Assembly (NCBI GenBank): GCA_024704765.1 | Contig: JAKMXF010000021.1 | Span: 25,637 to 89,636 of the forward strand | Length of the DNA stretch: 64,000 bases | Source: Oopsacas minuta | Taxonomy: Eukaryota; Animalia; Porifera | Direction: 5' to 3' | Shown: positions 1 through 64,000 of the stretch, piece after piece | Position numbering within the stretch: the stretch's first letter is position 1 | Layout: each line of letters opens with the position of its first letter | The notes under the pieces: generated by a model | Database searches by the model: none | What the model was told of the DNA's origin: nothing | What the model saw: only the letters and a program-made list of their open reading frames with translations | Translations under genes and position numbers: made by a program

Positions 1-420
1 GCATTACAGGGATCAATTTTCTATTCATAATTTCAGCAACTAAATTCACATAGCATATATGTTGTGATGTAGATATGTAAACATTTTGCACAGTTAGTGA
101 TTATAAGGTAACATGGAAATGGTAGTTTTGAAACATCTAAGTAGGGTGGTGGTCTTTGTAGTTGGGATATTTATTTGTGAAATGTATCAAGTATCGCACT
201 TGAATTGGGAGCTAGTTGTTGCATTATGAAAACTATAAATTGGTGGCGGTTATTGATATTCCAAAGCAAGAGTAAGGACAAAGGTCGCAAAATAAATTAG
301 ACAGAGGAGGAATATACACTCATTGAGGCAATCCAGGATGCTGGAGATATATTGAGAGGTACTGCTGGTCAGTGCGCGGAGATAAACAAAAAAGGAAGGG
401 CTTTGGAACAATGTTATGAG

Positions 421-3400
421 CAGACCTGGGGTTGATTACTGGTGAGTGATTATGATTATGATTATGATTACAGGAGGAATTGCAATTGATTACAATCGAT
501 TATGATTACATGATTATGATTACGTGATTACAAATTCGCTTTCCTTTACGATCCAATTAGTCTTTCCCAAATAAGCCCCGGAGTTTCATGTGCACAAAAG
601 GCGAGGCGCTTATTCTGAGATAAAAATATACGATATATCAAACTAGTAGAATTTGAATAAATAAGATAATATTGCATAATTCACGAATGATTCATGAAGA
701 ACTAGAGTTACATCTTATAAACATTAACTTTTCGAATAAGTGGTCAGATAAACGACATCTGTCCGGACGAAAATCCTCCCAGCTATTGAAAAAATACGCT
801 CCACGGGAGCACTTGAGGCAGGTATTTGAAGATATTTGCATGCAAGTTTACTGAGTCCTTCGTACTTGTACTGATTATTTTTCCAGAAGATAAGAGGTTC
901 AGTAAACTCTGACAAACAGGGACTGTTCAAATACTCTTCGATTTTATCAATAGTATTGGTACCCAATTCCGTGCCATATATGGGAGAAACTTCCATGAAG
1001 TTGAAAAGAGCTGATCTTTTAGGGGGCGGTGACTGTTCAGGTAACGTCATAACACACACTGTTGAATCAACTGCAATTTCGTTCGCCTTTTGAAAAATGA
1101 TCTTGCGTAAATTCGCTGACTCCTCTGGTGTGCACCATGCCAGTTTCCACCTTGGATCAAGAGCAGCAGCCAATTGAAATGTCAGATCTTCCTCGTATTG
1201 AGAGAGGCGCGAGTCCAGTGATGATTTCAAGGTTGCTACAAAACTGGATAGGAATATTTTCTCCAATTTGGCAAGTTCTGTTCGAAGTCCTCGAACTATA
1301 GGAAGAACAACACTGGCAGTTACTTTTTTTCCTCCCGTGTTAAATCTGTCACCCATTGGAATGGAGTTAAGACTTCCAGCAAATCCTTCGTAGTATTTGT
1401 CTCACTAACTGTCAATTTTCCACTATATTCCAGCTTCTTCATATTTTCATCAGAAGTATCAAGTAATGATTTGATCATTGTTAATTGCGAATTCCACTGT
1501 GTTACGTTGGCGATCTGTAATTTATGATCGTTTTCGTGGAGTTCACAAGGTTGTGATGAATGACGAACATGAGAGATGAGTTTTGAAATCTTCCCTAGTA
1601 CTCTCCGAATATGCCCAGCATTTTTCAGGGCATCCTTTATAACTAGTTATAGCGTGTGATCAAAGCAAGCATGATGCCTTGGGACTATTTGATGGAATTC
1701 CAATTGATTTAATAATCCTTCAGTTTCTATAATCTCGAGATCATCAATGTTGCTATGGTCATCTTCTTCTCCTGCGGTATCATCTTCAAAACAACTAATC
1801 TCGAGAAGACGGAACGCTTTCTTCATGTTACTGGCGTTATCAGTGATAACTCTGTCGACTTTGCCACTGATATTAAATGATGTCACAATCTCCTCAAAAA
1901 GTTGAGTAATACGTTCCCCAGTGTGCGATCCGCGAAAGCGATGACATGACAACATGGCACACTGTAGCTTGAAATCAACAATAAAGTGACAGGTTACTCC
2001 AAGATATGATCGCATTTGTCTGTTCGACCATATATCAATTGTCAAACAAACCTGTGACGAAACGCTCAACAATTTCACAATATCTGCATAAATATTTTGG
2101 TAGCGTTGAGGTATTAATTTGGTGCTTAGATGTTTCCTAGAGGGCATACTATATCGTGGCTCAGCTTTCTGGAGCACATTTCGGAAAGCTTTACTTTCAA
2201 CCACAGAGAGAGCCTGTAGATCATCAGCTACAAAGCTAACAATTGCATTCGTAATCTCTTCTTGCTTCCCTCGATCAGTGGAACGCCATTTTTTAACTGT
2301 TGTATCTTCGAAAAAATATGATATTTCTTGCGTAGAATCAGACTTTGGGGTAGCACTGTATAAAGATTGATGGACATCTGGATGTTTTCTCTAAATACAA
2401 TATAATTGATAAATCGGGAATGTATAAGTATTACTAGACTATATATTATATATTTATCCCACAATATTCCAAAATGTACTGTCACGCCATAACTAGTCCA
2501 GGGGGACCAGTTATGGTCAACTATAGTGTGGTCCGAGACAAAATGAAACTTCAATATTCGAAGAATCTAGTATTCTAAAACTAGGGAAAAACCAACGAAT
2601 GGCCTTACAAGCCAAAGTCATTTGGTACATACTACCACGGGTAGATTTACAAAAGATAGGGTTAACAAAAGGGTCGAAACGGGTCTATAAAAACTTGGAC
2701 ATTATTTCAACTCTTGTTATTTCGTGACATATAGGAATCGATTTCACTTGGAATAAGCGAAGTCATTTGCATTCATTATCACAGTAGTCCGCCCGATCCA
2801 TATCGATATAACCGGGTATTTCATATGTCCGAACTCGATATAACATGAGTTGTCAGTAATGTAAATCAGACAACAGCAATTGTAACAAGAAACACAAAAA
2901 AACGAACTGTAGAAAAAGAAATATACCTTCAAATGTGTAATCAGGTTGGAAGTAATTTTTCCCTTAATGGATACATCAAATCCACAATACTTACATCTCG
3001 CTTTGTGTGTTTCAGAAGCTGATGTTTCTGAAAGAGCATGAAAATGGGAGAAAACAGGTGATGGTGAGGCCATTATCGATAAGAAATATTGCTAAAATTA
3101 AATAGGCTACTTTGAGAAAAATTTATAAATAAAGTTTGAGGTATGGTTTTATATGAATAAACCTAAGGATATTATGAATTGAAAATATATCTCTTCAGTC
3201 TTCACCTAAATGATTTATGATAATAATTAATAATAATGATAATAATAAAATAAATTTATATACGGTATATACCACTAGAAAGCTCTTTGTAGGATGGGGT
3301 AAGGGAAATCGCAACCGATGGACCTTCTACAACTCAGTGCCAAACTGCAAACCTGGGATGATTACTGATGAGTGATTATGATTATGATTATGATTACAGG

Positions 3401-3458
3401 AAAAGTTGTAATTGATTACAATTGATTACGATTGTAATCATAATCAGCCCCAGGCCTG
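421..3458 (-). mobile_element. Full-length hAT (Ac/ZBED-type) DNA transposon
   Basis: 18-bp TIRs CAGACCTGGGGTTGATTA / CAGGCCTGGGGCTGATTA (2 mismatches). Perfect 8-bp TSD GTTATGAG at 413-420 and 3459-3466, matching the Ac-type nTnnnnAn pattern. GATTAT subterminal repeats. Confidence 0.95.
724..3073 (-). pseudogene. hAT transposase (BED finger, DDE core, hATC dimerisation domain), disrupted, one intron
   Basis: BED finger ARCKYC...NLITHLK. A GT-AG intron at 2926-2391 joins HLK|RKHPDV. Core motifs CLTIDIWS, ITDNASNM and HACFDHTL. C-terminal FWK...PASSAPVERIFS. Stops and frameshifts separate the ORFs 2204-1647 and 1356-724. Confidence 0.9.
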
Positions 3459-5419
3459 GTTATGAGGAAAATCAATTCCATCCATGGCAACAACCGAGAT
3501 GTGAAAGGTATTAAGAAGAAGTGGAACAATCTAAAAGGTTCCGCAAAAGTTCATGTGGATTCCATTCCAAGGGAAGCGAGGAGGACAGGAGGAGGGCCAA
3601 ATGAAGCTGCTGAAGTGGAGGATGAAGACATCCGGATCCTTAGCTCCGATAGGGAAATATCCACATCTGTGACGGAGAGAGTATCACAGCTGTTCTCAAG
3701 TACGCCAGCGTTCTCTGGAATATGTGGTAGTGCTGATATGTTTCAAGCCCCAACAACATTGCCTTTACACGCTGAGATTAGCGAAAGCAGAGAAGTAACA
3801 CCAGTGTTTGATGGATCAGAAGTTACTGTAATTAACAGTCGTCCAGAGGGAAGGCGTAGGCGTAAGAGGAGCATCGAACAGTCAACGAAGGTCTCTGATT
3901 TACTTCTTCTGCAACGAGAAGTGCTCCTTAAACAGATGGAAGTATTCTCGGCTCAACTACAGCTGATTGAAGAGCAGAGGGAGTATTATCGTCATAAAAA
4001 GCAGAGACTTTTAGAAAAAGATCAACAGCAGCAGCTTTAGATATACAATTTAGCCATATTGTAACATCATAGAAAATCATAATTTATAGTGAAAGTATGA
4101 ATTAATCAAAGAAAACGAGTGACTGAAGTGACTACATCAATGTTATCGATAAATATAATATGTTTGGAAACTTAAAATAGAGCTTGAATAACTTAAGCAA
4201 CCTCGGTAGGTTACTTAACCTTTGTACTTAAATACATACTTAAGTATGAGCTTAAATCTTAGTGAATACCAATCTTAGTGAATACGGTTTAAGTATGTAC
4301 TTAGTACTTAAGTACTAAGTACATACTTAAGTATGCTTAGTGAATACGGCCCCTGGGCTTGTTGGTGAAATATTTGAAAATTTGCTAGAAAATCGGTCAA
4401 GTTGAAACCTGAACAGGACGATGGCTACGGCCCTAATATATTGTACAAACGTGTGACTCTAGCCAGTGGCTATATTTCTAAGTCAATTATATTTTAAATA
4501 TCCTTCCAGAGGTGGTTTAACAGTATTTCCAGAACATCAGAAGGATCTAAATCGATCTCAGGAAGTAGTATGTGTTAGGTTCAGGTGAATTATAGGTAGG
4601 AAATTATTCATATGTATGTCACAAAGAAATACAAGCAAAATCTTGATAACTAAGAGCTTGATACATCACTCTGCTCGAGGCTTGTAAATACAGTTAATTA
4701 ACAATTAGATGAAACCCAACAATAAACTTCAATTTCTTATAGACATGATCATGTAAGAATTTAAGATAAGTTTGAAATAGTTTGACGTGATGGCCTCTGG
4801 ACATTTACCAGATTGCGGAACAATAGATAGTTAAATTCAAACACAAATCATATATATCGGCAGAGCAGTGCAAATAATATGATGCTTAGAAAATCCAAAA
4901 GGATCAACACGCCGTGCCAAAATCGTGTTAGGTGTTAATTTACGTAGAAGACTAACTTGTCGAGCAAGGCGAAAATACTCTTCCCTGTATGGCAAAAATA
5001 AGGCCTGGGGGCCTTACAGATACTTAAATAAATTCAGGAAATACAAACATATAAGGATGGATAAGTTGCTCGATCGTCTAAACACAAATGTGGCTTATTA
5101 CATTCTACGTTATATAAACTGAATTGATTCATCAAGCACAATTTCAATGAAATCCATGAAGATTTAGTAGACCACAATATATTATCATACTTGTGCTGAA
5201 TCTTGGTGCTTTTTTCCGGTTTTCGTCCAAATTTGATAAAGATGCAGTATCATCATGTCTAGAATTCTGAAAACTTGGATTGAGTAGTTTAGGGGGTGGC
5301 TTCATGTCGGTGAATAAAACTATTCCAAAAACAATCTAGTACAGTTTAGGAAAAATTCGTGAACATTGTTGAAGTCGGCGCTGGTATAACACCATCGAGT
5401 GGAGCGATATTTAGTAATA

Positions 5420-5782
5420 TCTTCCAAACTATACAAGATTGGTCATCAAAGTGTTGTTTATATCCATAATTGAGTACAAAACTGGAAAACCATGTTGTCT
5501 GATTTTTGGCATACAGGGGTATTTGAGCCTGTCTCGGACAATGTTCCGAGGAACTAACAAATGCTACATAGAGGCTCGTGTAATGTTACGGAATGTCATT
5601 AAATGGAATTTAGATAAACCATGGATAATAAAAAAAATTTCCTAAAAGTTTCACCTCAAGGCACGTAGTGGCAAGATAACCAATCGAGTACCGACAAGAA
5701 GAACAAAGAAATTTACTTGTTACTTATGCTCATCTAAGGCACTGAGGTGTGGGGCAGCAACTTAGCAAGCGATGCAATCTAG
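5420..5782 (+). mobile_element. Helitron-like non-autonomous element, copy A (5' boundary approximate)
   Basis: Ends GCAGCAACTTAGCAAGCGATGCAATCTAG|T. Internal GGCATACAGGGGTATTTGAGCC segment is shared with the other copies in the window. Confidence 0.5.
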
Positions 5783-5842
5783 TATCTATAGTATATAAAA
5801 AGCGCGATAAATCTATGTGTAAATATCTGTGTGTAAATATTA

Positions 5843-7159
5843 CAAGGGTTGTTCAATAAGTAATGAGACTAATGTATCGAATCCATATTCTAGGTAACAC
5901 GGCTCTAAGCCTAATATCAGATTACAAGCCTAACTTGATTGTAAAATTTTGATACAATATACTCTTTACCTACTAGCATATTCTTCAGTATAATGTTTCA
6001 TTTGTATAGGCTACTTTTTTCAACTAATGGATTTCAGCAAAGAAGGAAAACGACAAATAATTTAGTACCTGTGGAAAAAAGGGGAAGACTGGTTCATACA
6101 TTCTCCGTGAAATGTAGGATGTTTTCGGTGATGAATGTCCTTCGAAAGCCACCATATATAGATGGATCGAACGTTTTGACAATGGTGATGAGGAACTCAA
6201 CGATGACCCTCGTCCAGGTCGTCCGACTACCTCAAAAACCCGCGTTCATATCGAGAGGGTCCAAACAATTTTGGACAAGGACAGACGAATAACCCTGCGA
6301 GAGTTAGAAGAGATGGTAGGTATATCAAAAGCCACACTACACTTAATTATCGCTGAAGATCTGGAAATGTCGAAGGTAACTGCGCGTTGGGTCCCAAAAC
6401 TTCTTTCAAAAGAACAAAAACGCGAAAGGGTCAGAGTTACCAAAGGATTACTATGAAGATACAAGGCAGGGGAGGACTTTTTGGATCGTATAGTAACGGC
6501 CTAACGGGGGATGAAACTTGGTTTCATTATTATGAACCAGAGAGCAAAACTCAATCGAAGCAGTGGAAAGACATGATGAACCTGTACTTATCAAGGTAAA
6601 GGCCCCACAATCAGCAGGGAAGAGAATGACAACAGTATTTTGGGTAGGGAAGATTATACCTCGACTGGTTGCCTGAGAAGACAACCATAAACAGTGATTA
6701 TTACATTGACGAATTGAAAGAATTGCGTCAAGCGATTAAACGTGAGAGGCGAGGCAAGTTGACACGTGGCGTATTGCTGCAACATGATAACGCAAGGCCC
6801 CATGTAAGCTCCAAGATAATGGCTGCAATTGTCAACTTAGGATTTGAATGCCTCCCTCATCCCCCGTATAGTCCAGACCTGGCTCCCAACGACTACTGGC
6901 TGTTTTGAGGGATGAAGAGACTTCTTCGTCAAGGGAAGAGATTTGAGGATTTCAAACGGCTGGAGTATGAAATAAATCAGTGTGAAACAGGGACCCCTAA
7001 AGAATTCTATACCACTGGGTTGGAAAAGTTGCCAGAACAATGAAAACGATGTATAAAATTAAAGGGGGAATTTATCGAAACATTTGAGAATCACTTATGA
7101 TAAGTATAGGGTTACTATATGAATTTCAAAAACCCTCATTATTTATTGAACAACCCTTG
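5843..7159 (+). mobile_element. mariner (DD34D) element, full length, 1317 bp
   Basis: 25-bp TIRs CAAGGGTTGTTCAATAA(G/A)TAATGAG, with TA TSD at 5841-5842 and 7160-7161. Confidence 0.95.
6027..7070 (+). pseudogene. mariner transposase, frameshifted
   Basis: Motifs WVPKLL, TGDETWFHYYEP, HDNARPH and HPPYSPDLAPND. 34 residues separate the 2nd and 3rd catalytic Asp. Multiple stops and frameshifts. Confidence 0.92.
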
Positions 7160-7876
7160 TATTTGTATGTCCACAATTATTTGAAGAAACTAGAAGATTC
7201 TTTGAGCTGACATCTGGGACACAGTGGTATTTTTGGCCCTGCTGAAATAATTCGAGTCTTGGACGACAATTCACAAATTCTATGCAATTATGACGTTACC
7301 TATCAAGTATTTGGATACCCGAAAATCGAATTAATTGCTACTGCTCAGCAAATATACATAATAGAAGTTCTTAGAAACAGGCAGCCCACATTGGGACAAA
7401 TGTCATGATGTCATGATTACGATTTAAAACTAACTCACAATGGGATTATAGGTCATCATGACTGTAAATAAATCAGATTTATAAATATTTCGATATTTTA
7501 TGGTAATTTCAGAATAACCGAGACAGGAACTGTCCAGAATACTAACCAAAAGTGACCTAGCAGCTCCAGTTTTAACACAGAAAGTTATTGGATGTAATAT
7601 CGATGGAACAAATCTCTACAATAGTATAAATCCGAGGCAGGAAATGCCGTGGTCATCGCGTAGTGTAGCGACCAAAAGCACTAAAAACTCACCTGTTCAA
7701 TACTTAATCTAACATGAAACGCTAAGCTGTCGCACAGTGACCTAGCAAGTGGAGCGGGCTAGTATAAATTATTTGTATTTATTAAAGAGATATTAATCCA
7801 TTATGCAATATTGTAGGTGGGGATAAGAGAATATTTTATAGGGGTCATTCTATAGTATAAGATCAGCCAACAGGTG

Positions 7877-10800
7877 CTCAGTGGTTTAGGAGCAAAGAAT
7901 AGACAAAAAATTAATCCGTAGTTGATGGTTTTATTTCATTTTATATTGTTTAATGATTCTCATTTAAATATCTAAGCGATTGAGACCCTAGAAGCTGTAA
8001 AATTTCTTCATCAAAGATGCGAAATATTTCTAGGAAAATTGCGGCTTCATGATTTCTAAATTCAGCCCGAATTTCAAATGAACCTGTAAGAGCAATTACA
8101 TAATCGAATGTTACTGATCTGGTATACTTTATACATTTCGACTATGCTAATTCTAAATATCTTGTTTCCATGACTGTATCTTGTATATATTTCGCGAACA
8201 TAAGATGTCTAAAATCTAGTAAATCCGTACAGAATTGTTACAAAGAGGAATACTTAAAGTGTCAGGAAAAATAAACACCACAAAACAACAGCACAAAATA
8301 AAGTGGATGCACGCATTACGATTCCTAAAAACATAATCTAAAACCACAAAACCCGAAACAGTGCGCAACATATAATTTTCAATAACATTCCATTACAACT
8401 TTTCATTGGAGGAAATTCCCATTGTAGCATACTCCAACAATGGAATGAAATAGTATTGAATTTCGTTCTTAAAATTTATTATAGTGAGTTATATATATAA
8501 TCTACAGAATAATACAACATATTTTTCGGAAGTTCTTGAAAACAATGATAGAAGAGTTAACTTGCCCAAAGTCACGCCTTGAATTGGCAAGAATCCTGAA
8601 AGACAATAATAATTGTGACTTGAAAACGGCAAAATTTTGCAAAGAACAATTTGAAATACACTCAGATAATACGAAACTCTTGGGAACGTTGCCGTTAAGA
8701 ATTCGGGAGAGATTCAAGAAGGCGAAGAGATCTTTAGATTGTTTAGAAGGAGAATGTTGGCATTCTAACATTTCCATGAAACATGAGTTACAGAAAATTC
8801 GTAGTTCTGATTTACTAGATTCGTCTTCTGATGATGGTGAAGTTCCCATTCATTCAGTGAGACATAGGCAGAATCTTGATGGTCTCTCTCTGCAGCAACA
8901 ACGTACTCGATTGTCAAGTCTGCTAGACTGCATTAAGCCACTCTCAGTTATTGAGAATATTGCAGAAATAAGCATTGCAGCAATCTCATTACAACTATTA
9001 GCAAATGAGGAGAATAATCGTCAGGTTGCAACGGTAGCCAAAGAGATTATTGTCAGTGGAGGATTCTGTAACCGCAGTAACAAGCATGTTCCAGTTGACA
9101 AAGCCGTATTCCTGCTGGATTTAATTGAAGTGGGCAGACGAAAATACACTCAACTACGACAAACACTTCTACCAGACAATATGCATTTTCCATCATACAG
9201 CAAGTTAGCTATTCTGAGAGATGTCATGATTTCACGATCCAGTATAACTTTATACCCTAATCCAACTAAACCAAAATGTATACACGCACCATATTGTCTT
9301 CAAGTTCAGAAAACCCTAGAAAGAATATTGTCAATGGTAGATCGCCCCACAAGTGGGGAATTCACACTCACATTCAAAATCGCAGATGGCTTAGATGGTT
9401 CTGGTTGTCACACTATCTACAACCAGCAGGCAACTAATACTTTTACCAAAACTTCATTCTGTTTTGTTTCGAGCCCATCTCCATCTCCACTGTAACAAAC
9501 AGGATTGTTTGGCAGAATAAATCCCCTAATTAACCCCTCTCTCAAAGACCTATTTTTCTCTGCGCTGCGACAGAATGCGAAGAAAATATTCGTTCCTTCA
9601 TGGAAACTATGATTAATCCCGATATAGCGATGTTACAAAATGGGATTCCTTTAGAAAATGGCGTTGTCAATGTCGATATTATCCACTCAATGTTTGATGA
9701 GAAGATGGCAGCCATTCTCTCTGGAGCTGGAGGAGCCAGTTGTCAGATGTGCACTGCCACACATAAAGATTTGAAAGACCGGAATTTAGTTCTTGAAGGG
9801 TTCCCCATCAACAGAAATATCACAGATGCAATCGAGTTATTCTCGCACATTGATGACTTTGAGTCGTTCTTTGCTCTTTCTACTAATGAACACTTCAATT
9901 TAACTCATCAAACAATTTCAGAGATTAACATACATCCAGCATCTCCACTTCATTCATACACAGGCGATTTGGGTAAGTGATCTGGTACTCAATTAACCAT
10001 TCAGAAATTATCTTTACATAATTAAACAAATTTTAGGTGGTTCAATTTGTTGGTATATCATCTTCGCATCAAAAAGTTTACCTGTTCGCCAATTTCACCA
10101 GTTATCAAGGAGTCAATGAAATTTCTTCAAACACTTATTCAGGCGAAGACAGGATTAAAGGTTGACCAGCCTAATTTTTAGCGGTGGAACCATCTCAACA
10201 GGGAATGTTGCTAGAAGAGCCTTTTCTGATGAAACTGAATACCTTGATTGCATTCTATCATCTGTAGCAATACAATATTGCCCAATCTTATCAAAGATAC
10301 ATACTCAGTTTTCAGCAATTCTTCGGGTTTTCAATTCAAGTCACAAAGTTAACACTTTAGAATTGGGGAAATTGTGCAAGGATATCTACCTTGTAATCTT
10401 AGATTCTTTCCCCTGGATTAGCATGACTCCAACCCTGCATAAGCTCTTGGCCCATTCCGAGGAGTTAACACGCGAGTCGAATTCTAGCTATGGCTTAAAG
10501 GCATTTTCAGAAGAAGTCACATAATCATGTAACAAATTAATTAGAAAATATGGGGAGAATTTAGCTCGTAAAGTTAGTTTTGAGGCCAATATTATGGATA
10601 TCTTCGTCAGATTAACCTCTCAAAGTGATCCAAACTTAGTAAACTATCGAAGACTTTGACTTGTGAACGATGTGGTCAATCTGGACACACAACGAAATCT
10701 AAATGCTGCAATGCTATGAACAATCAGAAAACTAGTATACAGACTTTATTCACGACTTTAACCTCCAGTACAGATTGCCTATCATGAACTTAAGTATGAA

Positions 10801-11180
10801 TATAATGTATATTTTGTAAATCAATAAGATAAATTCCACCATATGTGTGACGTCATAATTCTGAAGACGCCATAACTCTATAAATACAAGCCCTATAACA
10901 AAATTTTAAGTTCAAGGTGATGGCCAAATACGGATAACCCATATGTAATTAATAGATTTCATATGGCGATAAAGTCGACTAAAATGGATTTATTGAAGAA
11001 AAATTTAAAATTTCACATATATCAATGACGTCATAACTTGGCAGTTTTAAGCCATATACTTGTTATGACAAGATGCATTGGTTCCTTATGTATAATAATC
11101 TATATGTATAAATTCATTTCATATGGCTATCTCACACCAAAATAGCTATTCTCTACTAACTGGCCTATTAAACCACTGTG
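7877..11180 (+). mobile_element. Transib/RAG1-like transposon, full length, 3304 bp
   Basis: Left end CTCAGTGGTTTA (7877) and right end CACAGTGGTTTA on the minus strand (11180). Identical 5-bp TSD AGGTG at 7872-7876 and 11181-11185. Encloses a RAG1/Transib-type transposase. Confidence 0.9.
8536..10787 (+). pseudogene. RAG1-like/Transib transposase, disrupted, with one intron and a C-terminal CCHC tail
   Basis: NBD-like RQNLDGLSLQQQRTRL. First Asp in GLDGSG (9394) and second in MFDEK (9696). CxxC at 9741-9752, SPLH, GTISTGNVARRAF and PTLHKLLAH (10438-10455). FSEEVT*SCNKLIRKY, where the stop at 10522 replaces the catalytic Glu. DIFVRLTSQSDP, then CERCGQSGHTTKSKC. GTAAGT...TTTTAG intron at 9973-10036. 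Confidence 0.88.
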
Positions 11181-11958
11181 AGGTGTAATTGACTTAATCA
11201 AGAATCATTTACAAAGTGCTGAATGCCCAGAAGCAGATATGGTCGAGACTTTAATACGTAAAATATTTACAATATGTAAGTACATAGAATATAGTTGATC
11301 CATAAATTTAATTACTTATTTGGATTGAGAAATCATCTAAGGGAACTGATAAAGGGTACTAAATACTTCTTATCCCATAACCGCAAGATATTGTTAACAG
11401 TTCTCTTAAGATTACTGAAAATTTACGATTAGACTTCTGTATCTCTACTATAAAAAGCAAATAATCTGTAGATATGCATAAATGTATAGTAGGGTGCATC
11501 AGTTACCACATAAATTGAAAACAACACTTGGCTCAGAAGTTTTTATGAAATTCATATACTAAAGAATCATAATGTATAATTTCATTGGACTTCAACAAGA
11601 GTTAAGGGATGCACAATTCAATTATTCCAAAGCACAGGCATTGTAATGGGATTGTGCCGGAATTCAAGTACACTTAACGTAAAGTGTAAATCTGATAGGA
11701 CTGGAAACTACATACCATATGTTAGGTGTATCTAGGATGGTATGTATCTGCTTACAATACAGATTTACAGATAAAGGAAATAATGAGACAGGCCAATAGA
11801 ATCCTATTAGAACATCCAAATTCAAACGCCTAATATCTCTAAAACAGTGCAACAATGGCGATCAAATGCATTATTAGTAGAAACAAACAACTCAAATTGC
11901 TCAAATATAAGCTGAAACACAGTAGACATATACGAAGTACACTTATCGGAAACCATTC

Positions 11959-11990
11959 CACAGTGGGCAAATGAGTGGAAATAGGATAAA
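11959..11990 (+). other. Orphan Transib-type terminus (CACAGTGGGCAAATG...)
   Basis: Exact CACAGTG heptamer followed by GG, as in Transib ends. No matching right end was found in the window. Confidence 0.35.
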
Positions 11991-12274
11991 TTTTGATGTG
12001 CTCAGATCTGAATAATCTGTTTTAACTAAATTCCTTACCTCCTAATACCTAGGCAGCCAAATTTTAAGACTTCAATGTCATCAGATACTTGAGTCATTTT
12101 GCTCTAATAGAATGTATATTTATCGAGGCCAAAATAGCATTTGATATTAGTGGTGAGCACACAAGTTTAATTGTGGTAAATTGCTAGACTAGTGATAATA
12201 AGCAAACTTTGCCTTTTCATTGTATAGTATATACACTTAGCTGTAGTTCTTTCATGTATTAGAGCTTGGTTCTA

Positions 12275-13444
12275 CAGTGTGACACGATGAAATTGGGAAG
12301 ATGTTTAGAGATATCTTCATTTTCTATAACTAAACTAACTATACAACCAACATACACAACTACACTATCAAATCCACTAGTACTTAATCTTCTGACCGTG
12401 ACTCTTCTTTACTATAACTACCCTTTTCCTCATAGATTTTCAATATGGCTTCAAAAATTCAATAGAAATGTTATCCAAGACTTCGTTGACTACACTGTCA
12501 AGCTAGTCAAGAGACTTGGGAGCTCTCAAATCCAGCTGGATTTTATCCAGGCCCATAGATTTTCAATTGGACTGAGATCCGGACTACAGGCGAGCCAATC
12601 CATTCTGATTATACCTTCCTTCTGCATGAAATCTTTGGAAATCTTGGAGGTATGCTTAGGATCATTGTCCTCCTGAAAAATCCAACCATCAGGATAGAGA
12701 ACTTGACTCTGAACTATTAAGCACTCGTTTAGAATTCGACACTACCCCAAACTAGTTAAATTTTCTCGAAATATCTTCAAAGGGAACGTGCCACGAGCAG
12801 AAAATGCCTCCTAAACATGAAGCTTTTGCGTGTGCTTGGAGGTGGGTTTCACTGGGTGTTCGTCCCTCTTGTACCACAGGCAGAACTTTCCTTGTGATAA
12901 CTAAATGGACATTTTGTCGCTGAATACGACCTTCTCCCAATCCATAACACGCGTCTGTCCATATGCTTCTGTGTGAGGAACGGAATTGGTTTGGCAACCT
13001 TTCTGGTGTCACAACCTCTTGAGTTTTTGTCTCACGCTCTCCCTGGAGTACGTATTCGAACGTGTGGTGTTGAATTTGCTTGTCAACTTCCTAATAGACT
13101 TTTGTTTGTTGTTTCGAGCTAGTTTGCCAAGTGAAATGATATCGTTCTTGCTGATAACTCTGCTTTTTCCGGAACCTCTCTTCCTCTCAATTGAAATCTC
13201 GGCTCGGAGTTTAGAAATTGTTTGATAAACTGTGCTCTTCGGAATGCCTGTGCGACAAGAAACCTCCATCGCATTCGTAATACCGGACAGGTATAAGGTC
13301 CTAACATGTCTCGGTGCATTTGCTCCATTATTTAGAGCTAGTTCGATATGAAATTCAAATGATATGAGAATAATTTTCAACAAAAATAACAGAAAATATT
13401 TAAATATAATATACAATTTAGCTTTTACAATAGTTGGAATGAAA
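12275..13444 (-). mobile_element. Tc1-like (DD34E) element, one end missing
   Basis: TA|CAGTGTGACACG terminus at 12275. The minus strand gives an HTH with RKRGSGK, then FQEDNDPKHTSK and SPDLSPIENLWAWIK with D-34-E spacing. The opposite TIR was not found; a maT element sits there. Confidence 0.8.
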
Positions 13445-13446
13445 TA

Positions 13447-14710
13447 CAGGGTAAAGCATAAGTTCTGCAACAAGTATAAAGTAGTATATTTCTTATTTTA
13501 CCATAATAGTTGAAATTCGTAGTGAATTAGTGAATATACATACTAAGGATACGAAATTAATCTAGTTTTTCGAATGTATTGCCCTTTGCTGCGATACATA
13601 GGCTCAATCGCTTATAGAAATTATCGACAGCAGCACGCAACACGTCCTCACTGATTAAATCCCACTCTCTTCTCAAGGAGACTTCAGACTTTCGACGTTC
13701 TTGTGAGGCTTTGCACATACTCTGGACTCTAAGATGGACCATATACAGAAATCCATAGGGTTTAGATCTGGAGAAGAGGCCGGCCATTCTTTAGTTGATA
13801 TAAATTCCGGTACATTGAGTTTCAACCACTCAGATGTCATTTTAGCTTTGTGGGAGGGAGCGGAATCTTGCTGGAAAACCCAATGCGTGCCATTGAAGTG
13901 CTCACAAGCCCAAGGCTTCAATGCATTGTCTAAAATGCTCTCTACATACACCTCTTTGTTAATTTTCACCCCTTTGTCAATGAACACCAGAGGTGTTCGA
14001 CCATCAGAGGTAATAGCTCCCTAACCATGACCGATGCCGGTTTTTGAGTTCTTTTGATTGTGCGTATTGATGACGATATAGACTTTTGATCTGGAGCAAG
14101 AATTCGACCGTTTTGGCGATTATATGCCATTTCTACGGTAAAAATCTTCCCATCGGAGAAGACAATACTCTGGTGCGTGCCACCAGTGAACATTTTTCTC
14201 AGAATCAGACATTTTTCATACCTACGCCTCTTATTCACCTCAGAAATTAACTGTACCTCTCTAAATTTGTAGCATTTCAAGCCTAAATCCTCTTTTACTA
14301 TCCTCGCCATGCTTTGGATGCTTCTAACAGGATTCTTCCTGACCCCATCCCGGACGAGCTTCCTAACAGCAGGAGTACGAACAGAACGAGGTCTACCTTT
14401 TCTGAACATGTCCTGGGTACTGCCAGTCTCCTTGTAACGTTTGATGGTACGGTAGACTATCCATCTGTTTATGGACAGTATTTTTGATATTACGGAGGAT
14501 GCCTTGCTTTCACTATGACACAAGATTATCATTGACCGTTTTGCTTCTTTGTCCATAAATCAAAAAAATTTTTCTAGTAGGACTCAATACTCTAAATATT
14601 GTTTAAAAAGATATTGAAGATAATATATGATAAATAAATATCCACTTAAAACCATTCGCAGAACCTCTAGCTTAATTTAAATTTTTGTTGCAGAACTTAG
14701 CCTAACCCTG
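13447..14710 (-). mobile_element. maT (DD37D) element, full length, disrupted transposase (about 14556-13557)
   Basis: Imperfect TIRs CAGGGT..(G)C(A)TAAGTTCTGCAACA with TA TSDs at 13445-13446 and 14711-14712. Motifs GRPRSVRT, VFSDGKIF and FQQDSAPSH...SPDLNPMD (37 residues between the Asp residues). Confidence 0.92.
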
Positions 14711-14790
14711 TACATTGGCAGTGTTAGAAAAGAATTCTAAAGAGTACATGTGTATAGACATGTGATATATCTACGAATACAACGAGTGGA

Positions 14791-16428
14791 ATGGACTTTA
14801 GAACATATGGTTACGTTATAACAAGCAAAATAACCAGAATGATTGGAGCAGATGCAGTAAAAAAACTAAGTTCGCTGTCAATTTCAGATAACACTGTTCA
14901 GCGCAGAATTCAAGAAATGTCAGAGGATATTAAGAACCAAGTTGTGGAGCAAATCAAACAGTCACCCATCTTTGTTTTGCAATTAGATGAGTCAACTGAT
15001 ATTTCTTCTTGTGCTCAGCTGATGATATATGTACGTTATATCCACGATTCTAACTTCAAAGAAGAGTTCCTGTTTTGTCAGCCACTTGATTCTCAAACAC
15101 GTGGAATTGATGTTTTCAACAAAGTAGATACCATTTTGTAAAAGAAGGTCTCGATTGGAAAAAAGTTGGGGCTGTTTGCACAGATGGCGCTCCTTCTATG
15201 TTGGGGAGCCATTCTGGGTTCCAGACACGCGTTAGACAGTATGTCCCAGATGTGAAAACAAATCACTGTATGATTCACCGAGAAACCCTTACAGCGAAGA
15301 CTTTGCCAGCCTCGCTAAGTGTTATCTTGCAGGAGGTAATTAAAATAGTCAATTTCGTTAAAAGTAGCGCACTCAACACTCGTCTCTTCAGAAATCTTTG
15401 TTTAGATATGGATGCTGCGCATATGAATCTGTTAAATCACACTGAAGTTAGATGGCTTTCAAAGGGCAATGTTTTGAAACGTGTTCTAGACCTCAAGGAA
15501 GAAACAACAGAATTTTTAAAACTCCAAAAGCGGACGCATTGGCATGATTTATTCGTAAATCACGAATGGATTACTAGACTTTGTTATCTTTTCGATATTT
15601 TTGAAAGACTCAATACTCTGAACCTCTCATTGCAAGGTAAAGATAGTAATATTATGGATTTTGTAGACAAGCTTTCTGCCTTTCAAGCAATGCTTGACCT
15701 CTGGAGAAACAAGATAAATGGTGGTAGGATTACAATGTTTTCTCACCTCTGTAGCTATGTTGAAGATTGCGAAATTAGTATCAGCGAAGCTTTGCAAAAT
15801 GACATTGCAACGCATTTGCAATCACTTAAAGATGAATTCTCTAGATACTTTCCAGAAACAACAAAATCCAAATTTAATCTTGTTCGAAATCCTTTTCTGG
15901 CCAAAATAGATGACAGCATTCCTGATAATCACGATGCAGTACAGGAGGATTTCATCAAACTTGTAAATGATTCAGGAGCACAAACATTATTTCCAAGAGT
16001 TGATTTGCCATCTTTTTGGAGTTCTATGCTTGGAAGCTATCCAATAGTATCACAGATTTCCCTGAAGTTACTCATGTCATTCCCATCAACTTATTTGTGT
16101 GAAGCGGCTTTTTCTAGCATGCTAGTAATCAAAACTAAGGCTAGAAATAGACTTGATGTCAAACCAGATCTACGCTGCTGCTTAGCAATAACACAACCTA
16201 GAATTCAAAAGCTAGTTGATGAAAAACAACATCAAAAATCACATTAAATAATCATGTGTGATGATTATTAGTATTGTAGATGTGGTAAATTTAGATTAGA
16301 ATAATATATCCAAGTTGAGAACATACATTTTGAAATTTACGTTTTGGTTATGCCTTCATCGGGTGGGGCGCGAACGCTTTAAAAAGTTGGAAAGTGGGTC
16401 GTGGTCAGAAAAAGGTTGAAAACCCCTG
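14791..16428 (+). mobile_element. hAT Buster/Charlie-type (ZBED5/SCAND3-like) element, 5'-truncated; transposase ORFs 14791-15141 and 15198-16247
   Basis: Motifs SDNTVQRRI, LQLDESTD, CTDGAPSM, HCMIHRE, VRWLS and FPSTYLCEAAFS...RNRL. Right TIR AAAAAGGTTGAAAACCCCTG ends at 16428. Confidence 0.88.
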
Positions 16429-16854
16429 CACCAGCCCAAATTTAACAGAATTCTAGGGACGTGAAATAACGCGACGGTCATCATTTTAAAAATTCTATCT
16501 GAGCCTCCTGACATTTTTGAAATTTAAATTTTCTAGAAAATTGATTTTTTGTGTTTTCTGATAATACATTACAGCAACAATGAATAACACAGAGAAGCTT
16601 TCGATTTTCTCAGCTCCCAAACTCCAGTTAGAGCGGCAAGTGATCAATTTATGTAGTCTTTCCAATTTCAAGAGAGCGATATTTACTGACTAAGGAGGAA
16701 ATTCGGAGCCCTTAAGTCTGACAGACATGCCCTCCAAAAGAACAAGGACTTAGTATCTTCGAAAGAGATACGATTTCATTCCTTGGAAATTGATTGTGCT
16801 CTGAAAAAGAGAATTTCCAATGATCGTGTAATAATTGAGCTGATTTATCCACTA

Positions 16855-17240
16855 AAATAAGTAAACCTCTATCTCAATTAAATACCAAGGGATTAAAAGT
16901 CAGATTAGCTCCTTTGCTAAACCACCACATAGAAATAATTGCCAGAAGAGAAGAAGTTGATAGAAAAACCTACGCTTCTCTAGCTCTACAGTTTGTATCT
17001 AACCTGACACATCACCATAAAACGTTCTATTTGCAAAGAAATCATTTCGTAAGGGTCTTTTGACAATGCAAACAAATACATACCTATTAAGAAATGAATA
17101 TTTCTCATTGACAAACTTGAAATGGGAAAACGAAAGTACATTGATCTCAAAAGAACTTTGAAATCGGAGAATGTTACTTCCCGTCCAACAAAGATGTGGC
17201 TCAATATCGATCTGAAATACGTTCAGTAATGAATTACAGT
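16855..17240 (+). pseudogene. Second, divergent Transib/RAG1-like transposase fragment (NBD/DDBD-like region)
   Basis: KPLSQLNTKGLKVRLAPLL...ASLALQFVSN then KEIIS*GSFDNANKYIPIKK*IFLIDKLEMGKRKYIDLKRTL aligns colinearly by eye with the 8536 protein (KEIIVSGGFCNRSNKHVPVDKAVFLLDLIEVGRRKYTQLRQTL). Confidence 0.72.
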
Positions 17241-17469
17241 TCGTTCTCAATGAAAATCAGCTTATCATATAGGGTGTTAAGAAATTGATGCTCTAGTCAC
17301 TAAATCTACAATAATGTAACCATAGTTTCAGTGTTGACTCTTATGAAATACACAAACTCATATTTCATTTTGACAACCAATTTAGACAATTTTAGTATAT
17401 CACTCTCAGTCAGAATGCCAATTTCTATTTAGTATATTATTAAACCTGATTGGACAAATTATAGCATAC

Positions 17470-17745
17470 ACTAATGATCAGAGAAGCTAGTTCCGCCACA
17501 AGAAGCAGGGCAGTCGGAGTGTATTGCGTGGAATGACTCAAAAGGGGTTTCATAGAGCTTAGGAGTAATTATTTGAACAATTCGACGTTGGTTGAGCCGC
17601 AATAAGTCAGGATGTTCCCACGAAAACAAGCATGGACGCGGACGCAAATCCAAATCCCAAAAATTGCTAAAATCGTCATTACAAAACCGATTAGCAAAAG
17701 ACATCAATCAACGCGGAGATTGGTTAAGCGCTTACACACCAAGGG
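17470..17745 (+). pseudogene. Possible Tc1-like N-terminal HTH fragment
   Basis: IRRWLSRNKSGCSHENKHGRGRK and KRHQSTRRLVKRL resemble the paired-like HTH and GRPRK linker. No catalytic domain or TIR seen. Confidence 0.35.
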
Positions 17746-17919
17746 ATAGCCAGGGTCTCATGTAACAGTACATATAGATAAAGAAGCAATCGAACTGCGC
17801 GCATCCCTAAACTCTTGCTGAATTCCAATGAAATTGTAAATTATGAATAGTTAGATTATTAATAAATTGTAAAAGACGATTAATGAGTCGTTGCCAATAT
17901 AAAGGGCAAGTGGTGCATA

Positions 17920-18110
17920 TATGTATATGTTCAGAATTGATTGAAGAAACTTGGAGACTGCTTTAAGGCATACAGGGGAATTTTGGGCTTGGCTCAGACA
18001 AGTTCGAGACTTGAACGAAAATTAATAATTGTGAACAAATTATGATGTCATTGTGACATACTGGGATTTCAAAAATCACATTCTAGCCACTGCTCAGCCT
18101 TCAGATAATT
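17920..18110 (+). repeat. Internal fragment of the Helitron-like family
   Basis: TTGAAGAAACT...GGCATACAGGGGAATTTTGGGC...TTCGAGACTTGAACGA...AATTATGATGT...CTGCTCAGC is colinear with 7170-7350. Confidence 0.5.
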
Positions 18111-20557
18111 AATTTTTTGGATAAAATGGTGTCGAAATTGGAAAAGAAGAAATGACTACTTGCAGCGATATAGCAATAAATGAATTTATTGACAGGAAAT
18201 TGAAGGATAATGTCGTTTTGAGAGATGATAATCAAAATAAAGTGGTCGTTGCAGACAATTCGTAACATTTTGACAAGGCAATCCAAAAAAGTGAAGAACA
18301 AATCACGAAGTAGGAGAGAAATTCCATTGATATGCAGATATTGGCAATGAGATTAAACCTTTGGGCGGTCAAATTTTGTCCATCTACAGACATTACTGAT
18401 TCAAAGATTATAAAGAAAATGAAATGAATCTCCACAACCAAATCACTTGAAAGCGAACTTAGTATAACAGACCTAAATACTAGTGGCACCAAGTTAGTCA
18501 ATATATATTATTTAACAAAGTGAAGAAAAACAGAACGTAATAGAATTGTAGGGAGTAATATCAAAGTGCTTATCAGAAAATCAATAGTGCTGACTCAACT
18601 ACAGGATTATCGGCATTTTACATAAAGCAAAGAAATGATTAAATCATAGAATAAAGAAAATTATTAAGAATGTGAGATAGGAAAGGTCAATCATCAAATC
18701 ATCGAATATTGGGGAAAGTCAATAAAATAAAATTGATTGGAACCAAAAAATTGTATCTAAATGACAACTGCAATGCAATGAATAAAAGTTGCTAAGTACT
18801 CTTTAAATTCATATTGTTCTTATGAAAAAGTATTGAGCTACAATAATTATACAGAGCAATAATTTTGAAAATGCTCAATCAAAGGAGACATAAATTGAAT
18901 ATTTAGAAAAAGTGAGTAAATTTCACATATCCAGATTGCACTATGTCGTTTGAGTAAAAGTTTCATTAAGGTACCAAAATACCCAGGAATGTGGTTTGAG
19001 TGATATGTTCTCTTGGGTAGCATAAACCCCAAAATGTCGTTGGCGAAATAATGGCTTTATAGACTTAAAGTACTATATGCTCAATAAGAATTGAATATGA
19101 AAGTATTGTCAAGGTAGTTTAGAATTCTACGGGTTATGATTGTGAAGTTCAATAGAATGAATGATAAAAAGTATTGTTTGAAGTTAAGTTCTGTAGAGAA
19201 GGCAAAAGTGGTATCAATATAGCTGTCACGTGACAATTCTGGGAAGGTATTCGAATTCTTATGATAAATTGAGTTCAGGGATCACAAGAATTGGGAATAT
19301 ATTCGGTGAAACAAATATTCAGATCTGAAAATTATGAAAAAGTATTGGACTCACTTAAATATATACTGCCATAAATAAAGGGTAACTGTGAACTAAACAA
19401 CATAATTGTGGAAGACAGCTCGAACAAGTCAATCGACATCTGCAAAATATAATTGAAGACATCAATATCAACCATTGAGTCTATTAAACGAGACAAGATT
19501 CGCGTTTGTATTTTCCTGTGGTTGTAATCATGTGATAATTTGAAATCTTTAGAAATCCTAAAAGCAATAAATTGTCATATTACAGTGTATATTCGATAAC
19601 TCGAACCCTCTAAATCTGGTTGAGATAGTGGATGTCGAGTTAACAGATGCGAGAAGTACTACGTACTTGTAACACAGTGGGAAAATAGGCAGAAGTTGAG
19701 ATATATTTGACCTGCTTACCATACTCAATAATTTCAGAATGATATCTTTCCCATAATTCAAAATTTTATACTAGTGGGTCTTCAGCTCATTGAGTTATGG
19801 TAAATACTTAAGAATGGAAAAAATCAATTTTCGAAAATAACAACACGTGGTTTTACAATCAATTCAAAGAAATGATTTATTTCATATTGTGCATATGAAT
19901 GATTGCACTAAACCCTACATGATTGTGTATTCAAATCTAGAGTGCCTATTGAAATTATAAGATTTGGATGTGATTCTCAAACTTTTCAAATATTGGTTGG
20001 AAATCGGGTGGAAATATCCGTTTCGGACATGTTTGCACCTTCCATCCAAGGTCCTAAACTAATCGTGACCAGTTGTGCCAGATAGTTTATACAAATATAT
20101 AGGAAGCTGAACATAATGACACAAATATTATATGACTTCTAGATACACTCAGGGTATTCGACTGCATACCACCACAAAATTTGGAAAATCAATTCATTTT
20201 GAATATATTATTTAGATAAAATCTAATAAATATGGATTATCTTGGCAAGGATTTGTTCTATTCATTTCTAAACCCTCACCCGCTGGCCATTTAACATAGT
20301 ATCCATGGGATAAATCTGCAAACTATACGAGGATGTTAGCAAATTATGAAAACGAACTGTATCTGCATTCCATTGATTTCCTGATTTGTTATTAGCTATT
20401 TTACCTTACCTAATACATATTCCAATCTAACGTCGTTATGATCTTCTCATAATACAATAGATTGGGGATATAAGAGTGGAAATTCGGATTTATCGAAAGT
20501 TTCACCACAATATCAATTCATTTGTATAACTCATGGGTTTTCAAAATTCATATATTA

Positions 20558-22829
20558 CACAGCCCAACATAAATGAAACACATTTTGGAGCCTCAGGATT
20601 TGGCCCTATTTTAGAGTATATTTGATTTGCTGATTTCAATACTAGCATTGGTTTTCCTTCATCTGCTCTAGTATTTGAGTTTGAATATATACCCTTAAAT
20701 ACAAATTCGCGTTTAATGTAGGCTTAATTTGGGATGGTACCCTAAGTATATCATGTTTCTTTAATAAATCAAAACAATTTTGTGCCTGACTTAAGAATTG
20801 AAACATTGCGCCTTTCATTTATTCTAGAACTTAATCATGCATGGTTAATTTGTTGGATATAATTGTTATCATATAATATTGATTTCCATTTCAAATACTA
20901 ATTTGTTATTGTTGTATTACATGGTTTCGTCACGAAGAAGTTGTTTGAATAATCCAAATGTATTCTGGTATATATGTGGTAGCTATGCTATGAAAAAACA
21001 GCAAAACCTATTTCTGACTTAGTTAAGAAGGCATATCTTGCTTATTTTGGAGTGAAGCTTGGAAACCAAGATAAACTATGGACCCAACACATAGTATGTA
21101 AAACTTGTACGAGCATCTGGGGCAATGGACCAGTGGAAGAGGAGAAGTCTGAAGTTTGGTATACCAATGGTTTGGGGAGCCAAAAAACCATTATGATGAT
21201 TGTTACTTCTGCATTGTCAACATCAAGCGCATCAATTGTAAGGATAAGAGTAATTGGACACATCCTGACCTAGAGTCAGCGAGACGACCTATTCCACACT
21301 CAGATGAGATGCCCATTCCGGCTTCGAGCCTTCATAAATGATTCAGATATCCCTCATGAAGCAGAATCTTATTCGAGTAATAGTGATTTTAAAGATACTT
21401 CATCAATGCCCCCCCCCCAACGCGTTGATCAACTCGAACTGAATGATCTGATCAGGGATCTTGACCTCTCGAAAGAATCTTCTGAAGTAATGATATCCAG
21501 GTTGAATGGCAAAAATTTACTCCATCCTGGAACCAAGATTACATATTATCGTAACAGAGAACAGTCTTTACTGCCTTACTTTTGCAACGACAATGGTCTA
21601 CTTTGGTACAATGATGTTCGAGGTCTTTTAGGAGAATGGGGTACCAGAATACAGTCCAAATGAATGGCGCAATTTTATCGACAGTTCTACTAGTAGTTTG
21701 AAATGTGCTTTGCTCCATAATGGGAACAAATATACTTCTATTCCAATTCATAACCCAACTAGTATGAAGGAGGAATATGAGTCAATCAAACAAGTTTTGG
21801 AGAAACTGAAATATTATGTTCATCAATGGGTGATTTGCGTTGACTTAAAGATGGTTAATTTCTACTTGGCAAGCAAAGTGGCTACACAAAATACCCATGC
21901 TTCATTAGTCTTTGGGATAAGCGAGCAAGAAATGACCACTGGACGAGAAAAGATTGGCCCTTGAGAAATAATATGATAGTGGGAGAAATGGACATCATTA
22001 ACAAACCTCTGATTATAAACAGGGAAATCTCATTCTTCCACCACTGCATATCAAACTGGGCGTCATGAAACAATTCGTCAAAGCTCTGAATAAAGATGGT
22101 TCTTGCTCCCATTATCTATGCAGTTAATTTCCTGAACTTAGCACCGAAAGCTCAAAGCTAGAATATTTGATGGCCCCAAGATTAGAAAGCTCATTAAAGA
22201 CACATGTTTTATTAGTTCTATGAATTACACTGAATCTGAAACTTGGTCCGCATTTCAATTAGCCACACAAATATTTTTGGGAAACTACAAAGCAGAAAAT
22301 TTCGCTAAATTAGTAGGAAACAAGCTCTCGAAATTCAATAATATTGGCTGTAAGATGGACATCAAGGTTCATTACCTCCATAACCATTTAGATCATTTCC
22401 CGGCTAACCTTGGTGACCTAAGCGAAGAACAAGGAATAAGGTTCCATCAAGACATCAGGGTAATGGACGAGAGGTACCAGAGAAGGTGGGATATCCACAT
22501 GATGGGATATTGATTTTGGAGTCTTCAGCGAGATTGTCCAGGCAAATCTCACTCAAGGGTGTCCCGGAAGAGACGCTATTTAGACATTGATTGATTATTT
22601 CTACTGTTGATGGAATTTTCTGTATACATTACCACTCTTGAGATAATTTTTATGCTAATAGCAAAAATTCTTAACATAAATATTCGTGTATGTAGATAAT
22701 ATAGTAATTAATTAGTTTAAGTCAAACGGGGATATATTTCAAAAACAATAGCTGATTTATCAAAACTGAAGGATTTTTCGACCCAACTTACAAAATATAC
22801 CCCAAAAAGGTCAAATTTCCAAGGCTGTT
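20558..22829 (+). mobile_element. Chapaev3-type DNA transposon relic; transposase about 20921-22560, frameshifted
   Basis: TTA|CACAGCCC left end, with a degenerate GGCTGT right end at about 22823-22829. Translation gives CLNNPNVFWYICG...KKAYLAYFGVKLGNQDK..VCKTC, NHYDDCYFC, ICVDLKMV, PLHIKLGVMKQFVKAL and HYLHNHLDHFPANLGDLSEEQGIRFHQDI. Confidence 0.78.
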
Positions 22830-24930
22830 TTCCTCACTATGGTACAATAAGATAATGAAAGTTCATTTAAAGGGGCATTCAAGTTCCAAGTTGACTGTAA
22901 AAACAAATATATCGGAAGAGTTTAATTTAAACATTTTAGAATGCTATTGCTCAGTTGTAAAGAATGTGGAATTTAATACATCATCGGTATGTTGTTACTC
23001 TCAATCTTTTCAAAAATTTCCCCGCAAAGAAATAGTAAAAATAAACTGTTTCGAATGTTAATTCAGATATATGTATTCGCAAGAGGTGCATGAAGAACAA
23101 CACTAACATTAAGATTGATAGAAATTTTCACAGGGTTGACAAAGAAGAAAATTTAATATTGTAACAAAGTATACCCAAATTACCAATTTAATCATAAAAT
23201 GAATTCGTAATTATAATTCCCAGACTAAGGGCAAGGGCTAGTATTCTTTCCATTCGCATTTTTCGTATAAACTATCTTACAAATTTTGAAAATACAAAGA
23301 TTTGGGGAAGAAATTATCACATTGATGCATAATGTTTTACAGCGGAACTTTCATAAAAATTACCTTTTTATTCAAAAGATGAATCACAATGGGATCAGTG
23401 AGATCTGATAACCACTGTATTTTCATGAATAAGCGCATGGACACATATATAAGTGGATGAGAATATCCTGCGTGTATTAACGGAAATAAGGTATGCATGT
23501 TTCTGTATCAAAAGGAGTATTAGTAAGAGGGTCAGGGGGGAATATTTAGTAATGGAAGAATGATATCATCAATGATACTGTAAGAACGCACCTTGAAAAG
23601 GGCGAAGTTACGATAGTCGAGGTACTAAAACATTGCTTCCCTTTGAAACTAAGAAGCAACTGAAAATTATTAAGAGTGAAAACTTGCTAGCAATATAAGA
23701 GAAGTAAATATCATACAAAGAAATTCTTAGATTGATTTTCTGAAAATCTCTTCCGGATGTTATAAAAATAACTTTGCTCATGAAATATGTATGATGGTAA
23801 ATTTATCAAGATGCTTAGAATACCAATAAAATATCGACACATTGACATAATATTGAAGAATTTCGGATTTCTTAGATTTCTCATACAAAAACTATGTCTA
23901 CTAATTAAGACAGTGGTCATCAATAAGTGGTCAATGGGCCCTTGGCGGTCACAGATGACCTCAAGAGGTACATAAGATCTATTGCAGTCTACGGAAGGGG
24001 TCCAAAGACTGTGATAGAATTGTTAAAGGGGATCCATTGTGAAAAGGTTGGAAATACTGATTCAAGGACTAGTACAAGAAAGAAATTCAAAATAATATCT
24101 TGGATGATTACACAAGATCTATTGTTATATTCTAATGATAAGAGAAAAAATATTCCAATTCATGAGTAAATATTCTAATATCAAACCTATTTCAAGAAAC
24201 TCTAGCACAGCATTATATGAGGGTACACAGTTTACCGTTCAAAAGCCATTTGGTTCCGAAACTCTGGTTACAGACATAAGACTTTGGTTGCAAATTTCAA
24301 TTTCATTAAGATAAGCACTTGGGGTTCTAGGATTACGGTTGGTGTACAGTATTTTAACCCTGGTAAAGAAGTGTCAATTTTGGGAGGAAGTATGGTATTA
24401 AAATATAAAATAATAAATAAAGGTTATTGTTTAGTCAAACAAAAGTTAAACAAAAATATATCCTATGTATAACACCCTTATCAAGTCAAGACATATAATA
24501 GTATCTGATATAAATCAAACATCAATTCAAACTAATAAGGTAAGAAATAGTCACCAATTATGGAGAAATCTACACTAGTATTGCCATATTAACCGAACTT
24601 TGGTCAGTATGAAATCACTTACGGTAGGACGTAACATAGGCGAGGGCCAGGTTCAGAAATGGACCAGAGATATGTGATTATGCCAACAAAGATACACGGT
24701 GACTATATACACCAATCATGGCAAAAGTGGTCCTGGGCAAAATATAAAAAGATTCTGTGGATATTGAAGATTGTAAATGATAGCTTGTACAGATTATTTA
24801 AGAAATATGAATATTCAAAATGCTGTAAAATCATTTTTGGGTGTGCAATTAAATTTTGAAAAGTAAATTGTAAAAACACAATATGCTAAAATCTCAGGAA
24901 TGTGTTAAAATAGATTCAAGTAAGCATAAA

Positions 24931-25842
24931 CAGTCAGGGGACAAAAGTATTCGAACACACAAATATATTGTCATAAATTGTATACTCTTTCCCGCTCCTA
25001 TATATTATGTGGTCTATATTCGTAGCTGCTATCTAGTAATTTGTATAGAATAACATATGTTTTTCACGAATTTCAAAAAATATTTTCGACTTACACTTTG
25101 TGAAGGTATTAATTATTAATAATTATTAGATAATTATTGGTAATCAAATATGTGATAATTCAAAGCCTATTAAGAATCTATGATTTCTGACTTGATAATT
25201 GAATTCTACGTAGGCGAGTTACCCGAGATTGAAATTTCCAATCGGATTAAACAATTTTTACCAAAGTTATAGAAGAATTTCAATTTGTCCCACTTGTGCA
25301 CTTTTTTAAAAAGTGGAACAGGTGGCATGAAAAAGCGCCACTACAAGGAAATCAACTAGGGTTAGGAGGAATAAGTCGAAATAATATTTTTGAATATTAT
25401 GACTATGCTAACCCTTGAATTACAAAACAACCTCTTGGTAGCGGCCACTTGTGCCACCTTGGGCAAAAGGTGGTACAAATGGCACAAATTGAAATTTATC
25501 TATAACTCTGGTAAAAATTGTTCAATCCGATTGGAAATTTCAATCTGGGGTAACTCGCCTACCTAGAATTCAAATATCAAGTCAGAAATTATAGATTCTT
25601 AATAGGCTTTGAATTACCACATATTTTGAATATCAATAATTATCTAATAATTATTCACAATCAACACCTTCAAAAAGTATAAATCGAAATATTTTTTTGA
25701 AATTCTTGAAAAACATATGTTATTCTATAAAAATTTCTAGATAGCAACTACGAATCTAGACTATACAATATATAGGAGCGGGGAAGAGCCTACAATTTAT
25801 GACAATATATTTGTGTGCTCGAATACTTTTGCCCCCTGACTG
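24931..25842. mobile_element. Non-autonomous foldback element (Tc1/mariner-type ends), 912 bp, copy 1
   Basis: Starts CAGTCAGGGGACAAAAGTATTCGA and ends TCGAATACTTTTGCCCCCTGACTG|TA. Arms of about 400 bp are imperfectly self-complementary. No transposase. Confidence 0.9.
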
Positions 25843-26763
25843 TATATTGAGTAAATCAAGCTATCAATTGAAGACTTTTAAAACGTTAAATATTGCATCA
25901 AGTATACAACGACAATCTATGAAATGATAGAACATATTGAATGAAAACGGATTAAACAGCACAATTTGGAAGTGAACATTATGTGCCGATTAACAAATCA
26001 TGATTATTTAAGTATTCAAAACTAGTTTTCATGGTCTAATAACGAGAAATATCTTATTTACCACAGTATACCCGGTTATAGGACCTAGTGAGGAATAGAT
26101 TTTTCGATATAACTAAAAAATTCTATAACTGGAATCGCTTATTTGGGAGGAAATTCCAATATAGTGATTAAAATTCAGAAATATTCTGTTAATGTAAATA
26201 AGAAAGCTCGATTAACCTACGTGATGTCCCAATTACCAGAAGATTTTGCTTGTTAACTATGTCTCCAAAACATTGTCCCGTTTCAGTTAATATCCCGATT
26301 AAGGGGCTTCCACATTATATGTAATATAACAAAAGTCTCAAATCACCGTATGTGCCGACTTAAAAAGCACCAAATTAACTTAAAGGTTTTCGCGATTAGC
26401 ATAAATGCAGATATTGGTTCTTCGTGAGTTTTGATTATATTTGTACTGAAATGTATTGGTTATTAATATAGAGTGAAATTCAATTAGTGATACACTCTAA
26501 TCAAATTATTATAAGATTAATAATACTATCAAATTTTTGCTGGATATTTCATCTTATCCTAGAGATTGAGTTAAATAGGAGTAACAGGGACGTGGAATTT
26601 GATTATGACACTCCCTAATGTCTGAGACAAATATTTGCACAAAATTGTATTTCCTTTGCTGTATAGAATAGAATTATAAGCTATTGAATTTTGAGTGTGC
26701 AGGTCTTGAAATATATAATTAAAGTTGACACTATGCATGTACTATTATAGATATAATTGTTAT

Positions 26764-27364
26764 CATGCTTGGACCGGGTAACGAATAAACCGGGTCACTA
26801 TTTTCAATAAATTTCGGGTCTGAACCGGGCACTGATTTGACTTGGCCGGTTTATATCCTTTTGATAATTATAATATATCGGTTTGTAAAATTATAAAGAT
26901 TCAGTCAATATTCTTCAGACGTTGCATTTTCATGAATCATTAGTATTTCTACTAAACTTGTTTGGTATCATTATTACTGTATACTTGTATATCTATATAC
27001 TCTTATATATCAAAAGAAAGAACTTATTTTCAGGACTTCTGGAACAAAAACATGGTGCAAACAGAAAACACTAGGGTCCCAGCTGCTATATAACCCAACT
27101 TTAACCATTAGAACCCTAGGCGAGTTTTAAAACACTGTAGCTTGTTGAGAGTCACCAACCTCTTCTAAAATCTCCCTAGATTTTCATTGTGGAATACCTG
27201 TAATTCAAACTTAGGAAAATCTAATCATTATCAAATTGCATGAAAACAGAAAAATGATGTTTTGAAAAAACGGGTCAAAAAACGAAACCGGGTCACCGGG
27301 TCAGAGGTTTCAACCTGGTCTACCGGGTAATCAGGTCAGGAAATCATGACCCGATCCAAGCCTG
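26764..27364. mobile_element. Non-autonomous hAT element (MITE-like), 601 bp
   Basis: 16-bp TIRs CATGCTTGGACCGGGT / CAGGCTTGGATCGGGT. Perfect 8-bp TSD ATTGTTAT at 26756-26763 and 27365-27372. CCGGGTC subterminal repeats. Confidence 0.92.
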
Positions 27365-27599
27365 ATTGTTATAAGAATTGGAATTAAAATTCTGCATTAG
27401 AAATTGATATATCACCTGAAATAACCACAAAATATTCCAAGTAAAATATGACGCCACTTTACATATCCATACACCAGAATATCAAATCGCTGATACGTAG
27501 CTCAATTTTGATCTAATTAGGTTTCCAATATTCTGATTACTATACTATTATTATCAAATGAATATAGAACTGGAAATTTCAGCTATTTCAGGTTATATA

Positions 27600-27882
27600 A
27601 TTTCTGAATTTCTCAATATTCGAGGCCCGATGTGCGAAGATTACTAACCAAAAGTGATATGGCATCCCTATTGTTACAACAGATGGCTATTGAACGTAAT
27701 TTGACGGACCATGGATAATACAATCTGAAATTTTCTCTTATATTATAACCTCAGGCACGAAGTGCTGAACTTTTTCAACTCGCCTAGCGACCAAAAGCAC
27801 TAAGAAAATTATCTACTAAATACTCAATCAAACTTAAGGCATTAAGCTGTCACGCAGCCACTTAGCAAGCGAAGCGCACTAG
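27600..27882 (+). mobile_element. Helitron-like family 3' portion (5' boundary approximate)
   Basis: TACTAACCAAAAGTGA...TAGCGACCAAAAGCACTAA...GCTGTCACGCAGCCACTTAGCAAGCGAAGCGCACTAG|T is colinear with 7540-7762. Confidence 0.6.
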
Positions 27883-28605
27883 TCATCATTTAATTAAGTC
27901 ATAGTCTAATGGGTCAAGAGGTCATAGCCCTGACCCATGTGACCCATGTTACCAGCGACCTAACCAGTGATCCATGGTCGAGTTTGGTTTTCTTGGTCTT
28001 TTCTACCACATTCAATCTTGTATTAGGAAATTCACTAGACTAGTTGATTTATGAACTCATTCCATTGAGCAAGGACTGTTAAACAGAGTTCTGATTCAGG
28101 CCTAAAGAAAACTGGATGCGGCCTGCGTACCTTCGCCTGCATAAATTTTGGGAAATATTTATGAGGGCGCGCGAAATTTTACCATTATCGGGTGGTATCC
28201 CCATGTTCTTAATACGCTAGGGTTAGCGAAATTTAATATATGGACACGTGGGGTACGCTGTATTCCTAATTCTAGATGAAACCCTGGTCCAATATGTCTA
28301 AAATCATATAATCCTATCTGTTAATCGGAGTTAGTAAACTGAGTTTAACTAAGTTGATCTGAAAAGCCCACCATTCAGACGGAGATTGGTGTAACACTTG
28401 GATTTATATTTGCACGATATTTTTTGTTTAGCTGAACACTCAATGATGGCATTGAACACTGATTTAAATATATATACTGTACAAATTAGAAGAGGATCGA
28501 AATAGAAACTGAACACAGACTCCTTAGAGTCACTTTTCTCCATTTTAACAAATATGGAGAAAAGTGACAAAATTTTCAAAACTCCTTATGTCTAAATAAC
28601 TTATA

Positions 28606-29942
28606 CAGTATGTACAATAATTATTGCAACACTAGGGAGATTTCTTAGTATAACCCAGAAACAATAAATATGAAAGCATATGATCAAGGTTTTTGTCCAC
28701 TTGTCGAGAATACACTAAAGATTAACATTTGATCTTATTTCCATCGTTTTCTACGACCATCTGACAGCTACGCGTCATAGACTTCCAACAGTGTTCCAAA
28801 AATTCGGGTGTGAGAGAATCCCAAATTGCTTGGATACACTTCTCAAGCTCAGCTAGTGATTTGGCATGTTGTTTTGCAACTTGATTTTTCAACCAGCCGA
28901 ATAGATTTTCTATCGGATTAAGGTCTGGTGATTGACTGGGCCATTGAAATACATTATTTGGCATTTTTTCTGAGATCCATTGTTGGGGTAATATTGAACG
29001 GTGCTTTGGATCACTATCCTGGACGATAAACCATCTATTTCCGTAGAAAGCCTCAGTCTGTGAAAGAAGATGTCATTCAAGGATCTTAACAAAGAATTGT
29101 GCATCCAAATTCTGACGGAATATGCACAATGGGAAGTTACCAAAAGACGAAATTGCAGCCCATATGTGTAATTTCGGTGAGTGTTTGGTAGTTTTTTGTG
29201 ATCGTTTCTTTCCAGATTTTGTCCACATTCGAACCTTCCCGCCATTAAGCAAGAAAGAGGCTTCATCTGCAAATACACCTCTACGCCAGAGTTTAAATTT
29301 GTTTCTGTCCCATTCAATTCTGAAGAGACGATTTTTTTCAAATAGCAATGAAATCTGTCAGGAAATGGCTTAGAGTATTTCAGTTTCTGAAGAGTAAGAT
29401 AGACTGTACTTTTACTGACAGTCAGTTTCTTTGTTTTAGCTGTCCTGGTTGCAAGCTTACGTACACTAGTCTCTGGATCCGATTTGATGAACTGAGTAGC
29501 TGTATATTGAATTGCCGAGTAAATTTGGTCTACCACTACCTCTTTTGTGTTTAAGGGTCATATTTTTTTGGAGTCTTTTTACCCTGTAAACTGTCCCTCG
29601 ATCAACATCTAAAATGGGTGAGATTTCAGTAGGTGTATGTCTATCGCCAATCAATAGAGTTTTGATCTTTTCTCTCATCACCTCTTGGGCCATATCAACG
29701 CTAAATGCTAAATTATTCAGCTAAAAGGTAAGAGGATCTTCTAATTTATGATGAAAGGTATTAAATACTGACGTCATCCTCATTAGCAAATATATAATCC
29801 CATTGTGTTTACTCAGATTTATCTTCAAATAAATACCAATTGACGTTCAACATTAGTGCAGTAACTACTCCTTATCCAATAGAACTATAGCAGTGGTTGA
29901 AATAGAATCAATGATGTGTTGCAATAATTATTGTACATACTG
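28606..29942 (-). mobile_element. Tc1-like element with D-35-E spacing, full length 1337 bp; transposase about 29693-28722, frameshifted
   Basis: Perfect 27-bp TIRs CAGTATGTACAATAATTATTGCAACAC with TA TSDs. Motifs HKRGSGRP, VFADEASF, IWAAIS and QDSDPKH...WPSQSPDLNPIE. Confidence 0.93.
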
Positions 29943-30272
29943 TACTTGTTAAATTTTTATTTATGTAAACCAAAAGATGTTCGTCACTTTTATGAACACT
30001 CATTAAAGTGTTGATAACCGCCGTAATAACAAAGAATTCCATCAAAACAATGTAATCAATCACAAAATTAATTATAATTGTTATGAATTTTGATTTGTTA
30101 CATTCTTTCTATTGTATTTGAGTACTAAGATAATACGAATCATGATTCGTTTCAAGGAATTCTTGTATATTTTGATAACAATGATAAATATTAGGATAAT
30201 AATTCTGAAAATTTAACATAAATTTTGATGGGGACACTATTGTTAATTTGTATTTTGTGTTATACAGCTGTA

Positions 30273-31380
30273 CAAGGTTGCTTGTAAGTTCTGATACATC
30301 GAAAACATGCCCCAGATTGTAAACTTAGTGCATCTAGAATTTGTTGAGGTCCTAGTTCATTGCTATGATGTAAATGCAATCAAACTATACAAAAATTACT
30401 CAATGTACCCTCCTTGTTTCTTAATGGCAGCTGGGAGACGTCCAGAAACGGACTCAATCGCGGCACGCAGGGTTTTCTGAGGGATTTTCGCCCATTCCCA
30501 TCACAAAAACCTCTTGAGCGACTGGATACTCATGTGAGATTTAGCGCAGGGATTTGGTTCTAATATCCCACAAAATACAAAGTGCATCGTGTTAAAATCC
30601 GGGCTAGAGGAGGGCGATTCTTCTTTTGAGATAAAATCAGGAATGTTATCCTGGAGCCAGGCCAGAGTAACCTTTGACGTTGAACTGCTGCACCATCTTT
30701 TGAAACAAGTATGATTGGTTGTGATACATTGTTCTGCTGATGTACTTTACAACAGGTTCTAAAATCAAATTTTTGTAGGTTGAGTTAATTTTGACCTCAC
30801 AATGTACGAGAATTAGCGAGGTGCGGCCTACAGACGAAATTCCGGACCAAACCATCACCAAGCCGGCTTTTGAATTCATTTACTTATTTGAGGTTATCTG
30901 GGATTGCAGATCATAAAAAGCAAAAGCATCCGATCATTTTGACGATTACAAGCCTGCTCAATTGGAAATAATTTCTCGTCGGTGCAAAGAATATTCTCTA
31001 TAACGCTAATTGCTAACCGCATGACAAGTGATTTCCTTTGTGAAAGCCGCTTTTATTTAATCTTGTCGGAAAAGAAAGTGAAATTTCCTTAACTTGTAAG
31101 AAAATTGTCCTAAGTTCTTCTTTACAATCTTACTCACCGAGGTGCGCCAAATTCCGAGCTCGGATGACATCTTTCGCATCTATTCTCTGGGATTTAGCCG
31201 AATCCAAGATCGTATGACCTTCCTTATTCTGGTAGTAGTAATCGAGGTCGTACGTCCACTCCTTGAATTATCTCGTATTTTTCCGGTATCCTTGTATCGA
31301 TTTATTGTGCCATATACGACATACGTCTCCTCTTTTCAATATCTAGGGCCCTCATAATTTCGCAACGACTTGTCCCCTTC
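30273..31380 (-). mobile_element. Decayed maT (DD37D-type) element
   Basis: TA|CAAGGTTGCTTGTAAGTTCTG terminus resembles the other maT TIRs. The minus strand gives YGTINRYKDTG...RSGR, VMVWSGIS, FQKDGA and IPDFISKEESPSSSPDFN. The second TIR was not located. Confidence 0.78.
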
Positions 31381-31929
31381 TCATAAAGCCTAATTATTGA
31401 TGCCAGCATTTTACCATAACAAAACTATTTATATCTACCTTGATACAATTTAACAAATAAATAACTAAAATGTTCCTGAGATTCAATATTTCGTAATGTA
31501 TTACTCAATTAAGAATTCAAAGGAAAATATACGAAAATTGACATTCTTAATATTGTAACAGAACTTAAAAGCCACCCTATATGACAAAAATCAGCCCTAG
31601 GGATCTTCCCGATTCTTGAATCAATGTCGAACACACAAGATCCAAACAAATATTTATAGAGGTAGTATTCTAATAAACACGGCAATTTCACTGACCATTA
31701 TTTAACCACCAGACATTCGTTAACTGAGCTTAGGATTATTATTTTGGAGTGAAAATCGCCGGATGAATGTATTATAGACTTGAAGAAATACATGTCATCA
31801 TTTCAAAAATCGAAAACTTGTTAAATATGCCAAAGTATACAATTTTAAGATTAATTTCAGTAATTATATTGATAATGAAAGGTCTGAAGAAAATAGCTTT
31901 GTAATTCTTAAATACATCTAAAGGTCAGT

Positions 31930-32710
31930 TGTGGATAGATGGCGTTAAGTTTCACGGGTTATCTAATGTTCGAAATATTTCGGGATGCATGTGTTTATTG
32001 ATGAGTGCTGTCATTTCCTTTACGTCATCACAGGTGCTTATAGCAATAGTTTTGTAGAGTGTAATCCACTATAAGTTTTGTGGTTAGTTGTAACACAACC
32101 TGGACATAGTTTAGTTCATCAAATGTTTGATAAAAAATAAGTGTTTATGTGGAGAAATTTTGAATTTTCCATCAGTTGGGTATTGGAATAAAACTGAATT
32201 CAATACTAATGGTATTACAAGGTTACAAAATGTATAATTAAGGAGCCAATTCACCTTCCCAAGGTTCACAACCCAAAGTGTGATGTAGAAAGTGAACAAG
32301 TTGTGGACACATTGTTAGAAGTCAGCTCTGGAGTTGACTTTGAGATTGAAAGCCAGAAATTTGGAGAATTTTATCTCGAAATCACAGAATGGGATAGTTT
32401 GTGCATTACTGATTCGAACTATGGAATGTCATTAGTCAATAATTGGATGAATGTATTTCTTCTAAGTTTCATGATGTAAACAATATGTGTGTTTTGAAGT
32501 TTGACTATTATCGGTTGAAAGGTCTGATAGAGTAAGAGAAACAGTCATTTCTTTCGAGCAAGAGCAGAATGAAATTCCCTAATTTTAGAGCATTTGTATT
32601 TTATTGTGTGTACGAGAGCAATTTAATGATTCTGACAAAACAGGAGGATTTGTTATGGTAATTCAACATAATTAAAATCCGCGGAATGTTTAAGGAAATA
32701 TAAATCAGAA
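31930..32710 (+). repeat. Unclassified dispersed repeat, copy 1 (empty-site copy), with a decayed plus-strand reading frame
   Basis: Colinear with 40230-40330 plus 42200-43340, for example CCCAAGGTTCACAA..GTAGAAAGTGAACAAGTTGTGGA..AGCTCTGGAGTTGACTTTGAGATTGAAAG. Confidence 0.8.
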
Positions 32711-33469
32711 ATGAATTCCGCTAGTATGTTTTCTAATTCTATCAGAGAAGTTGTAGTAGTTACCGTCATCTACTCTCTGATTCTCCAATCCCAGGTTATG
32801 TTCAGTACTTTGTGCAAGGTCCATTTGTTGAATATATGTACACTTCCAAACAAATAGAACTCTTAAAAGTATTTAAGGGACAAGATGTAGTTTTAACTTT
32901 AGATGTTGCTGGGTAACGAATTAGTAAACCTCATTCATGCACTAACAAAATATTCTATTATGCTCCAACTATCCAACATCGTGAGTATTCCAAATCTAAT
33001 ACCAGAAGCAGAAATAAATAGTAGTAAACATGGTACAGCTGAAAATTCAGATTTCTTGGATAAATGGTCAAAAGGAAAAGACCAAATTTAGCTCTATTAA
33101 ACTTACCGATTTAATATTTCAAAGGCAATTTAAAGTTTGAAATCGAAATAAAAGCAATCAGATAGTGTACAAAAGCCTCTAGCAAATACAGAAATACAAG
33201 TACCAGTCAAGTCCATGTGTTAACAGGTGAAATAACCAGAGGATGTTCAAAATAATAGTTTATCAGGTAAGAAAGTAGATATAATTACCGTTTTAGACCT
33301 TATGGAAATGGTGAGCTAGATTATAAATTGCCTCAATTCCAACTCATTACATGTAATTGACGAAAGGTTATTCGTGAAAGGTTGAACATACATTATATAA
33401 GTCACTAGTTTCTTCCAGAATAGAAATACACAAAATTCAAATTTACTCGAATGATGTCCTTCTAAAATG

Positions 33470-33835
33470 TTAGATGTTCTTGAGATGGTAATTGTTCATT
33501 TTCTTCACTAGCATTTTGGATGACAGGGATTACAGATCATTTTCATCAAATTCGATCACTAATTACTGATAATATGGTTGGAGGGTTGAAAGAACCTCGC
33601 AATAAATTCCACGTTCAGTAATTAATATTACATAACTTGGGAAACTGATGTGGAAATATTTGCGATAGCTTGGTTATTGCAAACAGATATTTGGAAAATT
33701 ACTTCAACTATGGGAAACAAATGGATGGCTTTTCAGGCAAAGGGGCTAAAGTGATTGATGTCCTAGAAAAGCCTCCAGCAAATCCTGAAGGCTAAATATA
33801 TCAAAATTATGATGGAGTTCATTATGAACACATTT
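33470..33835 (+). pseudogene. OTU-like cysteine protease domain relic, probably TE-borne
   Basis: *DGNCSFSSLAFWMTG..HFHQIRSLITDNM, TWETDVEIFAIAWLLQTDIW and IYQNYDGVHYE give the GDGNC, WGTxxE and HY motifs of OTU domains in order, with stops and frameshifts. Confidence 0.62.
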
Positions 33836-36649
33836 TGGAGGTTGATAGAGCTTTTCTGTCTAAGACCACGTCCCAGTGAGAAAATACTGTACTCTAATAT
33901 GTATTCATATTCGGATCATGGATACTGTTGGGGCTAAATTTTCCATATGTACATCTAATGAGGGTCAGAATATCAGTATCGGAAAATCTGTGTTTTCACA
34001 TGTTTATTTATAGAATAGTAAAATTCTGGATCTCATTAGATAAAATAGGGGTGCAAATTATCCCTTCCATGGTCCATGTTCCTAATATGAATCACAAATT
34101 GAGGAGGAATTTTCTCACTAGATGTTGTTTCATTAAGTTGCATAATATATTAGATATAGCAAAAATTGGTTAAAGAAATGTTTTTTAATAGTGCTTAAAT
34201 TATTTCTTATGTCAATTTTGAATGAAGCGCATATTATCGAGGTACACTACACCTGGGAATGTAATTGATATCCCATAATTTAATAGTTCCGTTTGGTGAA
34301 AAAAATATATATGCATAAAGAAGGTCTTGTAAAGTATAAAACATAATTGGCATAGGGGAACCAGTTGTAGGATCTCAGGATGGGAGGATGAGATAATACA
34401 TTTTCTGTTTATGTTATTAATGTATAAACTAAGTGATAGGTTAGAGTATTCACCTGCTTGACAGACTTAACTTTGGTATCTATAATTCAATTCCGAATAT
34501 CTTTATCGTCGAAAAGTGATCCATACATATTATATCAAGGTTTGAAAGTGGCAGATGCAAGTAGTATGTGTAATATATGTATTATACATACTACGGAAGT
34601 TTTCGTGCAGTATATTGGAATCATTCGTTGCAGAATTAATATAATAACTGATATTTTTCTATTGGCGGTAAATGGTTGGTATTTATGTTTGTTTAAATTT
34701 ATGGATTAAAAAATCTCCAGGATACAAAATCTAAATTTATCTCTTCGAACCATCTTGAGAGAAATTTATGACATGAGAGTGGTATGATATTACTTGATTC
34801 TAATTTTTTGTATAAATTGATGCCATTATTACTTATGTATATATAACAACTCTTTTTGTGTGTAATTAAATACTGAAAAATATCCCTATGAATGGAATTC
34901 AGATAACCTGTATAAATGTTGGTATAATTTTATATATGCACAGTATTATATATACGTAATGTTCAGTTTCACATAATTTAGAAGAATTGAATATGGTATT
35001 TAAGATTAACACATTCAGGTGCACAATAATGAATAGCTTTGGATTCTAGTGCTGAAAGCTGAAATATGATTCAAGATACTTCTAATGGGGAATATATAAT
35101 TGGGTAACACAACACAATTATATAGTTTAGTTGATGGTTGTGTTGTTAATTAAATAATTAAATAGAAGAAGAATTTAACATTTGAATGGAATCAAAAGTA
35201 CCAAGACTCTGTTTCTCTTCAATATATTTATTCCCAAAAGAGAATAGTATTATTAAACTATTTCGAAAGGTACTTACCATAGACATTCATACATGATATC
35301 AAGCGAAGTCAAATCGCTATAACACCCTATTTGAATTTGCTAGGAAATCTCTTTATCTAAGCATGATCTATCCCCAAATGGTAATTATCAAATTTCTGAA
35401 ACATTATTCTAAGTAACTATTTCAAAATTTCAAATTATATTACAAGTCGTATTACCATATGATATTTAATTGAATAGGTTCCCACACATCGCGATTTGGT
35501 AATAGTTGAAAGAAAATTAGAATGGGAGCTATGACAAGTATGATAATCTTACTCTCTATACGTAAATGTGCGATAGAATTAAAGATAGTAATATCACAAT
35601 ACACTTGTATTAAGAAAGGCAATGAAAATTGAGCAAAAAATACATAAATAAAAAGTAGTAGTAACCCCTTGGGTATCTAAGGAAAATGAATTATAGACTA
35701 CAATGGGAAGATAGCAAGAATTTTGAGGCGATTCTGATGATAAAGAATTTCCAGAATAGAGTTCAAAGTTAAGAGCTAATAATTCACTTAAAAAGAGAAA
35801 TTATCAATTTTTAGACGGTTGAAGTGGTTGAGAATTTTCAGTAGTTGTAGATAAAATTGACATTGGTATAAACGATTATATCTCAAAAATAGATGACTAT
35901 CAATATAATTGAGATTCAGTTAGATTTAGGGTAAGAAACATGAGTTTAAAATGACCCTACTTTATGTAGTACCCCTTAATGCCCCCCTACCAACTAAAAG
36001 TACCAATTGCCACAACTTAGTGCGTATTCAATATTTATCAATGAACTCAATTCACATAAACGTTCATGTGGCACAATTTTAAAAACCAATTTTCAGAATC
36101 TAATTCGAACTTTGAGGTGATGTAGTTAAATAAATTTGTATACATAAGCAATTGATCAAAAAGTTTATATAAATGTAAAACATTTACACAAAATCATATT
36201 CATATAACGTTCAAATCACTTCTATTGAACGAGATTAATCCGTAAAATCTGAAGTGGGATAAGTTAGCGATTGAAGTATACATGATCGAATAGTCTGCGA
36301 AATCCACACTCGTCACATACACATATATAAAGTAATTCCGTCTTAATAGTATAGACGTTTGTATATGTCTAAATTACTTTATTACCTGTTATAATAAAAT
36401 TAAGTCCAAACATCAATGAATATCGTTCTTTCTCAATTAACATGTAAATAGACAACCACATTTATGTGATTATAGTAGAGTAGGCCTGTAACTACTTTGA
36501 GTTAGCTATTATATAGTGCACTTGCAACGGATTTTGAGTAACCAATTATAGTCACAGATAGTGCTGGTTCACTGACTCATGTATTGGGTCATTGGGCCAT
36601 TGGGCAATGGTTACAATGTGTGGCCCATGGTCCACTCTGAAGTGAACCA

Positions 36650-36920
36650 GAATAAAATACAAAGAGTCAAAAATACATCTTTCATAGAATGTGGTTAGGA
36701 CATTTAGAACTGATACGGGCCTATCTATAGTTATTCCTTTGATAAATATCGCCACGTTTGTGAACTGCTATTACTTTGGTTATTTTCCATATATTAGGGA
36801 ATATAGCGGTTTGAAATAGAATATTTAGTATTCTGTCTATGATGGAACAATTATTTCTGTTGATAGTTTCAGAATTCTTGGAAAAATCGATCAGGTCCTG
36901 TCAAAAGTCTAGCAATAGTG
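36650..36920 (-). pseudogene. Non-LTR retrotransposon (CR1/L2-like) reverse transcriptase N-terminal fragment
   Basis: The minus strand reads TGPD..PRILK, then IFPNIWKITKVIAVHKRGD..NNY.RPVSVLNVLTTFYERCI, the typical LINE RT domain 0-1 motifs. Confidence 0.72.
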
Positions 36921-37117
36921 CTTGCATCAATATATGGTATCGCAAAGTCAATCTCATTTCACACCTGGAGGAAAAAAATTCATTTAGTGCGGTGACTATT
37001 TTACCAGAAAGGACCGTAGTGGGATCAAAATGTCCAGGACTAATCTACTGCAATATACATGAACTGATCATTGAAAATAATTGCTATATAATTCTGTCAA
37101 CAAATTCATTTTTGGAT

Positions 37118-37918
37118 CTGTATATTTTTGATCGAATTTTATGTAGAAGTATGATCGAATTTTATGTAGAAGTTTGATCAAATTTTCTTACGTCGAACTA
37201 GTGATCGAATGAAAAAAAGGGCAAATTTTGATCAAAGTTCCACTAAAATGTCTCCAATCGAAATTTGATGGAAAAATTGAGGAATTTTAATGAAAAATGG
37301 GAACTTTGGTCAAAAATGAGAACTTTGATCGAAAATGAGAACTTTGATCAAAAATGGGAAGTTGAACAAATGAGAAATTTGAGCGAAAATGGGAACTTTG
37401 AGCGAAAATGGAGAAAATACAACAAAAAAATCCAACGATACGCCATTTTACAAAGAATAATAATAATCAGTCCAAAAAAATTCCATCCAATCATAAAATT
37501 AGCATAAATTCCACATTCCCATCCTTTAGTAGCTAATAACGAAACACTAATAAATACTCCCAGAGCCATAAGGAAGCGAAATAAATCCCTAATACCCACC
37601 CAATGGTACTCTTTCTAACTAATAAAATATAAAGTTCGTGTGGAATTTATGTTAAATTTTTGATTGGATGAAGTTTTTTGGATTGATTAATATTAATCTC
37701 TGTAAAATGGCGTATCGTTGGATTTAATTGTTGTATTTTCTCCGTTTTCGATCAAAGTTCCCCTTTTCGTTCAAAATTCTACAATTTTTCGATCAAAGTT
37801 CGACTGGAGACATTCTTGTAGAACTTTGATCAAAATTTTCCTTTTTCATCATTCAATCAAAGTTCGACATAAGAAAATTTGATCAAAGTTCTACATAAAA
37901 TTCGATCAAAATATACAG
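37118..37918. mobile_element. Foldback element with internal ~18-bp tandem repeats in the arms (true ends may extend to about 37040 and 38014)
   Basis: Arm 37118-37520 is the imperfect reverse complement of about 37640-37918 (e.g. CAACGATACGCCATTTTACA vs TGTAAAATGGCGTATCGTTG). GAACTTTGATCRAAAAT units repeat a different number of times in each arm. Confidence 0.85.
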
Positions 37919-38825
37919 CTGCAAATGGATGTTTAACATTTTATTATACTTTTACAACAACAAAAACAATTTGATCAAATATAATTGATAATAGTGCAGT
38001 TCGCTCTCTGGGTGGTTGCACAGAGCGCTTCGGCCGTACATTCGGGGAGCCTGCGTCTATTTAGCTGAAGGTAAAAGCTGCCAAATTTCTTATAGTGTTT
38101 GCGTTGCCATCCGAAAGGATATACCTAAACTACGTCGTCAAAATTGAAATTAAAGACTAAATTATCCATGCTCCACACTAATATATAAATAGTTTCCTTC
38201 AGTGGCACTTTGATGTCGAAATGCTCAAATTTTCAAAGTTGATAATCGCAGAGCAAAATGCAAAAATGTGATTTTCGATTATCCCAAGAGGTGAAAATTA
38301 TGTTCATCATCCACCAGATAGAGACTGATTGATGCAAAGATCGGCGCCAATGATTATAAGGTTTGGGAAGCTGAGTGTATACTAAATGCATGCCACATGA
38401 TTTAGATATAACATTGGAAAGTTTTCGCGTTTTTGGTAAATATTGGGTAAAATATGAATATTGGCAGAGCAACATCCCAGATGAAAACTTTTGAAACAGT
38501 AAATGTATCAGTTTCCTTGTAACAAGGTTTCAAATCAGGAGCACATTTAGAAATATTTACTAAGTACTCTCTCAGATGACGAGATGTGGGCTGGAATGAG
38601 TTTGGACAGACTTGTGAGTAATATAAAAATATATAACATATGCATTCTGGTCAAAAAGTAAAATGTAATTAGAGGGCAACCAATAAATTACCAAGGACTG
38701 AATTGACATATCACTGGGGAATGGTCCAAGTACATCAAATAATACAAGAGCCTTATAGTATAAAATGAAAAGAAGTACGCAGATGATGCAAAAAATATAA
38801 TACAGAATCTACGAAAAAGAAGCTA

Positions 38826-39816
38826 GCAGCCAATTCAAATTTAAATAACGTGTTCACTTCAATAGTGTATTTGACCGACTAACCGTATATCTAGAGGAAA
38901 CTCTTGTTGTCATCCAAAAGTACAGCATTGGTGGATTACGAAATATCATCGGAATTGTAGAATATGTGTGATGACTTAGCATCGAGGTTTGAAAAGTTTC
39001 CATTCGTGTCAACTATGATCTGTTGTTTGACTGGCTTCTCATTATTATTTTGATACAAATTTTCTTCTATATACTGTTGAGGGCTGGTGGATTATGTGTT
39101 TAAAATTTCTTTTATATAAATATTCATTACTTTTGAAATATTACATTTTGAAAAATTCAACAAATAAGTTAAACTAGAGTTACTTCAGCCACTAATTTGA
39201 CTTACTTATACTCATTAGATTCAAACGAAATTATATCATTGGAAAGAAGAGTGTGGAAGGTTTTAAGTGATATGTTTTGATTATAGGAACTTATACTTTT
39301 AGTCACTTTTGGTTCAGATTTTTAGTGTATGGCTCCCTTGATTTTGTCCACCTAAATGTCAGAATTCGATTCTGAAATTTTATATGCATACTAGGGTGAT
39401 ATGGACGTTTACTAAATTCAATTTCATTAAACAATATTTACAACTCGCGGAGCCAGAAGAAATCAAATTTAAGGTGCTTGTGAGAGTGGTAGGGGATGAA
39501 TCATATTCTACATAAAGCACAGTCGGTTCAAACTCATGTTTCTTATCCCAATTCCTACTGAATTTTAATTATTTTGTACTAATCAATAGTTGAGACATAG
39601 ACATTTATAACAATATCGATATTTTCGTGAAACGATACAAATTTTCACCAGCAACGCCATGCAAAATTGATAATTTCTTAGGTTTTCTATTTATCAAGAA
39701 TTTCAACTTTTCCATCAAGTCTTGAAGTTATTCCTCTTGAGAACACCCTCATAATTATAGATACCTTCTTTCGTATCTTATTGTTCTATTCTTTAAATAA
39801 CATTGGGGTCTCTAGT
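38826..39816 (+). repeat. Near-identical ~990-bp inverted duplication, left copy
   Basis: Reverse complement of 45263-46252. I spotted only about three substitutions by eye. Confidence 0.95.
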
Positions 39817-40334
39817 AATGTTTCTACATTTGTGGTAATATACTTGAAGAGCTCATTTTCATTTTGAGCCAATGTTGGACCTCATTTTTATGCATACAAG
39901 TAAATACGTACGTACCTAGTAACAAGTACGTCAATCTTATGATATTTTCTTCGGGACTAACATATCTAATTTATTCTCAACACCTATATTTGGTTTTGTA
40001 TGGTGATAAATATAAAATATATAAGTAAACCTGTAGCTGACTGTTCAATATATCAGTTCCATCGTTTTGTTAATCAATATTTGCACTTAAATTCGACTTA
40101 TGAGAGGAAATGTTTCTTTTATGTAGGTATCAACTGCCTCTGATTTAACGGTCTATAACAATTCGACGGAGTGGATTAAGTTAACTGTATTGATAAAAAT
40201 AATTCTGAAAAAACTTATTTCTGCATTAGATCGGAAGTACTGATGTTGGGTAGATGCGCAAAATTGTATGTGTTATCTAATGCTAGAAATATATCTGCAT
40301 TTTGAATACACTAATGCATGTTTTGTTGGGGAAA

Positions 40335-42197
40335 CGGAACTTTCATCTCAGGAAATTTGGTATCCGAAATTTGGTCTCTTGGAATTTTCGTTGTTGTTTA
40401 ATTTATCCTTTATTTCAAGTTGTAATTAGGACAATTATGTGTTTAATAAGTGAATAGTAGAATTATGAATAAAGTATAGATGAAGATATATTGAAAGTCA
40501 AAGTCATATCATATTCCCCTAAGATAGTAATGGTATCCCGATTTCCGTAGTCTGAAACTAATGTTCTGATACGTTCATTACGATCCATTGATATTTTACT
40601 AACTAATTTCCTCTGGCCAGCCTCCCACTCTACTACTGTTGCTTTCCTGAATGGACTGCTCTCTCTGTAATACATTCAAGAATTTGGAGATTGTTGGGTG
40701 AGACAAGCTATGCTAGTTTGGAACGCATTGTGCCAACCCTCAGCAACAATATTCGCGCGAACTAGTTCTGCTTGCTCCCTTTCATACAAATTCAAAATTC
40801 TGATAGCGAATTGAATTGTGGAACTCTTCTACTTTGATCTGAAAGTCGTTTACCAATATAACTATCCTCAAAGTACGTTGCTAGATTCAGTGCTGACGCG
40901 GGAAAGTCTTGCAGAATAATAGTGAAACAATCAACAACGTCTTGTTCCGAAACAAATGTAAGGCTTGGTAACATTATTAAACAGAAACCAAATTCAAATT
41001 CTGACTGGTGCTGCCCTGTAAATTCTTCAGATTATATCTTTCGGTATATATTTGGGGAAGGTGAAAAAGATACATCCCGAAATTACGGCGAGAAAATGTT
41101 CATCGAAAGCATTAATTTCCACCTTTTCAAAGTTGACCATAATATTCGTAGGATTCAAGCCAGGGGATAATTCGAGAAGTTTCGAAGAAGCATACTATAG
41201 AGACAGTCTCTTTTATCTTGGAGGAGGGCGTATACACAGGGATAGACATATCCATCCTTCTCAGCATGCATCGTGTACAATTGAAAGAGGTATTCAGGAA
41301 CTACTTTAAATGTTTCGTCAACGTACCCTGTGTAGGATTTTTCGAGAAGTGAGAGAAATTTGGGTGTGGAGAAACAATCATTTGTTTATTGTCACCATAT
41401 CCGGAATCATATAGCAAAAAAGGTTCTTGTTTAAGGGTAATTTCGTATTGGGGGGATCAAGATTTCGGCAGCACATGTTGGGTTACCACGACTTAGTTGA
41501 GAAACTTACTTGTAATTCCGGATAGTTATTTTAACAGAGTTTAAGTTGGGGAGCTTTAATATACTTGATGAAGGCATTTGTTCAATCCCAATAGATAATA
41601 TAGCTCTCGAACTCTCTTCAGAATTGAAAGCTCGTTGTTTACATAATTATACCTTTTGAACATCACAATACGTGCGGGATCTGATCCATGAGTATGACCA
41701 TCTTCAATTTGATACATATATGTAGGTTTAATAACTAGACTATCTCTTGCGTAGATCCGAGCTTTACAAACTCCTCGTTTTTCACATATCCACTGCTTAA
41801 TATTATCCACCGACGTAACCAAAGTATATGCAAATCCCCTGATAGCAGCTTTATCTTTTCGTCGAGTACTCTTGACCAATTCAATAGAGAAAACTTCAGC
41901 CATATTAAAGTATGTTACGTTTGAGTTAAAGAAGAAACACATATAATTAAGATGTTAATAGTCTCGAATTGCTTACACGATAGGTTTTGGGTTAGTATGT
42001 GTATTTTAATCAAGATTGCCAGCTAGATTTTAAACAAATCAAAAATATTCAAATGCAACACCTATATTAATGTTATCATAAGAAATTTATATGCCCGTGA
42101 TTTGTACTTAAGAAACACTTCGATATGAAAATTCCAGAAACGAGATTTCCAAAGAGGCCAAATTTCCGGATACGAAATTTCCTAGATGAAAGTTCCG
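40335..42197 (-). mobile_element. MULE (Mutator-like) element with a FLYWCH-MULE transposase relic (about 41903-40430)
   Basis: About 65-bp imperfect TIRs CGGAACTTTCATCT(C)AGGAAATTT(G/C)GTATCCG... The minus strand gives WICEKRGVCKARI...HTH, NFEK..INAF....SGC.F, LPSLTFVSEQDV...YFEDSYIG and EGWHNAFQ. TSD not resolved. Confidence 0.85.
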
Positions 42198-43340
42198 CCA
42201 TTTGTTTTATTGATGAGTGTTTCCATTTCATTAAAGTTTTCACGGGTTCTCATAGCAAATAGCTCTGTTGAGTGTAGACCACTGATACCTTTGTGGTTAG
42301 TTCTAACACAACCAAGTCATAGTTTAGTATATCAAATGTTTTGTAAAAATATGTCTGGTTATGTGGAAGATAATGGGTATTTTCATTAGTTGGGTTCGGA
42401 AGAAAGAAAGGAATTCAATACTAATGGTACTACTATCTTACAAAATGTTTATTCTGAATACCTAGTTCGTGTTGAAAGTATAATTATGGAACCAATTCCC
42501 CCTCCCAAGGTTCACAATCCTAAGTGTAATGTAGAAAGTGAACAAGTTGTGGATACATTGCTAGAGGTTAGCTCTGGAGTTGACTTTGAGATTGAAAGTT
42601 GTGAATCTGGGTAATTGTATCTCGAAATAACATAATGGGAGATAGTGTGTGCATTACTGATTCGGACCATGGAATGTCATTGATCAATTGTTGGACGCAT
42701 ATGAGTCGGTGCAAGGTGGCGGGGTCCTCCCCAGGAAATATGTCAGGGAAGCCTGGACCTATCTCGCCCTAGGATGCCAGGCAATTGGTCTCTCCTCTGC
42801 CCCTCCAGATCATCATAAAATTTGAAAGTTCTACGCCTATGATTGGACGAATGTATTTTCTTCCAAGTTTTATGAGGAATATGGGTGTGTTGAAGTTCAC
42901 CAAATCAAATAATTTTCGATTTTCAGTTATTTTGAGATAAATTCATTATTGAGAACTATGATTTTCTAGAGAGAGCATCGAAACTAATTAGTCGGGGGGC
43001 ACCCAAAGTTGTTACGGGTCTGGCTAGATCAGATTGTAAACTCCTTAATTGTAGAGCATATGTATTTCATATTGGGGACAAGAAATAGTTAAATAATTTT
43101 GTAATTGTCAAGTTTTATTCTGAAGGATCTCTTTCAACTCCCTATACAGATGGTACAAGTGTTATAGTAGTAAATTTCTTGTAGCGAGCGCAGAAATATT
43201 GGAAAATTGCTAGATAATTATTCTGTGACTAAATATTTAAAAGTAATTCAATGATTCTGAAAAATAGAAAGATTTGTAGTGGCAATTAAACATATTTAAA
43301 ATCCGCGAACGTTTAATGAAAGTTAAATCAGAAAGAAAAC
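42198..43340 (+). repeat. Unclassified dispersed repeat, copy 2 (continues from 40230-40330 across the MULE)
   Basis: Colinear with 31990-32710 and carries extra small insertions. Plus-strand ORFs 42186-42389 and 42390-42614 are in one frame. Confidence 0.8.
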
Positions 43341-43937
43341 TTAAAAATTTAATGTTACTACTGTTTTACATCAGTGAACAGCTCATGTAATACACAGGAT
43401 CAGTTACAATATAGATAATAAGTACAAAATGGATAAAAGATCAAGAGAATATTCCTACATGTTTTTGGCCGGATCACAATTTGCAAAAATTTGTATGAAA
43501 TTGAACATCGTTTTTGAATTATCATGAAAATTTTATGTTTTGAATAACGATCCAATTATCATGAGAACAAATTTGCCGAATTAGAAATGTGTGTTAAGTG
43601 TGAGATATAAATTAGTAATGAAATACCGGAGGAATATTAGAATGAAGCCAGTGTAAATTTAATGCTGTAACTTACGGGAAAAGTCTCCCTTTGGTAAGCT
43701 TTCAAAAATTTATGAGAATACAAAATCCAAGATCAATGTTATTGAAAAAACCTTGATATTGGAGTCAATGTTTCTGAAGTAAAGAAAAATAATGTATTTT
43801 ACTATCCAAAATTAATTGATTCTTTATTTCACAAGGTTTTGTTTAAACAGGCAGCAACGCTAGTGATGAAATTGGTTTAGGATACGAAATGGAAATTTTC
43901 ATACAGTATAATTTGGAATTATTCATTGCAGAAATTA

Positions 43938-44849
43938 CAGTCAGGGGACAAAAGTATTCGAACACACAAATATATTGTCATAAATTGCATACTCATTCCC
44001 GCTCCTATAAATTGTGTAATCTATATTCGTAGCTGCTATCTAGTAATTTGCATAGAATAACGTATGTTTTTCACGAATTTCAAAAAATATCTTCGATTTA
44101 CACTTTTTGAAGGCGTTAATTATTAATAATTATTAGATAATTATTGATATTCAAAATATGTGGTGATTCAAAACCTATTAAGAATCTATAATTTCTGACT
44201 AGATATTTGAATTCTACGTAGGCGAGTTACCTCAGATTGAAATTTTCTATTGGACTGAACAATTTTTACCAAAGTTATAGAAGAATTTCAATTTGTTCCA
44301 CTTGTGCCACTTTTTTCAAAAGTGGCACAGGTGGCAGGAAAAAGCGCCACTGCAAGGAAATCAACTAGGTTAGGAAGAATAAGTCGAAGTAATATTTTCG
44401 AATGATATGACTATGCTAACCCTAGAAATCCAAAATAACCTCTTGGTAGCGGCCACTCGTGCCACCTTGGGAAAAAGGTGGCACAAATTGAACAAATTGA
44501 AATTCTTCTATAACTTTGGTAAAAATTGTTCAATCCGATTGAAAATTCAATCTGGGGTAGCTCGCCTACGTAGTATTCAAATATCAAGTCAGAAATTATA
44601 GATTCTTAATAGGCTTTGAATTAGCACATATTTTGAATATCAATAAAAATCTGATAATTATTTATAATTAACACCTTCAAAAAGTGTAAATCAAAACATT
44701 TTTTTGAAATTCTTGAAAAACATATGCTATTCTATGCAAATTACTAGATAGCAGCTACGAATATAGATTACACAATATTTAGGAGCGGGAAAGAGTATAC
44801 AATTTATGACAATATATTTGTGTGTTCGAATACTTTCGCCCCCTGACTG
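43938..44849. mobile_element. Non-autonomous foldback element, 912 bp, copy 2
   Basis: TA|CAGTCAGGGGACAAAAG...CCCCCTGACTG|TA. Same length and orientation as 24931-25842, with scattered substitutions. Confidence 0.92.
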
Positions 44850-45262
44850 TATACAAATTTTTGTGTATTGCTTTAGTGATGAATGATAAAAAAGCTCTGA
44901 ATACTAACTATAAATTTATCTATTTGAACCATCATGAGGGAGAAGTGCTATGCTGTGAGAGTGGCATATATACTATCATTTTAATTATCTGAGGTATTAG
45001 ACAAGTAACGTATATCAACTCATTATGTGTGCAGGTTAACTACAAAAGGTCCATAAATATATTTGTTGAAACAAGTTGCAATGGGAACTATAACAAGTAT
45101 AACGATATGACTTTCTATACATGCTGACAATCTAACATGTGTTGAATAATCTTACGAGTATGGTGTGTGCAGTAATGACCATCTTAAAGCACAATAATTA
45201 AAGTGAAGCAACTGAGGAGAATGAGAAAACAAATAAAATATATATAAAAATCATAAAAAAGC

Positions 45263-46252
45263 ACTAGAGACCCCAATGTTATTTAAAGAATAGAACAATA
45301 AGATACGAAAGAAGGTATCTATAATTATGAGGGTGTTCTCAAGAGGAATAACTTCAAGACTTGATGGAAAAGTTGAAATTCTTGATAAATAGAAAACCTA
45401 AGAAATTATCAATTTTGCATGGCGTTGCTGGTGAAAATTTGTATCGTTTCACGAAAATATCGATATTGTTATAAATGTCTATGTCTCAACTATTGATTAG
45501 TACAAAATAATTAAAATTCAGTAGGAATTGGGATAAGAAACATGAGTTTGAACCGACTGTGCTTTATGTAGAATATGATTCATCCCCTACCACTCTCACA
45601 AGCACCTTAAATTTGATTTCTTCTGGCTCCGCGAGTTGTAAATATTGTTTAATGAAATTGAATTTAGTAAACGTCCATATCACCCTAGTATGCATATAAA
45701 ATTTCAGAATCGAATTCTGACATTTGGGTGGACAAAATCAAGGGAGCCATACACTAAAATCTGAACCAAAAGTGACTAAAAGTATAAGTTCCTATAATCA
45801 AAACATATCACTTAAAACCTTCCACACTCTTCTTTCCAATGATATAATTTCGTTTGAATCTAATGAGTATAAGTAAGTCAAATTAGTGGCTGAAGTAACT
45901 CTAGTTTAACTTATTTGTTGAATTTTTCAAAATGTAATATTTCAAAAGTAATGAATATTTATATAAAAGAAATTTTAAACACATAATCCACCAGCCCTCA
46001 ACAGTATATAGAAGAAAATTTGTATCAAAATAATAATGAGAAGCCAGTCAAACAACAGATCATAGTTGACACGAATGGAAACTTTTCAAACCTCGATGCT
46101 AAGTCATCACACATATTCTACAATTCCGATGATATTTCGTAATCCACCAATGCTGTACTTTTGGATGACAACAAGAGTTTTCTCTAGATATACGGTTAGT
46201 CGGTCAAATACACTATTGAAGTGAACACGTTATTTACATTTGAATTGGCTGC
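45263..46252 (-). repeat. Near-identical ~990-bp inverted duplication, right copy
   Basis: Reverse complement of 38826-39816. Confidence 0.95.
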
Positions 46253-46327
46253 AAAGTTCTTTCTCGTAAATAATCTTAAATATGAATTCAACAATACAAT
46301 AAACGAAATAAATACAATAAAATTAAC

Positions 46328-46486
46328 CGATATATGAGTCTTCCTATTTGACTTCTGACGGATCCAATCTCATCAGCAATATTTCTTAATGATATATAGA
46401 AACCATCATTTCGTGCAGAGATAACGAGACAGGCAGCTGCTAAATTCAAACGCGATAGTCTTCTATACTTTGAATAATGAAATACT
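46328..46486 (-). CDS. Putative exon 2 of a TFIIB/BRF-family transcription factor (cyclin-like repeat)
   Basis: Acceptor TTTGGTGTTTAG at 46487, then (E)VFHYSKYRRLSRLNLAAACLVISARNDGFYISLRNIADEIGSVRSQIGRLIYR. This resembles the AAACLxIxxR...TLxEIA...IGR motif of TFIIB-family repeat 1. A weak GTTAAT donor follows at 46327. Confidence 0.6.
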
Positions 46487-46609
46487 CTAAACACCAAAGT
46501 AGAAAATCAAAAGCAAAATGATAGAATGATTTCTAACAATATTAAAAGTGGTACAAAGGGGCATAATCTTAGGGGACACAAGTAAAGAATAAACTATTCT
46601 AACATAATA

Positions 46610-47150
46610 CTAGTGCTCATCGCTTGCTGGGTCGCTGCGCGACAGCATAGTGCCCAGGAGACTTAAGTGTTAAATATTCCTTGATGGTTTGGGTATCTGC
46701 GCGACCGGATGTAATACTCATACAAAGTGCATCCAGGATAATATTTAGCTGAAATTCTTATTATTTACTACCCATGGTCCATCCAAATTCGATTTAATGG
46801 CCGTCTGTGGTGATAATGGAACTGCAAAGAGGCTTTTGGTCAGCAAACTAGTCTCTCAATGCCTCAGGTAATTAGAAATTCGTGAATTTGGATTTTGTAT
46901 AGTCAAGAAAGGGTCACAAAGCCAACAATTGAGCAAGTATTAGGTAAAATGTGATGATTTCAGAATATGACCGATTAAGGGGTACCTGTGATCCAAATTT
47001 CAAACTTTTATCATGTATATTGCCTCAGAAATGGCAAATAATTCGGTTTTTCGAAATCTAAAGGTAACAAGACGTCAGAATTTCGTAAGAGATGTGAAAT
47101 TTCGTCCAAGACTCTAAATTATTCGAGCCAGGCCCAAAATACCACTGTAT
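46610..47150 (-). mobile_element. Helitron-like family copy, minus strand
   Basis: The reverse complement ends GCTGTCGCGCAGCGACCCAGCAAGCGATGAGCACTAG|T with a GTCGC-GCA-GCGAC hairpin. Internal CAGTGGTATTTTGGGCCTGGCTCGAATAATTTAGAGTCTTGGACGA matches 7222-7266. Confidence 0.65.
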
Positions 47151-47506
47151 GACTAATGCGGCACCATGGCTACTCCTCTAGTTGTATATAATATGCAAAT
47201 TCTTAGGTATAAACACAACCATTATATATAATTATGAAACATAGATGAAATCGAGTTATTATGACTGCCAAAAAGTACAAAATAACTGCATATATAAAAT
47301 ATCATAGAAATAATTTGATACTGATATACACCAATTCAATATGAACACGAATGCTACAAATTATCTACTACTAAATATGGCATGTAATAATCCAATTATC
47401 TGAAAAATCGCGAACATATGTTCAAAAGTATATACCATTTTCCTCACTCAGAAGGGAAAGTAAAATCATGGATTTTGAAATATCCTGTCCCAGTAACGAT
47501 CATATA

Positions 47507-48799
47507 CAGGGTGGCCACTAAGTTTTGTCCCCTCTTTGAATAGTGATAACTATTTATGTAGCCATTCTTATAGATTATTACTTGGCATATATCTAATAGA
47601 TATGTCTAGCAATACATAAACAAATCCTACTCTATGTAGCCAACTTTGTTCTTGACTACACTTCTTAGTCGCGTTCGCGTTGGAAAGGACTCCACTGCGG
47701 CTCGCAGGGCCTCCTGAGGAATGATCTCTTCAGAGAGTCCAAATTGTTATGAGACCTTGCACAAGCCTTTGCTTCCAATATGGCCCAGATCGAGAAGTCC
47801 ATTGTGTTCAAGTATGGACTTGAGGGAGGCCATTCGTCCTTTGAAAGAAATCCAGAAATGTTCTCATGTAACCATTTTTGAGTGATATTGGCGATGTGAG
47901 CCGGAGCATCGTCTTGTTGGAAGACAAATGGTTGATTTCTAAATATATTTCTGCTCGAGTGTTTAATTACTGGTTCAAGGATCAACTGCCGATAGGTTGC
48001 AGCATTTATCTTGACCCCTTCAGGTACAAATATTAGAGGAGTCCGTCCATTCGCCGAAATACCGGCCCATACCATAATAGATCGGGGTTTTTGTGTCCTA
48101 GCTACATACAAAACATCCTCAGGGATGCTTGAAGAGTTTGGAGCTAATATTCTGTCATTCTGTTTGTTAGTAGCCTACTCTATGCTGAACAATTTTTCAT
48201 CAGAGAACAGAAACCGGTCAAGATTTTCAATTTCGAGCCGAGTAAGAAGACCCTTGCTTCTCGAGAGCCTTTCCAGCTTCATAGTCTCTGAAAGGAAATG
48301 AACAGTCTTCCTTTGATATGACCTGAAATCCAATTCATTCTTGACTAAATTCGCATCGATCCTTTGGATATGTGGACCTCAGCTGCCATTTTCCTCATGG
48401 ATCGTAGAGGATTCCTCCTTATTCGGTCCCTAACTAAATTCTTCATCCTGGGAGTAGTGATAGACTTAGGACGACCACTTCGGGGCATATCCTGAATGCT
48501 GCCCGTCTTTTGATAACGTAGGATAGTTCTATATACGAACTATCTCCTTGATTTTTTAAAATTCAGCAATTTAAAAATTTCACCTTGTGATTTACCTTTA
48601 GAATATAATTCAACAATGGCAGCCCTTTGACAATCCATAGAATATTGTACAAGATAAATTGAATAAACAGCATATAGCTATAAAATATAAAGTATGAAGT
48701 TTCTGAGAGTGATTTAATTGTATTAAACTTGTGGGTAGCCTAACTAGTATTTATTTGATATTGTAGCAAAGAATGGGACAGAACTTAATGGCCACCCTG
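47507..48799 (-). mobile_element. maT (DD37D) element, full length 1293 bp; transposase about 48620-47665, disrupted
   Basis: 25-bp TIRs CAGGGTGGCCA(C/T)TAAGTT(T/C)TGTCCC with TA TSDs. Motifs SGRPKS, LFSDEK, IMVWAGIS and FQQDDAPAH...WPPSSPYLNTMD (D-37-D). Confidence 0.93.
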
Positions 48800-51200
48800 T
48801 AGAGATTTATAGAATATTTCTTAACGAAATATATGACGAAAAGGCTGGAAACATGTGTATTATCGAAAGGTAGCATAAACCTTAGACAAAGTTCGGATCA
48901 TCAAAAGTTCATTGGATATAAATAGATATATAATAGGGTGGCGCAAAAGACACATAACATATTTATCATTCTCAATTTTGGATACAAAATTGTAGTGTTG
49001 AAATAAATCTACAGTACAAAATTCACATTATTTGTGCAACGCTCAGTGGTGACACAAGAATTTCTATTATTCTTATCATATGATCAAGTGTACGAAGATT
49101 TTCAAAATGACTGGGCGGGTCTTTACATATATTGTTGAAAAGTCAAATATAAACACTCTATTCTGTCTGGAACAAAATGTCAAATGGAATGGATCCTCTT
49201 TGAAATTTCACTAGATGCGAGCCGTCGAGGGCTCGCGCAACGCGGCTTGAGAACATCCTTAGTTAGTATGTAAGTTGGCAAATAGAGCGACGAATTCTGT
49301 AAAACAATATCGTGGGGTAAATGTGTAAAAAATGCTTAATTAAACTGGTTTTAGTGATGTAAAAGAAAATTGAGCGTTTTCCTGTCCCTTGTCCAATTTT
49401 CACGTATTCTAATATTTCTAGTGTAGAAATTTAAGCAGCCTTGAATGTGCGGGTTGCCTAGCGGCGTCGAACAAGGAGTAAGTGGATGGGGATAACACAA
49501 ACTTTTAGAATGCAGCATTCCCACGTTGCTAGGGAAAAATATCAAAAATATATTCAAGTGACAACTCAAGTTTCAATATATGCCCAGAAATTCCAAATAT
49601 AAGTGGCCACATATTTGGGAAATTCTTCAGCAGCCCTTTGTGCATCAAAGATTTCTGACCACTGGAAGGTAGAGTTAAGTGAAATGCATAATGCAAAAAA
49701 GTTCTGAGAGGTGTTACCAGTACTGCTTTCGCCATCTGGTCTATATTAGATAGCGCGCAAGTAGAATGTCATTCGTTTGGAAATAGGAGTTCTGGTCACT
49801 CTGGGAATAAAAGTTGAATCTATGGTACCCCTCAATATGCCTAATGTCACGCGGTCATGATTTTGAAATATGCAAACACATGTGTTGATCCTTAGCACAG
49901 TCATGAATAATATTACGTCATCATGACTGTAAAACACCAAAAATTTTTGGAGGCAATTCGAGCTAAGATTAAAAGCCAAAGCCACATAGCACCTCCAATG
50001 TCACAAAAAAAGGTTTAAATTATGATTGGATGGACTATGGAAAATAAAATCTCAAAATTCTGCTATTTTGCTAACTGTAGGGGAGGCTCGTCAAAATGGT
50101 CAGGTCATCGCCTGATGTGACCTGAATTTCAGTTGATTTTAGATCATTTTCTAGTCATTTTCATGCCATAACTGATTAGAGAAATTCAGTATTATAACAT
50201 CAACTGGTTTTGTGTTACATACTATTCTATTATCACAATATTTTGCAATTTTTCCAGTTTTATCGTAAAACTTCAAGTAATTATTATTTATACATATAAA
50301 CACTAACCGAGCATAATTATTTCAAACACAACAAACTGCAAAATTACATATCCTGGCTATACGGCGAATAGGAAAATATCCTTAAGATTAAGATAATATG
50401 CCTGAAAGAACTATATGACAGTGTTAGTTAAGATTATCCTGACTAAAATTCGTATAGTCAGGATAAGTAATTGTGCATTAGTTGTGTTGAAATACTTCAG
50501 CTCGGTTAGTGTATATGGATTCAATGACGATTTTTGAAGCATGTGTTACATGCTGTATTTCAGTAGATTTAGCCAATTTATTGGTCTTACGGTATTCAAA
50601 GTATTGAACTTTAAAGGCTTCGGTCAGGTGCCCCCACTCACACCATATGATTTAACGACTAAATTTTCAAAATTTTCTAACCTGCTAATAATCGGTTATA
50701 ATTATTGGGTTAACAAAATTGAGGCACCCATGTCTAACAAAATTAATGAAATGCGCAAAACAATTGATGAAAAGTCTAACAAAATTAATTAAATGTTAAA
50801 CAGATTTGCCTCTACCTAAACTAGTGAATGTTTACCATAGTAAATGTCTAAAAAATTAACGAAGAGTACAAAACTAAATTAAAAGTATAGCAAAATGAAT
50901 GAAAGGTCTAACAAAATTAGCAATGCCTAGCAAATTTGATATAGTGTAGGTATAACAAATCAGACAGTGTAAATTCAAGGTCCAGGGTGAAAAATCACCA
51001 GAATGCTAGATATTCGAATGAGACAAGGATTTTGAGAGATGCTACTTATTTACATCTTGTGTGAACTTATATAACCAATCGGATACGATTTGACTAAGCC
51101 ACTTGAGTTTACATTCTCAAAATGAATCCATGGTCCAGCACTGTGACATTAACATATGTAGAGATAACAATGTGGTCTAAACTGTCATATGTAGCTAAGA

Positions 51201-53542
51201 CAGTGGTTCTCAACCTTTTCTGGCCTCCCCCCCATGTAGTTTACTCTCCCTTTTGGCCCCCCCCCTCTCCCCAAATAATTTGAAATTAATTTTTTTAATT
51301 CAAATTAACAGTAATTAATGAGAACCTTATAATTGCTTATTAGATGCTAATATTTCAATATCTGGACTATAACTTGATGCTGATATCCTTAAATCTTCCC
51401 TGAAGTCAAGTCGCCTGCGGTGTTTTGGCCTAAGAAAATTTGCTGAAGAAAACGTTTTCCCACAAAAATATTTTGTTGGAAATGGAAGCAAAAGCAATCT
51501 TTCAGCTGTTTTGAAAAGATTTGGTGCTATCCCCTTCACTAAAAACCAGAATTTCGTTTTGTTAGCACAAGAATATTTAGCTTTTGCCTCCTCATTTCCC
51601 TGTAAATATAACAACTCGTCTGCTAGGATGTCGTCTAAGTCCATCATATCCTCCAGTGACATATCCATCGGGGTTAGCAGGTATTTAGGGATTGATGCAA
51701 CGTCCGAAAAGCGATTGGAAAATCAGTAACTAGATTCATCAAATGTCTTTCGACAAGGGGAGTAAATTTAACTTCAAGATGTGGTGAAAGAGAAAGAATT
51801 GCTTCTACACGTGGGAACATGTGCCATCGGTTGCTTAGTATACATAAACGAAAGAATCTCAAATTATTTTGAAATGTAGTCACATTTTCTATAGCCGCTT
51901 GAAGAAAAATCCCATCTCCCTGCAACCTAAGAATACTCAGGTTATAGTAAGAGAAGATTTCAGTAAGATAAGCTAATTTCAGTTTGAAATAGAGCGATGA
52001 AAAACTCTTCTGTCTCGAAGAAATGTTTCTGATATAGAAATTCACATAACTGATCATAAATAGAATATGCTCGTTCAAGAGCTTTTCCTCTACTAAGCTA
52101 GCAAACTTCTGTGTGGAAAGGAGAACGTCGTGTTCTGCTTCCTAATCTTCACATAGTTTTTTAGTACGCGTTCGTTCAAAGGACTTGATTTGACAAAGTT
52201 CACAACTTTGATGACAAGGTTAAGTGTTTCATGAAGTTCAGGCTGGATATTTTTAGCAGCTAACGCCTGTTTATGAAGCATACAATGGATATGACTGCAC
52301 TGCGGTACTTCCCTTATAAAACATCCCCAGAATCCAGTATCTCTACCAGTCATATTTCGAGCTCCATCTGTACTAACACTAACAACTTGGCTTGAACTAA
52401 TCTGATATGAGTCAAAATAGGATCTAACCATCTTGAAGATATCTTGTCCAGTGCAACGACATTCAAAATAATCAACGAAAAGCAATTCTTCCTTTATGCA
52501 CTCGTTATCGATGAAACGTAAACAGACAATAAGAGTAGATTCCGCTCCAAATGTTGATTCATCTAATTGAATGCTGATAGGAATATCCTTTATAAGCCGA
52601 ACCAATTTATCTTCTAAATTCTGTGAAATTTCACTAATCCTCCTTTTTACTGTATCATTAGATAACGGGATTTTGTCTAGTTTCTCAGCTGCGGCACTTC
52701 CCAGAACATGCTTGGCAGAAGCCAACAGTGAAGGTTTGATTAGAGTTTCTGCATCTGTGTGAAGTTTTTTAAGCTTTGCGATTAGAAAAGATACTTCATA
52801 GGATGCCAAAGTACGACATTTCAAATCGGTAGACTGAGTGAAGAGAAAAAAAGATTTTTGTTGATTCAAATAGACTTTCTTTTCTACGAAAAGTACTCTA
52901 TTGGCTGCCCTACCTCTGTGGGATGTTTGAAAATTGATACGCTTTTAAATGATGAGGCCTCATAGAATCATTCGCCAAGCATACATGGCAGGTCAAGCAA
53001 AGAGGTTTTAATTCGTCTGGACTAGAAATTAATCCAAACTGCAGATAAGAGGATCATAATGTCGAATTCTGCGTTTTGCATTTGGTTCGGACATAATCTT
53101 CTGATTGTATAATAAAGTCTTGCAATGATAGGATTGAAAATCAATTAATGTAGATACTGTTCTATGTCATATTATTCATATTATTGGAATCACACATTGA
53201 TTATGTATTCACAATCGAATACATAGTATTTATTGTCATACAAAAGCAATTTATATTTGTCAGATGCATGCCATCTTTTCGAACCCTTACAAAGTATTGA
53301 CAATAATTATATCTGAGTACTAACTTTATCGACGTAATATGCAAATGGGTTTTTAAAAGAGCGAGAAATTGAATACAAAGATATAAAATAAGCAGCGGTA
53401 GCGAGGGGCCTCCTCTGACTAGATTATTTACGCACCCCCCAAGTATAGATTGTTCTCTCCGGATATGTATCCCCTTTATCCCCCCTCTTCGGTATTGCCA
53501 TCCCCCCAATGGGCGGATATCCCTCCTGGTTGAGAACCACTG
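51201..53542 (-). mobile_element. hAT Buster-type element, full length 2342 bp; transposase about 52990-51327, disrupted
   Basis: Perfect 15-bp TIRs CAGTGGTTCTCAACC. 8-bp TSD AGCTAAGA at 51193-51200 and 53543-53550 (Buster nnnTAnnn). Motifs SNDTVKRRI, IQLDEST, STDGARNMTG, HCMLHKQAL and FPTKYFCGKTFS. Confidence 0.95.
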
Positions 53543-55949
53543 AGCTAAGATATGCAAGTTTACATGCGCTGTGAGACCCCAAATTCGGTGCACCACCGGC
53601 CAGCCAGGAATTCGTTACAAATATGATCTGAAACACCTCAGAAATACTCTATCCCAGGTTGTAGGGGGTTATAGGGGTGTTGTAGGAGGAAATAGTGGGC
53701 TGAATTCTGGGCTGTCCGGAGCAAAATCGAAAATCGGGTACTCACAAAGTATGCAAATATTTCTTAGCTACATATAAACGTTTATAACACATAAATATCC
53801 CTAACAAACTAACAAAAAAGTCTAACCATTTTGATACATCACCCTGACTAGCTAATAAGCTAAGCAACTATTTAATTAATTTATGAGTTGGAATGCCAAT
53901 ATATCTCATAATATTATACAGTTGGCACTCACAAATAGGGGCACTCGCTAACCTGGTAAAAATCTCCAAACCCGGATCACACACTCAGATTTCATTTTCG
54001 ATAAAGAAATCACTCTCGCCAACCAGGTCATCAATTATTTTCTAGATGCCCGGTTTACAGCACTACTGTAACTCTCTAAGTACTAACAGATGGATTATTA
54101 TTATGTTGTTAAGTGTCAAAGCTGCTTATTCACAAGAATTCTAGTCTTAGAATATCACTCTTATTTCAAATCAATCGGATAAGATTTGATTGAGCCAAGT
54201 CAGTTTGCATTTTTGATATCCTGGTTCACAATGCAGATCAAAATTTTCAAAATGGCACTAAAATCTAGGATTGGAGGATCAATATACGTACTTTTCATAA
54301 AATTTGCGAGACTTTGCATGAATATTGTGAGACTTTTCATAAATTTTATTAGGCATTTGATCAATTTTGGCAACTTAATAATTAGAAGCCGCTATTTATC
54401 AATTTTACAAATCCTAATGGTTGTTATGCATAGAAACTGAAGAAAATTACTTGATTAGGTAATATTTTCAGAGATATAGCGAATTGTGTGTTAAGTCATC
54501 AATGCATTGGGTCAATAAAAACAATAATCGAATATTGGCTTGCAATATGTGTATTCATGAGCTATACAACTACAAATTTCATTGGAAACGATCAATGCGG
54601 ATTTCCAGCACTGTTAAGATGTAATATTAATATATACTCAAATATCCTAAATTTAGTGAGAGTATTTGACATCTTATAAAGTATGCTCATATTCACCATA
54701 ATTTTAGATATTCGGGTATAGATTATAGGTGCTAAGTGACCTAAACTTTAAGTTTCTAATGGACTAAATTTTTGTCTTGTTCATTGCCTAACAAATACAT
54801 ACACAGATTGCAAGGAAATTTTCGATTATTGCAGTCATTGTGACACAGTGATGTGAAGACATGACACATATTTACCCATAAATCTTAAATACTGAACTGA
54901 ACAAGTAGGCTTCTTCAGGACCAATACAAATCAAGTATTAGAATCTGCAAAATAGATATATAGCCAGTTAGAAAAACTGGAACTATTTAGGTTGGGAAAG
55001 TTATGGGTGGGGGTAACCTGACCAATAACTATAAAATTAGAATAGTTTGAATACCCTGGGAGTCTAGGACCAAAGACTTGACAAAAGTGGGCGGAGGCCG
55101 CCAGCAGGTGAGAAAACATCATGATATATTTGATTCAAACAAGGTTTTGAAAATTTGGTATTGAAGTATTTAAGTGACTTTATTCGTGATTTAAATCAAT
55201 GATGCAAATCGAAACAACCCTAGCAAACCTCAGAAATGAAGTGGATAGCAAATTTACGAAAGAGTAGCTACTGAATACATATGCACATTAAAAATAATAT
55301 CAATGAAAGTACAAAAATTGGAAAAAATTAACGATAATTAAAATGATTTCTAAAACCCAGAGTGAGAGAGAAATACTGATATAATTTCGCAATAAGAATA
55401 GACGATAGGCGGGGACTTCGTAATACAGGACTTACAACTGATTTGGACCATGGATGATAAGTAGATGGTAATGTAAAATTATTATACTTTGAATGGGAAG
55501 GAATAGTAAGAATTTATTCTGACAATTAAACAGTTTATATGCATGCAATTACATTCTGTAACAACTTTACATATCCAAGATCGAAATTTGTCGAATGTTA
55601 GCGAATATCAGTAGATGTTTTGGCTAATTTAGGTAGTTGTAATGAAAATATACTATAATAATTAGAGATAGTAACTCCGATAGTTAAACAGATAATATAC
55701 ATATTGATTAATCATTTACTGAAACAATTAAATGTTAGCTAAGATTGAAATTTCTTAATTTCCTGTTGTCCTCAAAATTAGAAGTTCTTTTTGAAGATTT
55801 GAGTACCTTCAGCGAATTTAAAATTCGAACCTTATTCGCCGAATACAATTAGAGATGGTATAAAGAATTTTCTTCAAGATATCCGATTTTAAACTGGAAA
55901 CAGTTGTCGCACGTAATTCTCCAAAATTCTGCCAAAGGTGATGTATCTT

Positions 55950-56700
55950 CTATTGTGATAGTAGAGAGAGATACAAGAATTTTTGAGGGGTTGAAAAAAC
56001 AAATTTGTTGAATAATTTCGGTTGTACTCCAATCGCAATAAAGATTTTCCAAAGGAGAATGCACGATTCGAGGACCCCTAAAGCTGGATACTTTAATCCT
56101 CCTCGATCTGTTATCTGAATGAAATGATTCATATAATCTTGATTTCTAAATGAAAATCTCTGTTTGGTTAAACTAGAAAAAGCATTCTCCGCACCTATCT
56201 TCGTATACGAAGAAGTTAGCAGCCAATTCAAATTAAAAAAAAACGTGTTAAAATCAATCGTCTACTTGACCAACCCACCGTATATCTAGAGAAAAAAATT
56301 GTTATTATTCGAAAGTATAGCGTTAGTGGATTACCAAAATGTCATCAGAATTGTAAAAATGTGTGATGACTTAACATGAAGGTTTTGAAAAATTTTCCAT
56401 TCGTGTCAACTATAATGTGATATTTGACCGGCTTCTCATAATTATTCATCAAGTAGGTAGGCTGGCCGTCTGGAAATAATTCTCACTGTACCATCAGGTT
56501 TAGTTATATCGACAGTCAAAAGTAGATCTTCTCTGAAATGTTTAATACAGACAAAATTTTCTGTAATTCAGATAAATTTCACGACATATCTGCTTCAACC
56601 ACATTTTAGCTAGCTGGGCATCATTTGGAAATGTGAAGACAGTATAGGTATTGTTTGATCCAGGATAATTACTTTCACAATTTGGCCGCGTGAATTAAGC
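55950..56700 (-). pseudogene. THAP-domain / P-element-like relic, internally deleted
   Basis: The minus strand reads NCESNY...VFTFPNDAQLAKMWLKQICRGN...VCIKHFRED (THAP) and FIQITDRGGLKYP (motif of the P-type C-terminal region). The two are too close together to hold a catalytic core. 56210-56450 is a diverged match to 38820-39040. Confidence 0.65.
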
Positions 56701-57427
56701 TATATCCAAGAACTAAGGAATATAAAGAAGAAATAGGATGAAATTATCATGAGCAATCAAAATTAGTAGGAAAGCAAATATGAAAACAATGAAAAACGAA
56801 CCTTAAACTAAATAAATACATTGCATTATCTAGAGCAAAAGTAAATTTAAATACGGGTGGTTATAATAAATTGTGTTTACAAAAATTACATGTTCTGGTT
56901 GCATAAATATTACCATCTAGTTACCATCCATGTTACAAGTGTTCCAAGGTCAGTTGTAAGTCCTGTATTACGAAGTTCACGCAAGCGCCCATAGCAGAAT
57001 ATATCTTCTCCATGGTTAAATTTTGCTGTTGAAGTGTTATTTGCATTCAATTGATTGATAACAGATATGTAATTGATATGAAAATAACTGAAAAATGACT
57101 TTTGATTAATCTTGAGACGAGAACATACCTGCATGTAATATTTTTAACTATGAACTGACCTGACCTTATATTTAACAGATAAGAAATGACCTGACCCAAC
57201 CTAACATGTAGAACCTTTTGACAAGCCTACTCTAGGCACGTTGGGACGAGTATATCCCCTTACTTAGGACCAAAATCGATAAGTTAGTTAGTCAAAGAAT
57301 ACTTGAGCAAAATCTGAAGAACGACATACAAAACATAGTTAGCATAAGACCGTTTGTTGCGAAGCACTAGAGTATTAATTAAATAAAAAATAAATGTACG
57401 TACATTATAATTATCTCACAAACTTAC

Positions 57428-57684
57428 TCAGTAATAAGGGAATGACACTTTGATTTGGATCCGAAAAATTTATACTTTTCAATGATACAATCTATCTTGG
57501 AGATAGAAATCTTCTGCGCAGGAGTGGTAGGAGTGTAAATTGAACATTCAGGATGCAAGGGGTGTAAGTCAATATCCTCAATGATAAATTTTTCGGAAGT
57601 AAAACCACAACTTTTACAAGCCATAATGTGTTCAGTACCCAGAGAATCAGAGGAAAATTCTCTATTACAAAGGGAACAAGTCAT
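57428..57684 (-). CDS. Putative exon 1 of a TFIIB/BRF-family transcription factor (zinc ribbon)
   Basis: Uninterrupted MTCSLC-x16-CKSCGFTSEKFII (C-x2-C-x16-C-x2-C zinc ribbon). Ends ...HSLIT GA|GTAAGT (consensus donor at 57427, phase 2), which matches the phase of the acceptor at 46487. Confidence 0.6.
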
Positions 57685-58236
57685 AGAGAACAAAGGAAAC
57701 AAGTACAAAAGTTTGATAGTGAATGCTAAAATAAAAGGAAGACAACAGGGAAAAAGTAGAAATATACTTAGAAACAATGAATAATTGGGGAACAGATCAG
57801 AAATCGGTGGAAGATTGAAGGCTTTCTCACAATGTGCTGAATAGCCAAACTATGAAAAATGGTTTTAAAGTTCAATTTTGACTAACAAAGGAGAATAATT
57901 TATAAATAAATTGCTATCAGTGTACATTTATCAGAAAATACATTTATCTGTCCGTCGTCAAGAAAGGGATTATGGAAAGTTGTATTGAATTGGATTTTCT
58001 CAATTGTATGATGTAGAAATACGCTGTATTAATAATGTTAAAAAGAAAGTAAACAATTGTTAAAAAACTGACAAAATAGATCGAATATGCTGAATCAGAT
58101 TTTCACAGTTTTGAAGATATGAGATGTAAATTTATGCCATTTTATGAATACAAATGAAGCAAATAGTTGAAATTTCAAAAATTTCTTAAAAAACTAAAAG
58201 TATTTTGGATAATAGATACCTTGCAATTTATGTCGG

Positions 58237-58440
58237 ATGGATATTATAGGTCCACTTTTACCCTCGCCAGACGGATTCAAGTATATGTAAACTGGACGGA
58301 GTTTTTTACGAAAATATTGTGACCCGACCACTTAAAACAAAGTATGCATCTGAAGTATCTACAGCAATTTTCTCCATCTATTGCAACTATGGTGTACCTA
58401 TTAGAATTATACTAAAAATGAACCTAATTTTACCAGCGCT
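58237..58440 (+). pseudogene. Gypsy/Ginger-type integrase core fragment
   Basis: MDIIGPLLPSPDGFKY followed, after a frameshift, by TRPLKTKYASEVSTAIFSIYCNYGVPIRII. Confidence 0.65.
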
Positions 58441-60389
58441 CCAAGCGTCATTCGCTTGTGAAACAAATCGATGTGACATGGCAAAATTCACGTATATATA
58501 AGTGTCAATATATATACATATATTAACAGAGAGTTACATTCAAAAGTGGCACCAAACTATATTCTTCTGCAGCTTAACAACCACAGACAAATGGATTAGA
58601 CGAATCAACAAATAAATCAGTTTTTCTTTTTAAGAGGAAGTGTTAGAATTTATTACTCTAGAGTGAATTTATGACAACAATTACTTCTTCAAACTGGATA
58701 ACTTTTCGAATTACTTTTTAGAGTTCGATCAAACTCTCCATAGTTGAATTTTCATATATCAATATATGACCAAAAGCTCAGAACCTGTAAAAGGTATAAT
58801 AATTATAATTTATTTAAACATTAGAGGGGTTAAAGGAAGCCAAGATTTATTGTACTAGTAAAGAGTATTTATATCACGAAATGTATTTAGAGTATTCGCA
58901 ATTTGTTCTTTGAGTCCTTGAAATCACATTTTATATTTGTTCTTTGTGCCCGCCACCCCACCGCCACTCCCTCTCAAGTCATCTAGGGTGGGGCAACTAA
59001 TAAAAGAGCTTAAGAAGAAAGTCCTGGGACGCTTAGAGACTGTGTTCAGGTTATTCAGTGGATGAATGGAATGATGCAGTGATTCCACCAAACAATTATT
59101 TAATTACAAAGTATTGCATATATTATATTATAATGGAACCCTCGGTGACAATATCCGATTGTAGCAAGTTATTCGTAGGTATTATACTTATTAGTTTAAT
59201 CCGACAGGTCACACTGTTAATGATGATTAAGTTGATAGTATGGTAAATGACCCGCCTTAAATTAGGTGCAAAGTGCCGTTTCTGTTCCTCACTTATGAAT
59301 ACGTTATGAGCCAGGATACTATGTACTAGTTTGTCAATGAGGGTAAGTTAAATAACAGCCCGGACTAAAAGTCAATTAAAATGGTCAGCACTGTATACAA
59401 TAAAAAGAGTAGGTGACACCATTGTTGAGATAGTGACCCCTAGGAAACTAAAGAAGTCAGAATCGAAAAGGTAAAACCATTCATTACTCGCCCTAAGGGG
59501 TGAGTATGGAATAGATAGCTTCCACAACTTCTAGTTGTTCGATCTCTCGAAAATTTTTAGCAGGATTTTTGTATCATCATCTAGTATCCAAAAATGCAAA
59601 AATACCTTAAAAATTAAAATTTGAAAAATTGGAAAAATTTTGGTAAACTATCAAGAAGTATTGTAAAGTTCAGCAAAGATATACCTGTAATCGACATAGC
59701 TATTTATTTGAAATCGCCTGGAAAGAAAAGCAAGTTAATTAGAATTTCGATTTATTGAATGAAGCAAAAATATGCCTCACTCTGCTTTGTCTATCAATTT
59801 ATCTCTGGCTGAACATTTTTCAAATTCAAGAATTTTACTATAAACTCCTATTTAATGTTCTTTTAACTTAATTTTCTCAAGGGTGTGAAACAGTTTTTGA
59901 ACCTAGCTTATATACATGCCGAGTTGTACAATTTGACACATGGGAATGTGGCTGCTCAAAGCTCCTAGACAATCGAGGAAGAAGAAACGCCACTTTTCGA
60001 ATGGAAAAATGGCCATTTAATGCCAATAATTTGCAAAATATAATACAAAATAGCATAAATGGCCTATCTACTGATTGTACTGATGTATAATATTTTGAGG
60101 CACTGCATGATTATACCATGTATATCCAACATTTATCATATTTTTGGGTACTATGATATTTTAAGGCAGCTAGAATCCGCAAAAATCTGTGTAATTTCTA
60201 TTAGTTCCAGATTGTCTTGACGATAGTCTCAAACTCTCAGTCCATTTATATGAACTTTAAATTCTAGTTTTCATCTAAGATATACCCTCTCCGAAATGCA
60301 CAATACTACTTTCTAGTTGAAATAATTACTTTTAAGTAATTTTAGAAATTTAGCGAAACTTTTCTACTGAGGCAAAACAATTTGATAAT

Positions 60390-61375
60390 ACTTTAAGTTT
60401 CTTCAAGATGGCTCAGTTCCACCAGAAATACCTACATCAAGGGCCAGATGTAACGTCAAGCGGAAAGCAACACGTTTCTTCATCGAAGCATATAAACTTT
60501 AAAAGTAAAATCGAGATTTTGACATTAAATAATACATTAATTGTAATTTATGCGGCTGATAGAAGAATTGAGTAGAATTCAACTTAATTTCAAAACTGAG
60601 CGATTAAATCGTAGATATTTTCCTTTGAGATTAAGTGATGAAAACTATCGAAATCGTTTTTTAGACAGTCAATATTGTTGGAAATCTTTCCCAAGTCACG
60701 CTTCCGAGGAGAGATTAAATAGCAGAGATATTCCAGATCTTCTATAACCAGGTTGTTCATCCTGGAATTAACACTACATCTACTTCCACTTAAAGATAGT
60801 GCATGAGGAAGGGAATGCACGCGGAAATAAATGAATATGTGAGTAGTTTGTAAATTAGATCAAAATTACCTCATTACATACTAACTATCCCATTTCTTTT
60901 AAAGGTGAAAACTTATGTTGTCACTCAGCAGACTGCTGCATTGCCATTGGCACCACAGAAAAAATTACATCCAATTGCACTTCCTAGCCATCCCTGGGTG
61001 CATATAGGAATGGACCTTGTGTGCGAATTTCCCACTACTACTGAAGGATATAAACATATCCTAGTAAACGTGTGTTACTTAAGCATGTTTTGGCAAGGCC
61101 TCTGAAGACGAAGACCTCAGAGGAGGTTATATCGGCACTCCAACATAAAAACCTCGAAGTAGGAGTGCCAATAATAATCCAACATGAGCAGGGGAAAGAA
61201 TTTAACAGCAATGTAAAGTGGTGCATACTTTTTACTATAGATATTTGTCAAAATTTGTTGCACTATAGATATTTCAAGAATTCAATCCTAATCTTGGAAT
61301 CGATAACAGAAGCACTCGGGCTTACCATCCACAGGCTAATAGTTTAGTTGAGGCACACAATAATATTCTTAAAAT
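60390..61375 (+). pseudogene. Ginger1-like integrase/transposase relic with short introns
   Basis: FLQDGSVP...KRKATRF and HPGINTT...GMHAEINEY|VKT. LHPIALPSHPWVHIGMDLV, RPLKTKTSEEV and IIQHEQGKEFNSN|IFQ...AYHPQANSLVE. GT-AG introns at 60839-60904 and 61213-61268 each restore the frame. Confidence 0.75.
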
Positions 61376-61464
61376 GTGAGGAAATTGACTGAGTATTGAA
61401 ATCGATTAGTTTGAGGATTTAGCCAAATCATTTGATGTAGGAGATTGAACAAAATGGTGCCTTA

Positions 61465-62110
61465 GAAATGTGTCGCTATTGGAAATTGAGTGACAACACT
61501 TTGTATTGTTCACTTTAAGAATTTCTACATCGCGAAATGTCAAACTGACTATCAAAACAATTGTATGGATCAGTATTTCACCATACTTGTGTCGCTATTG
61601 GAACTATGGAAAAAGAGTTCTTTCTTAAAGTATTGCAGTGAATATGTGTTGACATGTAAAATTGAGTGGCCACAATTTGTATTGTTTAGTTTCACTTTTT
61701 CTAGGTGGCGAAAAGTGAAACTGACTATTAAAAACTTTGTATAGCTATGGATTTCATCTCGCATGTGTCGCTAATTGAAATTGAGTGAACACTTTTTGTA
61801 TAGTCAAGTTTCCAGTAAATATATATTGAGAGTAAATATTGAGTAAGAACAATTTGTATTGATTAGTTTCACAATGATTATGGAGCGAAATGTGAAATTG
61901 ACTATTACAAACATTGGATAGCTCAGTATTTCACTTCACATGTGTCGCTATTTGGAATTGAGAAGAACGTTTTGTTAAGTAAAGTATTGCAGTGAATATG
62001 TATTGACCTTTGATTTTGACTGACAACACTTTGCATTGTTTAGTTTCACAATTTCCATGTGGCGAAATGCGAAACTGACTCTCAAAATGTTTGTATAGAT
62101 CAGTATTACA
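61465..62110. repeat. Degenerate tandem array with 119/176/177-bp periods (about 59-bp sub-units)
   Basis: GTGTCGCTA recurs at 61470, 61589, 61765 and 61942. GCGAAA.GT.AAACTGACT and TTTGTATTG motifs recur within the units. Confidence 0.85.
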
Positions 62111-62309
62111 CTTAACCATAGCCTTCTTAGCAAGATTGGCCAGTATGCTAATTTTTCAGCGGACACGAGCAAAGTATGGAGATTTAGTATATACCAGTTC
62201 GCATATTAGCAATTTGGCGTATTTGCAAGTGTTTTAGGCTCACAGCGGCCCAATTGCACATAATATGTTCCCTCATTAGGAAGTTCGCCTACATGCAAGT
62301 TTTTCAGAC

Positions 62310-63675
62310 AAACACGACATATTCAATCTGTCTATGTGCAAACAATTGAAATTGAAATTTGATAATTGCGACAATTCAGCTCCAATTTTCAATGTGCAAA
62401 TATTTAAATGTATGGAAGAGACTTGCAGCAAGCGAGATTCAATGTGAATATGACAAACATTCACAATTGAATCAAGAAATTTGCTACACGTCAAATTCAA
62501 TGTGTATATGTGCAAACATTTGAAGCATAATGTAAAATTTCTACCCAAATAATATTCAACGTGACTATGAACAAAGATTGGAAATTGAATATAGAAACTT
62601 GCTAAACTTAACATTCAATGTGTCCACGTGGAAGCAATTGAGATTGAATCTAGAATCCTGCTACAAGTGAGATTCCATGTGTCTATGTGCAAACATCTGC
62701 AATTGGATGGATAAACTTACTAAATGTCAGAATCAATGTGTTTGTGAGAAAACATTTGAAATTGAATGTAGAAATTTGCAAAACTTTAAATTCAATATAT
62801 GTGAAAATAATTGAGATTGAATATAGAATCTTGCTACAAGTCAGATTCAATGTTTCTACTGGCTAACAGCTGAAATGGAAGGGATAATCTAGCTACAAGT
62901 TAGATTCAATGATACTTTTGTTCAACATTGAAACTGAATGTATACACTTGCTACAAGTCAGAAGTAATGACTCTATCTTCAAACATTTGGAAGGAACTTT
63001 GGGAATTGCCACATTTCAGCTTTAAATCGTCTATTTGCAAATATTTGAAATATTTAGAAGGGGCTTGCCACAAGCCAGATTCCAAATGCGAATATGTCAA
63101 ACATTTTCAATTCAATCTGAAGGCTTGTTATACGTCAGATTATATGTGTTCATGTGAAAAATTTTAAATTGAATGTAGAAACCTGTAAAACGTGAAATTC
63201 AATGTGTCTATGAGCAACAACTGAGATTGAAGCTAGAAACTTGCTACAAGTCAGATTCAATTTGTCTATGAGCAAACATCTGAATTTGAATGTATAGACT
63301 TGTTACAAGTCAAATTCAATCAGTCTACGTGTAAACAATTATAATAGAATTTTGAATCTTGTCACTAATCAGGTTCAATATATGTATGTAGAAACAATTG
63401 AGAATGAATCTGGAAACTTGCTAGAAGTCAGATTTAATCTGTCTATGTGCAAACAATATTTAGCGAAGTGTCAATCTTGCCACAAGTCAGGTTCAATGTG
63501 CCTAAGTGAAAAAATTTGAGATTGAATACAGAATCATGTTAAAGGTAAGAATCAATGTGTCTACTTACGAACATTTGAAATTGAATGTAGAGAGTCGGTA
63601 CAAGTCAAACTCAATCTGACTATGAACAAACCTTTGAAATTGAATTTAGAAACTTGCTACAAGTCAGATTCAATG
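62310..63675. repeat. 59-bp minisatellite, roughly 23 diverged units
   Basis: Consensus about TTGCTACAAGTCAGATTCAATGTGTCTATGTGCAAACATTTGAAATTGAATGTAGAAAC. The motif shifts by one base per 60-nt line at 63241-63675. Confidence 0.92.
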
Positions 63676-64000
63676 ATTCCATCAGGGCGTTAAATAAGTC
63701 TTGCGGGTCATGATATATCTTAGGAATTAGTCAAGTAATATATCTAACTTGAATATATTATAACCCCAAATAGTTAAACTCCATATACAGAAAGTTTCAA
63801 GATTATTCAAACAATTATGAATTTTTGAGATAGTTACGTGTGGTGAATGTATACCCATTGTTGAATCTACGGACTCAAAGGATGATAACACTGCTCAACA
63901 ATTTTTTTTCATTTTTTGTTGCATGAGATTTTTCAATTGATTCTATATAATTTTGGGATGCTGATTTCAAATCTGCAATCAGTTTCTTTCTGCATGCTCT

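Follow-up and report, generated by a model that had tools for sequence, protein, structure and literature searches.

What kind of element is the RAG1-like transposon of the glass sponge (hexactinellid) Oopsacas minuta that lies in the window, i.e. the whole 64,000-nucleotide stretch analysed here: does it belong with the RAG1L proteins or with the Transibs? The earlier note described a complete but dead element, closer to RAG1L than to compact insect Transibs. In our reading, to which we assign a probability of roughly 85%, it is one decayed member of a multi-copy family of single-gene transposons in the Transib superfamily, with the "Subgroup I Transib" architecture and a place on the Transib side in sequence. 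[quoted passage not shown] Its TIRs, CTCAGTGGTTTA at 7877-7888 (plus strand) and TAAACCACTGTG at 11169-11180 (minus strand), make up an inverted repeat of 12 nt that is perfect but for one base. At the 5' end the heptamer (7877-7883) reads CTCAGTG, with T for A at its second position, as against CACAGTG in every other copy, while the 3' heptamer occupies 11174-11180. The family consensus at both ends is CACAGTGGTTTA, from which the 5' end of the window copy is one substitution away.

Inside the heptamers the two ends are built asymmetrically. On the 5' side the subterminal boxes (7896-7911, plus strand) consist of AGAATAG, 12 nt past the heptamer, followed by the A-rich box ACAAAAAAT (7903-7911, plus strand), which begins 19 nt past the heptamer and is retained in five of the six elements compared; both boxes are part of a 5' non-coding region (7889-8544, plus strand) that holds no family ORF and can be aligned with the other copies. 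The 3' non-coding region (10788-11168, plus strand) contains TGACGTCATAA twice, ATTTCATATGGC twice and the box CTATTCT (11146-11152, plus strand), the reverse complement of AGAATAG, 21 nt from its heptamer. The common box thus stands 12 bp from the 5' heptamer and 21 bp from the 3' one. In three diverged families (L004, L006 and L003) the sequence of the box co-varies between both ends, and the offset from end to end is +9 or +10.

These ends recur in the assembly (GCA_024704765.1), where four further full-length copies, about 91-95% identical, end on the same terminal bases. Three of them have perfect TSDs of their own (TAACA in L001, TAATA in L007 and TAGAT in L008); the fourth, L002, has AAGAC provided that its 3' end has lost the final TG, which is ambiguous. 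Related elements in ENA assemblies are flanked by CAAGA, CGGCT and AGCCG. The closest protein matches are O. minuta proteins, up to 85% identical, encoded at loci on contigs of the same assembly, and some of the O. minuta relatives are named "Dna-mediated transposase" or "V(D)J recombination-activating protein 1" in NCBI/UniRef. Such names might suggest a domesticated RAG1-like recombinase gene of the host rather than a transposon copy, but several dispersed copies with TIRs and differing TSDs, all of them broken by different lesions, make this scarcely credible. In a tree confined to sponge and ENA sequences and relatives, the window copy and L002 form a pair (support 100) nested in a clade of 29 O. 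minuta and ENA rows (100), separate from a wider clade. Altogether, O. minuta contains at least four Transib lineages, with many relatives in ENA.

The transposase gene lies on the plus strand and is split in two exons, both broken. Exon 1 (8545-9972), delimited from the reading frames, the family alignment and an AF2 model of the relative P0016, encodes an N-terminal three-helix domain, an NBD-like domain (about 8854-9060, placed by family alignment and model), the DDBD, the pre-RNase H and RNase H domains with the catalytic D codons at 9394-9396 and 9696-9698, and ZnC2 with CQMC at 9741-9752. Exon 2 (10037-10787) encodes ZnH2, the CTD with GNVARRAF, HKLLAH (10438-10455), the dead catalytic codon and a CCGHC zinc knuckle (10662-10706), and ends with the stop codon at 10785-10787. 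All the protein motifs listed in the earlier note are found in the order given, spread over three reading frames; the family conserves D, D, E, CxxC and H..L.H. Within the element the gene is flanked by 668 bp upstream and by 393 bp downstream of the stop codon. We found no second gene and no RAG2L (kelch) between the TIRs, and no other ORF longer than 115 aa on either strand, in line with what had been claimed.

The copy had been called dead on the strength of one lesion, the change of GAA to TAA at the catalytic Glu. The verdict stands, but there are six disabling lesions, four frameshifts and two stop codons, all on the plus strand: a private 1-bp deletion at 9447-9448 (where other copies have an extra A); a private TAA stop at 9531-9533, which is a Ser in relatives (SPNSPFSQRP) and results from an A at 9532 where other copies have C; a private 1-bp deletion at 9966-9967, immediately 5' of the intron; a private 1-bp insertion at 10175-10178; the TAA at 10522-10524; and a private 1-bp deletion at 10652-10653, upstream of the zinc knuckle. 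The second stop indeed sits at the Glu of SEEGTESCNKL in relatives, the equivalent of RAG1 E962, in a region that the profile alignment pairs with SEGNESGNKL of RAG1. Evidently, the window copy is dead and its transposase cannot be made. All six copies of the O. minuta subfamily that we read are broken, by differing lesions; no living copy of the subfamily seems to be left in the assembly.

The placement of the element depends firstly on sequence ranking. Four independent queries all give the same order, HzTransib before BbRAG1L before RAG1: the sponge family profile A3 (103.8, 45.3 and about 40 bits, respectively), the C-terminal-half profile A5 (162.5, 100.7 and 54 bits), the wider-clade profile A2 (267, 211 and 147 bits) and P0234, an intact relative of 724 aa (83, 42 and 22 bits). 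Searched against solved structures, the family profile gives E-values of 7.5e-29 for HzTransib, 3.9e-11 for BbRAG1L and 1e-9 for RAG1. The Pfam RAG1 model reaches only 18-25 bits on intact sponge relatives (cut-off 25), and among the best 150 of 1,891 hits of the exhaustive search none of the 35 members scanned had a RAG1-like Pfam score. The claim of closer kinship to RAG1L finds no support in these rankings. A place on the Transib side is suggested by these bit scores together with the domain content, as distinct from phylogeny.

The protein nevertheless holds three modules that are shared with RAG1, the recombinase of antibody genes, or with RAG1L and are missing in HzTransib: the three-helix NBD-like domain, an insert of about 40 aa at ZnC2, and the CCGHC tail. 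The first had been proposed from the sequence and is borne out twice, by a profile alignment with RAG1 362-445 and by superposition of model residues 91-157 on the RAG1 NBD (3GNA; Z 6.8, 2.8 A, 67 of 68 residues), a score that for a small helical domain is moderate on its own. It lacks the GRPR/K motif, in place of which the family reads VRHRQ, SHRKH, VRKPL, AKKNL or RRKPL, all basic. At ZnC2 the spacing from Cys to His is 67 aa in the sponge element and 62-79 aa in 43 of 45 relatives; the profile alignment runs without gaps against BbRAG1L, whereas in HzTransib residues 241 to 253 span about 48 profile positions. The counterpart of this insert in RAG1 is the alpha11-alpha12 region, which binds RAG2. 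The zinc tail that had been noticed is a knuckle of CCGHC type, CERCGQSGHTTKSKC, i.e. CX2CX3GHX5C, against which the canonical CX2CX3GHX4C is one residue shorter; its match to Pfam zf-CCHC is weak, and the motif is conserved through the family and the wider clade.

The folds agree with this inventory, and the proposed superposition on the RAG1 core succeeds for both halves. For the N-terminal half (the AF2 model of P0016, pLDDT 88.4) the Z scores are 21 for RAG1 (model 91-503 on RAG1 391-842), 18.1 for HzTransib and 17.2 for BbRAGL; for the C-terminal half (an AF2 model of the intact exon-2 product of L002, pLDDT 83.8) they are 15.3 for HzTransib, 13 for RAG1 and 12.7 for BbRAGL. The slightly higher N-half score of RAG1 arises because RAG1 has the extra modules too: 324-330 residues are superposed on RAG1 against 290 on HzTransib, which is superposed from model residue 166 onward only.

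Could the element then be a RAGL transposon that has lost its RAG2L and is nearer to RAG1 than any Transib is? The shared NBD-like domain, ZnC2 insert and CCGHC tail speak for this, as do the N-half Z score, highest for RAG1, and a language-model atlas search headed by clusters of vertebrate RAG1 fragments, although such fragments dominate there since the atlas holds large clusters only. On the other hand, HzTransib outscores BbRAG1L in every query, up to roughly two-fold, the Pfam RAG1 score is marginal, RAG2L is absent, and published work describes the shared modules as ancestral and as occurring in Transibs as well (Tao et al. 2022, PMC9435367; Martin et al. 2023). Other traits cited for RAG1L affinity do not carry the argument either. 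The MFDEK motif is private to the window copy (G>A at 9700), the family and the wider clade having M.DGK. In the N-terminal extension no Pfam match to a RAG1-type region (cysteine pairs, RING, zinc finger) is detectable, and the AF2 model has a three-helix bundle at residues 10-59, then a disordered linker. The whole clade, krill proteins included, has the long N-terminus, E..NK and the CCGHC tail, and the intron (see below) is a recent gain. The element has no RAG2-like gene, no detectable RAG1-type N-terminus, no score nearer to RAG1L or RAG1, and no GRPR/K in its NBD, and we regard this origin as quite improbable.

The sponge element does resemble amphioxus ProtoRAG/BbRAG1L (PDB 6B40) and other invertebrate RAG1L: the core folds match (Z 17 and 12.7), the ZnC2 insert and the CCGHC tail are present in both, neither NBD has GRPR/K, and both have asymmetric TIRs together with a 5-bp TSD. 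But the sponge element has neither RAG2L nor a detectable N-terminal RING/zinc finger, and scores against BbRAG1L about half of what it does against HzTransib. With the vertebrate RAG1 core (4WWX, 6CG0; NBD 3GNA) it shares the fold from NBD to CTD (Z about 21) and the D, D, E and C2H2 positions, at an identity of only 13-16%; RAG1 differs by an acidic tail in place of the zinc knuckle, the GRPR motif, a long zinc-finger N-terminus, dependence on RAG2, and being a host gene that is not mobile.

Conversely, one may ask whether the RAG1-like extras have been over-read and the element is a compact Transib of HzTransib type (Subgroup II). HzTransib (Helicoverpa zea, PDB 6PQN and others) tops every search by sequence, and the two have in common a DDE RNase H core, a C2H2 zinc site, GN.ARRFF, H..L.H, SE..E..NK, CACAGTG-type ends and the 5-bp TSD. 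Yet HzTransib lacks about 165 N-terminal residues and can be aligned from model residue 166 only, which leaves the NBD-like domain without an equivalent; of the stretch from ZnC2 to the LH histidine some 40 aa are missing, and the knuckle is absent, with no Cys where the CCGHC tail aligns. Given also the asymmetric ends of the sponge element, membership of Subgroup II is very unlikely.

The preferred reading, a Transib of Subgroup I architecture, accommodates both sets of likenesses. The 5-bp TSD, the TIRs opening with CACAGTG in keeping with the superfamily pattern CAC[A/T]GTG, the single gene for a RAG1-core transposase with the DDE triad and the C2H2 zinc site, and the absence of RAG2L are those of the Transib superfamily; the asymmetric TIRs, the alpha11-alpha12 equivalent and the type I C-terminal tail are those of Subgroup I, a grouping put forward by Tao et al. 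2022 (PMC9435367) whose published members include the ctenophore MleTransib and PbaTransib, Hydra Transib-9_HM and the bacterial CthTransib. The tail of this subgroup is CTT1 = CTT*, a CCGHC zinc knuckle (Tao et al. 2022, PMC9435367; Martin et al. 2023), and CCGHC, NBD and asymmetric TIRs were already known from Transibs (Martin et al. 2023). As its traits, including an NBD equivalent, match those of Subgroup I, the element represents a new sponge family of an already published Transib type. It differs from the other members in its host (Porifera, Hexactinellida), not listed in the literature searched, in a GHX5C rather than GHX4C knuckle and in its gained intron, and is likened to them by its traits. 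The idea of a RAG1L-only intermediate is already covered by the Subgroup I concept; the window element is no new link to RAG1.

From solved relatives we infer how the intact element may have worked. Its transposase, about 730 aa long, would adopt the RAG1-core fold; each subunit would recognize the CACAGTG heptamer and a second box, 12 bp (5' end) or 21 bp (3' end) further inward, the CCGHC knuckle being the part that in amphioxus RAG1L clamps the inner TIR box; two unlike ends would be paired, the DNA would be cut by a nick-hairpin DDE mechanism, and the excised element would insert with a 5-bp staggered cut.

The finding extends the RAG1-like Subgroup I type of Transib, published from ctenophores, Hydra and bacteria, to a sponge, with the full module set (NBD-like domain, ZnC2 insert and CCGHC tail) in one protein together with a 9-bp end asymmetry, and so offers comparative material for models of the origin of the RAG recombinase and the 12/23 rule. 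With the window copy dead, its subfamily apparently extinct in the assembly and the concept published, its value is incremental. A more far-reaching, and doubtful, proposal is that hexactinellid Transibs form a Subgroup I lineage that branched off early and has been passed on vertically, all with the NBD-like domain, the RAG2-contact insert, the CCGHC tail and 12/21-type ends; if so, no other living elements would come closer to the ancestor of RAGL transposons as it was before RAG2, and naturally intact proteins such as P0234 could be used to test the pairing of unlike ends before RAG2.

The intron between the two exons (9973-10036, plus strand; GTAAGT...TTTTAG) is real, as claimed; it is 64 nt long and in phase 2, after the second base of the codon. 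It is present in all six O. minuta copies read and absent from L003, L004 and L006, and it is spliced in the NCBI gene model P0027, the spliced form appearing also in run X4. As a recent gain confined to the O. minuta subfamily of the window element, it says nothing for RAG1L. Such a clean gain of a spliceosomal intron within a transposase gene is of minor interest in itself.

The element in the window is a dead copy; its family is new and from a sponge, but it belongs to a type of Transib that is known and already published, its class being assigned by features and scores and not by phylogeny. Read directly, positions 7872-11185 are AGGTG + CTCAGTGGTTTA ... TAAACCACTGTG + AGGTG, exactly as the earlier note had it; the element proper (7877-11180) measures 3,304 bp and its termini are inverted repeats of 12 nt that differ at one position. 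Every other full-length copy in Oopsacas minuta starts with CACAGTGGTTTA and finishes with the reverse complement of CACAGTGGTTTA, so that CTCAGTG at the 5' end of the window copy is a private A>T change. The gene has 668 bp of the element upstream of it and 393 bp downstream of its stop codon (10785-10787), spaces in which a second gene would not fit. On the other strand, the only ORFs of note are short antisense frames. The earlier statement that the element carries no RAG2L is borne out.

The nearest matches in the first protein search were O. minuta proteins (up to 85% identity), encoded by loci on contigs of GCA_024704765.1. Four other loci align with the whole element from end to end: L002 (94.6% identity; TSD AAGAC, only if two terminal bases are missing from its 3' end), L001 (92.7%; TAACA), L008 (92%; TAGAT), and L007 (91%; TAATA). 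A further aligning copy, L009, is 5'-truncated. More distant and nearly intact relatives lie on long contigs of the ENA assemblies ERZ25072740 (L003), ERZ20067936 (L004), ERZ25766962 (L005), and ERZ25072730 (L006), whose hosts presumably are other sponges; the relative in L004 has one frameshift, and the proteins P0232, P0234, P0236, and P0238 are 723-725 aa long. L003, L004, and L006 show heptamers as in the window family and perfect 5-bp TSDs (CGGCT, CAAGA, and AGCCG). The ends and TSD, on whose recurrence in other copies the earlier note had made its reading depend, thus do recur, both within O. minuta and in these three relatives. The element is asymmetric at its ends, with the box AGAATAG 12 nt past the 5' heptamer and 21 nt past the 3' heptamer. 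The box has a different sequence in L003, L004, and L006, yet it alters at both ends jointly, again with an offset of +9 or +10.

In four sequencing runs of one sample, assembled contigs span both element junctions, and the element is covered at least 10 times as deeply as its flanks, in keeping with a multi-copy family. An empty AGGTG site, with the element skipped, was not seen in any contig from these runs; contigs could miss a rare allele. Transposase genes of other superfamilies adjoin several copies, namely of pogo/Tc5 type (L001), hAT type (L004), and DDE_3 type (L008). A Transib-type gene model of 467 aa with a RAG1_RNase_H domain (L007:7855-9258, minus strand) is found some 1 kb away from one member of the window family.

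The earlier note had placed the element closer to RAG1L than to compact insect Transibs, and this placement is not supported by the searches against all solved structures, in which each of four queries ranked HzTransib first, amphioxus RAG1L (BbRAG1L) second, and vertebrate RAG1 third. The scores, in this order, were 103.8, 45.3, and about 40 bits for the sponge family profile (A3); 162.5, 100.7, and 54 bits for the profile of the C-terminal half (A5); 267, 211, and 147 bits for the wider-clade profile (A2); and 83, 42, and 22 bits for the intact relative P0234 (724 aa, 56.6% identical to the window protein). Single pieces of the window gave only a marginal HzTransib match in PDB, and the Pfam search of the window's own pieces gave no match except a weak one to a zinc knuckle. 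In the intact sponge relatives the Pfam RAG1 model scores 18-25 bits (its cut-off is 25 bits), confined to the surroundings of the Glu motif. None of the 35 relatives scanned among the best 150 of 1,891 in an exhaustive search had a score like that of true RAG1. A protein search with the diverse A2 alignment returned only krill-type relatives of its first sequence.

Three modules are nonetheless common to the sponge protein and RAG1/RAG1L while HzTransib is without them: an NBD-like domain, an insert in the CxxC part of the zinc site (ZnC2), and the C-terminal tail. For the first, a profile alignment sets RAG1 362-445 against the NBD-like segment singled out in the earlier note. The fold comparison is based on the AlphaFold model of the relative P0016 (pLDDT 88.4), of which residues 91-157 superpose on the RAG1 NBD structure 3GNA with Z 6.8 and 2.8 Å over 67 of 68 residues, and profile and model together argue for a genuine NBD-like fold. 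Full RAG1 chains align to this model from residue 91, HzTransib and BbRAGL from 166 only. According to the family alignment, the GRPR/K motif is not conserved in the sponge NBD-like domain. The second ZnC2 cysteine is separated from the conserved LH histidine by 67 aa in the sponge protein and by 62-79 aa in 43 of 45 relatives; the insert aligns without gaps to BbRAG1L, and HzTransib omits some 40 residues there. The sponge tail reads CX2CX3GHX5C, a CCGHC-type knuckle, and cysteines are absent from the corresponding positions of HzTransib.

Tao et al. 2022 (PMC9435367) divide Transibs into two subgroups: Subgroup II holds HzTransib and most earlier elements, and Subgroup I, called closer to RAG1L and a possible intermediate, is characterized by asymmetric TIRs, an equivalent of alpha11-alpha12, and a type-I tail. 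The sponge element shows all three, an assignment by features and not by a tree. Asymmetric TIRs, CCGHC tails, and NBDs are all known in Transibs (Martin et al. 2023, who define the CCGHC motif). Two proteins of the krill Meganyctiphanes norvegica (P0081 and P0223) belong to the wider clade and share about 33% identity with the sponge core. They carry the long N-terminus and the CCGHC tail, so this architecture is not confined to early-branching animals. The long N-terminus and the E..NK motif, cited earlier as signs of RAG1L, are general in the clade, and the DEK motif results from a GGG>GAG change in the window copy only. The N-terminal extension is no better a sign: residues 10-59 of the P0016 model (about 8570-8725 in the window) form a three-helix bundle (pLDDT about 95) with weak HTH-like matches only (Mos1 N-terminus, Z 4.0; POU domain, Z 3.6), and neither Pfam nor the model reveals a RAG1-type zinc-finger domain there. 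Taken as a whole, the observation stands and its RAG1-like interpretation has partial support; the specific arguments for RAG1L affinity do not hold.

The intron fares likewise. A GTAAGT...TTTTAG intron of 56-64 nt sits between ...GGCGTATTTAG and GTGGTTC in six of six O. minuta copies (9973-10036 in the window; also L001, L002, L007, L008, and L009), and its removal yields YTGVFRWFNLL, as in the NCBI gene model P0027. The exact joined form occurs in one contig of run X4, which probably is RNA, judging by its depth profile (flank about 2, interior 230-400). L003, L004, L005, and L006 have uninterrupted codons across the site, and in the tree the intron-bearing pair is nested among these intronless nearest relatives. 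The intron hence is a recent gain of the subfamily, not shared with RAG1L genes, and loses its value as a sign of RAG1L affinity. The insertion point is an AG|GT site flanked by the near-repeat ATTTAGGT. P0009 was considered as an intact intron-bearing relative and discarded, as its ORF stops at a TGA mutation and not at an intron.

In three-frame translation all protein motifs listed earlier are found in the order given, and the reading frame of the window copy shifts several times. In an alignment with L001 and L002, 132 substitutions (about 4%) are private to the window copy; the other two have 34 and 95. Six disabling lesions are private to it as well: single bases are missing after 9447, 9966, and 10652; one extra base lies near 10175-10178; and TAA stops occur at 9531-9533 (Ser in relatives) and 10522-10524. 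At the latter site the relatives read SEEGTESCNKL, which in the profile alignment matches RAG1 SEGNESGNKL, so the TAA replaces the catalytic Glu codon, as the earlier note had proposed. No intact copy of the window subfamily was found among the six examined, all broken and each differently.

Ends, TSDs, fold, catalytic and zinc-site positions, domain content, and decay are shown by the analysis; the steps of the mechanism are inferred from the structures and biochemistry of HzTransib, BbRAGL, and RAG (Tao et al. 2022, PMC9435367; Martin et al. 2023). By this analogy, a short end would be paired with a long end, the CCGHC tail would clamp the inner box, cleavage at the heptamer would proceed by nicking and hairpin formation, and the element would insert with a 5-bp stagger.

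No description of sponge or Porifera Transibs was found in the literature searched, and the supplements of Tao et al. 2022 (PMC9435367) do not mention sponges. A RepeatMasker table in the genome paper on O. minuta attributes 1.22% of the genome to "Other (Mirage, P-element, Transib)", and the paper does not comment on it. Some relatives bear the NCBI or UniRef names "Dna-mediated transposase" and "V(D)J recombination-activating protein 1".

The window also holds, at 16842-17181 (plus strand), a fragment of another, diverged Transib-type gene, whose protein is 45-52% identical to P0041 and P0016 in their NBD/DDBD part. An A-rich box, ACAAAAAAT, is located at 7903-7911, 19 nt past the 5' heptamer; it matches the RSS nonamer, ACAAAAACC, at 7 of 9 positions and is kept in five of six elements, which represent three diverged families. 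At the 3' end, no equivalent box of that orientation was seen. The 3' non-coding part contains a TGACGTCATAA box (a CRE-like palindrome) twice, at 10841-10858 and 11019-11036, and a ATTTCATATGGC box twice, at 10948-10970 and 11108-11130; the paired copies are 160-178 bp apart and may serve as subterminal binding sites or stem from a duplication that has since diverged.
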